A DNA stretch of 64,000 bases from Bugula neritina (taxonomy: Eukaryota > Animalia > Bryozoa): contig OZ037766.1 in the NCBI GenBank assembly GCA_964035545.1, positions 5,694,722 to 5,758,721 of the forward strand. The letters run 5' to 3'. This document shows, in pieces, positions 1 through 64,000 of this stretch. The position numbers and the translations under genes are program-made. Numbering within the stretch: the first letter of the stretch is position 1; every line of letters starts with the position of its first letter. Below the pieces are notes generated by a model that saw only the letters and a list, made by a program, of their open reading frames with translations, did not search any database and was not told the DNA's origin.

Positions 1-122
1 GGGTGTAACATGCTTTAGTGAGAATATATATATAACTAATGCTGCTTCTACTACATTTTTCACTTTAAAACATACTTGTGAAGGCCTCCCCACATGTCAC
101 TGCCTGTTATAATCTATGACAG

Positions 123-279
123 GATTTGCCAGTGTCACGGTTCCCATATACATAGCTGAGACTTCTCCCTCCGCCATACGAGGCCGGCTAGTGTCACTCA
201 ATCAGGCCTTTATTTCTGGAGGAATGTTTGTGTCACTTGTAGCCTGTGGCACCTTGTGTCCAGTGGCCTTCGGTTGGCG
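123..279 (+). CDS. SLC2A13: Alternative exon A (TM4-TM5) of SLC2A13 paralog 1
   Basis: cag|...|gtgagt, 157 nt, phase 1 to 2, open: [53 protein letters not shown]. Confidence 0.88.
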
Positions 280-3200
280 GTGAGTGAGTCTCAAGAATGC
301 GGGCAAAAGTTGGATGAAAATTCAAACTTGTTTTCTGCTTACATAAGAAATGTACAAATTTTTGCAAGCGATCAAAACTCAACTTGACTACTTATTAGAA
401 TTACAAATTTGAGTTTTCACCAGTTTTACGGTTGTTAGCCGACTTCACTAACAGTTTATTTAACCTATTTAGTTGTGGTTCCCGGAATCTTCTCCCCTCT
501 TTAATCCAATGACTACAAGTTTCATTGAGTAAAAAAGCTGTCTATATCTCTGTAGTTTTGTTCCTGTAGGGTTTGCATCCTGCGTAATTCCGATATACAT
601 TAGTGAATGCAGCTCTGCACATGTCAGGGGTAAACTGGTGACCTTCTTTAACATGAGTATAACTATTGGCCAGTTCATATCTAGTGTCACAGATGGATTG
701 TTCTGTTATATTGCAGATGGATGGAGGTAATATTTATTGCTAAAAGAATACCTCACAACTTTTTGCTGATGCGTCATTTGAGTGAAACTATTATAATAAC
801 ATGCACGCTATAAGATTGCAATGGTTATTCTGTTTCTAAATTTATTCTCCTGGGATGAAGTGAACTGACACTGAATTCTAATATGTTGAAACTCTCCATA
901 AAATGAATTTATTAAAAGCAATGTTATTGGCTTCTCTTGTACTCTCTAATCTCATTCGCAGATACATGTTGGGGCTAGCTGCTGTTCCTGCTATCATACA
1001 GCTGATTGGTTTCTTGTTTATGCCTGAAAGTCCCAGATATCTGGTGAAGAAAGGCAAAGACCAGCTGGCTATTAATGTAAGTTTTGCTGTCCCTGTTTAT
1101 CGTAACTTTAAGGCTACTTGTTAGCAGTGTAGTTTAGTTCTTCATAAAGCAATCTACAGTGTATTATATATTCCTTATTGCTGGCTGCCGAAATTTATAG
1201 AACACAAATATTTGTTTTTGATTTTTTTTTAAAATTAGAACTTCTAAGAATATTAATCAAGTGCCAAATAAATACATCATTTCATTGTAAATTAATACGA
1301 AACATTTTGATAGCATTTTATTCTAATTTCAGCTCTCATAAAGAGTATGTTTTACCAAATTTGCTGATTCACAGATTTTGCGTCGACTAAGAGGTGTGAC
1401 AGATGTTAATGAGGAGTATCAGGCTATAAAGACAGCCTGTGAGGATGAGGTCAAGGCCAACCAGCTCACTTCTGATAGGTCAATAGTTGTCAGAGTGTTT
1501 ACTGATGCTGCAGTGAGACGTGCTCTTATTATTGGAGCTGCACTACAACTCTTCCAGCAGATCACTGGCATCAACACTATTATGTACGCATGCTTGTAGT
1601 GTATCGGTTTTAATACTCAGTTATCTTATATCAGCTCATTTTAAACATCCAGGTTCTAAAAGTTTTGGTTTTCCTTTGTTGTTAAGCTATTCCATTATTA
1701 GCTCAATGAAATCTAAACTGTGTCTTGCAGATTTCCAGAGAAAGTTTATATTAAATAAATAAGAAATAATACTTCATCTTCAAATGTTAATTTCTGAATT
1801 CTGTAAATTGTAGGTATTACAGTGCTACTATAATACGAATGTCCGGAGTAACTAATAACTGTACAGCCATCTGGTATGCATCTATCACTGCCTTCTTCAA
1901 CTTTATCTTCACGTTTGTTGGTATTGCCCTGGTGGACAGAGTTGGCAGGAGGAAACTCTTTCTAGCTAGTTTGGCCGGTTTGTTATTGTTACTTCCTGTG
2001 AAGTTTAGTTATTGTCTAGCAAAGTTCTTTTTAGTTTCATATAAATACTCTAGAAAACATGTAATTTTTACTTTATGACAATATTATACAGGTTTTCTGC
2101 CCTTTCCACTTGTGATATTTTAGAATGCCTGCGAAACTTTCTGTACAATCAGACATGCCATATCTTGTCAAGTTTTCTCTTACTTTATTTTCCAACATGT
2201 CTTAAAACACAACTGTTCTTTTATGTCCACAAGGACAGCATCAGTGAATATGCCTTGTTCTAAAAACTTTCATCAACAGGTTAAATAAATATCTTTGAAA
2301 CTTATTAAAAGAAAACCTTCAACTGCGCAATCAATTTGTGTGTTTATCTATGTAGGTGTGATCTTTAGTCTCCTTTTCATGGGCATATCTTTTCAACTTG
2401 AAGAGAAAACAGCCCCTGATGTAACACAAGCGTATACTGTTGTACCTGATGAATGCGCTACCAAGTTCTCGTAAGTAACCACTTACCATTAACAAACAGT
2501 AAGTCACCACTCAGCTTTATTGGTTAAACATACTTGCCCGTAGCTCACTGAGGTATGCATTTCCATGACTAGCTGTTTAGGTTATATAGAACTTATCGCA
2601 GCATTAAATGTTTTCACTGTTGTTGCAGTATTAATTGCTCTGAAAATGCATTTGGCTGATGTTATTTATCTTTAAACTTGAGACCAGCTCAATTAGTGCA
2701 GATCATGGCCCTGTCAAACTGGTGTATAGTTTAGCTTCATTTTTTCCGCACCCCAATATATATGAGGCATTCTATTGAAGATGGGTTAGCTAGAAAGTCA
2801 AATAGAAGAATATATATTCTTCAGTACACAAATAAATTTTAATCTGAGTGAAACTCTAGCATCATGCAGAGTTGAAAAAGTTGGTACTTCAACACTAGTT
2901 ATGTTACAGAACATGTGGAGAGTGTACTAAAGATCCAGACTGTGGGTTTTGTTTCACCAAATCGGATGATGGTGAATATGTGAACTCAACTTGTCTGTCT
3001 GCCAGTAAAGACTTGACTTCCTCTCTCTATGGAGCATGCTCAGTGAACAGTAGTAGTCAGTCTATCTCTACTACATATACTCTAGCATATGACTACTGCC
3101 CATCTCCTTATGCATGGATGGCAGTGATGGGAATGGTCACATATCTTATGTCTTTTGCGCCAGGTATGGATTTATAACACTAGGTTATAATTGTATTTAT

Positions 3201-4029
3201 TATATGAAATTATTGTGTAGAATTTTGCAACATGCCACAATCTATGCATCAAGTTTTATTTTTCCTTTTATATTTTTATTTTGGAAAAATGTGGTTATGT
3301 GATTAAATATTCAGAATAATATGTTTATTGTTACTGTTTACTAATACATATTCCAATGTGATTAGAATATTTGTATAGCTCACGTTTATATACAGGCATG
3401 GGTCCGATGCCATGGACTATAAACTCAGAGATCTACCCTCTTTGGGCCAGAAGTTTCTGCAACTCTATAACTACTTTTGTTAACTGGACTTTCAATTTGC
3501 TCATCTCTATAACATTCCTCTCATTATCAGAAGCTATAACTAGACAAGGTATTGTTTTTTTAGTGTTTATAGTTTGTTCGATGCCTAAAATTGTAAGCAG
3601 TATGTTAGTTTTGACCCCCCCCCCCTTCATAGATATTTTTTGGTGGTCTGAGATTTTTCTATCAATGCACAACTGGTTCTCCATGTCATAAATGCTTGTA
3701 CTAATTTCTTGATGATGCAAATCTATGACAGAATTGCTTCACAAAATAATTTTGCAATTTGAAAATTTTAAATTTCAATAATGATTGCTTTTGACATTTG
3801 GTCTTTACTCATATTGTGTTTTATTTTTACAATTCAACGCTTAAGTTACTCTTTATTGTTTGAACTTGTAGGTGCATTTTATCTCTACACATCCTTTGGG
3901 GTCATTGGATTTATCTTCTTCTTCCTTGTTCTGCCTGAAACTCGAGGCAGAACTCTGGAAGAAATGGAGGTTTTATTTTCTGGAAGCTGGTTTGTCAGAT
4001 CTAAATCCCGTAAACAACTTATGGACTGA
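123..4029 (+). CDS. SLC2A13: Proton myo-inositol cotransporter (HMIT/GLUT13)-like MFS sugar porter, paralog 1; 5' exons lie outside the window
   Basis: GT-AG exons: [123-279 OR 570-726], 962-1076, 1375-1583, 1814-1977, 2356-2470, 2910-3163, 3396-3548, 3872-4029 (TGA); phases join. Motifs [27 protein letters not shown] Cys-rich loop ([14 protein letters not shown]...YDYCPS), [29 protein letters not shown]. Confidence 0.93.
570..726 (+). CDS. SLC2A13: Alternative exon B (TM4-TM5) of SLC2A13 paralog 1
   Basis: tag|...|gtaata, 157 nt, phase 1 to 2, open: [53 protein letters not shown]. Confidence 0.9.
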
Positions 4030-5134
4030 GACTCGGTCTTGCTTGTGCAATGCACTAATCAAAGCCTTGGTTTTAGGATTTTTCAAGGGGCAAAGATGGT
4101 GTGCCATAATTATCTTTATATTTATTAGCTTTAACAGCAAAAATCTCCTGTTTTCTATGCACTCATATATTATTTTGATTGCAAAATTCAAAAAAAGTTT
4201 ATCAAGTCGAGCTTATAGTCAAATTTTTAGAGCCTAAATGTTCTATTTGAATCTACCTGTTGGATTTTAGCTTGTCTATTGTCCCTACTCGTTATATATA
4301 TTAGATTATAAGGTTATTTATATATGCCTTTGCTCATTTTTTATATTTTTATTAAAATAGCCATATTTTTCATAAAAATAATGCTGATGGTAGGCAATGC
4401 ATTCTGAATCAAATTAAATGGCGGCGATGTATAGAAGTTTTGGTAGTAAAGGTAAATATTAACATATGCCCTGTTGTTATCCTAAGAGTTGAGGGTTGAT
4501 GTTTATATTCAAGAGTGAATAGAGAAAAATAAATCAATTGAACATGGAATTTCACATTGAATGTTAATTTATTTAAAATCAAATAATTTAACAATGTAAG
4601 TTACTACACAAATATTGCAGCTTAGCAGCTTTAAATAATAAGTAATAAAATATATGCATTACTAACTTAATTAATTAACTATTCTATGGTCTTTATCAAT
4701 TTAATAAGCTACTATTGTGATTGATGCATAGTGTAGATCTAATGTCATGTTCAATAAATAATACTAGTATAATATTTATGAGAATGGAATAGTAGAGTAA
4801 TTCTGCTGGTACACCATTATTACTAGTTAACTCCAGGTACCTGGCAGCTCATTAAATATTATTCTATTGGGACGCATTGCATGCTAATGTCAACCTCCCA
4901 CAAAGTTGCAGAATATCACTACATTTCCATGATTCTTGTGTGAATGGATTTTCTATTCACCTATTAGAAACAGCTACATCGAAGGAAACAGCAACCATAA
5001 ATAAGTTAATGCAAACCGCAACCACAAATTAATCCGTAAGGGCATCCATTCGCAGTCATGGAAACGCAGTGTATGCTTTGGCACTATTAGCACAAGTCCG
5101 AAATTCAATATAGACAGCTGACCCACAATTACGG

Positions 5135-8100
5135 CTATTCGTTGCTAGTAGTTTCATCATCTGAGTCTCCATCATCTGTAGTCGTACTGATTTGTCTGTT
5201 AGTGCATAGTTTAGTAACGACAACATCTTTACCACTCTCATTCAACTTGTCTCTACACAGTATGTTGGGTCTTGGTTTTCTGCTAAATATGCCATAGGTT
5301 GAGTCTGTTTGCTGTTCTTCAGATGTGGAGGAATTAACCAGAGTCGAGCTGTCTTGATGACCCATGTGTGTGTAGTTAAATTGAGAGGCCTTTTTAGTGA
5401 ATGGATGAAATTTACCACCTGGATCCAGCCAGGGCTTAGCAAATATTCCTTCTATTTCTTCTAGGTTTTTACCTTTTGTTTCTGGCAGAGTCAAGCAAAG
5501 GAATACTAGACCTACTACAGAGAAACCCAGGTACATCCAAAATGTTCCTAAAAATAAAAAACAGATGGTTCTTTTCATGCCAAATACCTATATGTCTAAA
5601 TTTTTTATTTGTCTTTGCTGCTATTATATCTACTTTCGAAGAAAATACATAAATTTACTTGTATTGTTTTCAGAGAGGAAAATGATTAAATATCGTTCAC
5701 TACAAGGCTGGGGTTGCATGTAGAAAAAATGCAACGTACATATGAAGCACTTCGAATGGCATAAAATGTTGAATTGTCAATTATTGCTCAAATTCTGAAA
5801 TAATAACGAAGCCAGTAAAGGACACTATATTTAACCATACTATAATCGAGTGCATTTATAAGGTCTTGCATACCATGTGCTCCTATAGCTTCAGTCAGTG
5901 AAAGGAAAGAGATACTAATGCACAGGTTAAATAGCCAATTGAAAAACGTGGCTGCACCATTTCCAGCACCACGAGCCCACAGTGGGTATATCTCTGCATT
6001 TATTGTCCACGGCATTGGTCCCATACCTACATCCAAAATCTAGCAAGTTTTTATTATGGTAATAATAGAAGTTTTTCATGTTGCAAATTCTGAAAAAAAA
6101 ACTTTTATACAGGAGAATTAGTCAACTAGCATAATACTTAACATCTGTAGGCTAACATTGAAATTTACCAAAATATATGGTGAATGTTTTAGCACTGCCT
6201 AATCTTGACATTACCATACTAACCTGGGGCAAAGAAGACCAGGTACATTACAAGACCAACCATTGGCAGCCAATAAAGTTCAGTTGGGCAGAAATCGTAA
6301 GCCCAAACTAGGTTGTGAGTAGAATTATGTTGCAAGTTGTAATTATTACATCGTCCTTCTGTAGAATGCAACCAATCATCTGGTGATGTCACAAGACAAG
6401 ACCCATTTACTACAGAACTTGAGCTGAGCTCTTCGTAGCAGTAACCACATCCAATGTCCATTCTACATTCGCCACAAGTCCTATAATATTTGGAGTATTA
6501 TAAATTACATTATCATAATACATCACATAGGTCTTTGAAACACAGTGCTATTAACTTGGAAAAAACAAGGTTTTACCATAATTTACTTCACAGTATTGAA
6601 ATACTTGGCTATTATTTATTTTGTCACAGCATATATTAGACATAGATATTCACTGCAGTCCTTAATAATGAGTGCTGCATACATGATACACTGCTTTATC
6701 AATCTAGCAGCACAATTGATAGAAATAGATATATGACTTTGATTATTCAAAGAGAGCAATTTTTGAGGAACTATTTCTATGTTTATCACATCACTGAGAG
6801 CAATAGTAATAGTATAAAACACAATCAATGCAAAGCACTTTCATGTTATGATATTGTTTTATAAAGAGCATAACTTTTTTCATAAATTTTATACAGAAAT
6901 ATACTTGAAATAAAAACAAACATTTACTATTATATTGCATTAGTTCACCTAGCTAATAAGAATGGTAAATTAGCTTATAAGATGCCCTTAAATTACTTAG
7001 TATGGGGGGGAGCTCTCTTGACCTCACCTGTAGGAAGAGCAGTTTGAGTTTGGGAACTCAGTGTAATCTACAGGCGGAGAGTGGATAACTTCCATTTGAA
7101 ACCCAATTCCCAGTACTGCGAGGCTACAGATTGCACCTAAACAATAGCAGGTTGAAAATAGTACGTCAAAACGGCACCTTTTTTCGAAGTACTGCAATAC
7201 ACCTCCAACTGCTCAACTTCTGAGGCAGCTGATAGCTAATTTAAGAAAAAAATCTAGAATTACCTTTTAAAAAATATAAATTTTGTTTTTAAAATTTGAT
7301 ATTCAAAAATTTGTTACAAACAAGAAAATATTATAACTTTAAAAAAAAATAGTACACAAGACATTCTTAAACAGAAAACCTTTCAACTAGTAGGAAATTG
7401 TGTTTACCTACAATACTTGAATATAGATTGTGCACCACTGAAGCTGAATAATTAATAATGTTAAAGGCTACTAAAAGCTTAGGTTGTTGCATGGAGAATT
7501 GATTAACAGGAACGTATGTCATAATATAATAGAGCTTGAGTCGGGGAAAAGTGGACTTTACTGGACTTCATGCTATTTACTTCAACTCATGTTTCAAATT
7601 GATATTATCAAAAGTAGATAGTCTAGTGTATCTTCCACTTTCTTCAAGTCTATTGATTATTTATATATAAACATGCGCTTATGCTTCTGCCCACATATAA
7701 TAACTTTGAGCAGCAAGAGCTAATGGATTCAGCATTATTAAAAACATTCAGAAAATCTTTAAAAAAGACAACTCCCAGTTTCTTGTTATCACTGCAATAT
7801 TCTCTATATCATAGACTCTATGATATTATAGAGTTATGCAGCTTCATGTTCACGATTAAAACTTGTAAATATTCTGCATTTTATGTTTCTTCAGTGTATA
7901 GTAGAAGATCGGTCAACAAAATCAAATCTTACCAACTAAACTTATCAGTGTTAATGGTCGTCTTCCCATTTTCTCTACTAAGTAGAGCCCAGCAAGGGTA
8001 AACAGGAAGTTAACGGAACTAGTTAAAGCTGATAACCATATAGCTGTTTTGGTGCTTCGGATTCCCGCCATTGTAATAATACTTGCACTATAATACCTGA

Positions 8101-11100
8101 AATTGTAATAGCATAGTTATCCAGTGTAATATGTTGGTGATAACAGTGTTGTATGTAACTACAGATCTACTATAGCATAATTACATTGTAAAGTATAGAG
8201 TATATACTGACTAATAATTTCCGAGGCTACAAGATATTTATTTGTTTAATCTGTCTTATTCTGTTATCAGAAGAATTATCCTGGTAATGAAATTAAACAG
8301 TTTTAGCAAGAGTTGAACAACTTAGAAATATATTATATGAAATGTAAAAGGTAATAACATTTTTTAAACAAATAAAAGTAAATCGCTAAGGAATTTATGA
8401 AGTTTGTTGCTGGCTGGCACCAAATTATGTTATAAAATTAGCTTAGAAACTTTTTTTAGAATAAATATTCATGCGATTTAAGGTATGACTGTGTTTAAAT
8501 ATCATAAAACAATCAATAAATTCAATTAATTTAAGTCTACTTTGTACTAAAAGTGCCCTACTCACCCAGTGTGAGAATCAATACCAATACTATTGCTAAA
8601 ATCACACTAAAGCTAATTATTAAATATTACGTTTGTAAGGCAACTGACTTACATGACAGTGTTAATGCCAGCAAGCTGCTGTATAATCTGCAACCCACAG
8701 CCAACCACCAGTGCTCTAAGGACTGAAGGGGTTTGTAACATTTGCAGGAACAGTGGGCGGCCCTCTAAAATGATATATGTAGCAAATACACTATTTCTGT
8801 CACACAGCCTATGTGCGAATGCATAACACTTCCAAAGTTCATACATTTATGCTGATTTAGTCTGAACACATTGACTTTGCCAGTGCTGGGATCATAATGA
8901 GTAAATTCTTACTACACAACTGTCACAAAAATAGTATAACTTTTGTGACAAAAGTGCACACAATGCATGGACATACAGGTTATAGTAACTAACACCAAAA
9001 AATTTTAAGCATAGCCAGTCTGTGAATGGCTAATTCATACGCCATTCTAAGATGGTTTTTCACTTCAAAAATGAAGTTTTTCTTTTTTGCAGTAACAAGT
9101 TTGACTGCAAATTTGTGCGACTTGATTTGTAAATTTGCTACTAAAACAACTCAACAACTCACTAAGACATCCTATAAATACAGTAACACGGCAGAGGCAG
9201 CAGGAGCGACAAATTGACACTAATGTGGAAGATATTCGATGCACAACTCACAAAAATCAATCAAATTGACAATTGCATTCTAATGAGTGAATAATCATAT
9301 GGGTAGGCCTCCTGAACCACTCAGAAATTCAATTCATGGCCCGAGTTTCAATAAAAAACTCTCAAGGCTTGTCCGTTGTTTGCTAAAGAGACATTCTTGT
9401 AGCAGGGGCTTTCTTAAAAGCCCTCAGTAAGAAATATTTGCATTTTAATTTCAGTCAATAAATTGTAATGAATATACAACGAAGTTTTTGTTCAATGGCT
9501 ACTCTTAGGAGAAAATTTAAACTCTAGAAAGAAGGGGCAGATGAGCAAACTTAAGTTGAAATAATTAATGAATAACAGGTAGCAAGGAGACATTCAAATA
9601 ACAGGCTAAACTCTGAAAAGTTGATAAACAATTATATAGTAACGTAATGATGGTAATGTAATTATTTTGTATCCATGTAATGATGCAGAGTAATAGTGTT
9701 GTTTATGATTCATTCATAGTAATGGTATTGTTATGGTTTATTTATAGTAATGTAAGGATATAGATTAATATTGCAGTAATGTAAACAGAGTAAGGCTGTA
9801 GTAACGTAATGATACAGAATAATAATACTGTAGTAATATACTAATATATAAATATGAATGTAACCGCACCTCCTCTGTGTTTCATATCTTCAGCCACAGA
9901 GAGTATACTAGATCTAATAATCTCATATTCATCTTCTATAGACACAGATGAGCCTCTTAGCTTTAGTAGCACAGCTTTGGCTTCTTCATGGCGGTTTCTT
10001 ATTATGAGCCAACGGGGACTTTCAGGCATGAAGAGAAAAGCAGCGAATTGCAGAACTGAGGCTATAGATCCCAGGCCCAACATGTATCTGCAACACATTA
10101 GCAACTCCATTTATGTTTATTTTGCCAAGTTTAAGATAATTAAACGAAAAACCAAATGGAATGTACTTCCAATTATGTACTGCTATCACGCAGATAGTAA
10201 GTATGTTTTTGTGTGTATTTCACAAATTGAATCCAAGTGTTTTATTGGGCACTATTTCTATATCATTATGTAGAAAGCCATTGAAATGTGCAGAAGGCCA
10301 CCAAGAATTGCCTTTTACCATTGAAACATACCTAAATCTAGGAACAGCCTAGTGGGAAATAGAATGCTGAAGGCTACAAGCAATGTTGTCGGCAAAGAAC
10401 TTTCAAAGTAGAGTTTTAGCCAAATCTTCTTAATATACTTATTGTGTAATTCTGTTTTATGTCTTACTTTTAAAATCAATATTGTAATTGCATCAAACTA
10501 TTAGCAGTGGCTACAGTTAATTCAGAGTGGGCAGAGTTTTGTACAGTATATACCAGCGTTGCATTACTCACTGAACTCAATTATAAGTAGCTGGGCAGGC
10601 TGCAATTCAGACTCTAATCCAACAAGAACTATTAGCTTGGACATCACATGAATTTAATGTTATGTGAACTTTCATAACCATCTAGTTGATAGTCACCCTT
10701 TATATATTAAAAGCTTCTTGTGAAAAAAGGATAGCTTATACTTCATATAAATGACTTAAATAGTTACGAAGATGGCTTAAAATAAAAACTTATAACTCTC
10801 AATTTAAATGGTAGATAATAGTAAAAGAGTATAAAAAGAATAACCAGAAGATTTTTCTATGTCCAAATGAATTAATCGATTTAAATAAATAAGATGCTCA
10901 TCCTTGAACTTACTTGGGCTTACAGCAGACGCATTATATAGCTACAAGCAAAGTTTTACGAACTAAAATCCATAAAACCAAATGCCAAATTTAAATGATA
11001 TTATAAGTGTTTGCTCCATTTATTATTTATGCACATGTATATATACATAAATATCAAATTATATAAAAAGAAAAGCTTGAATGCGATATCAAAATTATGT

Positions 11101-13548
11101 ACAAAGCACTTCAAGTATAATAGAAAACTATTGCGTGGACAGATGTATGTTTTGCAACTCGGTATTTGCAGGTAGTTTATGCCATGAGTTGATATAGCAC
11201 TAGATTAAAATCTATAAAATGATGTCTATATAAATGTATGCATAATTTATAAGTGTCTTTCAGGTATAAGACTACCTCATAAACTATCACTTATGACGAT
11301 ATGAAGTAATATTCAATGCCTGGTGAAGTATTGTGAAGTGCTACAAGAAGCAATGTGCATCATGGTCTTACCTCCAGCCGTAGCTGTTGAAGCTAAAAGC
11401 ACCTGCCACGCAGTTGGCAATGAACTGGCCTGCTGCCAACATGACTATATTCACTGAAACAAGTCTGCCTCGTATGGGTGCGGGTGCTGACTCGGCTATG
11501 TACATGGGTGTAGTTGTAGAAGACAAACCTGACAACCAAATAAGGTACTTGTCAACATAATATTATATGTAGCAGTTGTCCTCCCTGCAGGGTTCATTCA
11601 CCGAATAGAAAATATTATTCTGCTACTTCTAATTCTGTTGTAGACATTTAATTATATATGTTAAAGAACTTAAACAGAATCACACAAAGGAGCAATTAGC
11701 AGTGTTTCAACTTTAACAGTATTAATTTTAAGCATTATGTTATTAACTTCAATGCAGCCTTGAAGCTTTTACTTGAAAGCTTACAATTAATGGAGACAGA
11801 TATTGGAATATTATACGGTTGCTTTCATCTGCTACTACTAATTGTGAGCCATTAAAATACTGCCAACAAGGCAAATATAGAGCAACAAATTGCACTAGTC
11901 CATTCAGAATGTGAAGATGTTATATACTTATATGGTGGTAGATAAACTGGTAACAGCATATAGCTGCAGTGTAAGTTTACGTGTTTGGAAACTAACTGTT
12001 CATCAGAGCGCTGCACTAGCAACTATTGCTTACTGACTTAAAAAAATTTCAACAAAGCCTAGCATGAAAAGAAAAATTAAAAATACATTAATTGGAACCA
12101 AGTTTGAAATAGTTAGTTGTTATACTTTCTTGCACACATAAAAGTTCTCCAAATATTATTTTGATCAGTACTATGTATCCTGTACATTAACCTATCTCAA
12201 TATAATTTATATAAACATAAAAAGTTACTAATTTTATACTAAACTTGATGGTTCAAGAAAAAACCGGTAAATTTTGTCAACTAGATAATTATATTTCATA
12301 TTGGTTCTGGTCGTAGAATTCCTATCACATTTTAGAGATGTTACTTTCAAAGTCTGCTAACTGCACTACGTGACCTTTCCAACATAGGGAAAGGAAAAGG
12401 CAAAGGGAAACTTCCCTTTGCTCAAAGCAGCCAAAATTGTGTCAAATGCACTATTTTTGCAAACATTACATGTAAACAGATGTTAACAGAAGAAAACTTT
12501 ACCTATTCCAGTTCCAACTATAATTCGTCCAATCACAAGCATGTATTTATCATCAGCAAATGCCATGCACAGTGACCCTGACGTAAAGAAAACACTAGCC
12601 AATAAAATGACGGGCTTTCTTCCAACTTTATCATTCAAGTAACCACCAACTAGAGCAAAAACAGCTGCAGACCCAATGGTAGAGGCTACGACAAACTCTT
12701 GCCAAGCAGTGTTTAATTTAAAGTCCTAAAATAAAGAAATACATTAGCAAAGTACATTAGAATAAAGTACATACATTTAAGAGATCAAGTATTAGTAATA
12801 CTGGTGTTTTGTATTCTGAGTGATATATACTAGCTAGGCACCAGTACATACTTATACTGGAGTACACTATCAGGACCTTGGAAATACATTCTACTATATG
12901 GATTATACTATTTTTTCTATTGGTGTTCTACAAGCGGGTTGTGACAACTGGAGGCAGCAAAGAAAAAAGCTTAAACTAAATCAGATGCTTTTCATTTAGA
13001 GCTTCAATTTATTGTCTCATAAATTTTCATATCAGAACTTAATGACTGATTTGAATCATATTATCAAGCTTAATTTCAAAACTAAAAAAGTAATTTGTCC
13101 AATATGCTGTCTATCTTTACTGTAGGTAAAACCATCATTTCTTTGCCGTATCTCACTCTAACAATGGTCACCATGTTAAAAAAATTTAGTACATCCATGA
13201 AAACTGGCAATTTAGCTTCACATACTAAATCCAATAATATTTAACCACCATAACGTATTATAATTGAAACCTTTCAAGAAAAATTCACAACATAATAAAT
13301 TTATTCTCAACAATTTAGATTCCAGTAAATTATAAGTTCTATAAAATATTAATATAGAAGTAATAGTAATGTAGCCTTACCTCCCGAATGAGTAAAATAG
13401 CACCTGATATAATTCCTGTGTCATACCCAAACAAGAAACCACCTATTGCCGCAAGGGCAGTAAATGCATAGAGAAAATATGGCGTCTTTTCTTTGCCATA
13501 CTGTGCACCTTCATTTAGCTGCAAAGAGCTCCAGTCTTGACTTATCAT
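5135..13548 (-). CDS. SLC2A13: Proton myo-inositol cotransporter (HMIT)-like, paralog 2, complete
   Basis: Exons (minus): 13548-13381, 12725-12503, 11528-11372, 10087-9870, 8764-8653, 8096-7933, 7136-7028, 6480-6224, 6026-5874, 5547-5135 (TAG). Motifs [28 protein letters not shown], Cys-rich loop, [29 protein letters not shown]; long S/T/D-rich C-tail. Start codon less certain. Confidence 0.93.
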
Positions 13549-15276
13549 TTTCTCTAACTGCAGAGTATCCAAAACTCTTACTACAGTTAGTTATTACTCA
13601 AAAGTTTACTTTGAAAACTACAACATTTCCCAGTAACTTATCTATCAGTTACTAATTACTTGAACAAATACGCGATACATGATGTTCCACATATTTACAG
13701 AGAAGTAGAGAAAGTACTAATGAGTCATAGCCAATGAATGCACTTTCCAATGAACACATTCAGTAGCATGAGCAGATGCAAATGAAATGCAATCGTACAA
13801 CTAGTATATATAATGATAGTAGCAATGTGAAAATCAATAACTATATATATATAACTGAGTCTTATTCATTCAAAATGATTTGCTTTGTAATTACTACAGA
13901 CTGACACTGTAGTCTTAAATGGGCTTCAATCCAATATCAATATTTTGCATATCTTTGATGACACATAAAATAAACAATGCATTATTGGAGTGAGACAACT
14001 AACAAGGGTATAAAGTACTTTAACACATACCTTTCCAATTATCAAGTAGGTAAACTAGACAAATGTGGACATATTGCACAACTGCAAGTAGGAAATCCGC
14101 ACAGTCTTTCATCAATGACACAGCAGGAGAAAAGTAACACCACATTGCACAATAGTAAGCAATGATAAAATGCCAAATAACTGTGTCTATTGCATATTTA
14201 TTATTAAAAAATATAGCTCATTGCAAATACAAGAATTTATAAAATTAAATTATAATTCAAAGTACATCATACTTGAGTGCATAAGCCATGAGCTGGTGTC
14301 TACGCATAGAAAAGAGTGTATCAATTATGTAAGGCCTTAGATAATTGGTTAGTATTCAAATGGTCAGAATACAGAAGCAGCAAATGACTAATAAGGAAGC
14401 TGATTAGAACTGCATAATAAATTGTTAACTTTAAATATTTATAAAAATCACATTATTATATTATTTAATATCAAAGAGCAACTTGACTACTTCAGTGACT
14501 ATAGTGACTAGCTAAATTAGCACTATATAAGTACAATATAAATATCACACATTATTAATCCTCAGTGTTAGTAAAAACTATAATAAGGAAGAAAACTCCT
14601 CTACAAGATTTATATACAAGACTGGAGGTGGATAAATGTAATTAACACTACTAACAGCAGTAAAAACTTATTCCATTGATAGGAAGGCCAAAAGAATACC
14701 TGGCAAGAGTTCTAGGTCAGTTGTTAGCACCATTACATTGCACTAGCCTACTCTGATGAACCTAAAAATCACAGGCTATCAATAACAATACATAACACAG
14801 CTGAAACAGTAGAACACAGTCTAATATCTCACTCTACAATATTCTATAACTAGAGGGGAGCAAGACTTCCACCCCAATACTTCTAAAAGGAACACGGGCA
14901 ATATATTACAGCCAGCCAGTTGACCATTGTAACAACAAATATTTAAAAAAATCCTATTGACATGGAATGCTTTATAAATAAACAAGAGTTGTCTTATTTT
15001 TTAATAACTAGTATCATTATAAATTTTTATAATAGCAAGATGAAAATTATCTGATTGAGAAAAAAATTGAGTGGAAATAAAAATTTAACAAAAAATTGAC
15101 TTCAATTAACCAAAAAGTGTATCCAGGTACATGACTGTGGCCAATGAGCATGTGCCAAGTTAGAGAAAGGCAGCACCCACTGTGTCTGAAAGGGACAACT
15201 TCCCAGCCGCATAGAATGTATATGGATTGTTAGTAAGCAGAAGCATTGCCAGTAGAACCAGCCTAATGTATAGGGG

Positions 15277-18200
15277 TTAGTCAGCAATAGTACCATATGT
15301 CGTATGTTGACCTGAGGGTGGTCCAAGGGCTATGGGCACATTAGGGTCGGCTTCTATCAACTGGTCAGTAGATGGAGAAGGTTCCACCTCGATAGGCTCC
15401 GTGAGTACGGGAGGGGCATCACTGTCCTCGTCCTGAAAATTAATTAGATTCACAATTGACATTTAACATTTAGAGATTAATAAGGTGAGTGAGTTTATAA
15501 AGATTTGTTGAGGCATTAAAATATTTTTTTTAAATTAACTGATGATTTTAATATTAACAATAAACACGCATAATATACCATTGAAAGGTTGAAATATTAA
15601 AAACCATCTCAAAAATATAGAATTTATACATCTATTCCAGACTTGCTTCCTAAAGCAAAAGTGGCTTTGAGTTTTCACACAAATGTTTCATTGAAGACAC
15701 TGGCTTTTTGATAAATTTTCTAGACACATGTACCGGTTCTATAGACATACATGTACAGTTCAATAGACATACATGTACAGTTCTATAGACATGCATGTAC
15801 AGTTCTATAGACATACATGTACAGTTCTATAGACATGCATGTACAGTTCTATAGACATATGTGTACAGTTCTGTAGACATACATGTATAGTTATATAAAT
15901 ATACATGTACAGTTCAATAGACATACATACCGGCATAGCCGAATAGTCATCGTCAGGTGTGGGGCCACATTTCCCACAGCAGCAGTTGCAGCAGAAGCAG
16001 AAACAGAAACAGCAGCAGCACCCAGAGAATATGAAAGCGAAACAGCATAGCACCTAAAACAAACAAACATACATTTTAGTTGATATCACTCAGTAGAAAC
16101 TATTCTACGGTACTTTGGAGTACCGGAGAGAAAAGAGATACACAAGCATAAACTAGTATGTGTAAACTGCTCTAGCATATACAATCAAATTTACTTCAAG
16201 TGAATGATTTAAGTGTTCCTTTGTAAACAACTGCATTCAAAATAGGCTAGTAATCTGTTAGAGCTATAGTGTATGCTTCCTCCATACATGCTGTACAATA
16301 TTGAAAAAACTGAGGACAAATTTACAGGTAAATGTTCTTCAAACAGGAAAAGTAATATTCACCTTAGCCCAGGGTTTCTGCAGGCACAAGTATGAGCTGA
16401 ATCTCTCTTCACCTATCTGGCTGGCTAGATTTAGTCCCATGGAGCCATAAGCATCGTATATTTTCTTTTTAGTTGGATCTGTTAAAACTGCATTGGCCTG
16501 GTTGATCTGCTTAAAAAGTTCTGTGGCTTCTTCATTGCCTTGATTTTTGTCAGGGTGACAGGACAATGCTTTCTACAGTAACATGAAAATATTCCAACAA
16601 AAACATTAAATGATAAGATAACTCTACTCAAAGTGTTGAATAAGTTATAAACTACTCATGTTTTCTGCTTTCTATAGCCATATGATCACATGGCACGCAG
16701 TTTTGACAGTTTAAGAGACCAAATTTTTTTTTACTCTGTTGCTGTTTTCGAAGTTAAGACATAATTCTACTACAGAAAATAAAGTAATGCCCAACACCTG
16801 AAACTGTGTATAATAGTGTAACTTCTACTTGAGCAAAGCTGTGTTCACTCAACAGCTGTTAGTATCACAGATAATGAGTGATAAAATGTCACAGGTAAAT
16901 GCATTCATAATAGGTATTTCATCAACACTGATTGTCTGTAATAACATTACGTCTATATACTGCAGCGTCCCACGGCTGATAAACGTTTTACTTATCATTT
17001 AAGTTAAGATAGACTTGAATTTTTTTTGTGAGTAAAAACCAATTGACACTTTTCATATTGAGTCAATCAAACAATGTTTAAACAGAAGTATTTAAAAGCA
17101 ATACACACAATTAATGCATGCAAGTTTCTATTTATTAAATTAATCCACTTGACTACAAGCTTTAAAACATTCAACCATAGCACCACCAAATTAGGCTACA
17201 ACTGCTCTTCCAACATTCAAACCAACACAACCCCTCCTTCCCCCCCCCCCCCCCCCCCGCACCTGTATTAAACAGAAACTGGAGATGCTATGAAATTCCC
17301 TCTACCTAGACTGCCTCACTAACTATATCTTCTAGGACCAGCTTTCATCTTTGAGATAGACTATAAACACAACTGTACACAACTGCCAAATCTGTCCAGT
17401 CATGGTAAGGTACTAAAATTGACTATCAAATTGTACGCCAGATCACAAAACATAAATCAACCCTCAACCTGAGTTCAAAACAGCACAAAATGTTTCATCC
17501 TTTACCTGTTACTAAACAACATAAATAAGCTTGTTACTAAAATTATCCATTCCGATAAACATCTTCTTGACAGTCATCTAATTTTTTAGATTTAATCAAA
17601 TTTTATTACTTTGTTATTATTTTATTAATTATTTATATTAAATATTTAATCACGTTTTCTATCATCTCACTCGATATATTCCAGGGGTGGGCAACTTTTT
17701 CTGCATGAGTACCAAATTCAGAGATCAGCCAAAACGAAGGGCTACATGATTGTATGCATATTACATTTTATTATAATGAAGTGATTTGTCACCAAAAAAT
17801 TATGCCGTGCTGATCAGAGTCCATATTGCCCACCCCTGCTTTATTCTGACATTTGAAAGCACTCTACATTTACCTGATAAGTTTGATCTTTGATCATTCT
17901 AAATGTCTAATGTTTGAAACTGACTAGTAGTACCATGTAGCAGTGAAATGTTTTACAAATCTGTCTAGTTTACAAATATTTTAGTATGGATAACATATAC
18001 ATTGCCTTAACACTACTATGACCAACTACTGAGGGGATATAATGCCTGCCAGCCTATGAAATCAAATACACAACAACTAAACACCTACCTAGCATTTAGT
18101 AAATGCTTAGTTTACATACTCAAAAATAAGCATTTTAGTAATTCATGGAAACAAGAAGCAACTGAAAGGCAGCTTTGCTAGAAAGCAGTAGTAGTAGTAG

Positions 18201-18335
18201 CAGTAGCAGTAGTAGTAGTAGCAGTAGTAGTAGTAGCAGCAGTAGTAGCAGTAGTAGTAGTAGTAGTAGTAGCAGTAGCAGTAGTAATACTAGTAGTAGT
18301 AGTAGCAGTAGTAGTAGTAGTAGCAGTAGTAATAC

Positions 18336-18377
<42 letters not shown>

Positions 18378-18546
18378 CAGCAGTAGTAGCAGTAGTAGTA
18401 GTAGTAGTAGCAGTAGTAATACTAGTAGTAGTAGTAGTAGTAATACTAGCAGTAGTAATACTAGTAGTAGTAGTAGTAGTAATACTAGTAGTAGTAGCAG
18501 CAGTAGCAGCAGTAGTAGTAGTAATAGTAGTAGCAGTAGTAATAGC

Positions 18547-18580
<34 letters not shown>

Positions 18581-19357
18581 GCAGTAGTAGTAGCAGTAGT
18601 AGCAGTAGCAGCACTAGTAGTAGTAGCAGTAGCAGCACTAGTAGTAGTAGTAGTAGTAGTACTAGTAGCAGTACTAGTAGCAGCAGTAGTAGTAGTAGCA
18701 GTAGTAGTAGCAGTAGTAGTAGTAGTACTAGTAGCAGTACTAGTAGCAGTAGGCTACACTTGAAGCAACATACTACCTACTATGTGCACACATAAGGCAC
18801 CTTTAAACTGGTTTTACACAGTGCTAGCCTCTTACCTTTCTATATGCTTTCTTGATTTCTTCTTGTGTTGCTGTTTTTGGTAAATTCAGTAAAATATATA
18901 AGCTGTCTCCTGAAGTCCTAAATCAAAACACAATTACACTTAATATCTGCAACGTAGCCACAATCTAACAGTTACAACATTAGGTCATGGGTTCGAATCT
19001 CAGCAATGCAAATTGTTGATGTTAGGAAAAGCATCAAATCATAGTTGTGTCACAGCATAGACCATCCTTAGTCTAAGGGTTCTCAAAGAGATGTGGACTT
19101 TAAACGAACAGTAAGTTTGCTATATACCATGTAATTTAAAACTAATAAGTGATTATTATACTAGATTAAAAATATTGCTCGAAAAATTTTCACTTTTCAA
19201 AATAAATGCTCTATCTTTTATTGGAACATCAGCAACATATTATTTCAACATAATGGTGTATATTTATTCCTAAAACTCACTATGCCAATACATCTTTACG
19301 ACTACAAGTTAATACTTACGATAACTTTCTGCCCGTTGGATGCTGTGAAGAGGCCAT
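15277..19357 (-). CDS. DNAJC5: DnaJ homolog subfamily C member 5 (cysteine string protein)
   Basis: Exons 19357-19320, 18917-18836, 16572-16363, 16053-15931, 15432-15277 (TAA). [21 protein letters not shown]-domain [14 protein letters not shown], cysteine string [19 protein letters not shown]. Exon acceptor at 19427; possible upstream non-coding exon with donor at ~24040. Confidence 0.95.
15721..15930. repeat. 22-bp minisatellite (CATGTACAGTTCTATAGACATA), about 9 units, in a DNAJC5 intron
   Basis: Tandem units read directly; abuts the exon donor at 15930. Confidence 0.9.
17682..17838. mobile_element. hAT-type MITE (157 bp)
   Basis: Perfect 13-bp TIRs CAGGGGTGGGCAA / TTGCCCACCCCTG; 8-bp flanks ATATATTC and CTTTATTC (6/8 identical), consistent with a decayed 8-bp TSD. 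Confidence 0.8.
18184..18750. repeat. (AGT/AGC)n trinucleotide microsatellite, intronic
   Basis: Direct reading; source of the spurious poly-Ser and poly-Leu ORFs. Confidence 0.97.
18950..19110 (+). mobile_element. tRNA-derived SINE, degenerate copy
   Basis: B-box GGTTCGAATCT followed by 'ttgttgatgttaggaaaagcatc' and a 3' 'ttctcaaagagatgtggactttaaac' shared with the copies at 40622 and 46122. Confidence 0.65.
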
Positions 19358-19719
19358 TTCACTTCTATATAGACGTTACACTACTACCACTTCTCAGGCC
19401 CCAACACTCACTTCAGCCTAATGACACCTAAACAAGCAAATTCTACTAACAATCAAAATTAGTAACATTAAAAAATCTTAACTTTTGACTCGGTACAAAC
19501 TAAGCAGCATTAACTCAGTTTTACAAATTGAGCAAATCTTGTCTATATTACAAGATGGCATAGAATAATAAACTACAGTGGTGTGAAAAAGTTTAAGGAC
19601 GCTTGCAGAAATTTCTATGTATCTTGTTTAATAGGCATTTCTTGTAAGTTATTAATATTTTCCTGCAAGTTCTATATATCAAAATGACCTTTAGAATGTG
19701 CTCTACAATTTTCACTTAA

Positions 19720-20487
19720 AGGATTGCTCTATCTTGTCTAATAAATGGCCATTTAGGTTAAACACACATAATATTGTGTTTTTCTAAGCATGCATTGACA
19801 AAAAGCATTTGACCAAAGGTAGAAAAAGTTAGTTGAAGTTGAGGGTGTAGATTGGTAACAGCCAAAACGCCGATTTTGAAATGAGCTGGGAAATGTGACG
19901 TAACAGCGCCAGCATTCCTGCTGGTCACGTGACTATACAAATGAATAACTATAGAAATATGACTGTGAGATGTGATCTTTCAGCTCGTAATTTGTATATT
20001 TATAAAAGTGCAAATGTGAATTATCTCAATCTATAGTTTTTTGACATGTTAAATAACATGTATGTGATAACATTAGGCCATATTTTGCTTGTAAGCATAG
20101 AAAAAAGCATTGCAAAAACATGCATTCTTTAGGATGAATGCCTGTGATCGATCTAAACTAGGTCAGATTGTGCAATATTACGGGCGCACCAAAGCTGACC
20201 TATATAGCACACTGTAACTGCTTGAGCGTTATTGGTTGATGTTGCGCTCAGCAACCTTGAATACTAGCGTTATAGTTAGCACGTGCAGCATAGTTACTGG
20301 CGTTCACACGTCACGTATTAGGCTATTCTTTTTCATGGCTGAAAATTTTACCTCCCTCAAAATTGGAATTTTGAAAAGCTGTTTTCTAGGCATATATCCT
20401 TTTGCAAAGTCACAATTGTTTGCATACACATTAGATTATAGTTCATAATTATAATGTGATTGTAATAAACTAAGATAGAGCAATCTT
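19720..20487. mobile_element. Non-autonomous TTAA-TSD element (Kolobok-like) nested in the Tc1
   Basis: TTAA at 19716-19719 and 20488-20491; 16-bp TIR AGGATTGCTCTATCTT / AAGATAGAGCAATCTT (1 mismatch); purine-purine 5' end as in Kolobok. Confidence 0.78.
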
Positions 20488-20749
20488 TTAATAAATTCTT
20501 ACTGTTGTGATGTTTTTACTCATTTTTGGGCCAACTGCACAAGCAGCTAGGAAAGCGCAACTCCTGTATTTTTATGTAACCGAAATTTATTGACTTTTAT
20601 AACTGCAAAAGGCTAAATAGTGAAATTTGATTTTGTGCATGGCATCATGATATCATAAAGTATAACTTTCTTTTATAATTTAAAATATGTCATTTAGCTG
20701 TGAGCTTTTACATGGTGTCCACTTGGGTGCTGCTCATAGACTAAATGAG

Positions 20750-21768
20750 AGCTGTAAATCTTCCTTCAGAGGCAAGGTTTGTAATAATTTTCTAGCAAAA
20801 AGAAGGTTATTCAATTAGGAAAATATCTAAAAAAGTTGGCAAAGTAAAGACAACTGTACATCAAGTTATCAAGAAGTTTATGGACACTGGTAGTGTAGCA
20901 GATGGACCTGAAAATGGCCGACCAAAAATAAGCACACCCAGAGATGACAAGGTTCTCATTGGGATCACCAAGAAAGGTCGCCATAAAACGAGTCTTGAGT
21001 AGACAAGGAATAGTCAGAATCAACAGGAACACCAGCTTCGACATCCCTGATAAGGCGAAGATTGCTGAGCCATGGTTTACATGGCCGCAAAGCAAGAGGA
21101 AGCCTCTACCAATCGAGAAGCAGCAAAAAAGTCAGTTACGGTGAGCCAGGGAGCACGGTAATTAGACAGTGAATGATTAGAAAAAAAGTAATTTTTTCAG
21201 ATGAATCCATATTTAATGTGAGCAATCATGCTGAAAACTGTTGTGTTGAAAGATACCAGTATGAGAAATATAGTCGCCAATGTATACTTACAACAATTAG
21301 GCACCCTTTAATCAGTGTTTTATTCTGGGGTTGTATGACATCAAAAAGTGCAGGTCGACTCAGTATTTGCTCTGGAATGATGTTAATACCCAAATATATA
21401 AATAATCTCAATGGGAAACTTCTTCCAATTATGAAAACCTTTTTTTAAATAAAATTTACATATTTCAAGATGGCAATGCACCATGCCATCGGGTGAAAAC
21501 TATTGGAGAGTGGATGAAAAAGCAGAGGGTCTCAACGCTCAACTGGCCAGCACGAAGCTCTGACTTGAACCCTATAAACAAATTATGGTCAAAAATGGCT
21601 AAATAAGTCTCCTCAAAGAAGCCAACAACTAAGGTGACACTCATAGAGCCTGTAATTCATGCAAGGCATCATGTTGTGACTGAAGACGAGTTGAAGAAGC
21701 TGTACGAGTCGATGCCTCGTCACTGCCGACTTGTGATTAAGAATAAAGGCTGGCCAACAAAATATTGA
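20750..21768 (+). pseudogene. Tc1 transposase pseudogene
   Basis: GYSIRKISKKV...GRPKISTPRDD (HTH/GRPK), VIFSDES, FWGCM, FQDGNAPCH, WPARSSDLNPINKLW, GWPTKY*. Internal stops and frameshifts; the Glu of SPDLNPIE is lost. Confidence 0.92.
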
Positions 21769-24269
21769 TACTAAAATTGAGAGCACTGTGTGTTGCAATG
21801 CTGCTATAAGGTGTATAACAAATCACATATAGTATTTTTATATTTTAAGTAAAATATTCTGATGTCACACAGTACACACAAATTGTGAGAGCATCGAATA
21901 ATTCCCATATAAAGATAGTATCCCATTGTTTCACCCAAATTTTTAGAGGATGTGAAAAGAGACACTTATAATTTATATGAATGAGATAAGGAGATTTTAA
22001 GGATCATTTTGATAGGCACCATGTCTATGGAAATGCTTTTATTATGTCTTAAAATTAGCTTTGAACATTGCTATTATGGAAAACAGGGAGGCGTCCTTAA
22101 ACTTTTTCACAGCACTGTATATATAAATTATGTTCAAATTAAATATGTAAGCCGTTAAGTGTATATAAACACATGAGGTACAATTGAAAGAATTAAATGG
22201 CCAAAAAAAGGTAAAATTGAGGCAAAATAGAAAAAATATCATAATTTCAACAACGCAGTTTTGAGGGATAAGATTTAAATGCATATCAATTTCTAAATTC
22301 TATAAAATTTTCACAGCAAAATAGGGGAGTTATCGATCAACTAGCTTCAGCTGATAATATCAAACTAAAGATTCACAAGTAATACAATGGCAATAGCAGG
22401 TTTTGGTTGCTTTGACAACGTAAAAGCTGTAGGCTTAAAGGACTAAATGTAAATGTAAGTGATATAAATGTGTAATCGAGACTGCTTCTTAGTAACTGTA
22501 GAAGAAAATGAAAGGAAACTGACAAATATTCCTATAAAGCATTAGAATTCAAATTCAGATCAATGTACACTTTGCATACTTTGACTTTAATCCAAAAACC
22601 CGTCATTTGTTATCACAAAATTGGCCTGTAAACTTGGCTGGCCAATTTTTAATTGGGTTCAACATAGCGAAATATTTACAATCAGTCAATTGCTATCATA
22701 ATTAGTTTTAATATTACTTAAAGTTAAATAACATTTTAATAGCATACAGTTGCATCAAAATTATATTTAAAATTAGCTTTAGGGTTTAGATTTTTATGAC
22801 ATATGACTCTTGAGTATCTTAATTGAATAAACAATAATAACTATAATAATATCAATAATAATAAGTATATAATGTTATATAACATTATTATTATTAAAAT
22901 AAATTTAATACTCAGTATTTAAACTTTCACAAGTTGACTGAAAAAACATCATGATTATATATCATCACAATCATAATTATAATTTAGATAATCATAATAT
23001 TTTTATGACATAAAACTTAATTATTTTATATGCAAGTAATAATATGAATTGTCATATATAAAATAACAAATATTATAATCAATAGTTATAGTACATAATC
23101 ATAATGTTTAATAAACTTGATATATAATAATAATTATAAATATAAAAAGAAAATAACAACTATTACTATAGGTAATTAATAATTACATTTTATTTTATTT
23201 TAAAAGAGGTCATTATTGATCTTGATTACGGCTTAGACTTAGTTTTACGAAAGTGAAACCCAAAGTGAAACCAAAACTATAAAGTAATTGCATTTACTGT
23301 AAACTAGTTAATACTAATACTAATAACTTAAACTAACAAGTATTAACATAAGTATTAGTATTATTTGCTTTTAGTATAACTAATGACTAATAGTAATAAG
23401 TAATAACTAAGTCTAATGAGATTGAGTTGGACTATGAGCATTAAAATTGCATATAATTTTATCTATCCCGATCTAAAAGTAAATCACTATCTTTAGATCA
23501 AAACATTTGTACTGAATGACTGAATTTGATACAACAAAAAAGAAAGCCATTCGACTTCGAGTTTCAACTGAGTAACACTGACAAACACCCACTCCCAGTC
23601 CCACACTGACGGTCACAGTGACAGTACAGATACTCAGTACTGAGTAAGACGGAGGTCTGAGATTGAGAGTGAGACTCAGACTGAGTGTGACACTCACACT
23701 GGCAGTGGCTCTGCATCTGGCATTCATTTTCAAATACTAAAACTAAAATTAATTACTCAATGGAATACTAATAGCAAACTATTACTAATAATGATGCAGC
23801 AATTTGGAATTGAATGTTTTTACCAAAGCTTTTTTTACCAAGCTTTGGTGTGACCTGCCAAGTGTTCTCTAAGTCGAAAGCAGCGAGTAGGAACAAATAG
23901 TACAGGTTAGGTCATGAGCCACAATTCTCCAACAATTGTCGCAAAATGATCAAGTATAATATTGTGAGGATATTTCACACACCCTAATTGAAAACAACTT
24001 ATAGTTTAGAACCACGGGAGACACACGCTTAACTTTTACCTGTTTCATAGGTGCAGAGTTATCCACCCGCTAGCTCATTTACAATTTCCTCTAAGTATAT
24101 ACACAATAATAATGTTTTATATCATCAAATATAAAAATTATTATCATTTATATGCACTAAGAAGCCCATAGTTTATAATACTGCATATTTAGCCATTACT
24201 AAAAATATTCTGCTTTTATTGTTTGGTTAATTGTTAATGCTGCAGTTATGTAGCTGAGCCCTGCTGCTA

Positions 24270-27060
24270 AAACCTGGACTATGTTGGAATTGGGCAGGTC
24301 ATGCTTCCAACACAGTTGGTTTAAGGTCATACTTTTCATTTTCTGGCTCTTTGCCAGGTGCTTTATGTTCTATATGAACAATGTTCCACTGATAGCTCGA
24401 ACAGGTTGAATGTCACAAGAACAAAAAAAATATGAAAAGATAAAGAAACTTATGTTCTCCAATATACTTTTTTATTTTTTTCAAAAGCCAATTCATGTTT
24501 AAGTTATAGCTTGTTGAAAAACATAGTCCCCCTTCCACATTCTTTTCAATTTATACGCTCCTGACTTGTTATTGTGTCTCAATATGCCTTGTATTTGAGT
24601 GCTTGTTAGTCTCGCTTCACTAACTTTGCCTATACTTCACAAGTGCCAGTGCTGCTCGCTCAAAAGCTAAATGCTATAAACTGATCAGCTAAAACCCAAT
24701 CTTGTATTCCTAGGTTGGTTGGCCTAAACAAAACGATAGTCAAATCATGATTTCATGTTTTAAAAATTTACTCTATTCTAACCTGCTGCCTAGCTAGTTC
24801 TATTTTTGATGTATAATTACAAAATTTGTGATACATTTTTTTGGCAACCATGTGATTTATAAAATGCAGTAATGGTACTTATAATATTATATTATTATCA
24901 TTATAATATATTATATAGTATTATGTGTGTTTTTATTATACTGCATAATATCTATTTTATTATTGTTGTTGTGCAAACAAGTGCAATTAACCTAGTTTTC
25001 AAAATGTACCTCTAAATTATCAGAATGTCAGTTTAGATATTTTCATGCTTTGTAAGGTAAACCTAAAAAAAGAGGCTGTATTCCCAAAGTAAAGGGTGTT
25101 GAACTATGAACTATATTAGATTAGCCACTCTGCTACCAAGTGCATCAGTATAATATTATATGAATAGCTCTGATGCTTTGTCTCCGGTGGCTGGCTGCGA
25201 TATGATAACTTGGCCAACTTCCAAGAGTTTAAAATTGGCGCAATTATTCAAGAGGTTACATACTGCACAGAGCTAGCAGTGATAGTAACCTTGCTATTGG
25301 CAGTACTTATTACAACTGCCAGCATATAAGCTGCATTGTAGAATGCCGTTGGGGTAGGCTAGTAAAACCAAATTCTGCTCTCTAATATACCTTAGACACA
25401 ATGCAGCAACATAATTGTTCATTTCAAATTACATTGACACCCTTACATGAGCTGTGGGCTTCATAAAGATTCATATGATTAGAGATTTATGCTATAGGCT
25501 AGCTATGATGAAAATAACACACCATTGTCAAAGTTAACTTCAAGTATGTTGTTTTCCAGAAACTCAGTAATGTCCATTTATCTCTCGCATACAAATACTT
25601 ATGTAATAGCATACAGTTTAAGTTTTATTTTAGAGCACATCTGCAAACTCTACAATAAGAGCTTGCTTTACCAGTCTATTTCAGACCTGTTTTTGTAGCT
25701 AGTAATACGCAAGCTACTTATTTTTAAACTTTTGGGTTATTTGTTCAAAACCATTAGCTTTGCTAGTAACCCGAGACTATTGCAACAGTTGACTGCTATC
25801 AACATGAATTGACAGCTTAATAATTATAACCCATTTGCGCGCCGAAATATTTATGTAATGATAGTCACTCATATAGTGCGCATCTTATTAACGATGATTG
25901 CGTGTTCCAGAGGTTAGTGGCGTCAGCGACGAGTTGGTTGGTCATGGTTCAACCCTGTTTTGTTGCATTTTTTTTTTGTCAACTTATGCAAATCCTACGC
26001 ATGTATAATAAATATGGCTATAATTGTAAAGTTTTTTTTTAACTTTTGTTCAACAGTAAGACAACATACATGCATAATAATTAGATACTGAACACTGGAC
26101 TAAACCTTAAATTGATCTTATAGAATACAATGTACTTAAAATAATCATGTGAATTAGAGAAACTGAAAGTACACCTGCTGTGCTATAGACAGACCTTTAC
26201 TGACAAGACTGCAAAGTGAAGTGATTTAGCTGAAATTAACTCTGCCAAACAAACAAAGAATTATGTTGTGCTGAGGCATTTTCAATATATTATTGTAACA
26301 TAGTGAGATGATTCAGCTAAGTGCTAATGTAAAACAGGGAACATTATATTGGCAGAAATCCAATAGATTGCCAATTTGTGCGAGAGGGTACTATATGTTA
26401 TTGTGATAGCGCGCAGAGCGGCAAACGTACAAGGAATGCTATAATTAGTCACAGGAGCGTAGCTAGAACCACCATATGAAGAATTTAGAAAATTGCAGTG
26501 AAACTTGCAAAATGGTGTATGTTTTTACCAAATTGTGAAGAGCATAAACAGAATTTCAAAAAACAAAGAAAGTATATTAGAGAAAACATATCAAGGAATG
26601 TCAAGTTTAACTTTTAGACTTTATAAAATGAATCCCCTGTGCTACAGCAGTGGAACATGGAGGGTGTAAAATTTTACTTATTATGCAACAACTTTCTCAG
26701 AAAATTTTTTGTTGAAAAATTAAAAAAGTATATGAAAGAGGAATGCAAGAGCTATCTTTTCATGTAAAATTTGTTAATGTGAGACAAAAACTGTTCGAGC
26801 TATCCCCTGGAAACCGTTTATATATAACATAAAGCAGTGCTTGAATCTGGAAAGTAATGACCTTAAACCAACTGTGAAGATGAAAACTAATCGTTATCTG
26901 GAATGGTTTTGTTCAGTGAACCATGCGATCATTGCCAGAATGTGGGTTTAGCAACATAAAGGTATGGATATCAACTTAAATGTTCCCTGGACCACATAGG
27001 TGAACACCACCATAAATGGACAGAGCTTGCTTTCACCAAGTTGCATGGCCTTTATAAACT
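24270..27060 (+). mobile_element. 3' remnant of an RTE-like LINE, split by the CACAG element
   Basis: Joining 24310 to 26879 gives WNWAGHASKMKTNRY, then (frameshifted) MVLFSE...NVG...RYGYQLKCSL...KWTELA, resembling the RTE ORF C-terminus (RWAGHVxRM...LFGEL...RYKDxLK...WxxLA). Confidence 0.7.
24311..26876. mobile_element. Non-autonomous DNA transposon with CACAG termini, ~230-bp imperfect TIRs and 2-bp AA TSD (CMC/EnSpm-like)
   Basis: CACAGTTGGTTTAAGGTCAT perfectly inverted at both ends. Further inverted blocks TGCTTTATGTT, GATAGCTCGAACAG, ATGAAAAGATA, ATATACTTTTTTA. AA on both flanks; no long ORF. Confidence 0.85.
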
Positions 27061-28118
27061 GTAAAGTATGTGCTTAAAAAAGTTAGAGATATTGCTGTAG
27101 TAAAACAATCTAGAAAGAAAATCTAGCAGCAGCAACCAATGAGATCCTTTACATTGCTGTGTTGAATGCAGTAAAGCATGCGTTCTCACAATTAGATTAG
27201 TGATTAGTCACCAAAATGCTTGCCAAAAGGATGAAACTGTGTTTTGTTTATATCACCAGGGCTTTTGCTTCTCTATCTATGTGTTTCTCTCATCTTCGTT
27301 TTGTCAATGCATTTTTGCATGTGTAACCTACTTCTCCTCATCTATAATCTTTGGTTGTGAAGTCTTGCTTTACATACTCACTATACTCTTTATAGCTAAG
27401 CCATATAACACAATGCATATTCAGCAGATAGGTTGTAAGCCTGCATGAAAAGTAATTATATACTTGACATATAATTTATAGAATAAAAATTTACAAATTA
27501 TACAAACACTTGCTGACTAATGCATTTCTTTTTTCATTCCAATACATTTTTATCAAAACATGGTTTATTTTGTCTAAATAAGGTAGGTTTGCTTGAATGA
27601 TACCAATTTTAGACAATTGTTCTAGTTTTTGTTTATTTTAGAAATTATATGCATGTTCAAGTTTTAGCTTTCAACAAGCTTAGTATTTTCTGCATATAGT
27701 ATAAGATGAGCGAATCTAATAACAGCTGGCAGGTCATTTAATGTAGAAATCGAAAACAAAGACACCCCCCCCCCCCTTCGCATGCTATTTCACAGATGTT
27801 AGATAATGTATTTACTATATTTTCAATAGCAAGTTGATGTTTTGAAAGGTACTTATAAAAATAGATCTAAAACTACAGCCTTTAAAAGAGTTAGATTATT
27901 CGGTTTTTTTAGTACAATTTTTTCAAAAGCTTTTTCTGGGTTGAAAACTATTTTTGAATTTCTAATTTTTAGAATCTAAATTTTGACAGTGAGTTTGTCT
28001 TGACTATTTGTTGGCTAGTCCTTGGCCTATCCTTCTGTAGAACATTCTTCCAAGGTGGCATGGAAAGACTTTCATTAACAATACACGTCATTCTATGTAG
28101 CACCTAATCCCCTTTAGC

Positions 28119-28394
28119 CTAGGGCCACACGGTGCGTATTTTCGCATGCGAAAATTGAAACCACAAGTAGCAAAGGTATCCACTGTAGCGTCAGTGATGC
28201 GTGATAAATAAAGCTTTCAATAAAACGCAATTTACTGGAATGTAGCACTAAAATAAAGAAATTGGGCTCGCTGAATAACTACCAGCCAATTAGGTGACGA
28301 CGACAGAGACGATTCGCACTTGCGTTGAGAATGCTGAGCGACAAGTGCGAATGTTTTCTCAATGCATGCGAAAATACGCACAGTGTGGCCCTAG
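28119..28394. mobile_element. MITE (276 bp) with ~30-bp TIRs
   Basis: CTAGGGCCACAC(G/T)GTGCGTATTTTCGCATGC inverted at both ends (1 mismatch); TSD is TA or CTAG (ambiguous); internal hairpin TTCGCACTTG...CAAGTGCGAA. Confidence 0.88.
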
Positions 28395-29960
28395 TCTTGC
28401 ACACTGAAAATTACCACAACTTCTTATTTCAGTGGTCCAATGCCTAGACTTATTTTACTGATTTGAGCTTTTGTATATTTTTAGAGCCTAAATTCATTGC
28501 GGTAGACCACACAACCACACAGAATAGCTCCCTACCCCCCTCCGCATATATTGCACAATACCACTCTAAACTAAACGGCTATAGTGCAGCTGATCTAGAC
28601 TTTTGTGAATCATTGGATTTACTTAAATGTACTAAATACATGTGGCTGTTGGGTTCGCTTTAAAAGTTGATTAACATAGTATTAGATATAATTTCAAATT
28701 ATTGTTTTCAATACAAACGCACGCTATTATATTTTATTTATATGGATATTTTTTAATACAATACCTAAATTTAGAAACTTGCGTTTAGCCCTTTCGTATT
28801 TACCTGTACTTACAAGCCTAAAACTTACAGACTCTAACCACTGTAATGCCATGTACACAGTAAGCCCATGCTTCACATGACAGGATAAATTGAAATACCT
28901 GGAAAATATATTTTATAATGTATAGTATTATACATAAAGCATTAGCAGCTGCACATGTGTGGTTCATGTATATCGTATACAGACTGTACTTGTGGCAATT
29001 GTCAGACATTTAGGCTACTGCACACATACATATAGTTGAAATGTTGCAAGAATTAACAAACAACACAGATTAATCTAATGTAAATTTACCAAGTTAATTC
29101 GACAATAACTTTTGATAGAAGCAAACTGTTTAACTTTATTTGAACTTGATGAATATGTATTCTCAAAATTTCATCACATATTTGAATTACCTAACTAAAT
29201 TGTGCAATATAATACTTTTTGTGCAGTTCTTTTAAAGAAAAAAAATATGTTCCAAACTACTGGCAAGTTTGAGAATTCCACAAGACTTAATCACAGCCAG
29301 TGTAGGCGATTTTTGTGTGTTGGTGACAACCACAATTCTATTTAAATGTCGCAACTAAATTAACAAATATTTGCAAAGTTGGATCATCGCTATTTTATAA
29401 ATATTATTCCTTTTCATTTTACACTTAACTGTGACCTTAGCATAATGCACTTGCATGGGGTGACGATAATTATTAATGTCAATGTTTTTTTCTATTTAAG
29501 TGAACTGTTTGGCAACAATAATAATATATTCCACGGAATAAAAAATGACAAATTGTGAATAAGGAAACCGCCGACTGCCACGACGCAAAGTGATACCTGT
29601 TTGTGTGAGGGTACGAGCCTACACAACGATGATTCTACTTCGTAACTTCTGTCACTCTTCCTATTTTTAATGATTGATGGTTGACTTCAAAATTCACGAC
29701 AAGAAGTTGAATAAATGAATAAGGGAAATTAAGTTCAGTGGAAAAGTTGCATGCTTCACAAAAATACTTATTAACTTTTAATAAATTAAGGAATTAGTGA
29801 TATAATAGCTCATTGTTATATTATGTCTTTTTCTCAAGTATCTGCGTTGCCTGTAACATAGGTACATGTCTTTAGGTGGTGTTAAAATAGCAACAAAGCT
29901 ATTGCACAACTTGGTCTCAACCGCAGTGGTTTTGGCTCGAGTCCACCACTGCAGTCTATA

Positions 29961-29984
29961 ACAGGAAGTAAAAGTAGTATATAA
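29961..29984 (+). promoter_or_regulatory. Putative core promoter: ETS-like site ACAGGAAGT plus TATA box TATATAA
   Basis: TATATAA at 29978-29984, ~65 nt upstream of ATG 30050; ACAGGAAGT at 29961-29969. Confidence 0.5.
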
Positions 29985-30049
29985 GTCACACACTTCTGAA
30001 CCAACACCACACATTCTTGCAAGCACAAGTAGCAGTAACACACATCAAG

Positions 30050-33000
30050 ATGTTTAAAGTTGCAGTTTTATGTTTTGCTGTCTTCTCTTTTGCAGCAGCT
30101 AGCTTGTACGGTAAGTAAATTTAAAATGTTTGCAATAAAAATTATATAAGTTAAACTTTCACAGATTAATTTTAGAGATTGAAGCATTTTATTTATATAT
30201 TTATAAGTTATATATAAGGTATATTTATCAGTATATAATAAAGTATATTTTATATTTTATCATATATTTTTATTTTGCTATTCACGTTCTGTTATGCAAC
30301 AGGTTAGTTTGTTAAGCAGTAAAAGCTAAAATTCAAAGTTTTCAACAAATTTTATTTGCAAAATTAAAGTTTATATAAAAGCATAGCTTTGATTAAAACT
30401 ATTTTTTGCCAAGATTTTGATTCAATTTATTTGTCACATAGAAACATTTGATACATGCAAGTTGTGAAAGCATCACAAGACAAAGCATTGCATAATTATT
30501 CTGTTATTGGATTATATTATCATATTATATTTGAGTATCATATTTTTGCATCATATTATTACATGATCACATTGCATAATATTATTATTGTATTACATAA
30601 TTTACCATATAATTGCATCATATAATTGTATCATATTATTTTGTTATATTGTTGTATTAATTATTACATTACATTATTGCATTATATGATATTGCAATGT
30701 TCTTACTTTATCTTTCATGCAGGACATCGTCAAGCACCCACAGCTGCACCACCTGCACCCACCTGCGGTATTTGTCCCGTTAATGATTGTGGGCTTGTCC
30801 CATTTGAGTTCAGGTACACTTGCCCTAACGGCAACATTCTAGACAACTGTGGATGTGTAAAGAGCTGCCAGTGTGGTAAGTAGTGTGTGTTGTTTTTAGT
30901 ACACCAGCTGTGAGGAGCTGTACAGAGTTACTCCAATAAACATAGGCTAACGGTTTTCGTGCCTGCATTAATTTCATTTGTACGGATTATATGATTCTTG
31001 AAACAAAACTCAGAAGACTGTATTACATACATGCGTTACATACACTCTGAAAGCAGTAAGCCTCTGTTTTATAAGAATAAGCATTTTTTAAGATTTCCGT
31101 TGGCTTAAATAAAATTTTGGTAATGCCAGGATTTAGAGAAATTCATGTTTCTCTGTTATAAAGTAAATTGATACAAAGTGCAAGTCCACTTATTACTGGT
31201 TTTGATAGCAGCATTTAAGAGCTGATCATGATTTATTGTATACAGTTATTTATATTCATGCAAGTATTATCCATCTACATTCTACATACATCAATTGATT
31301 GATGCGAATTTATCCATATATCTATATCCAAATAATATATATGCAGTATTTGGCATACTATGCAGTATCACTATTTAATATATTATTGATGATGATTAAT
31401 TACATTAACTTATTAATGGGCCGTTCGTGCAGTATAGCTTGAGGTCTCGTAATTTCGACACCTGATATTTTTAGCCGGATGTCCATCATTTGATGCTAAC
31501 CTTCCATGTCCTTTTGGTAAGAAGACTGACTCAAAAGGATGTCCACTTAGCATTTGCAGTGAGTATAAAAGTTCACCTTCTTATAGTTTAAAATGTTTAT
31601 CATAGTTTATATCACTGGCTGACCTACAGTTCAATATTCAATAGTAATCAATATTTCTAACATTCAAAAAAATAATTTTCTAAAAAATGCATATTTTGCT
31701 TTTGTATCAAACAGATTAAATTCAAAATTAGCTTTTCAAGGTTCTTTTTTAATATAGAAAATTAATGATTTCAATTGTATGGATGATAAATTATTCATAT
31801 ATATATATAAGAACCTATAAAATGTCTTCTTTACAGACCCCCCTCCCTGTGAGTTTGCTGGTGATTGCGCCGCTGTATCCTGTTTTGCCGGGTTTGGTAA
31901 CGCTGTCGACAGCAAGCAATGCCCCCTACGTGGTTGCCCATGCCAAGGAGCTGCTAGTAAGTTGGTTTTACATTCATAGACTAGCAAGATGCCAGCTATA
32001 ATGCTGAAAATAGTAATGCATATAAATGAAGTAGAAAATGTAATCGTTTTACAAATATACAGGTCAACAACTTACAACAACTGCTGAATTTGTAAGAATT
32101 ATTGCACTGAAAAGTAATTGAGCAAAACTTTTAGCTTTGCAATATGTATACATGCATTAAGTAACTTTTGCAATTAAATTAAACTCAATTGTTACAACTT
32201 AAAGCTTGTAGCATCATAAGCTGTGTATTGTATAACAGTATTACTTTTCTTTTAGATTGCCCTCCTGTTGATAACTGTAACATTGACTGCTCTGGTAGAG
32301 GAGGCTACAGACTCAACAGACACAACTGTGTAACTTGTCAGTGTGGTGAGTATTTTGGTGGAACACATGCTATGAGATTAGATCGACAGCTTGCTTTGAT
32401 TCAAATCGAAAAATTAAGTCAATTATAACATTACTTCACAGACTAATACAAATTATACATATAATGATTTTTTAAAACCTTGTGGCTAGTTATTCCTAGT
32501 GCTATAAAAACAGTTGTAATATTTTAGTCTAGCTGTTCTTTTAAATAAATGCACGTATTTGAGAATATATTTTATTATCATGAATAAAAAAAATCCTTAA
32601 TTTAGCCCAAAAACCTGGAAGCTGTCCAACTTATGGAGTTTGGGGAAGCCGCACGTGCAGAGATGACTATGACTGTGCAGGAAACCAAAAGTGCTGCCAG
32701 CTTCTCCACTCTGGTGTAAAGAAATGTCACGGTTCATTGGCTCTCACCAAAGGTCACAATGTTCATAGACTAAGGTAAACTATTCTACTTCCATAATAAC
32801 CTTATACAATAGATGGGCTGTGTAGAACATTTTTACCAACAGTTACACAATGAATCCGTAAAGATTTTTAGACGTTGCAATTAACAAAGGTAAATTATCA
32901 CGTGAAAAATGTGTCATATGACATTTAAGATGTTATGCGCAAAATGCGTTTCAACCATCAAAGGATATATAATTCTCTTTACAGATTATATCAACAGAAT

Positions 33001-33089
33001 TTTGCTGTCCTTTAAAGCTGGCCGTTTATATATTATATATTTGTCTAATCAGGCTTTAATTATTTATATGAATTTATTGTAGATACTAA
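30050..33089 (+). CDS. Secreted cysteine-rich protein: signal peptide + 4 antistasin-like repeats + WAP domain (~227 aa)
   Basis: Exons 30050-30110 (MFKVAVLCFAVFSFAAASLY), 30723-30875, 31475-31558 (CPFGKKTDSKGCP), 31837-31956, 32256-32345, 32606-32774 (KPGSCP...CRDDYDCAGNQKCC...C), 33083-33089 (TAA). Repeat exons are phase 1-1. Last exon uncertain (alternative acceptor at ~32985). AATAAA near 33260. Confidence 0.88.
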
Positions 33090-34803
33090 ATTTATACAAG
33101 GCACAAGAATCTCACTGTTTGCACCTCTTCCTAGTATAGATAAACTGTTGACTGTTTGGCGACTATTTACACATTCAAATATTTGTTATTCTTTTTAGTA
33201 ATTTTGTTAGTTTTTATTTGGTTGAATAATAGATTGTAATTGTTTTATGCTTAATAACAATAAAATTTTCTGATAAACCTCATCAATGTTGTATAACAAT
33301 AATATTATATATAAATATTTCAACTATATGACTAAATTAAAGAGATATAGAATCTATGTAGGTTTTGGCTTTCCTCCATTGCAATGCATACTAATATTAT
33401 TTATGTAGGCGCTATTTAAATTCCATTAGTTTTTAATGTAATAATATAAACATGCAACATGCATCAAGAAGAATGTATTTAACAACTCTTTACGTATACT
33501 CTTCTTGTCATAATATATTGAAAGTAACCATATAGTTTTAAAATATAGTAATCTTCAATTAAAATGCTGCAAAAATTATTCAATGTTTGGATTTATAGTT
33601 AACAAAGTTGTAAAACAGTTGCAAAGTTAGTTAATAGGCTAATTATAGCTCTGATGAATGCTCAGAATAATTCTTTATTTTAATTTTTTTAAAATCAAGC
33701 ACTTTACTGCAATTAAAATTTTTAAATAAATAATTTCAGCCTAAATGCACAATCTAATAAGAAAGTAATATAAAATATAAATTTTCTATATTTCACAATA
33801 ACTCACTGCACCATAAAATTTTAAAAATTAATATAATACATTCTTGATTGCATCTTTAATTACATTATATATTTTATTCATGCATGATAAAGTTGCTGCA
33901 GATTAAAATTATTAAAACTAATAGTTTTGACTAATTGGTGACTTGGTATAAGCAATTATTTTTCAAATTCTTGAAAAATGTCAGAAAACATTATTTAATT
34001 CACTAAAAACATATGTTTGTTTATTAATTATTATAATAACTTTATATAACATACAAGTATTATATAGCTTACCATATAGGCATATATAATAATATACTCT
34101 AAGCTTATATTATTAGTGTGTGTGTTCGCTTATCTTATAGCTGGAGATTTTAGGTTAGAGCATGCAACATAAACACATGTAGTATATTTTGCAAAACTCG
34201 AGCTTATGATCAAGCTTTATGTTGACAAATAGTTTTGTTTAAATGTTCATGTTTTCTTGCAATAGAATAATGCCAAACAACTAGAAAGTTAATAAAGTTG
34301 TTTTATGAGCTGAAATCCAATTTATTGTCACCAAGTTGCATTTATGTATAATGTATATGACAGTTATTGCATAGCTTGTGGAGCACAAGCTGCATAATCC
34401 AATTTTATAAAGGGCTTATTGGAGTTTTCTTCGCTACATTTATACTCGCTCGTTATCTCACTTTTAGTAGAAAAAGAAAAACAGGATTAGCTGCCATAGC
34501 TCTAAAACGCAATTCTTACTAGCCTTTTTTCATAGTTCTCACGTTGTTAAAATTCTTTATTCACGTAGTTATTAGAGCCACAGGCTTCACCAATTCTGTT
34601 TTCAGTATGGATCACATGTGTACAAAAGTTCGCAGTGTTCCAAGGTTGACCATTGATTAAATAAGTAAAACTATAAATTATAAATATAACTATAAGGCTG
34701 TGCTGGATGCGTATTAGTTATTGCAGTTACTTTTTAAGCGTACATAGCTACTTTTTACAAATAATTATATTGGAAATAATTTAAAAACACCATCACGGTC
34801 ACC

Positions 34804-37800
34804 ATGAGTATGCTTGCAGAATCACAAAGTCGCCGCAAGCAAAAGCTTTCAACTAATCCAAATGGCCATTTGTTTTCTGATGGTAAGTTAAATTTAATAA
34901 AATACTAAGTCTAATGATAATATTAATATTATTTTTAATAATATTACAATTTTTGTTGCTAATACTTATGTATACAGTTATTAGTTATTACTATCAGTTA
35001 GTATAACTATAAAGTTCTATAAGTACAAGTGTAACCCATGGCTATAAGTATAAGTATAACTATAAGTATAAGAGTGAGGCCAAAGCTCAAAGAGCAAACC
35101 TTGACTTAAAGTTAACAAGTATAACTATAAGTGTAAGTATAATAAGCTTACTGCTAGTACTAGTATTAGTTATTACTTTAAATTGTAATAAATTGAAATT
35201 AATTTGAATGTAATTGTAATTTACTTTAATTGTAATACTAATAATAATACTAATGGTAATAGCAATAATGCTGTAATACCAATTATGAATATGAATAATA
35301 TAAATTATTTTTGCTGCTGTCAATGGTGATTCTTGAATTAGCTATCTTTGTTGGCTTTGTCAAATGTTGTTTTAAATTAATGAACTCTCACGTTATAGCT
35401 ATAGTCATGTGTCATGAGTATAGCTATATAACATTCACAGTTTTCCGGTGGTAGTAGCAGGATTATGAGTATCAAAATTAATATGTCAATGTTAGAATCT
35501 GATCGTTATGATTATTGTTATTACCATTGCGCATGCCATCTTTTCCTCTCAATTAAATTTCTAACATTTAACATGTTCTTTATGATTTTAAGATCCAGGT
35601 AATATTGGGAAAAAGTTATTGACTCAGATGGGATGGGAAAAAGGCAAAGGCTTAGGGTTGAATGAGCAAGGTGAAAAAGATCCAATTAAAGTTCACATGA
35701 ATAGAGAAAGTCGAGGTTGGTGATGTAGAAATATTAAGCATTTCCCCTTTTTAGATATATATCTTATTTTTAAAAAAAGAGCATGTGTAGATGGTATTTC
35801 GTATTTCTCCTCAAATTTATAGGACTGGGATTTAAAAGAGCAGATGGTAACAAATGGATAGAACACCAGGATGACTTCAACAGTCTCCTTGCTGAGTTGA
35901 ACGAGGCTAGTGCGAGTGATCAGGTTTCTGCCGCACCAGTCTCCGATCAGGAAGTGGCAAAATCATCGGTGCAGAGTCTTGAGGCCAAGTCTAAATCTTC
36001 CAGATCGAGAGTTCAGTAAGTGAACCTTGCTAAATACAACTGGTGGTTGCAGATGAGCTCTGCATTTAACTATACTTTCAAACACTCCCATTTTCTTAGT
36101 TAATAAGATTTTAGTTTACTGGAATATGAACATGGGTAATCTCACACTGTGGTTATATTTATCTGGAATGCCATTGAAATATTTTCAATGATTCACAAAA
36201 ACTTAATTGTAATTTTATGTTTCTTTAAACCAACTTATATCTTTATAATAAAATCACATACATGTAAATGAAGCAAAACTGAAAATCTTTTGAGTTATTT
36301 TCTTCATTTTGAAATATATTGTTGCCATACCCTTGTCCATTTACCCATACAGTTTCAAGGATTTTCTTGTAAACCACTGACTCTAGTGATAAGAAAACAT
36401 AACTTCTAAATCAGCATTTTAAAAATCTAGTGAATTAAGACGATGTTGGTTATTCCCATCAATTAGTTATAATTTTATATTAATTCCAGTTGTTTCCCTT
36501 TATTCCAGTTATATGAAGTTCACTAAAGGAAAAGATTTGTCCAGACACAGTGACAAGGATCTAGCCTGCATACTTGGGCCTAACCTGTTGCCGAGCAAGT
36601 CCCCTTCATCAGAGGTCAGTCTATGTCCAACTTGTGTTTACAAACCAGAGTGTTCGGGGAAGCCATGACTACCTATTCTTATGAGGAGCCAATCTTGGAT
36701 TTCTTAATTTCACTTTGTAGAATGTTTCTGCTATGAACTCAGATGACAGTCAAGCGAGCCGTCCTGACCCCTTCCTTTCTGACACCCTGCACGTGACCAG
36801 CACTCTCAGTCTACACGAATACTTTGCTGCTAAAATGGCTTCTAAAAAGTCAAATGGAAGTAGTAGCTCTCTGGGTGGCCTTGTAACAGCGACCCCGTCT
36901 CCGGACAGCACTGCTGGTCAGTTTCTTCATTGTTTTAACACAATTCAAGTGCTAAAGTGAAGTTGATTCTCTTTAGGTTTACAATAGCCATAAATATTTT
37001 TTGTTTATATGAATATATCAACGTTGAAGAATTTTTTCTGTTTCTATTTTAACTTTTAGAAATATGAAATCTTTTAGGTTTTATATTCTGTCTTTATGTG
37101 CAGCTGTTTTACCTGTAAGGCAGCGTTCGGGGTGGAGTTAGTAGAGGCCATTATCTATCTCTAGTCTCTAAGGTTATAAAGGAGTAATTCTGATATCAAT
37201 ACAAAGTTCATACTTCATATTTTCGCTGATTACGTAGATAAATTACCATGCGTCTGTACCTTTATTTGTCTCACAGAAGATGATAATGAGACTGTAACTG
37301 CCGTGCGGCCTTCATTTTTCATTGGCGATACAGAAGAAGAGCCGGAAGCTGTAGATCGAGAAAAATCAACTCATAAATCTAAAAAGAAGAAAAATAAAGA
37401 AAGAGATGTTGAAATTGTGCTGGAAGACGAGACTGCTGAGATCTCAACCAAGAAAAAACATAAGGAAAAGAAAAAAGTATGTTTATTATTTTAATTTATG
37501 TTATTCAACACTTTACAGTCATTGATCAAAACACTTGTGTGTTGATTGTTTTAATTGTATTTCGAATTCAACATTTCAAATTTTTAAAATTTAAAATTTA
37601 TTTGATGACTTTTGTATTTCAAAAGAAGCGTCTTGTGCAAACAGTATTTGTATTTCACTGTCACCGCTCTGTGACGTTTCAAGTGTGAGTTGGATTTCAG
37701 AAGAAAGATAAACAGTACACCGAAGAGGAAGAAGGTCAAAGGAGTGGCGGTAAGACGAAACCCAAACCTGCTGACGATACGATGAAGTTTGTATCTGAGT

Positions 37801-38454
37801 CAAGTGACGAGGGAGAGGTGAGGGCGTGTAGTGTGTGTAGTCAATGCAGTCTGCTATAGCTTCTTGTAGGTTATACCTCGTATAGTGTAGCTTATATGAG
37901 GTGCACTGTAGTTTATATGCTGTCGAGTGTAGTTTTTACGTTATGTGATGTACAAGTTTTATATGCTGTGCAGTGTAGTTTATACGTTATGTAGTGTAGC
38001 TAGTAGCTCATAGATTGTAGCCTATACGCTTGGTAGTGGAGCTTATATGTTGTACAGTGTCTTACACTCTTTGCTGTGTAGCTTATATCTTATATAGTAT
38101 GGCTTATATGCTATGCAGTGTAGCTTATGCCTGATATAGTGTGGCTTATACATAGTATACTCTATCTTCTGTCAATCTATACTTGATTGCTATTTATTGT
38201 GTCAGGTAAACACGGCTACAGAAGAAAGTTGGAAGAAGAAGTCTAAGAAAAGAAAGTACTGTGAAGAGAATCTACTTCCGGCAGATGCCACAGCCGATGG
38301 AGAAGCAAAGGCTAAGAAGAAAATGAGGAAGTCTCGTTCAGACAGCTTCCTGTTAGAGCTGGAACAGTCTAATGAACTGGTAGAGGACTGTGACGATAAC
38401 GAGTATAAGAAGAAAAAGAAGAAGAGTAAAAAGCGAAAGAGTAAAGAGTTATAG
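34804..38454 (+). CDS. PINX1: PIN2/TERF1-interacting telomerase inhibitor 1 (G-patch protein)
   Basis: Exons 34804-34882, 35593-35715, 35823-36015, 36509-36614, 36721-36916, 37277-37476, 37701-37817, 38206-38454. MSMLAE..RRKQK, G-patch GKKLLTQMGWEKGKGLG, WIEHQDDFNSLLAELN, RVHYMKFTKGKDLS, EYFAAKM, Lys-rich tail. Confidence 0.95.
37850..38155. repeat. Degenerate ~23-bp tandem repeat (TGTAGCTTATATGCTGTGCAGTG-like) in the last PINX1 intron
   Basis: Recurrent 'agtgtagcttata' units. Confidence 0.75.
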
Positions 38455-39235
38455 TGAATATCACGCTATTATATGTGTGCTCAGAGTTGGGAGTTGTCGG
38501 TAGGTGCAGTGAAGTGATTAACACTAGACTGACCAATTGTATAACTCTTCTATCCACCTATACTCATGCTCAGCTAATAGGAACTCTTTGTATTTTATAG
38601 CTGCTTGCGAGTTGTGTTTCAGTTATCTACAGCACAGGTTGGCAGATGTGTATATATGCGAAAAATTTGAAATTTATTGTTGCGGTTTTTTTACTAATTT
38701 TAAACGATTTTTATAATGTTTTCAAACTAACATTTGACAGTTTACTATTAAGTTATAATAGGGGTTGTATATATTTTATGTGTTTGAAACATTGTAGAGT
38801 TTTCACTGAATCATAAAGTATATTTATATTTGTACTCTAATCATGTAATGACTTTTGTATACCCTAGCTATCAGTAAATAACAAACCAGTGTAAGCTTTA
38901 AGACTATATCACTTTTATTTTTCAGTTGCTCTTTATGATCCAATAAATTGATGAATTTTGTAATATGTGCTTTTAACATTTACTACTGCACACAAAAACA
39001 CATTTCTGTGTTTTTGCATTTATGTTTTTGTAAATCTGCTTTATACATGTCTGTTTGAAATCTGCAGCGTTTTTTTCTATCCTCAATCATTCAGTTTCTC
39101 TTTTTAGTAGGAGAAGATTTTGATGCTTTACATTAATTTCTCAATCTATCAAAACCTTGCAGTTCCCTTAGTACACATACCACACACTTATTAGCACTGC
39201 AAAAATCGAGCACACATATATAAAAGCTCAAATTC

Positions 39236-42060
39236 ATGGAAAAGGTATTGACACGATACTTGTAAGTGTGAATTGCTATATATTTGTATTCTGGTGTACT
39301 TTAGTTTTGTAGGCTTCTGCTGGTGCTAATTAGTGTTGGATGTTGGATGTTGGAATCTCAACTCTCCTCCCACCGGTTTCACAGTCCACAAACGCTAAAT
39401 GGTTTTTCCTATGCACTAGTAATACTAGATTGTTTAGCTCTTCATTCAGTGTTGTGCCTTGCGCTATGTGTTGTGTACTACTCTTTGTCACATGCTATTA
39501 TTGGACTAGCTAATTGATTACTAGTAATGCTAACATATTTTTTGAACACTTTCCATGCTTGAAAATCTGCTTTATTATGGATTTAAATCAAGATGCTATA
39601 TCGCAGTATGTTTCTTTCAGTATATTATTAGAAAACTATTTCAGTATATTAGAAATTTTCAAATAGATGAGATTTAATCAAAAGTTAACTGTTGAGAATT
39701 TGTTAAAAAATTTCTTTAGCTGTGGTTAATTAGACTTTTAATGGTTTTCTTCACAGAGAAGACAGCCTTCAGTCTGTGGTGTTGGACCAAACTAGCCAAT
39801 CACGAGGGACGTTATATAATAATGAACTTGAAAATGCGTCTTTTCAGACTACTGCTCCGCCTTCCAAGTACGACCTGGAAGATGAAAAACCTGCCAAAAA
39901 GGCCCCAGGTTGGCTGACTTAATTGAAATTCAATAGAAAAAAATATGTTTAAGCTGACAAATAGCTTATGCAGAAATCTTCATATCATTAGCAATAATTG
40001 TGGTGTAGCGTTTGGGATGACCCTTGTTAATATTAGGACATAGCTGATCAGTATATATGGGCTTGAACATAGTTATAGTATATTATCTAAGAGTTTTAAA
40101 AAAAGACGTGATTTGTTTGGCATACATACTACTTTACCAATGAAACCTTTCTCCCTGTGTTAGATAATCTACCAGTATAGTTCAATTAAAGTTTGAGGTC
40201 ATTGTTAGTTCTAACAATTGCTCCAAGTTTTACTTGTTTTAAAAATAGTTGATATAAATTTGCAAAGAGAACCATGTCGATGGCCACTATTAGCCTGTAG
40301 TACTTGGCAGTTAACCGTACACTGCTGGGGGGGGGGGGAGGAGCATCCATTATGTTTTACTGAAGCCCATGCATGCCCCGATTTGCTATTATGTTTCTAA
40401 TTGGTCAATAAACGATACCTTGATGTCTACTGTAAGGGTTGGCAAGAAGGTTGACACTTGGCACTGCTGAGGTTTTTGGCATCTCCGATGACTTGGAATC
40501 TCTCAAGATGATGCAGCGAGTACGAGCTCACTCATTTCAAACCCAAAGTCAAGTAAGTGGATTATAATTTCTAATTTTTCAAACCATTAATAAAACAAAT
40601 TTAAACACAGGTTATGAGTTAGGATGCTGTGGTCTAGGGGTTAGAGCGTTTACCTAGTAAGCACGAAGTCATCGGTTCAAGCTCGACAAAGGCCATTGGT
40701 GATGTTAGGAAGAGCATCCAGTCATAATCACTCCTGTGTCACATATGAATAAGTTCTTAGCCCGATTTAACAAAAACCTTTTCCATCAGAGGTTTCTCAC
40801 AGGGATGGTGACTATAAACTTGCGTGAGTGAGTTATGGGTTAGGATGTGCTTCTATAGGATCTCTAATGTTAACACGTCTATATTGAAATTCGAATGTGT
40901 TCTAGGAAGCTCGTGAAGTCAAGGATATTGTCGGTAATCTGTCGAAAGCTACTTCAGATGAGGATGAACTACCAAAGTTTTCAGCGCTTTCAATGACAAC
41001 TGAGATGATTAAAACAGTGAATCAAGCGTTTATGCAAGACCTGGAACTGTACGGAAAGAAACGCAATAGTGAAATGCCCGAGCTGTTTTCTCCCATGGAC
41101 CTGAGAGGAAGTGCTGTTAACCAGAAAAGAAGTTTTGGTGGCACTCCTTTTGTTGATGAGAATACGTTAAAGCTTCATCAGCAATCATCCGCGTTAGCAG
41201 TACCGCAGCCAAATATATTCTCTTCAAATCTGTCTCTTGCAAACTACAGCAACTATCAGGTAACTCATCTTATCAACTCACTGCACTGAGCCCACATTAT
41301 GCTTATTCAAATTGATTTTGAATATTATTTTGAATATAATATATATTACCCTTATTTCCTTTTTATGAGGAAAATAAAGAACTGATTTATGCGTTAGAAT
41401 TGAAAGCAAATTTTTGGTAATTTTAGGTTTAACAATTGCTGCTGCCTTTTCTTCAACTTAACTGTAAAACCTGTTTGTACTGTTGAAGCTTGATGCTAGG
41501 TTCTGGTGTGTCAAGTAAAGCAGCATGTATGACTTTGAATTACCCAATTTTGCTGGTGAATGGCAATTTGCTTACACCGGGTACTTATATAGAGATAATT
41601 TTTTTTCCACCTGAGAATCTGAGAATTGTAGAAAAGTAACGCTTTAACTGGAGTGTTGATATTTTAGCTGAGCAGCTCCTATGACCTGTTTGAGGAGACG
41701 GCCAATATTCCCGAGGTGAGGAGTGTGGAGGGGGTGAAGAAGAAACGTATGGACATGATTGCTGATTCCAGTACGTCATTATATTTTCATATTTATCAGT
41801 TCACACTTCATGTCATTATTGATGCAATTTTATGTTTTCTGATTTCCTTCAAAAGTGTTCATTATAGCAAAATCATGAGAATGATTTACTTTTATAGTAT
41901 TTACTTCTTATGTATAATTAAAAAAATATTAATTTAAATAAACATATTAATAAGATTTATTTAAATAATGGTAGTACTTACCACAACAGATATGCTAAGA
42001 CATGTACTTTACATTAACCTGCAGCTGCTGGGCTGCTTATGTATGTTCTAGAATTTAATG

Positions 42061-42103
<43 letters not shown>

Positions 42104-45100
42104 TAGGTGTAAAAGTAACTAAAGTATATTCAAGTGCAGCTAATAGATATTTAGATGTAACTAATAGATATTTAGGTGTAACTGAAGACTAGAACTTTCC
42201 AACTATATGGCATATGTTACAACTATGTTACGTAATTATTTAGGTTTACAGTTTGACATGAACTCAGATTTGGCTCTTCAAGATTCAGTAGTTACACCTA
42301 GCAAGAGTCCCATAAGTGTCACCTCTGTGAATAATCGTCATGGAAACAGAAGAGAGACACTGTATGATAACTTCTACACTGATGATCACACATCACCAGC
42401 CAAACTGAATGTCAACAGATTCAAAAGTTCTTCTACCATCTCAACGGTGAGGCTTTACGTGTGCCCTGTGTCTATAAATAGCTCTCTGATAGTTTCTTTC
42501 AGATTTGTTTCTAAATATAGCTCAAATTAAAGTTTTGGCAATTTACCTGATTGATGTGAAAATTTGATTAGCATTAGAGGCACTGAGCTGCACTCAATCA
42601 TATGCATTGGTGACTGTTGGAGGGTGCACTATGTACGTGACAGAAATCATATTTTCTATGTAATGGAGTTTAGGTTGCTGTATTGGCAACAGCGTGTAAC
42701 GTTTTGCTATAGTATAAAAGGGTGTTGATAGAGCGGCCAGTTTGCCTGCGACTAACAAGCATACACCTGAGTTCTAGTTTAAATACTATCAGAGGTGTTT
42801 GGGAAGCTTTTTATAGCACCCTACACTACACCAACTCGACAAATGTGGTACAGTGGTTTAGCATAAATATTTTCACCATCAACACTCTTTGCCAAAATAT
42901 GAATCTGTAAGCAATACCAGACACAATAGTGATTTATAAGCTTGCAAGCATTTATTAAAAATTTGTAAATACTCTTTAGATTGAAAAACAACAATTAATT
43001 TCGAGTATTTCCATGGAAATACTCGAAATTAATTGTTGTTTTTCAATCTAAAGAGTATTTACAAATTTTTAACTAATTTTACTATAAATTTTGTTTAAAC
43101 AAATTATCAAAATATGAACCTTTAGAATGCCATTTTTATATTTGTGTTGAACATGTTAACCTTTTCTGTGCATCAGCTAGTATAAGCCATTATTTCTATT
43201 TCAACATTTAAATATACATAAGCATATGTGTACTATTTTGTATTTCATTCACTACAAACCTTGTACTGAATGTAATGTTCATACACCATAAGTAGACAAC
43301 TTGTGATATGATATACATTCAATACTGTACAGTCAAAAAGGAGAAAAAGTAGAAAGAATTCAGTTGGTAAACCCTCGGCCATTTGGGATGATGCTAGCCA
43401 AAGGTTTGTCTCGAAGGAGAGATATAATATACATATGATAAAGGAGCTTAGCCGGTCAGCAAAGAATGTAAACGCTGCCTACACTGACAAGGTGACTCGT
43501 GTAGAGCAGCAGACCTTTAACCCTGCAGGTAAATCTGCAGTCCAAGCATACATGGATATAAATAGATGGTGTATATGCAATGTTTATAAACTGTGGTTTG
43601 GACTTATTTGTGAAAACTATTTTCTTTCAACTTTTATATTGCGTATATTCACCTAAGTTGATATTCAAACTGCATTGTGCATCATTTGTGCATACAACTA
43701 TTCCATTGCTCAGTTTTCTGGTTAGTTATTGTTTGTTGTATAGTATTGGACTTGGATGATATTGATGTGAATCACCGTCCTCTTGCTTCTTTTGAGAAAA
43801 GAAGTTGCCTTCGAGGCAGAGCGGCTCTGGATCACTACGTCAAGTACCTGGTAGGTGCCATACTACTATTAGTGAGCAGTGGGAGCTAAAGGGCAATTTT
43901 CCTACTATGTTTAGAAAATCATTGACATGAGAAATTTTATATTATATATTTACTTATTTTATATATTATTATTTTGTATTGTTGTCTATCATATGTTATA
44001 TCTACCGGTGCTCAGTCTATAAGAATTACAGTTACTCACTTGTAGTCTAATAACATCATCTAATCACCTATGTTTTAGTTTTCTAGTTGTTTTAGTAAAA
44101 GTATGTGCAGACACACAGGCTAATAAACAGTAGCTTCTAATATATCTGAACATGAGATGAGTATATAATAATTCATTTGATAATTTTAGGCCTCTTGTTT
44201 TCCTTTCTATTGGTGGTTGGTCTCATGTTAAGTAATATATTGATCAGCTAGAACTTTACTTTTTAGTTATTAAACAGGCAGCACTCATTTGGTGTAACAG
44301 ATTATGAGTCATATATTTTATGTGCTTACATAGGAAATTGAGAGAAACATTAAAAGAGATAAGTTTAATGAACAGAAATTCTTTATTAAAATGAGACTAA
44401 ATGAGAAAAAGAAAAGAATAGAAGAAGCTCTACAATTGGCTAAAGGTTGGATGAAATAGCTTGTTTTATTCGTTAGAGTGTTACTCAGATGTATGTCATG
44501 TAACATTTCACTAATTTTGAATTATTTGACCTTGAACCTTTACTGGTGGGTCAATACAATCTTGTATTTTTTTTCTTTAATTCAGTGAAAACAAAGTTCA
44601 AGGACGTTTATGTAAATAAATATACAGCAGATACTTTACCAGTTGTGTATCTCTATATTTTTTATCATTTATAAAATATTTCAGAACATTACTGCTCTAA
44701 GCATGGCATCACATCTCAGTTACAACAGAAAGCACCACCAGAAAAAACTTCGGACTCCAATACAGACGCCCCTCAACATGAGGCTTTTAAAATCTCAGCA
44801 GGCCTGAGGCTGCAACTGGAATCACTGAAGACGTACATACCCTGGTTTATAGTTACCATAACCCTGATCCAAATAGCAATAGTGATAGGGCTGGCAGCTC
44901 TGGGGGGCGTGGCTACAGTCGGCTTGACCTCTAAGCCAGTAGTAAATGGTAATGTGCTACTTCTTCAACTTCTGTTAGCAACACTCTGTTTTATAACTAA
45001 ACCTTGCTAAGGTATGGCTGTAATGATAGAATATCCAAAACTTTCAATAAATGACAAATTTGGATGACATTTTAGTAACATTTATTAGCACTTTATCGTA

Positions 45101-48100
45101 AGATGAAAGTTAACTTCAGCCAACAACTAAACAGATTTTAACAATGTTTTTATAAGCCTTCAGAGTGCATCTTCACTATTTTTGAGACTAATCACTGAAT
45201 CTGTTTGATCAGAGGTAAGTGGAAGTCCGAGAAATATATTACTGAGTATAGTTTACATAAAATTTAATAATATATAGTCTGTAAAATATAGAAATATAAT
45301 AAATAACAAAATAAATAAATAATAAAACTAGATAAAGTTTAGTTTCAATTTATGTTGTCAACTTTTGGGCAGTTGTTTATGTATCTAAAGTTGGGTGCTA
45401 CAGGTCTAACAACTAATTGTATTAGAATACTGCTAACCCCATCTCTTGCAACGGTAAAAACTTGACTTTGAAAACTTTTATTTTGATTATTATATGCAAA
45501 AATATTAGTCAAGAAACATGTTTTGCAGAGTTCCAGACATGGGGAGGCAAGAAGGACATCACGTACAAAGAGCCAACCAACTTGTTGATTGGTCCATCAG
45601 AAAGCGCGTTGATACAGCTGGGAGCCATATTTGCTCCGTGTATTCGACAGGACAAGCTGCTAAACCTTCGAGTGGCTCAGCATAAGGCTCAGTTGAAAGA
45701 GGGTTTAGGATGCTGCGAAGTCTACGGTTCAGGAGCAGGTAACTCCGATGACAATATTGTAGAATTAAATATGACCATGTCGTACACTAATAGGATAATA
45801 ATTATACGAATTATTCATGCGGACTGTAAAATAATTATGAGCTGTACTAAATCAGACAGTTAGTGGGAAGTGCATATATATTATAGTCTTTGTATGTTCA
45901 AGCATGTTTACTTGAAAAAGAAGTTTAAGATGGTAGTTCTGTAAACCAAAATATGCTCTAAACATAGTCATTATATTTGCCAAAATATCTGAGAGGTAAG
46001 GAAAAGCAACTCTGTAGAATTGAAATAAAAATATTTAGTCTTACCGACATTATTGGAAACAGAACACTGGTTCTAGCAAGTAATTGAACAATAATAAGCA
46101 ATGTTCACGGTTTTCTTATATGGAGCAGCCATGGTCTAGGGGTTAGAATACTAGCTAAGTAAACACAAGGTCATGGGTTCAATCTCCAGTAAAGACCATT
46201 GTTGATGTTAAGAGCATTCAGTCATAATTAATCTTTTCCCACAATAGTGAACAAGTCTTCAACCTGCTAAAACATTTCCCCCAGAGTTTCTCACAGGGAT
46301 GGTGACTATAAACCCATATGAGTTCACCATTTTCTCACACAGTTTGGTGTTTGAAGGTACAACAACTAAAAAAGAGTGTTCTAAGATAACTGAAAAGAAT
46401 CTAGCCCCAGCGCATGACTGGATTAACTTGACATGTAATGCTAGACTAGTGAAAACATTAGGCAGAAGTTTTGAAGCCCATATCTTTAAGCCGTGTTGCT
46501 ATGGAAACCTGGGACAGTGTGAGCTGACCACAAACCAGCACTGCAAGCATATAGCTGGCGTGTGGCACTCAGATGTGAGGGAAAGCTGCTCACAGGTTCA
46601 CTGTAGTACAGACGTGTGCAGAGCAGTTTACTTGTGGAGTCGGGTTAAAACTGAGTCTTCGCACCTGTCTAATCAGGTGAGTACTATTACTACTACTGCT
46701 GCTACTGCTGCTTTTACTGCTGCCGCTACTACTACTACTGCTATTGCTGCTAACAGTACTACTACTACTGCTAGTAGTAGTAGTAATACTACATTACTAG
46801 CACTACTGTTATATTATACCTTAGAGAAGTTGAAACAATTTTTATAATACAGCAATGAATAAATTATTAAAGAATGGTGTTCCCAAGCAATATTAAACTT
46901 TCAAGTGTTAGATAAATAGATGTACAGCTTGATTATTTCTTTGAATTCTTTGCATTTAATTATTAACTGACAGCAATAAATTTTCTGCAGTGTTTAAACT
47001 GTTGACAAAGAAGAAATATTCATTATTTTCACTGCATGTACATATAGATGAGCAAATGGGCTCTGCAGCTTGGGGTTATTAAACCTTAAGGATTTTTATC
47101 ATTCTATAAATACGCATATGCTTATTACTTTTAGAAAAATGTGACTGACAATGTAGAAATCCACAGTCATAATCAATTCTGGAGACTGTTGGTCTCGTTG
47201 TTCTACCACCACGGCTTCCTGCACATCCTGTTTGTCGGTACAGTGCAATGCATCATGGGACTGGAAGTTGAGAAGGTGACTGGCTGGCTGAGGATTGCCG
47301 CCATTTATACTGTTAGTGGTGAGTACTTTAGGTCAAGGACGTGTCTTGACATGATGTCACTTTTGGTGTACTTTAATTAGTGAGCAGACAACTCCTTATG
47401 TTACACATATTTACTATGACATCTCAAAAAACAGTTATTTACTTCTACTGACTACCTTTATAACGGAGAATTTAACTTGTCTCGTGATAAATAATAAAGT
47501 ATAAATGCATACATGTTTCTGAAATCATTTTATTTCTCAGCAAATACATTTTCATAGCATAAGTTAGTCCACATTGGTTTTTTGCAGTTTGAAAGTTATA
47601 ATATATTTGATATGTGCTATATATAAACATATTCAATTTATTATTTTGAAAAGAATTTCATAAAAGTACAAACGGAAAATTAACTTATAAATAAGTTTAC
47701 TTTCAGAGATTTTCTTGTGTTGAAATAGAGTTGAAAAGTCCACAACAAATAATGTAGGGATTTGGTGAAAAATATGTTCTACAATATTTCATTTTGAGCA
47801 AGTTAAGCTCGACTATAAAATTTACCAAATTTAGTCATTTGACCCCAAACACTCATTTTTAAACTTTATTTTACGTCATATAAGTTGATTAGAGTGTAGC
47901 CTATGCTGTTACAGGTTACGGGGGACTTCTCATTGGTTCCATAGCCAGGCCCTACCAGGTGAACATTGGTGCTCAGGGGGCAGTATTCGGACTGATAGGT
48001 ATGAATCTGGTGGAGCTGATTCAGGCCTGGAAACTGGTAGACAAGCCGTGGAAAGCTGTGCTGAAACTCGGTGTGATAACCACATTAGGGGTGGCCGCTG

Positions 48101-48854
48101 GGCTGTTACCACAGGTGTGAAGGATAGCTCTTTTATGTCATAGGTTTTGCTTAAATAACTTTAAATTTGTAGAAAAATATTTCCTTGTGTTTTTCTGGTG
48201 CATCGAATGTAAAATTAGTTAGAACTTTGATGAATAGTGCTATACAACTTTTTAAAAGTTTCAAATTTTTTACAAGTCATTGAAGAGCTCAAGTTGTCTC
48301 TATTTAGTCGTTCTCAAGATGTGTGTGTTACGAAGATTAATAGGGGCGGTGATGTGTATTAGATAAATAATGTGTTTAATAAGTGTTATTTTTTACATAC
48401 AAACGAAATACTATTCTATTGTTAAATAGAATATTCCTTTTAACCATAAATAATTCCATGTTTACAGTATAAAGTTACCTTGTACCAAGCAGCATGAGTA
48501 AGAACGTCATACAAGTGGCTGGTGTTTTAAGTTAACCTGCTCCACTCTATTCTCGGTTATTATAACTCTCCAGTGTTATTATTAATTCTCCTTTTTCTTT
48601 ATGCTGTTTTGTAGATAAATTTGTTCATAGAGATTGGAGGGTTTGTATTCGGGATTATGATGTCTATAATCTGCCTACCCTATGTAACATTCAACTACTG
48701 GCATGCCAAGACTCGTATTGTCCTTATCGTCATATTTTCACTGGCCATCATTATTTTATTTAGCATTTTATCTTTTGTATTTTATAATTTGCAACCCCCT
48801 GGTGTAAGCTTAGTAAGAAATATAGAATGTATCAAAGATAAAACTTGTGAATAA
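39236..48854 (+). CDS. RHBDF1: Inactive rhomboid protein (iRhom), divergent
   Basis: Exons 39236-39261, 39757-39908, 40437-40552, 40906-41259, 41668-41770, 42244-42446, 43333-43528, 43744-43850, 44334-44445, 44685-44948, 45529-45738, 46357-46676, 47135-47318, 47915-48114, 48615-48854; phases join. GTAEVFGIS, TM1 PWF, iRhom homology domain (NLLIGPS..LIQLGAIFAPCIRQD, GCC, PCC..GQC, CSQVHC...VC), NQFWRL..SLFYHHG..H, EKVTGWLRIAAIY..SG. The symbol denotes the RHBDF1/2 family; first exon less certain. Confidence 0.92.
40622..40833 (+). mobile_element. tRNA-derived SINE
   Basis: A-box TGGTCTAGGGG, B-box GGTTCAAGCTC, body '...gatgttaggaagagcatccagtcataat...ttctcacagggatggtgactataaac', tail (GAGT)n; homologous to 46122-46323. 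Confidence 0.85.
42955..43072. repeat. Perfect 118-bp palindrome (59-bp arms, no spacer) in an iRhom intron
   Basis: Centre TTTCCA|TGGAAA at 43013/43014; arms match base for base out to terminal TTAA. Confidence 0.97.
46122..46323 (+). mobile_element. tRNA-derived SINE (same family as 40622)
   Basis: TGGTCTAGGGGTTAGA A-box, GGTTCAATCTC B-box, shared 3' block TTTCTCACAGGGATGGTGACTATAAAC. Confidence 0.85.
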
Positions 48855-49927
48855 CACCGTAGTTCATGGTCAAGTTACCTTACTAATACTCGAGCTATTT
48901 TTCTATTATTGTTTGGCATTTTTGTTCTGCACTGAAAACTGTATTTAAGTTTCTAATTAATATAATATGTAAGTTGAAACATGGCTCCTGGTGGTTATAA
49001 CAGTAAAGTAAGTTGTTTTTATGATTTTAAACCTAATTTGCCAAATAAATATGTGAACTGTTATAATAATTAAGTTTTTGTGACTTCAATTTCTTTCTGT
49101 TGTCTTAAGAAGGAATTTCTTTACTTTTACTTTTACAATGCAAGCTTTATATAAAAGCTTACATTTACACTGTGTCAGCATGGATGCTTATGTGTTGTGG
49201 TGGATGCACAGATGCAGGCCACAACTCAACCTATTGCCTAATACCAACAGTTTTTATTTCTCACAAAACTAACCTATAACCGTCAAAACATCTTGTTAAA
49301 TTAACATTAATCAACAGAGCTATTTCTGACAGCATTTTTAATTAATGAAGTTAAAAACAAAAAATAGTATAATACTTACAATTATTTGGACAATAAAGTT
49401 TAAGTTGTTTGCATCTTTAACAAGAGGAAAATTGAGCTGTACTGACTCATCAAACAAAAGCTACCAGTAAAAAGCTAATACTGCAACAGCTTTCACAAAA
49501 AGCTTTCATCAAACAATATTTTACTTTAAGCTAGAACGAAAAGCTCCTGCAACACCCACAACTATATATAGTGATACCAAGCGCAGCTCTACAAAGACTT
49601 GTTATAATATTTGACAAACAACTACAATAATGTGAATATAGTTGCATGATTATTTAGCTGAAAATACACTCTCCTGCGAGATAACCATATTTAAAGTTAC
49701 ATACTTGTGCTGCATATCTAAGTGTTAGATTGTATATAGTTTGCAAAGTTTTATCTCTGCTGAAACAGACTAAGTTAACTGATAACTAAACCAATTAGTT
49801 ATTTGCACTATTTCTCCAACAATTAAACTGGACCTGAATTAAAGCATTGTCTATTTAACATTAAGATATATTGTAGGTATGGGCATGCTATGCTTAGCAT
49901 TTGAAATTTGATTTGTATAAAAAGACA

Positions 49928-52752
<2,825 letters not shown>

Positions 52753-52951
52753 ATACTGACAAAAGTGAAGCTTGTAGAAAAAGCAATTGAGATGCTTTTA
52801 GCACTGCCTTTATTAACATAGCATGCATGTGACAAACATTATATATACAAAATAGTGAGAGTAAAACTTTATTTTATCAAAAATAACGTTCAGGTATAAA
52901 ACTGTAAATTATTGAAATACTTTTCACCGACTATTAAATAAATAAATTCAG

Positions 52952-55266
52952 TTATTCATTTGAATAGTTTGGTTTCCTTTTCTCTATAAATGCCATCATA
53001 CCCTCCAGCCTGTCGTCCTACAGCAAAATATTCGTTATAATTATAAAACAGTAAACTACTTAGAGGCAAAAGGCAAAAGCTTCAAAATAAACTATTTTTC
53101 ACTTAAAAATGACGATGCAAATTCATTTATTTCAAAAATATACAAAACATTTCTACCACAACAAATAATTTTTGTAGCTCTGATACTCTGACCATAATAA
53201 ATATTCCCTGTAGCTTAATTTAGTCTCAACTTACTGTTGCAAATGTAGAGTGAAACATTCGTTTTTCAAAGTGAAGTCCTTCTGCCAGAGTCATTTCAAA
53301 AGCTAAAAACATGAATCATGCATTCATATTCTGAATTACTAATTGAAATGTTTTATGTCATATTACCTGTAAATTGTTCAAGCCTACAGTAAGACAGCTT
53401 TCATATAACTAAATTTTTTAGCCTTGTTTTCATAAACACTCAGTGGTAAATCAATATAATATATATTTCATAAAATAGATTTTACTTAAAACAATAATGA
53501 GTCTTTGCATTAATGAGAAGTTGAAGCAAAATATCAAACCTTTGTTAGTAGCTTCTTTGCACATTGAAGTAACAAGGTGGGAGTTGGCTGCTATTTTCTC
53601 AGCTTTTTCTATAACTTTTGACAACAAGTCTTTCGCTGGAAAAACGTCTGCAACTAGACCTGCATACAAAATTTACCATAAAAACAGTTTTTACCATACC
53701 AACAACAAACAAAAACAACAAAAGAAAAGTAATTTGTAAGCTAACTCATGTTCTTTTAAAAGAAATCCAATAGAGAATATAATCTTGACCGCATATAAAA
53801 CGTCAACATTATTTCTTAACATATTATTATTAGCTTATCATATATAATATATAATACTACTTTACCATAACATATAACATATATAACATTAAACACATCA
53901 TACAGTAATATAGGATATCTAACTTACTGTATGATAAAATAAAACATGTAACTTACCATACTGTTTTGCTTCGCCGGCAGTGATAGGATCTCCAGTAAGC
54001 ACCATTTCCATAGCCTTAGACTTTCCAACAGCTCGTGGAAGACGTTGTGTGCCGCCCGCACCTTTAAAAATATGCAATAAAATTTGTCTACCAATGTAAT
54101 AGCAATAGTACAGATGAAAATAAATGCAGTTCATCAAATCAGCTTACCAGGGATAATTCCAATCTTGATTTCAGGCTGACCAAAATTAGCAGTGTCTCCA
54201 GCATAGATGATGTCACACATCATCGCTATTTCGCAACCCCCGCCATACTACAGGAGAGTAGAAAATAGAAATTAGTTTATTTTTTATATCTTGTGTATGC
54301 AATTTTTATTTTAACATTTTTTTTATTTTAAACATTCTAAATATTCACATACAACTTAACAGCTACTTACAGCGTATCCATTAACAGCAGCAATCAAAGG
54401 CTTTCGAAATGACGCTATTTTATCCCAGTGACTAAGGAACTTTGCCTTATATATATCAGCATACTTGGCCACTGGCGCCATTTGCTTGATGTCAGCTCCA
54501 GCTAGAAGTAAAGTGAAACAGTGTAACAATAGGTTCTTAGACATAAAATATAGAATAATTAATTTGTGTTTCGATATTATAAATGACAGCAGTGTGCTTT
54601 GCTCAAATAGCAAAGAAGGATAAAATACTCGACAGTTTAAACAAATTGAAATGCAACTTCTCAACTAGTATCTAAAGTCTCAGTATTTGTTGTAACTCAT
54701 AGTGTATGTGACGCATACCTGAGAATGCTTTGTTTGAACCTGTCAATATTACACAACCAATGCTGTCGTCAGACTCAAAGTCATCGAGTGCATTAGAAAC
54801 TTCTAGCATTAATGGGTCACAGAGAGCATTTAGTGCTGATGGTCTGTCCAGCTCAATATAACCAACATTACAGCCTTTTCCAACAGTTCTAACATGAATA
54901 TATTTATACTTCCTTTCTTCTACAAACAGGTGATTGACGCTTCTAATATGTCATACCTTGTATTATATCAAAATGAAACTTCAGAAGTGTTTACAACTTA
55001 AAATAGGAGAGCAGCCTAAAGTTAATAATGCTAGTTTTGTGGCATTGAGAATTAACAAAAATTAAATATACATAGAAAATGAAGCTATATTGAGTTTATT
55101 ATAATATTGATAATATACTATACAGTCAAAACTTTATAGCATTATTATTCAAGTAAAAATTACCTTGCTGTGATACACCTTTTAGTGCTCTGTTATGAAT
55201 GTGTGGTTCGTGTGCTCCCCCAATAACATGCTTTTTAACTACTTTCAGTCGTTCAGCACTGTTCAT
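52952..55266 (-). CDS. ECHS1: Short-chain enoyl-CoA hydratase (crotonase), ECHS1-like
   Basis: Exons 55266-55164, 54919-54719, 54501-54371, 54247-54148, 54061-53957, 53659-53540, 53302-53235, 53017-52952 (TAA). [51 protein letters not shown] (both catalytic Glu present), [12 protein letters not shown]. Probable non-coding first exon with donor at 55968. Confidence 0.95.
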
Positions 55267-57632
55267 TTTACCCGGTACCCCTATTAAGAAAAATTTGAAA
55301 TGCTTACTGATACAGTTTAGTACATAACAGTTACATATGTAGCTCTATCACTAGTTGACAACATGATCTATTTATGAACCTTTGATTATTCTTCAAGAGT
55401 TTGGCAGTAAAATTCAATGTGTTCAGCAAATTAAACTTCAAGCAAACATGTTTACATATCTATTGCTAAAGTCTTAAAAATATATGTTTGCTATTATGTG
55501 ATATAATAACATTAACATCTGATTATTAACTATACTCTAAATTATAGTTAATTATATAAATTGTCATAGAATTAGATAAAAATTAAAATTGGGTAGGTCG
55601 TAAGACTAAGAATAAGAGTAACTGTAACTGACTAACTGTGTAAGCACCAAAACGAATATGGCAAAATCTGAAAATGATATTCATATGCACTAAATATAAA
55701 TATATCATACTGATACCTACACTTACTTCAATATCAACTAGAAGTGTAACTTAAACTATATTCATATCAGTATAATATTAAACTAATATTGGATATTTAT
55801 CTTGATCTCCACACTTACAGTTACTCTCACTCTCAGAGTCAGACTGAGACTTAGACTTAAAGTTGAAGACTACACAAGACGCTTAGAGATAACGTTGAGC
55901 TCGGGCCATTTAAATTATTAAGTAATTATTACATTATTACATACAGTACAAGTCACAATTAAACTGACCTAAAATGAAAACCTGTATTAATGGCTACAGA
56001 TTAAAAAATCAAAGACAATCCTGAAAAGTTGTCATACTAATAAAAGACGCCCTTTTTAATTGAGAAAGTGGATGTAGTTGACGCGGTAATTAAACATATT
56101 ATGTAACACTATCTTTTATTGGCGCATTTGAATGAAATCACGTATTTAAGTAGCTCGATAAAAAATGAAATGCGAATACAGTAGGGGATAACTCTATTAT
56201 CGCAACTAATATACTATCTAGTCATGATTTATCTAGAGTTATCTTTCCTGGAACACAATAAATATAACATTGGATGGTTCAAATACACACACCTGTATGC
56301 CCAACAGCGCAATAACATGAACTTTTTCAAGATCTGGCTGTTTACTTCAATTATATACATATTATAGCGTTTCAAATTGGGTTTTTAAACTGCTTTATAA
56401 TTCTTTGTTTCATTGCATTTACGAAATTGAGTAAAATTAAATGTTGTCGCAACAAATTCTACATGTTTTTACTATAGTTTGTTTAATTGTTATATAAAGA
56501 GTATAGTTTCAGGTATTCGAGTAGTGCACATAATACAGAACGATATCAAAAAACTTGACAGATAAAAGTTCAAGTTGTTACTTTAGGCTGCTAACATTTA
56601 AATGGAAGGCATAAAACACGTGATTTTAGGTCTATTGTGATACTGAAGACATCTGAAAGTAAGATAACTTGAACTCAAAGCTAGAAGAAACTAAGGATGT
56701 AAAGCCTACATACGCTTTCATTCTATTTTCATGTTAGAAAGTTCCTTTGTAGTATCAATACCGTATCACAGTAAACAGTATATAATAGCTGATTTATAAA
56801 GTAATTAACGTGTATAATATGAAATAGAGTATAGATAACATGTATACTTTAGCACTTATATTCCCACCTTATTCGTTTTAGTCCTTGCAAGTATAACGGC
56901 CAATTTTAGCACTTATATTTTAAGTGTATGAATATTTTAATATTTAACACTTTTTATTATAGAATAGAGGGTAATATATTATATATTATATTATATATCA
57001 TTCTAGCGAATTATTTGAAAAAAAATTGAATAAAATAAAACTCATTAAATTTCGAGTTTTGCCTTAAATATTGCAATATCCTTTGAAAGACCTTAAATCC
57101 TAAGTTTTAGCCAAATCACGCCGTTGAACTTTGTTATTATATATAATTAAACCAAGTAGACTACTCATGTTTATTCTTTAATTGGTCTTCAGTCATCCTT
57201 TTACTTTTATGCACTTATTACGTACTGTGGTTTCTCTTTCAATCACCATTTATATGTCAGCTCTGTTATTATGGACTAAAACACTTGCTATGCACTTACA
57301 TAATCAATATTGAAGCCAACGCTTGTTCATGCATTCAATATTGATCGAATTCATGGCAATTAAAAATTTATGCTGCTAATCCATAAAGTCATTCAATCTA
57401 ACACAAAAGGATGATAAAAAAACTTTTGTTAAAACAAGGATATAACAAATTAACATATCAGATATATTCGCCATTCAATATATAAGCCAAATTTATTTTC
57501 TTATAGACATTTTTAACTAGTGCATCGTATAAATAACAATGTGTTTAGATCCAAAAAACTGTGACCACAGCATTAATTAATTGGAAACATAAACATATAA
57601 TTGGATATAAACTGATAGCACTCTGCCCAACA

Positions 57633-57727
57633 TCACACACACACACGCGCGCACACACGCACACACACACACACACACACGCGCACACGCGCACACACGC
57701 ACACACGCACACACGCACACACACACA
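57633..57727. repeat. (CA)n/(CG) mixed microsatellite
   Basis: Direct reading. Confidence 0.9.
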
Positions 57728-57957
57728 TTCTTAAGCATTTGCTATATCCGAAACATGTAGTTAAATGTATTTGACATTGTATAGTTGTGAGTCTCATTTG
57801 AGTTTCAGTTGTGAAGCATGTCTACAGTGATTGCGCAACATACTACACATAACTACTAATTGCTTTGATATTCATTAGAAAGCTAATTGTTTGGCTGAAG
57901 TGAAGCAATGATTGGCCAACGTTGAAGAGAATTGATTTTTAATGTCGTGCAAAGAGC

Positions 57958-58154
57958 TATATAAATATTACAATCAAAATAGATGCTTTTTATATTCCAT
58001 GGAGACAGTCGATATATTAAGTACCTGCAAACACAAGCTGCAACTGCCACTAGAATACAAAGCAGTTTAAAATAAAGTGCCTGTTACACACTGCTAATAA
58101 ACTAGCCGAATAGAAACTATTAATTTGAATAAATTCAGACAATACCACGACTAG
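57958..58154 (+). promoter_or_regulatory. Putative TATA box and non-coding first exon of the EF-hand gene
   Basis: TATATAAA at 57958-57965; strong donor AG|GTAAGT at 58154/58155; matching acceptor ctccag| at 59320. Confidence 0.5.
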
Positions 58155-58627
58155 GTAAGTAAAATTACACCTTTTCTTTAATTAACCAAAAATGCTTAAC
58201 CATTTGCTTTCACAATATAACATTATATTTTCATTACCAAACTGTGTAACAGCTGGGTGGCAACTTGTCTATTGCTACTGCATGATATAAATCACAGCTG
58301 TAATTGAGAGAACAAATACATTGAGATTAAATTCCTACACCATAGACAAACAGTAGCACAATGACTGAAATAAGATCTGTAATTCTCACACAATTGATCA
58401 GCTAAATGACGTATGCCACGACACCTTCAGATCATATTTCATAGTTCACCGGCTCCTTTAGTGAAAGAGATCAAAAATGCTTTTCTACAAATATTATGGG
58501 TCAAATATAACTGTTGTACTATGACAATAAGTACATTGCTTATATATTTGAAAAATATTTACTTTGCAATATACTATTGTTAAACAGAGTTCATGTTTTT
58601 TTAATTAATTTGGCTTTTTATGTGTCA

Positions 58628-58630
<3 letters not shown>

Positions 58631-58713
<83 letters not shown>

Positions 58714-58761
58714 TGTGTGTGTGTGTGTGGGTGTGTGTGTGTGTGTGTGTGTGTGTTGTGT

Positions 58762-58852
<91 letters not shown>

Positions 58853-58865
58853 TGTGTGTGTGTGT
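58631..58865. repeat. Imperfect (GT)n microsatellite
   Basis: Direct reading. Confidence 0.96.
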
Positions 58866-59427
58866 TGTGTAATGTATGTTGTGCGTGGGCACATGGGTGT
58901 ACATGTGTGAGAAATATAGTTTAATAATTTACTTTTTTCACAACTATTTTTAGAATATGATCATGTAACTATATTTAGCATATTATAAAATGCTGAATCT
59001 GAATATAGCATTACAAAGTTCATAGCTAAAACGTTCCAAACTTCACACCAAAAATGTTAAGATAATTATTAAGATAATAGATTTATACAATACATCGTAA
59101 ACAACAAAACATATTTCAAACAACGGCTTTTTTATCAGATGATTCTGTTGGTTTATGTTTGGCTATTGTGTTTACCTAAAGGAGTATTGATTTAAAAAAG
59201 CATACAATTAAGCAAGCATATTCATTGAATGTATCATACCAATTATCAAGTAAGGCATATGACTCTGTGCTCATTCAGCTGCTATGTTGTGTAATTGAAC
59301 TAACATAATTTCTACTCCAGATTATGAAGTGAGCTGGTTACGGGACTGTTTAGCAGATTTATCAAAAAAAAAATAAAAGAGAGAAACTGCAAATCCTCAA
59401 TCAGAAGTTTTTCCAAACAGCTTAATT

Positions 59428-61793
59428 ATGGGGGCATTACAATCCAACCCTATTGATAACTTGACAAATGAGGAGATAAGTGAGCTAACAGACACTTTCA
59501 ACATGTTTGATGATGATGGAAGTGGTACTATCAGCACAGAAGAGCTGGGCCAGGTCAGTTTTCTTACTTCTCTCTGCTTTGATAAAGAGTTTCCCAGTTC
59601 ATCTTGAATAAGAAAAGAATCGAAACACTTACCTAACTTTTCATTAATCCTTAACTTATGAGAACAACTAGTCTGTTGGTTAGTTAACAGTGATTTTACC
59701 TTTTCTAACAATTTGACAAAAATGATTTAAATCATGTGTCAAATTATATATTATGAATTACTATGAAAATTGAGGTAACAAGGATGTTATGATGTTATTT
59801 TGATTTACACAGTTGTTACAGAGCCATATTTCTTACGCATACACATCTAAAACCACTCAAATATGATTATAGATAACATAACAAGGCTCTACCAAAGCTA
59901 TTTTACTTCGTAAGAAAATGCAGTAGTTTCCTATGACCTCACCAGAGTAGAACTGATTTGATTATACTGTTTATGTACTATTGAGTGCTAGAGTAGGGAA
60001 GAAATTATCATCAGCATAACATCAACAAGTTTCTGGTCACGTTATTGATACTTTAGTGTAGAAATGTTATTGCCATAGCGTTATGCTATCATTATTAGTT
60101 CAACGTGAAGCATAAGCTGTGTTGTAATGTAAAATCAATGCGAGGTGAAAACTCTAGGCTCTTGATAATTGCATAAAGCCATTATTATGGCTGGCTCGTA
60201 GTGTTGGAATGTCTGTATCGGTGCAAATAGTAATTAGTAATAAATTAAAGTGTGCAAACATTTAATACTTCATAAACCGTAATTGCAATTGCGATCTTTT
60301 CTGATTTATATTTGTCTAATTAACATCAACAAGTTATATCACGGCACTATTACACAACATGCCAGTATAGTTTTCTGACTTGATAACACCTCTACTACAC
60401 ACTAACGCTGAGTCAGCATACAAAAGGCCATTTCAAGATTACATAATAACTCCAAACTTTCTTTTTTTGTCTTGTAAAACTGAGAATATAATATAATATA
60501 ATGTAATATAATATAATATAATATAATGATATAATATAATATAACACAATAGTTATTTTATAATGTAATATAATATAGCATAATGTATTATAATATGGTA
60601 GAATAGGATGTAATATAATATAATATAATATAGTGCGATATAATATAATATAATATAATGTAATATGATATATTTGTATAATATATTTGCAGCAGCAATG
60701 TGTGCTCCTACAAAGTTGCAGTAGTCACATATTATAAGCCTAATGTGCATTTTAAAATCTTTTCTATGGATCAAAATTACGGTTGAAATTTATACTAAAT
60801 CATGAATATTCTGATATAATGTTAGCTATATATTAAATTTCTCAGCTTTCTCAGTCATTTTCTATATAGTAAATGATAGCTTGCAATTCAATAACAAACT
60901 GTAGGTAATGAGGGCTCTAGGCCAGGACCCCACAGAGGATGAGCTAGAGGCTATGGTTGAGGATGTGGATGAAGATGGTAGTGGGAGTATTGAAGTTGAC
61001 GAGTTCATAAAAATGATGGCTAAAAGATCTAAAGGTAATCCCAGTACTTTATTACTAGGAAATAGTAGTTTAAAAAAGACATTCTATCAAACATACTGAT
61101 TCAACACAGAGCATGTTGCTATTATATAAGAAAAGAGTTGTAATTTAACATAATATTGCCAGGTAAATATTTAGCAACTATTCGTGGTACATTTATATAC
61201 ATTTATCCAATTAGAAATGCTTTTGAATTCTCCACACTTAGTTCTAAACATACTGTTTACTAGCAGTCTTTGATGTCTAGAGTTAGCTGAGTAATAAATC
61301 AATTTGAAGTTACACTAATGCCTCAGGTGTACAGTAAAGTTGTATAACGGCTTTACTGCAGTAACCATTATGTTATGATATTCATTAGCCTGCAGAAATC
61401 TGGGGTCTATCACGTGGTTCATGAACTTGTTATAATGTTGCAGCCAGTGTCTAATACCAAATATCAGCATCGATTTGATATTATATTTAGCATTATCATT
61501 ATTGAATTTATCATTATTATTATTATTTATTAATATTTATTTATTATATTTATTTATGTTATGTTTTTATAGGGTATGAAAAAGAAGTAAAAATGGCGTT
61601 TAAAACTTTCCACACAAATGGCTTCATCACCAAAGTTGAAATAAGAAAGATCTTCTCATCTCTAGGAGAGGTGTTGACAGACAAAGAAGTCAAACTTCTA
61701 CTCAAAACTGCCGGAGCAAACTCTGAAGGAAAAATTAATTACAAACAATTTTCAACTATGATGAAAGGCATACTAGAAGCTCAAAATAAGTGA
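59428..61793 (+). CDS. Calmodulin/troponin-C-like EF-hand protein (158 aa)
   Basis: Exons 59428-59553, 60905-61034, 61573-61793 (TGA). EF1 DDDGSGTISTEE and EF2 DEDGSGSIEVDE are canonical; EF3 and EF4 are degenerate; in-frame TAA upstream at 59374. Confidence 0.92.
60485..60670. repeat. (ATAAT)n degenerate pentanucleotide repeat
   Basis: Direct reading. Confidence 0.85.
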
Positions 61794-64000
61794 AGCAGAC
61801 ACCAAATAACTTTCCGGGACCAATGAGGTTTTTGTTAAAACTGTTACATTGAAGCTCTGATATTTAATTTTTTTAGCTTACTAAGCTACTTCAACCATCA
61901 TGCATCACTCTACCCCCTTAGGTAATATTTACACTAATACTCAGTTAAAACCAATGATTGCACCATTTATATGCAGCAAGCTACATACTATTTTCTGGTA
62001 CATAATGCTATATCATATTATTCCGGCAGTGCATATGAAATGCATTAAGTGCAGCAGCCTATTTTGCTTTAATTCTGAAATCAGAACATCATTTCCTGTT
62101 TATGTTTTACTACGCACATAGATTTACATTTTTCACAAGTATAGAAATGTGTTGTTTTTATAATTCAGATAAGAAAATTATAACTGACAATGTTAATACT
62201 GTACGCTTCAACTCACTAAAATATGTACATAGTTTTATATAAGCTGTATTAAAATATTTTTTATTGATATATATTGTAAGATTTATATGCGTGTATTTTG
62301 AGGCTAATACATAATGCCTAGAACTAGAAACAACATTTTAATGATTTTATCATTTAGTTCAAGTAGCAGTTGATTGGTTTACAAACATGTCAGTTTATAC
62401 TACTTAGTAGCCTAAGTTCAGGTTTTACTAACAAACAAAGGTATGGAGGGTTTATTGAACTGCCTATCTTTACTGGAGACAAGTACACTAAGGCTAAGCT
62501 ATATTGCAAAAAGTAGGTAATTGTTATTTATAAAAGGCGGGCAAGGCAGCAGATTCTGCAAGTGTAAACAGATTTGCGAAATAATGCAAATTGCTGCCAG
62601 CGTTATGTTAAAGCTAATGGTGTTATGAAATCAAGTACTTTGTATGCCATGTCAAGTATAGCATTAACCTGCTGTCAAGTGCCAATTACATTTATTCATG
62701 CTAGATCAGTGATTGGGTGAAAATAAAGCACACCAAAGTCACAAGCCAATAATTGCATGAATTTTTATTGTGCAAAATTTATTTCATAAGCATGTAGCAC
62801 AACATAAAAACATGCATATATACAAATCATTTTGCATTCCATTACTAATTAATATTTATTTATTATATTTATAAGCTACCAAACTGGCTTTGTTTATTAA
62901 ACTCAGAATGCCTTGATTATAAATTTTAAAATAAAATCCCAATATTTAATTTGTAAGTGAAATGCTAATTTTTTTTCTCCAGAATGATACTTTTAGAATA
63001 GCTCATTTCCTTATGATGAATGATAATATATAAAAATAAACATATAAACAAAACGCTAGATTAGTATTTTGCAGCTATACCGTGAGCACTGTAGCTAATG
63101 CAGTGCTCACAGCTTAATAGATGATTAATAATAATCAACTGTAGATGCAGTTTTATGCTAACCTTTTCCTTCACTACATTAAAGATTTATTTGTTAGTTT
63201 TGTTTTGTTTTAACTGCAGTCCTAATGAACAGATTAATTTTTGATGAACTGTGAAATCACAGTAAAGGTAAAATTTGAGTTAGCATATTTAGAATGCATT
63301 GAGCATAGCTTAGTAAAGACATGCATTTACTACTGTAGATATTTGTGAACTTAAATTATCATTGATTAATATCCAACCTTTTGAAAGTTTTCCTCTTAAA
63401 TTCAACCCAATGCATGCAGATTTTGTTAGAAGTTTATAGTTTGTGAAAATTAAATAGATGCATGTATATATGCATATATGTATAAGGCAAATGGGAAGAA
63501 ATGGGCGAATGTTTGGTGGTACACAGCAGAGAAAAGCAGTGCAAGACAAATGCAACAATATTTTCTAAAGTTCTGAGGAACTAATGAAGCATATTTGATA
63601 CTTTTATTTTCCTCCTTTTGTCAAGGTATTGTGTATATGTACTATTAATCTTACTCTAAACAGTCTTTACCATTGCAATGGCTGCGATGTAGTTGACTCA
63701 GAAAACAGCTGAGTGCTGTTAAAAAGTCAAAAGGTCGTGACATTTCAAATGTGATGAAAACATTTGATACCTGCTGAGCAGGAAGATGAGTTTATATACA
63801 TCATGAGATGCGCTGCCGGTGTTGAATATCAATAACTACTTCGAGGGTTGTAACATTGTTTGGCAATTTCCTTTTAAATAACCTATAAAAGTTTTACTGA
63901 TATTCCATAGAATGAGGTAGGCTGACTATTTCTCATAGGTTTAACATAAACAGAACACGCACATTTTATATTGACTTGTTTTACTATCTCAAAGATCTCT

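Follow-up and report, generated by a model that had tools for sequence, protein, structure and literature searches.

An HMIT-like transporter gene of the bryozoan Bugula neritina, hereafter W, carries a conserved pair of homologous tandem exons, A and B, that very probably undergo mutually exclusive splicing. Either exon encodes TM5 in full together with the end of TM4, so that the two isoforms would be identical except for ~52 residues, including two sugar-contact positions in TM5. As judged from the residues exchanged, these isoforms probably differ in substrate preference or affinity.

Gene W and its paired exons

The window analysed here (the whole stretch of 64,000 nt, corresponding to G000:C2:5694722-5758721 of a 216-Mb genome) and 40 kb of upstream DNA contain a cluster of three HMIT-like genes, namely U, W, which carries A and B, and P2 (Table 1). 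W was assigned to the sugar porter family (PF00083) based on a Pfam score above the curated cut-off and the presence, exon by exon, of the motifs GYDTG, GRK, E..RG, PESPR, QQxxGxN, and PETRG. Homology searches were run with single exons of W, one at a time, and the closest named relatives of these exons are “proton myo-inositol cotransporter” proteins. W further displays the Asp motif of TM1 (GYDTG) and a large Cys-rich loop of the HMIT type between TM9 and TM10. We thus regard W as a probable HMIT/SLC2A13-like proton-sugar transporter gene, with proton coupling and myo-inositol transport as putative activities of its product.

HMIT itself (SLC2A13, GLUT13; PF00083) resembles W in the position and phase of the exon in question (157-160 nt), in its Cys-rich outer loop, in the GYDTG motif of TM1, and in an N-terminal dileucine-like motif. 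In contrast to W with its two exons, however, a single exon occupies the A/B position in the fish HMIT gene (L018), in the invertebrate loci L037 and L038, and in P2, and the HMIT pocket is N/Q or T/Q where copy A of W has Q/M. W also belongs to a diverged paralog clade, the A/B gene forming its own group beside P2 and fish HMIT in the exon 6 tree (support 87/91; single-exon trees are weak).

Acidic dileucine motifs (DEIPLL and EEPPLL) were noted at the N-terminus, in the first coding exons of W (L009:8443-8550) and U, and suggest, as in class 3 GLUTs, an endosomal or lysosomal location of the putative products. Two cysteines also stand out, one at the outer end of TM5 (window 255-257 and 702-704) that is invariant in A and B, and one in the TM7-TM8 loop (about 1860, exon 6) that is invariant in the A/B gene clade. 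Among 24 outside relatives, none has the TM7-TM8 loop Cys and only two have a Cys near the TM5 site. TM5 and TM8 being neighbours in the fold, an outer disulfide between the protein halves, linking the TM5 Cys to the TM8 side, is possible. Elsewhere, the window includes long simple repeats, i.e. AGT x189 (18187-18752), a perfect GT x242 (50762-51245), and GT x121 (58631-58870), all of which are ordinary microsatellites.

The first-pass annotation of this DNA had proposed two homologous 157-nt exons of the same phase with open frames at positions 123-279 and 570-726, and the coordinates, splice sites, and frames all hold. Both exons run from phase 1 to phase 2 between AG and GT sites, A with acceptor ..GACAG and donor CG/GTGAGT, and B with acceptor ..CTGTAG and donor AG/GTAATA. 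Their products are 44% identical over the first 45 residues compared, and both match the Pfam Sugar_tr model from model position 119, above the curated cut-off. The predicted frameshift upon inclusion of both exons or neither was confirmed by early stops, since B, when spliced after A, is read in the wrong frame and terminates at its codon 11, and exon 4, when both are skipped, terminates at its codon 5. The single 157-nt exon expected on the minus strand in the neighbouring paralog P2 was also found. Additional copies upstream of base 1, which had been considered as well, did not materialize: 221 bases separate the end of exon 2 from the window, the gene has no third copy, and a search for a larger exon array in ~40 kb of upstream DNA and the gene itself left W with exactly two.

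Table 1. Position of the features of gene W, its two alternative exons, and the neighbouring paralogs. Positions are those of the window unless given with the prefix G000:C2.
Feature	Position	Strand	Description
First three W coding exons (0-2)	G000:C2:5693164-5694500		Upstream of window; gene W starts at C2:5693164
Alternative exon A	123-279	+	157 nt; end of TM4, loop, TM5; Q/M at XylE Gln168/Gln175 columns
A-B intron	280-569	+	290 nt; 63-733 nt in relatives; A>B splice none seen
Alternative exon B	570-726	+	157 nt; N/Q at XylE Gln168/Gln175 columns, HMIT-like
Common exon 4	962-1076	+	TM6; acceptor for both A and B
Common exon 5	1375-1583	+	Intracellular helices, TM7 with QQxxGxN motif
Common exon 6	1814-1977	+	TM7b-TM8; clade-specific Cys in outer loop
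Common exon 7	2356-2470	+	TM9
Common exon 8	2910-3163	+	Outer loop rich in Cys, as is typical of HMIT; start of TM10
Common exon 9	3396-3548	+	TM10-TM11
Last coding exon 10	3872-4029	+	TM12; stop 4027-4029
Paralog P2, HMIT-like	5136-13549	-	Single 157-nt exon (11528-11372), pocket residues I/Q
Tandem paralog U	G000:C2:5683.9-5690.2 kb		~4.5-10.8 kb upstream of window; L010/L009

Conservation across lineages is the strongest evidence that A and B form a functional pair. The order exon 2-A-B-exon 4 is intact, as far as contigs reach, in five other lineages (L017; L019-23/27/106; L024; L029/30; L107), in which A is always 157 nt and B 157 or 160 nt, and neither exon includes a stop or frameshift across the 6 lineages. 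Between W and four of these lineages, synonymous sites are saturated (pS 0.65-0.97) and non-synonymous divergence is low (pN 0.08-0.21 for A, 0.23-0.32 for B). Taken together, the intact pair, the saturated pS, and the low pN indicate that the duplication is older than these lineages and that both copies have been kept by selection, as the first-pass annotation had suspected from the open frames of the two diverged copies; neutral evolution of either exon is ruled out. In the tree, a branch supported at 99/97 separates A exons from B exons, and the B exons group together with moderate support (92/88). The TM4-TM5 exon would thus have been duplicated in an ancestor shared by six or more lineages, which are probably bryozoan.

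A contig from another sample shows A followed directly by exon 4 (L025:56-397), the same arrangement as in U, and begins just before A. This second A-only copy suggests that exon A was fixed repeatedly after gene duplication. A short contig carries a single diverged exon (L108:100-256, P0013) that falls within the A/B clade with S/A at the pocket columns and possibly represents a third pocket type. Weak and largely bacterial-looking matches (L039-L105) were left out of the comparison, and a word-based homologue search with exon B returned no match.

Splicing of exons A and B

RNA evidence was drawn from the assembled contigs of four runs, each from a different study, which were aligned to the complete gene (L012, whose positions are window positions + 4722). 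Because assembled contigs drop variants, they give no reliable levels and cannot prove absence. All constitutive introns of W were seen as GT..AG joints, indicating that these runs represent spliced RNA. The joints from exon 2 to B and from B to exon 4 (726>962) were present in all four runs, with a single contig spanning both in X3 and X5. The joint from exon 2 to A was likewise found in all four, in sequence that is common to U and W and is therefore ambiguous as to the gene of origin. W's own A joined to exon 4 (279>962) was detected in one of the four runs (X2), at a depth of 24 vs 22-23 for B and 43 for the W-specific exon 1. This joint was assigned to W because the alignment reaches the end of A, while U-type contigs break off 42 nt earlier (L012:4959), and because the one letter that fits either side of the joint agrees with the ..CG end of W and not with the ..AG end of U. 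No joint from A to B (279>570) was seen in the assembled contigs of the four runs. All three observations are in line with the junctions that the first-pass annotation had predicted, and the joints recovered show single inclusion of each exon, consistent with a model in which either A or B would be spliced in singly.

Coverage of A in X3 and X5 matches exactly the 117 nt spanned by U-type contigs and fits paralog-type A only, W's own A being either absent from these runs or dropped by the assembler. U-type exon A was expressed in at least three runs. Two further observations concern the same region. A junction skipping both exons, from exon 2 to exon 4 (L012:4501>5684), was found in X3 at a depth of 6, as high as that of B. 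Additionally, the intron after B (L012:5394-5683, window 672-961) is notably covered in X1 and X2 by contigs starting in the remnant of exon B in U, which reflects either a retained intron or cryptic use of this remnant.

Frameshifted products with both exons or neither would probably be removed by nonsense-mediated decay, the process by which most non-3n exon pairs of C. elegans are kept exclusive (PMC4165533). The donor sites also differ consistently: the six paired A exons have CG/GT(G/A)AGT, all B exons have AG/GTA followed by a weaker match, and the two A-only copies have AG/GT. This conserved asymmetry between A and B points to a regulated competition. For docking-site pairing of the Dscam type, simple tests yielded no conserved intron words, and the longest stems (8-15 nt) were at or near shuffled levels. 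An Rfam search of window positions 1-14000 returned no match.

Two other routes to exclusivity were discarded, namely U12/U2 incompatibility, since all donors are ordinary GT types, and steric exclusion in W, where the intron between A and B is 290 nt long and the best branch-like site lies 124 nt before the acceptor. In L107, the A-B intron is 63 nt long and pyrimidine-rich (L107:405-467), and steric exclusion is possible in this lineage, the only one with an intron short enough for it.

Pocket residues and competing readings

Exons A and B align without gaps to TM4-TM5 of XylE, GLUT1, and GLUT5, with exon position 27 corresponding to XylE Gln168, GLUT1 Gln161, and GLUT5 Gln166, and exon position 34 to XylE Gln175. 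Both of these XylE residues hydrogen-bond glucose (PMC10103171). At the two columns, every A exon has Q/M and every B exon N/Q, and P2 has I/Q; the alignment thus agrees with the earlier assignment of Q to A, N to B, and I to P2 at the GLUT1 Gln161 column. The second pocket position, at the XylE Gln175 column, had escaped the first-pass annotation, as had the upstream paralog U with its A alone. N/Q (71) and T/Q (35) are the prevailing pairs in ~150 relatives of B, followed by Q with I or L (19), and M at the Gln175 column is seen in A-type exons only. Glutamine combined with a hydrophobic residue is the GLUT1 pattern (Gln161/Ile168). Given that B matches the HMIT pattern and A combines Q with a hydrophobic residue, we infer that B keeps the HMIT pocket and that A is derived and hexose-transporter-like.

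In the model we propose, isoform B would retain the N/Q pattern of inositol transporters and lean to myo-inositol, and isoform A, with the hexose-transporter pattern, would lean to a monosaccharide. It is plausible, if still tentative, that exchange of TM5 alone acts as a splice switch, which sets the product as either an inositol transporter (B) or one for a hexose or pentose (A). We advance with comparable reserve the evolutionary side of this reading, namely that exon A may have re-evolved a GLUT-like pocket within an HMIT scaffold, with duplicates later fixing one setting; copies fixed on A alone after gene duplication would include paralog U and L025.

One residue need not switch substrates, as illustrated by GLUT5 Q166E, in which fructose binding decreased and glucose binding increased and improved glucose transport was not shown (PMC7462842). 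The absence of a clear switch in GLUT5 transport upon single changes at the pocket position would also suit a different, rather unlikely reading, namely that A and B are exclusive and functional exons whose isoforms share one substrate, with turnover, proton coupling, pH optimum, or trafficking as the only differences between them. Two elements that govern gating, the TM4-TM5 loop and the E..RG salt-bridge motif, are indeed also encoded by this exon, and in that region B shows invariant residues of its own (SC, EC). However, the fixed differences between A and B include both sugar-contact columns in every lineage, and the A pattern fits a different substrate class, so that a difference in substrate preference or affinity is the reading we favour.

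Paralog U bears on whether both exons are used in B. neritina itself. Exon A is intact in U and exon B is a frameshifted remnant, and stretches of 93-96% identity between the two genes lie next to introns that cannot be aligned, indicating gene conversion between U and W. Within exon A, the first 91 nt are identical in U and W, as expected from recent conversion, and several unusual changes fall within the last 15 codons of W's copy. Together with the U-type A seen alone in X3 and X5, this leaves an improbable scenario in which W really uses B only, its A being a rarely used leftover kept by conversion from U, and U supplies the A-type protein. Several features argue against it: the joint from W's A to exon 4 in X2 is as deep as B, the 3' part of A outside the converted tract (last 48 nt) is strongly diverged from U with many synonymous differences and no indel or stop, W's A keeps the CG/GTGAGT donor common to all paired A exons, and exon 6 of U, as assembled here, contains an in-frame TGA. 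Such a scenario would moreover have no bearing on the five other lineages, in which the pair is conserved.

Because of the tandem duplication and its conversion tracts, an assembly artefact, or an exon A that represents the end of some other, truncated gene copy, also had to be considered, and is extremely improbable. Exons 0-2, immediately upstream, belong to a single uninterrupted model and are spliced to both A and B, and the same exon order is found in independent assemblies of the five other lineages; the continuous gene model, the junctions, and the other lineages refute A as the end of a separate upstream gene copy. Neither of the two outcomes that the first-pass annotation had named as contrary to a functional pair, i.e. 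A deriving from a separate copy and neutral evolution of one exon, was therefore observed, and mutually exclusive use of two functional exons remains our preferred reading.

Tandem-exon substitution in sugar porters

Tandem-exon substitution is also used by other transporters, including SLC7A2/CAT-2, SLC25A3, SLC39A14, and SLC8A. A membrane segment is exchanged, as it would be by A and B, through exclusive homologous exons in SLC12A1/NKCC2 (PMC9741552) and mrp-1 (PMC4165533, PMC7434440), and these swaps tune affinity where tested. Unlike W, none of these six is a sugar porter. Exons 6a and 6e of coq-2 (PMC7434440) are comparable to A and B in being homologous tandem exons, spliced one or the other and conserved across invertebrate lineages, whose exchange changes substrate-site residues of a membrane protein. 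In that case, however, the protein is a prenyltransferase and the switch was shown by experiment, whereas W encodes a putative transporter and its switch is predicted. Within the sugar porters with solved structures, namely E. coli XylE, GLUT1, and GLUT5, specificity differs between genes and not, as proposed for W, between splice forms. A literature search of partial coverage, with human catalogue tables outside it, found no exclusive exon pair in SLC2A13 or other sugar porters, and the A/B pair is apparently the first tandem-exon substitution in this family.

Sugar porters would thereby join the transporter families using tandem-exon substitution, with two exons both retained long enough for synonymous saturation and with A-only copies that would represent a splice choice frozen by gene duplication. 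The choice between glucose, fructose, xylose, and inositol in sugar porters has so far been argued from single mutants and from very different proteins. Isoforms A and B, differing in ~52 residues that include two known sugar contacts, would instead offer a clean and cheap natural test pair. A switch between inositol and hexose, if true, would be without precedent among sugar porters and would provide a natural minimal pair for inositol vs glucose specificity.
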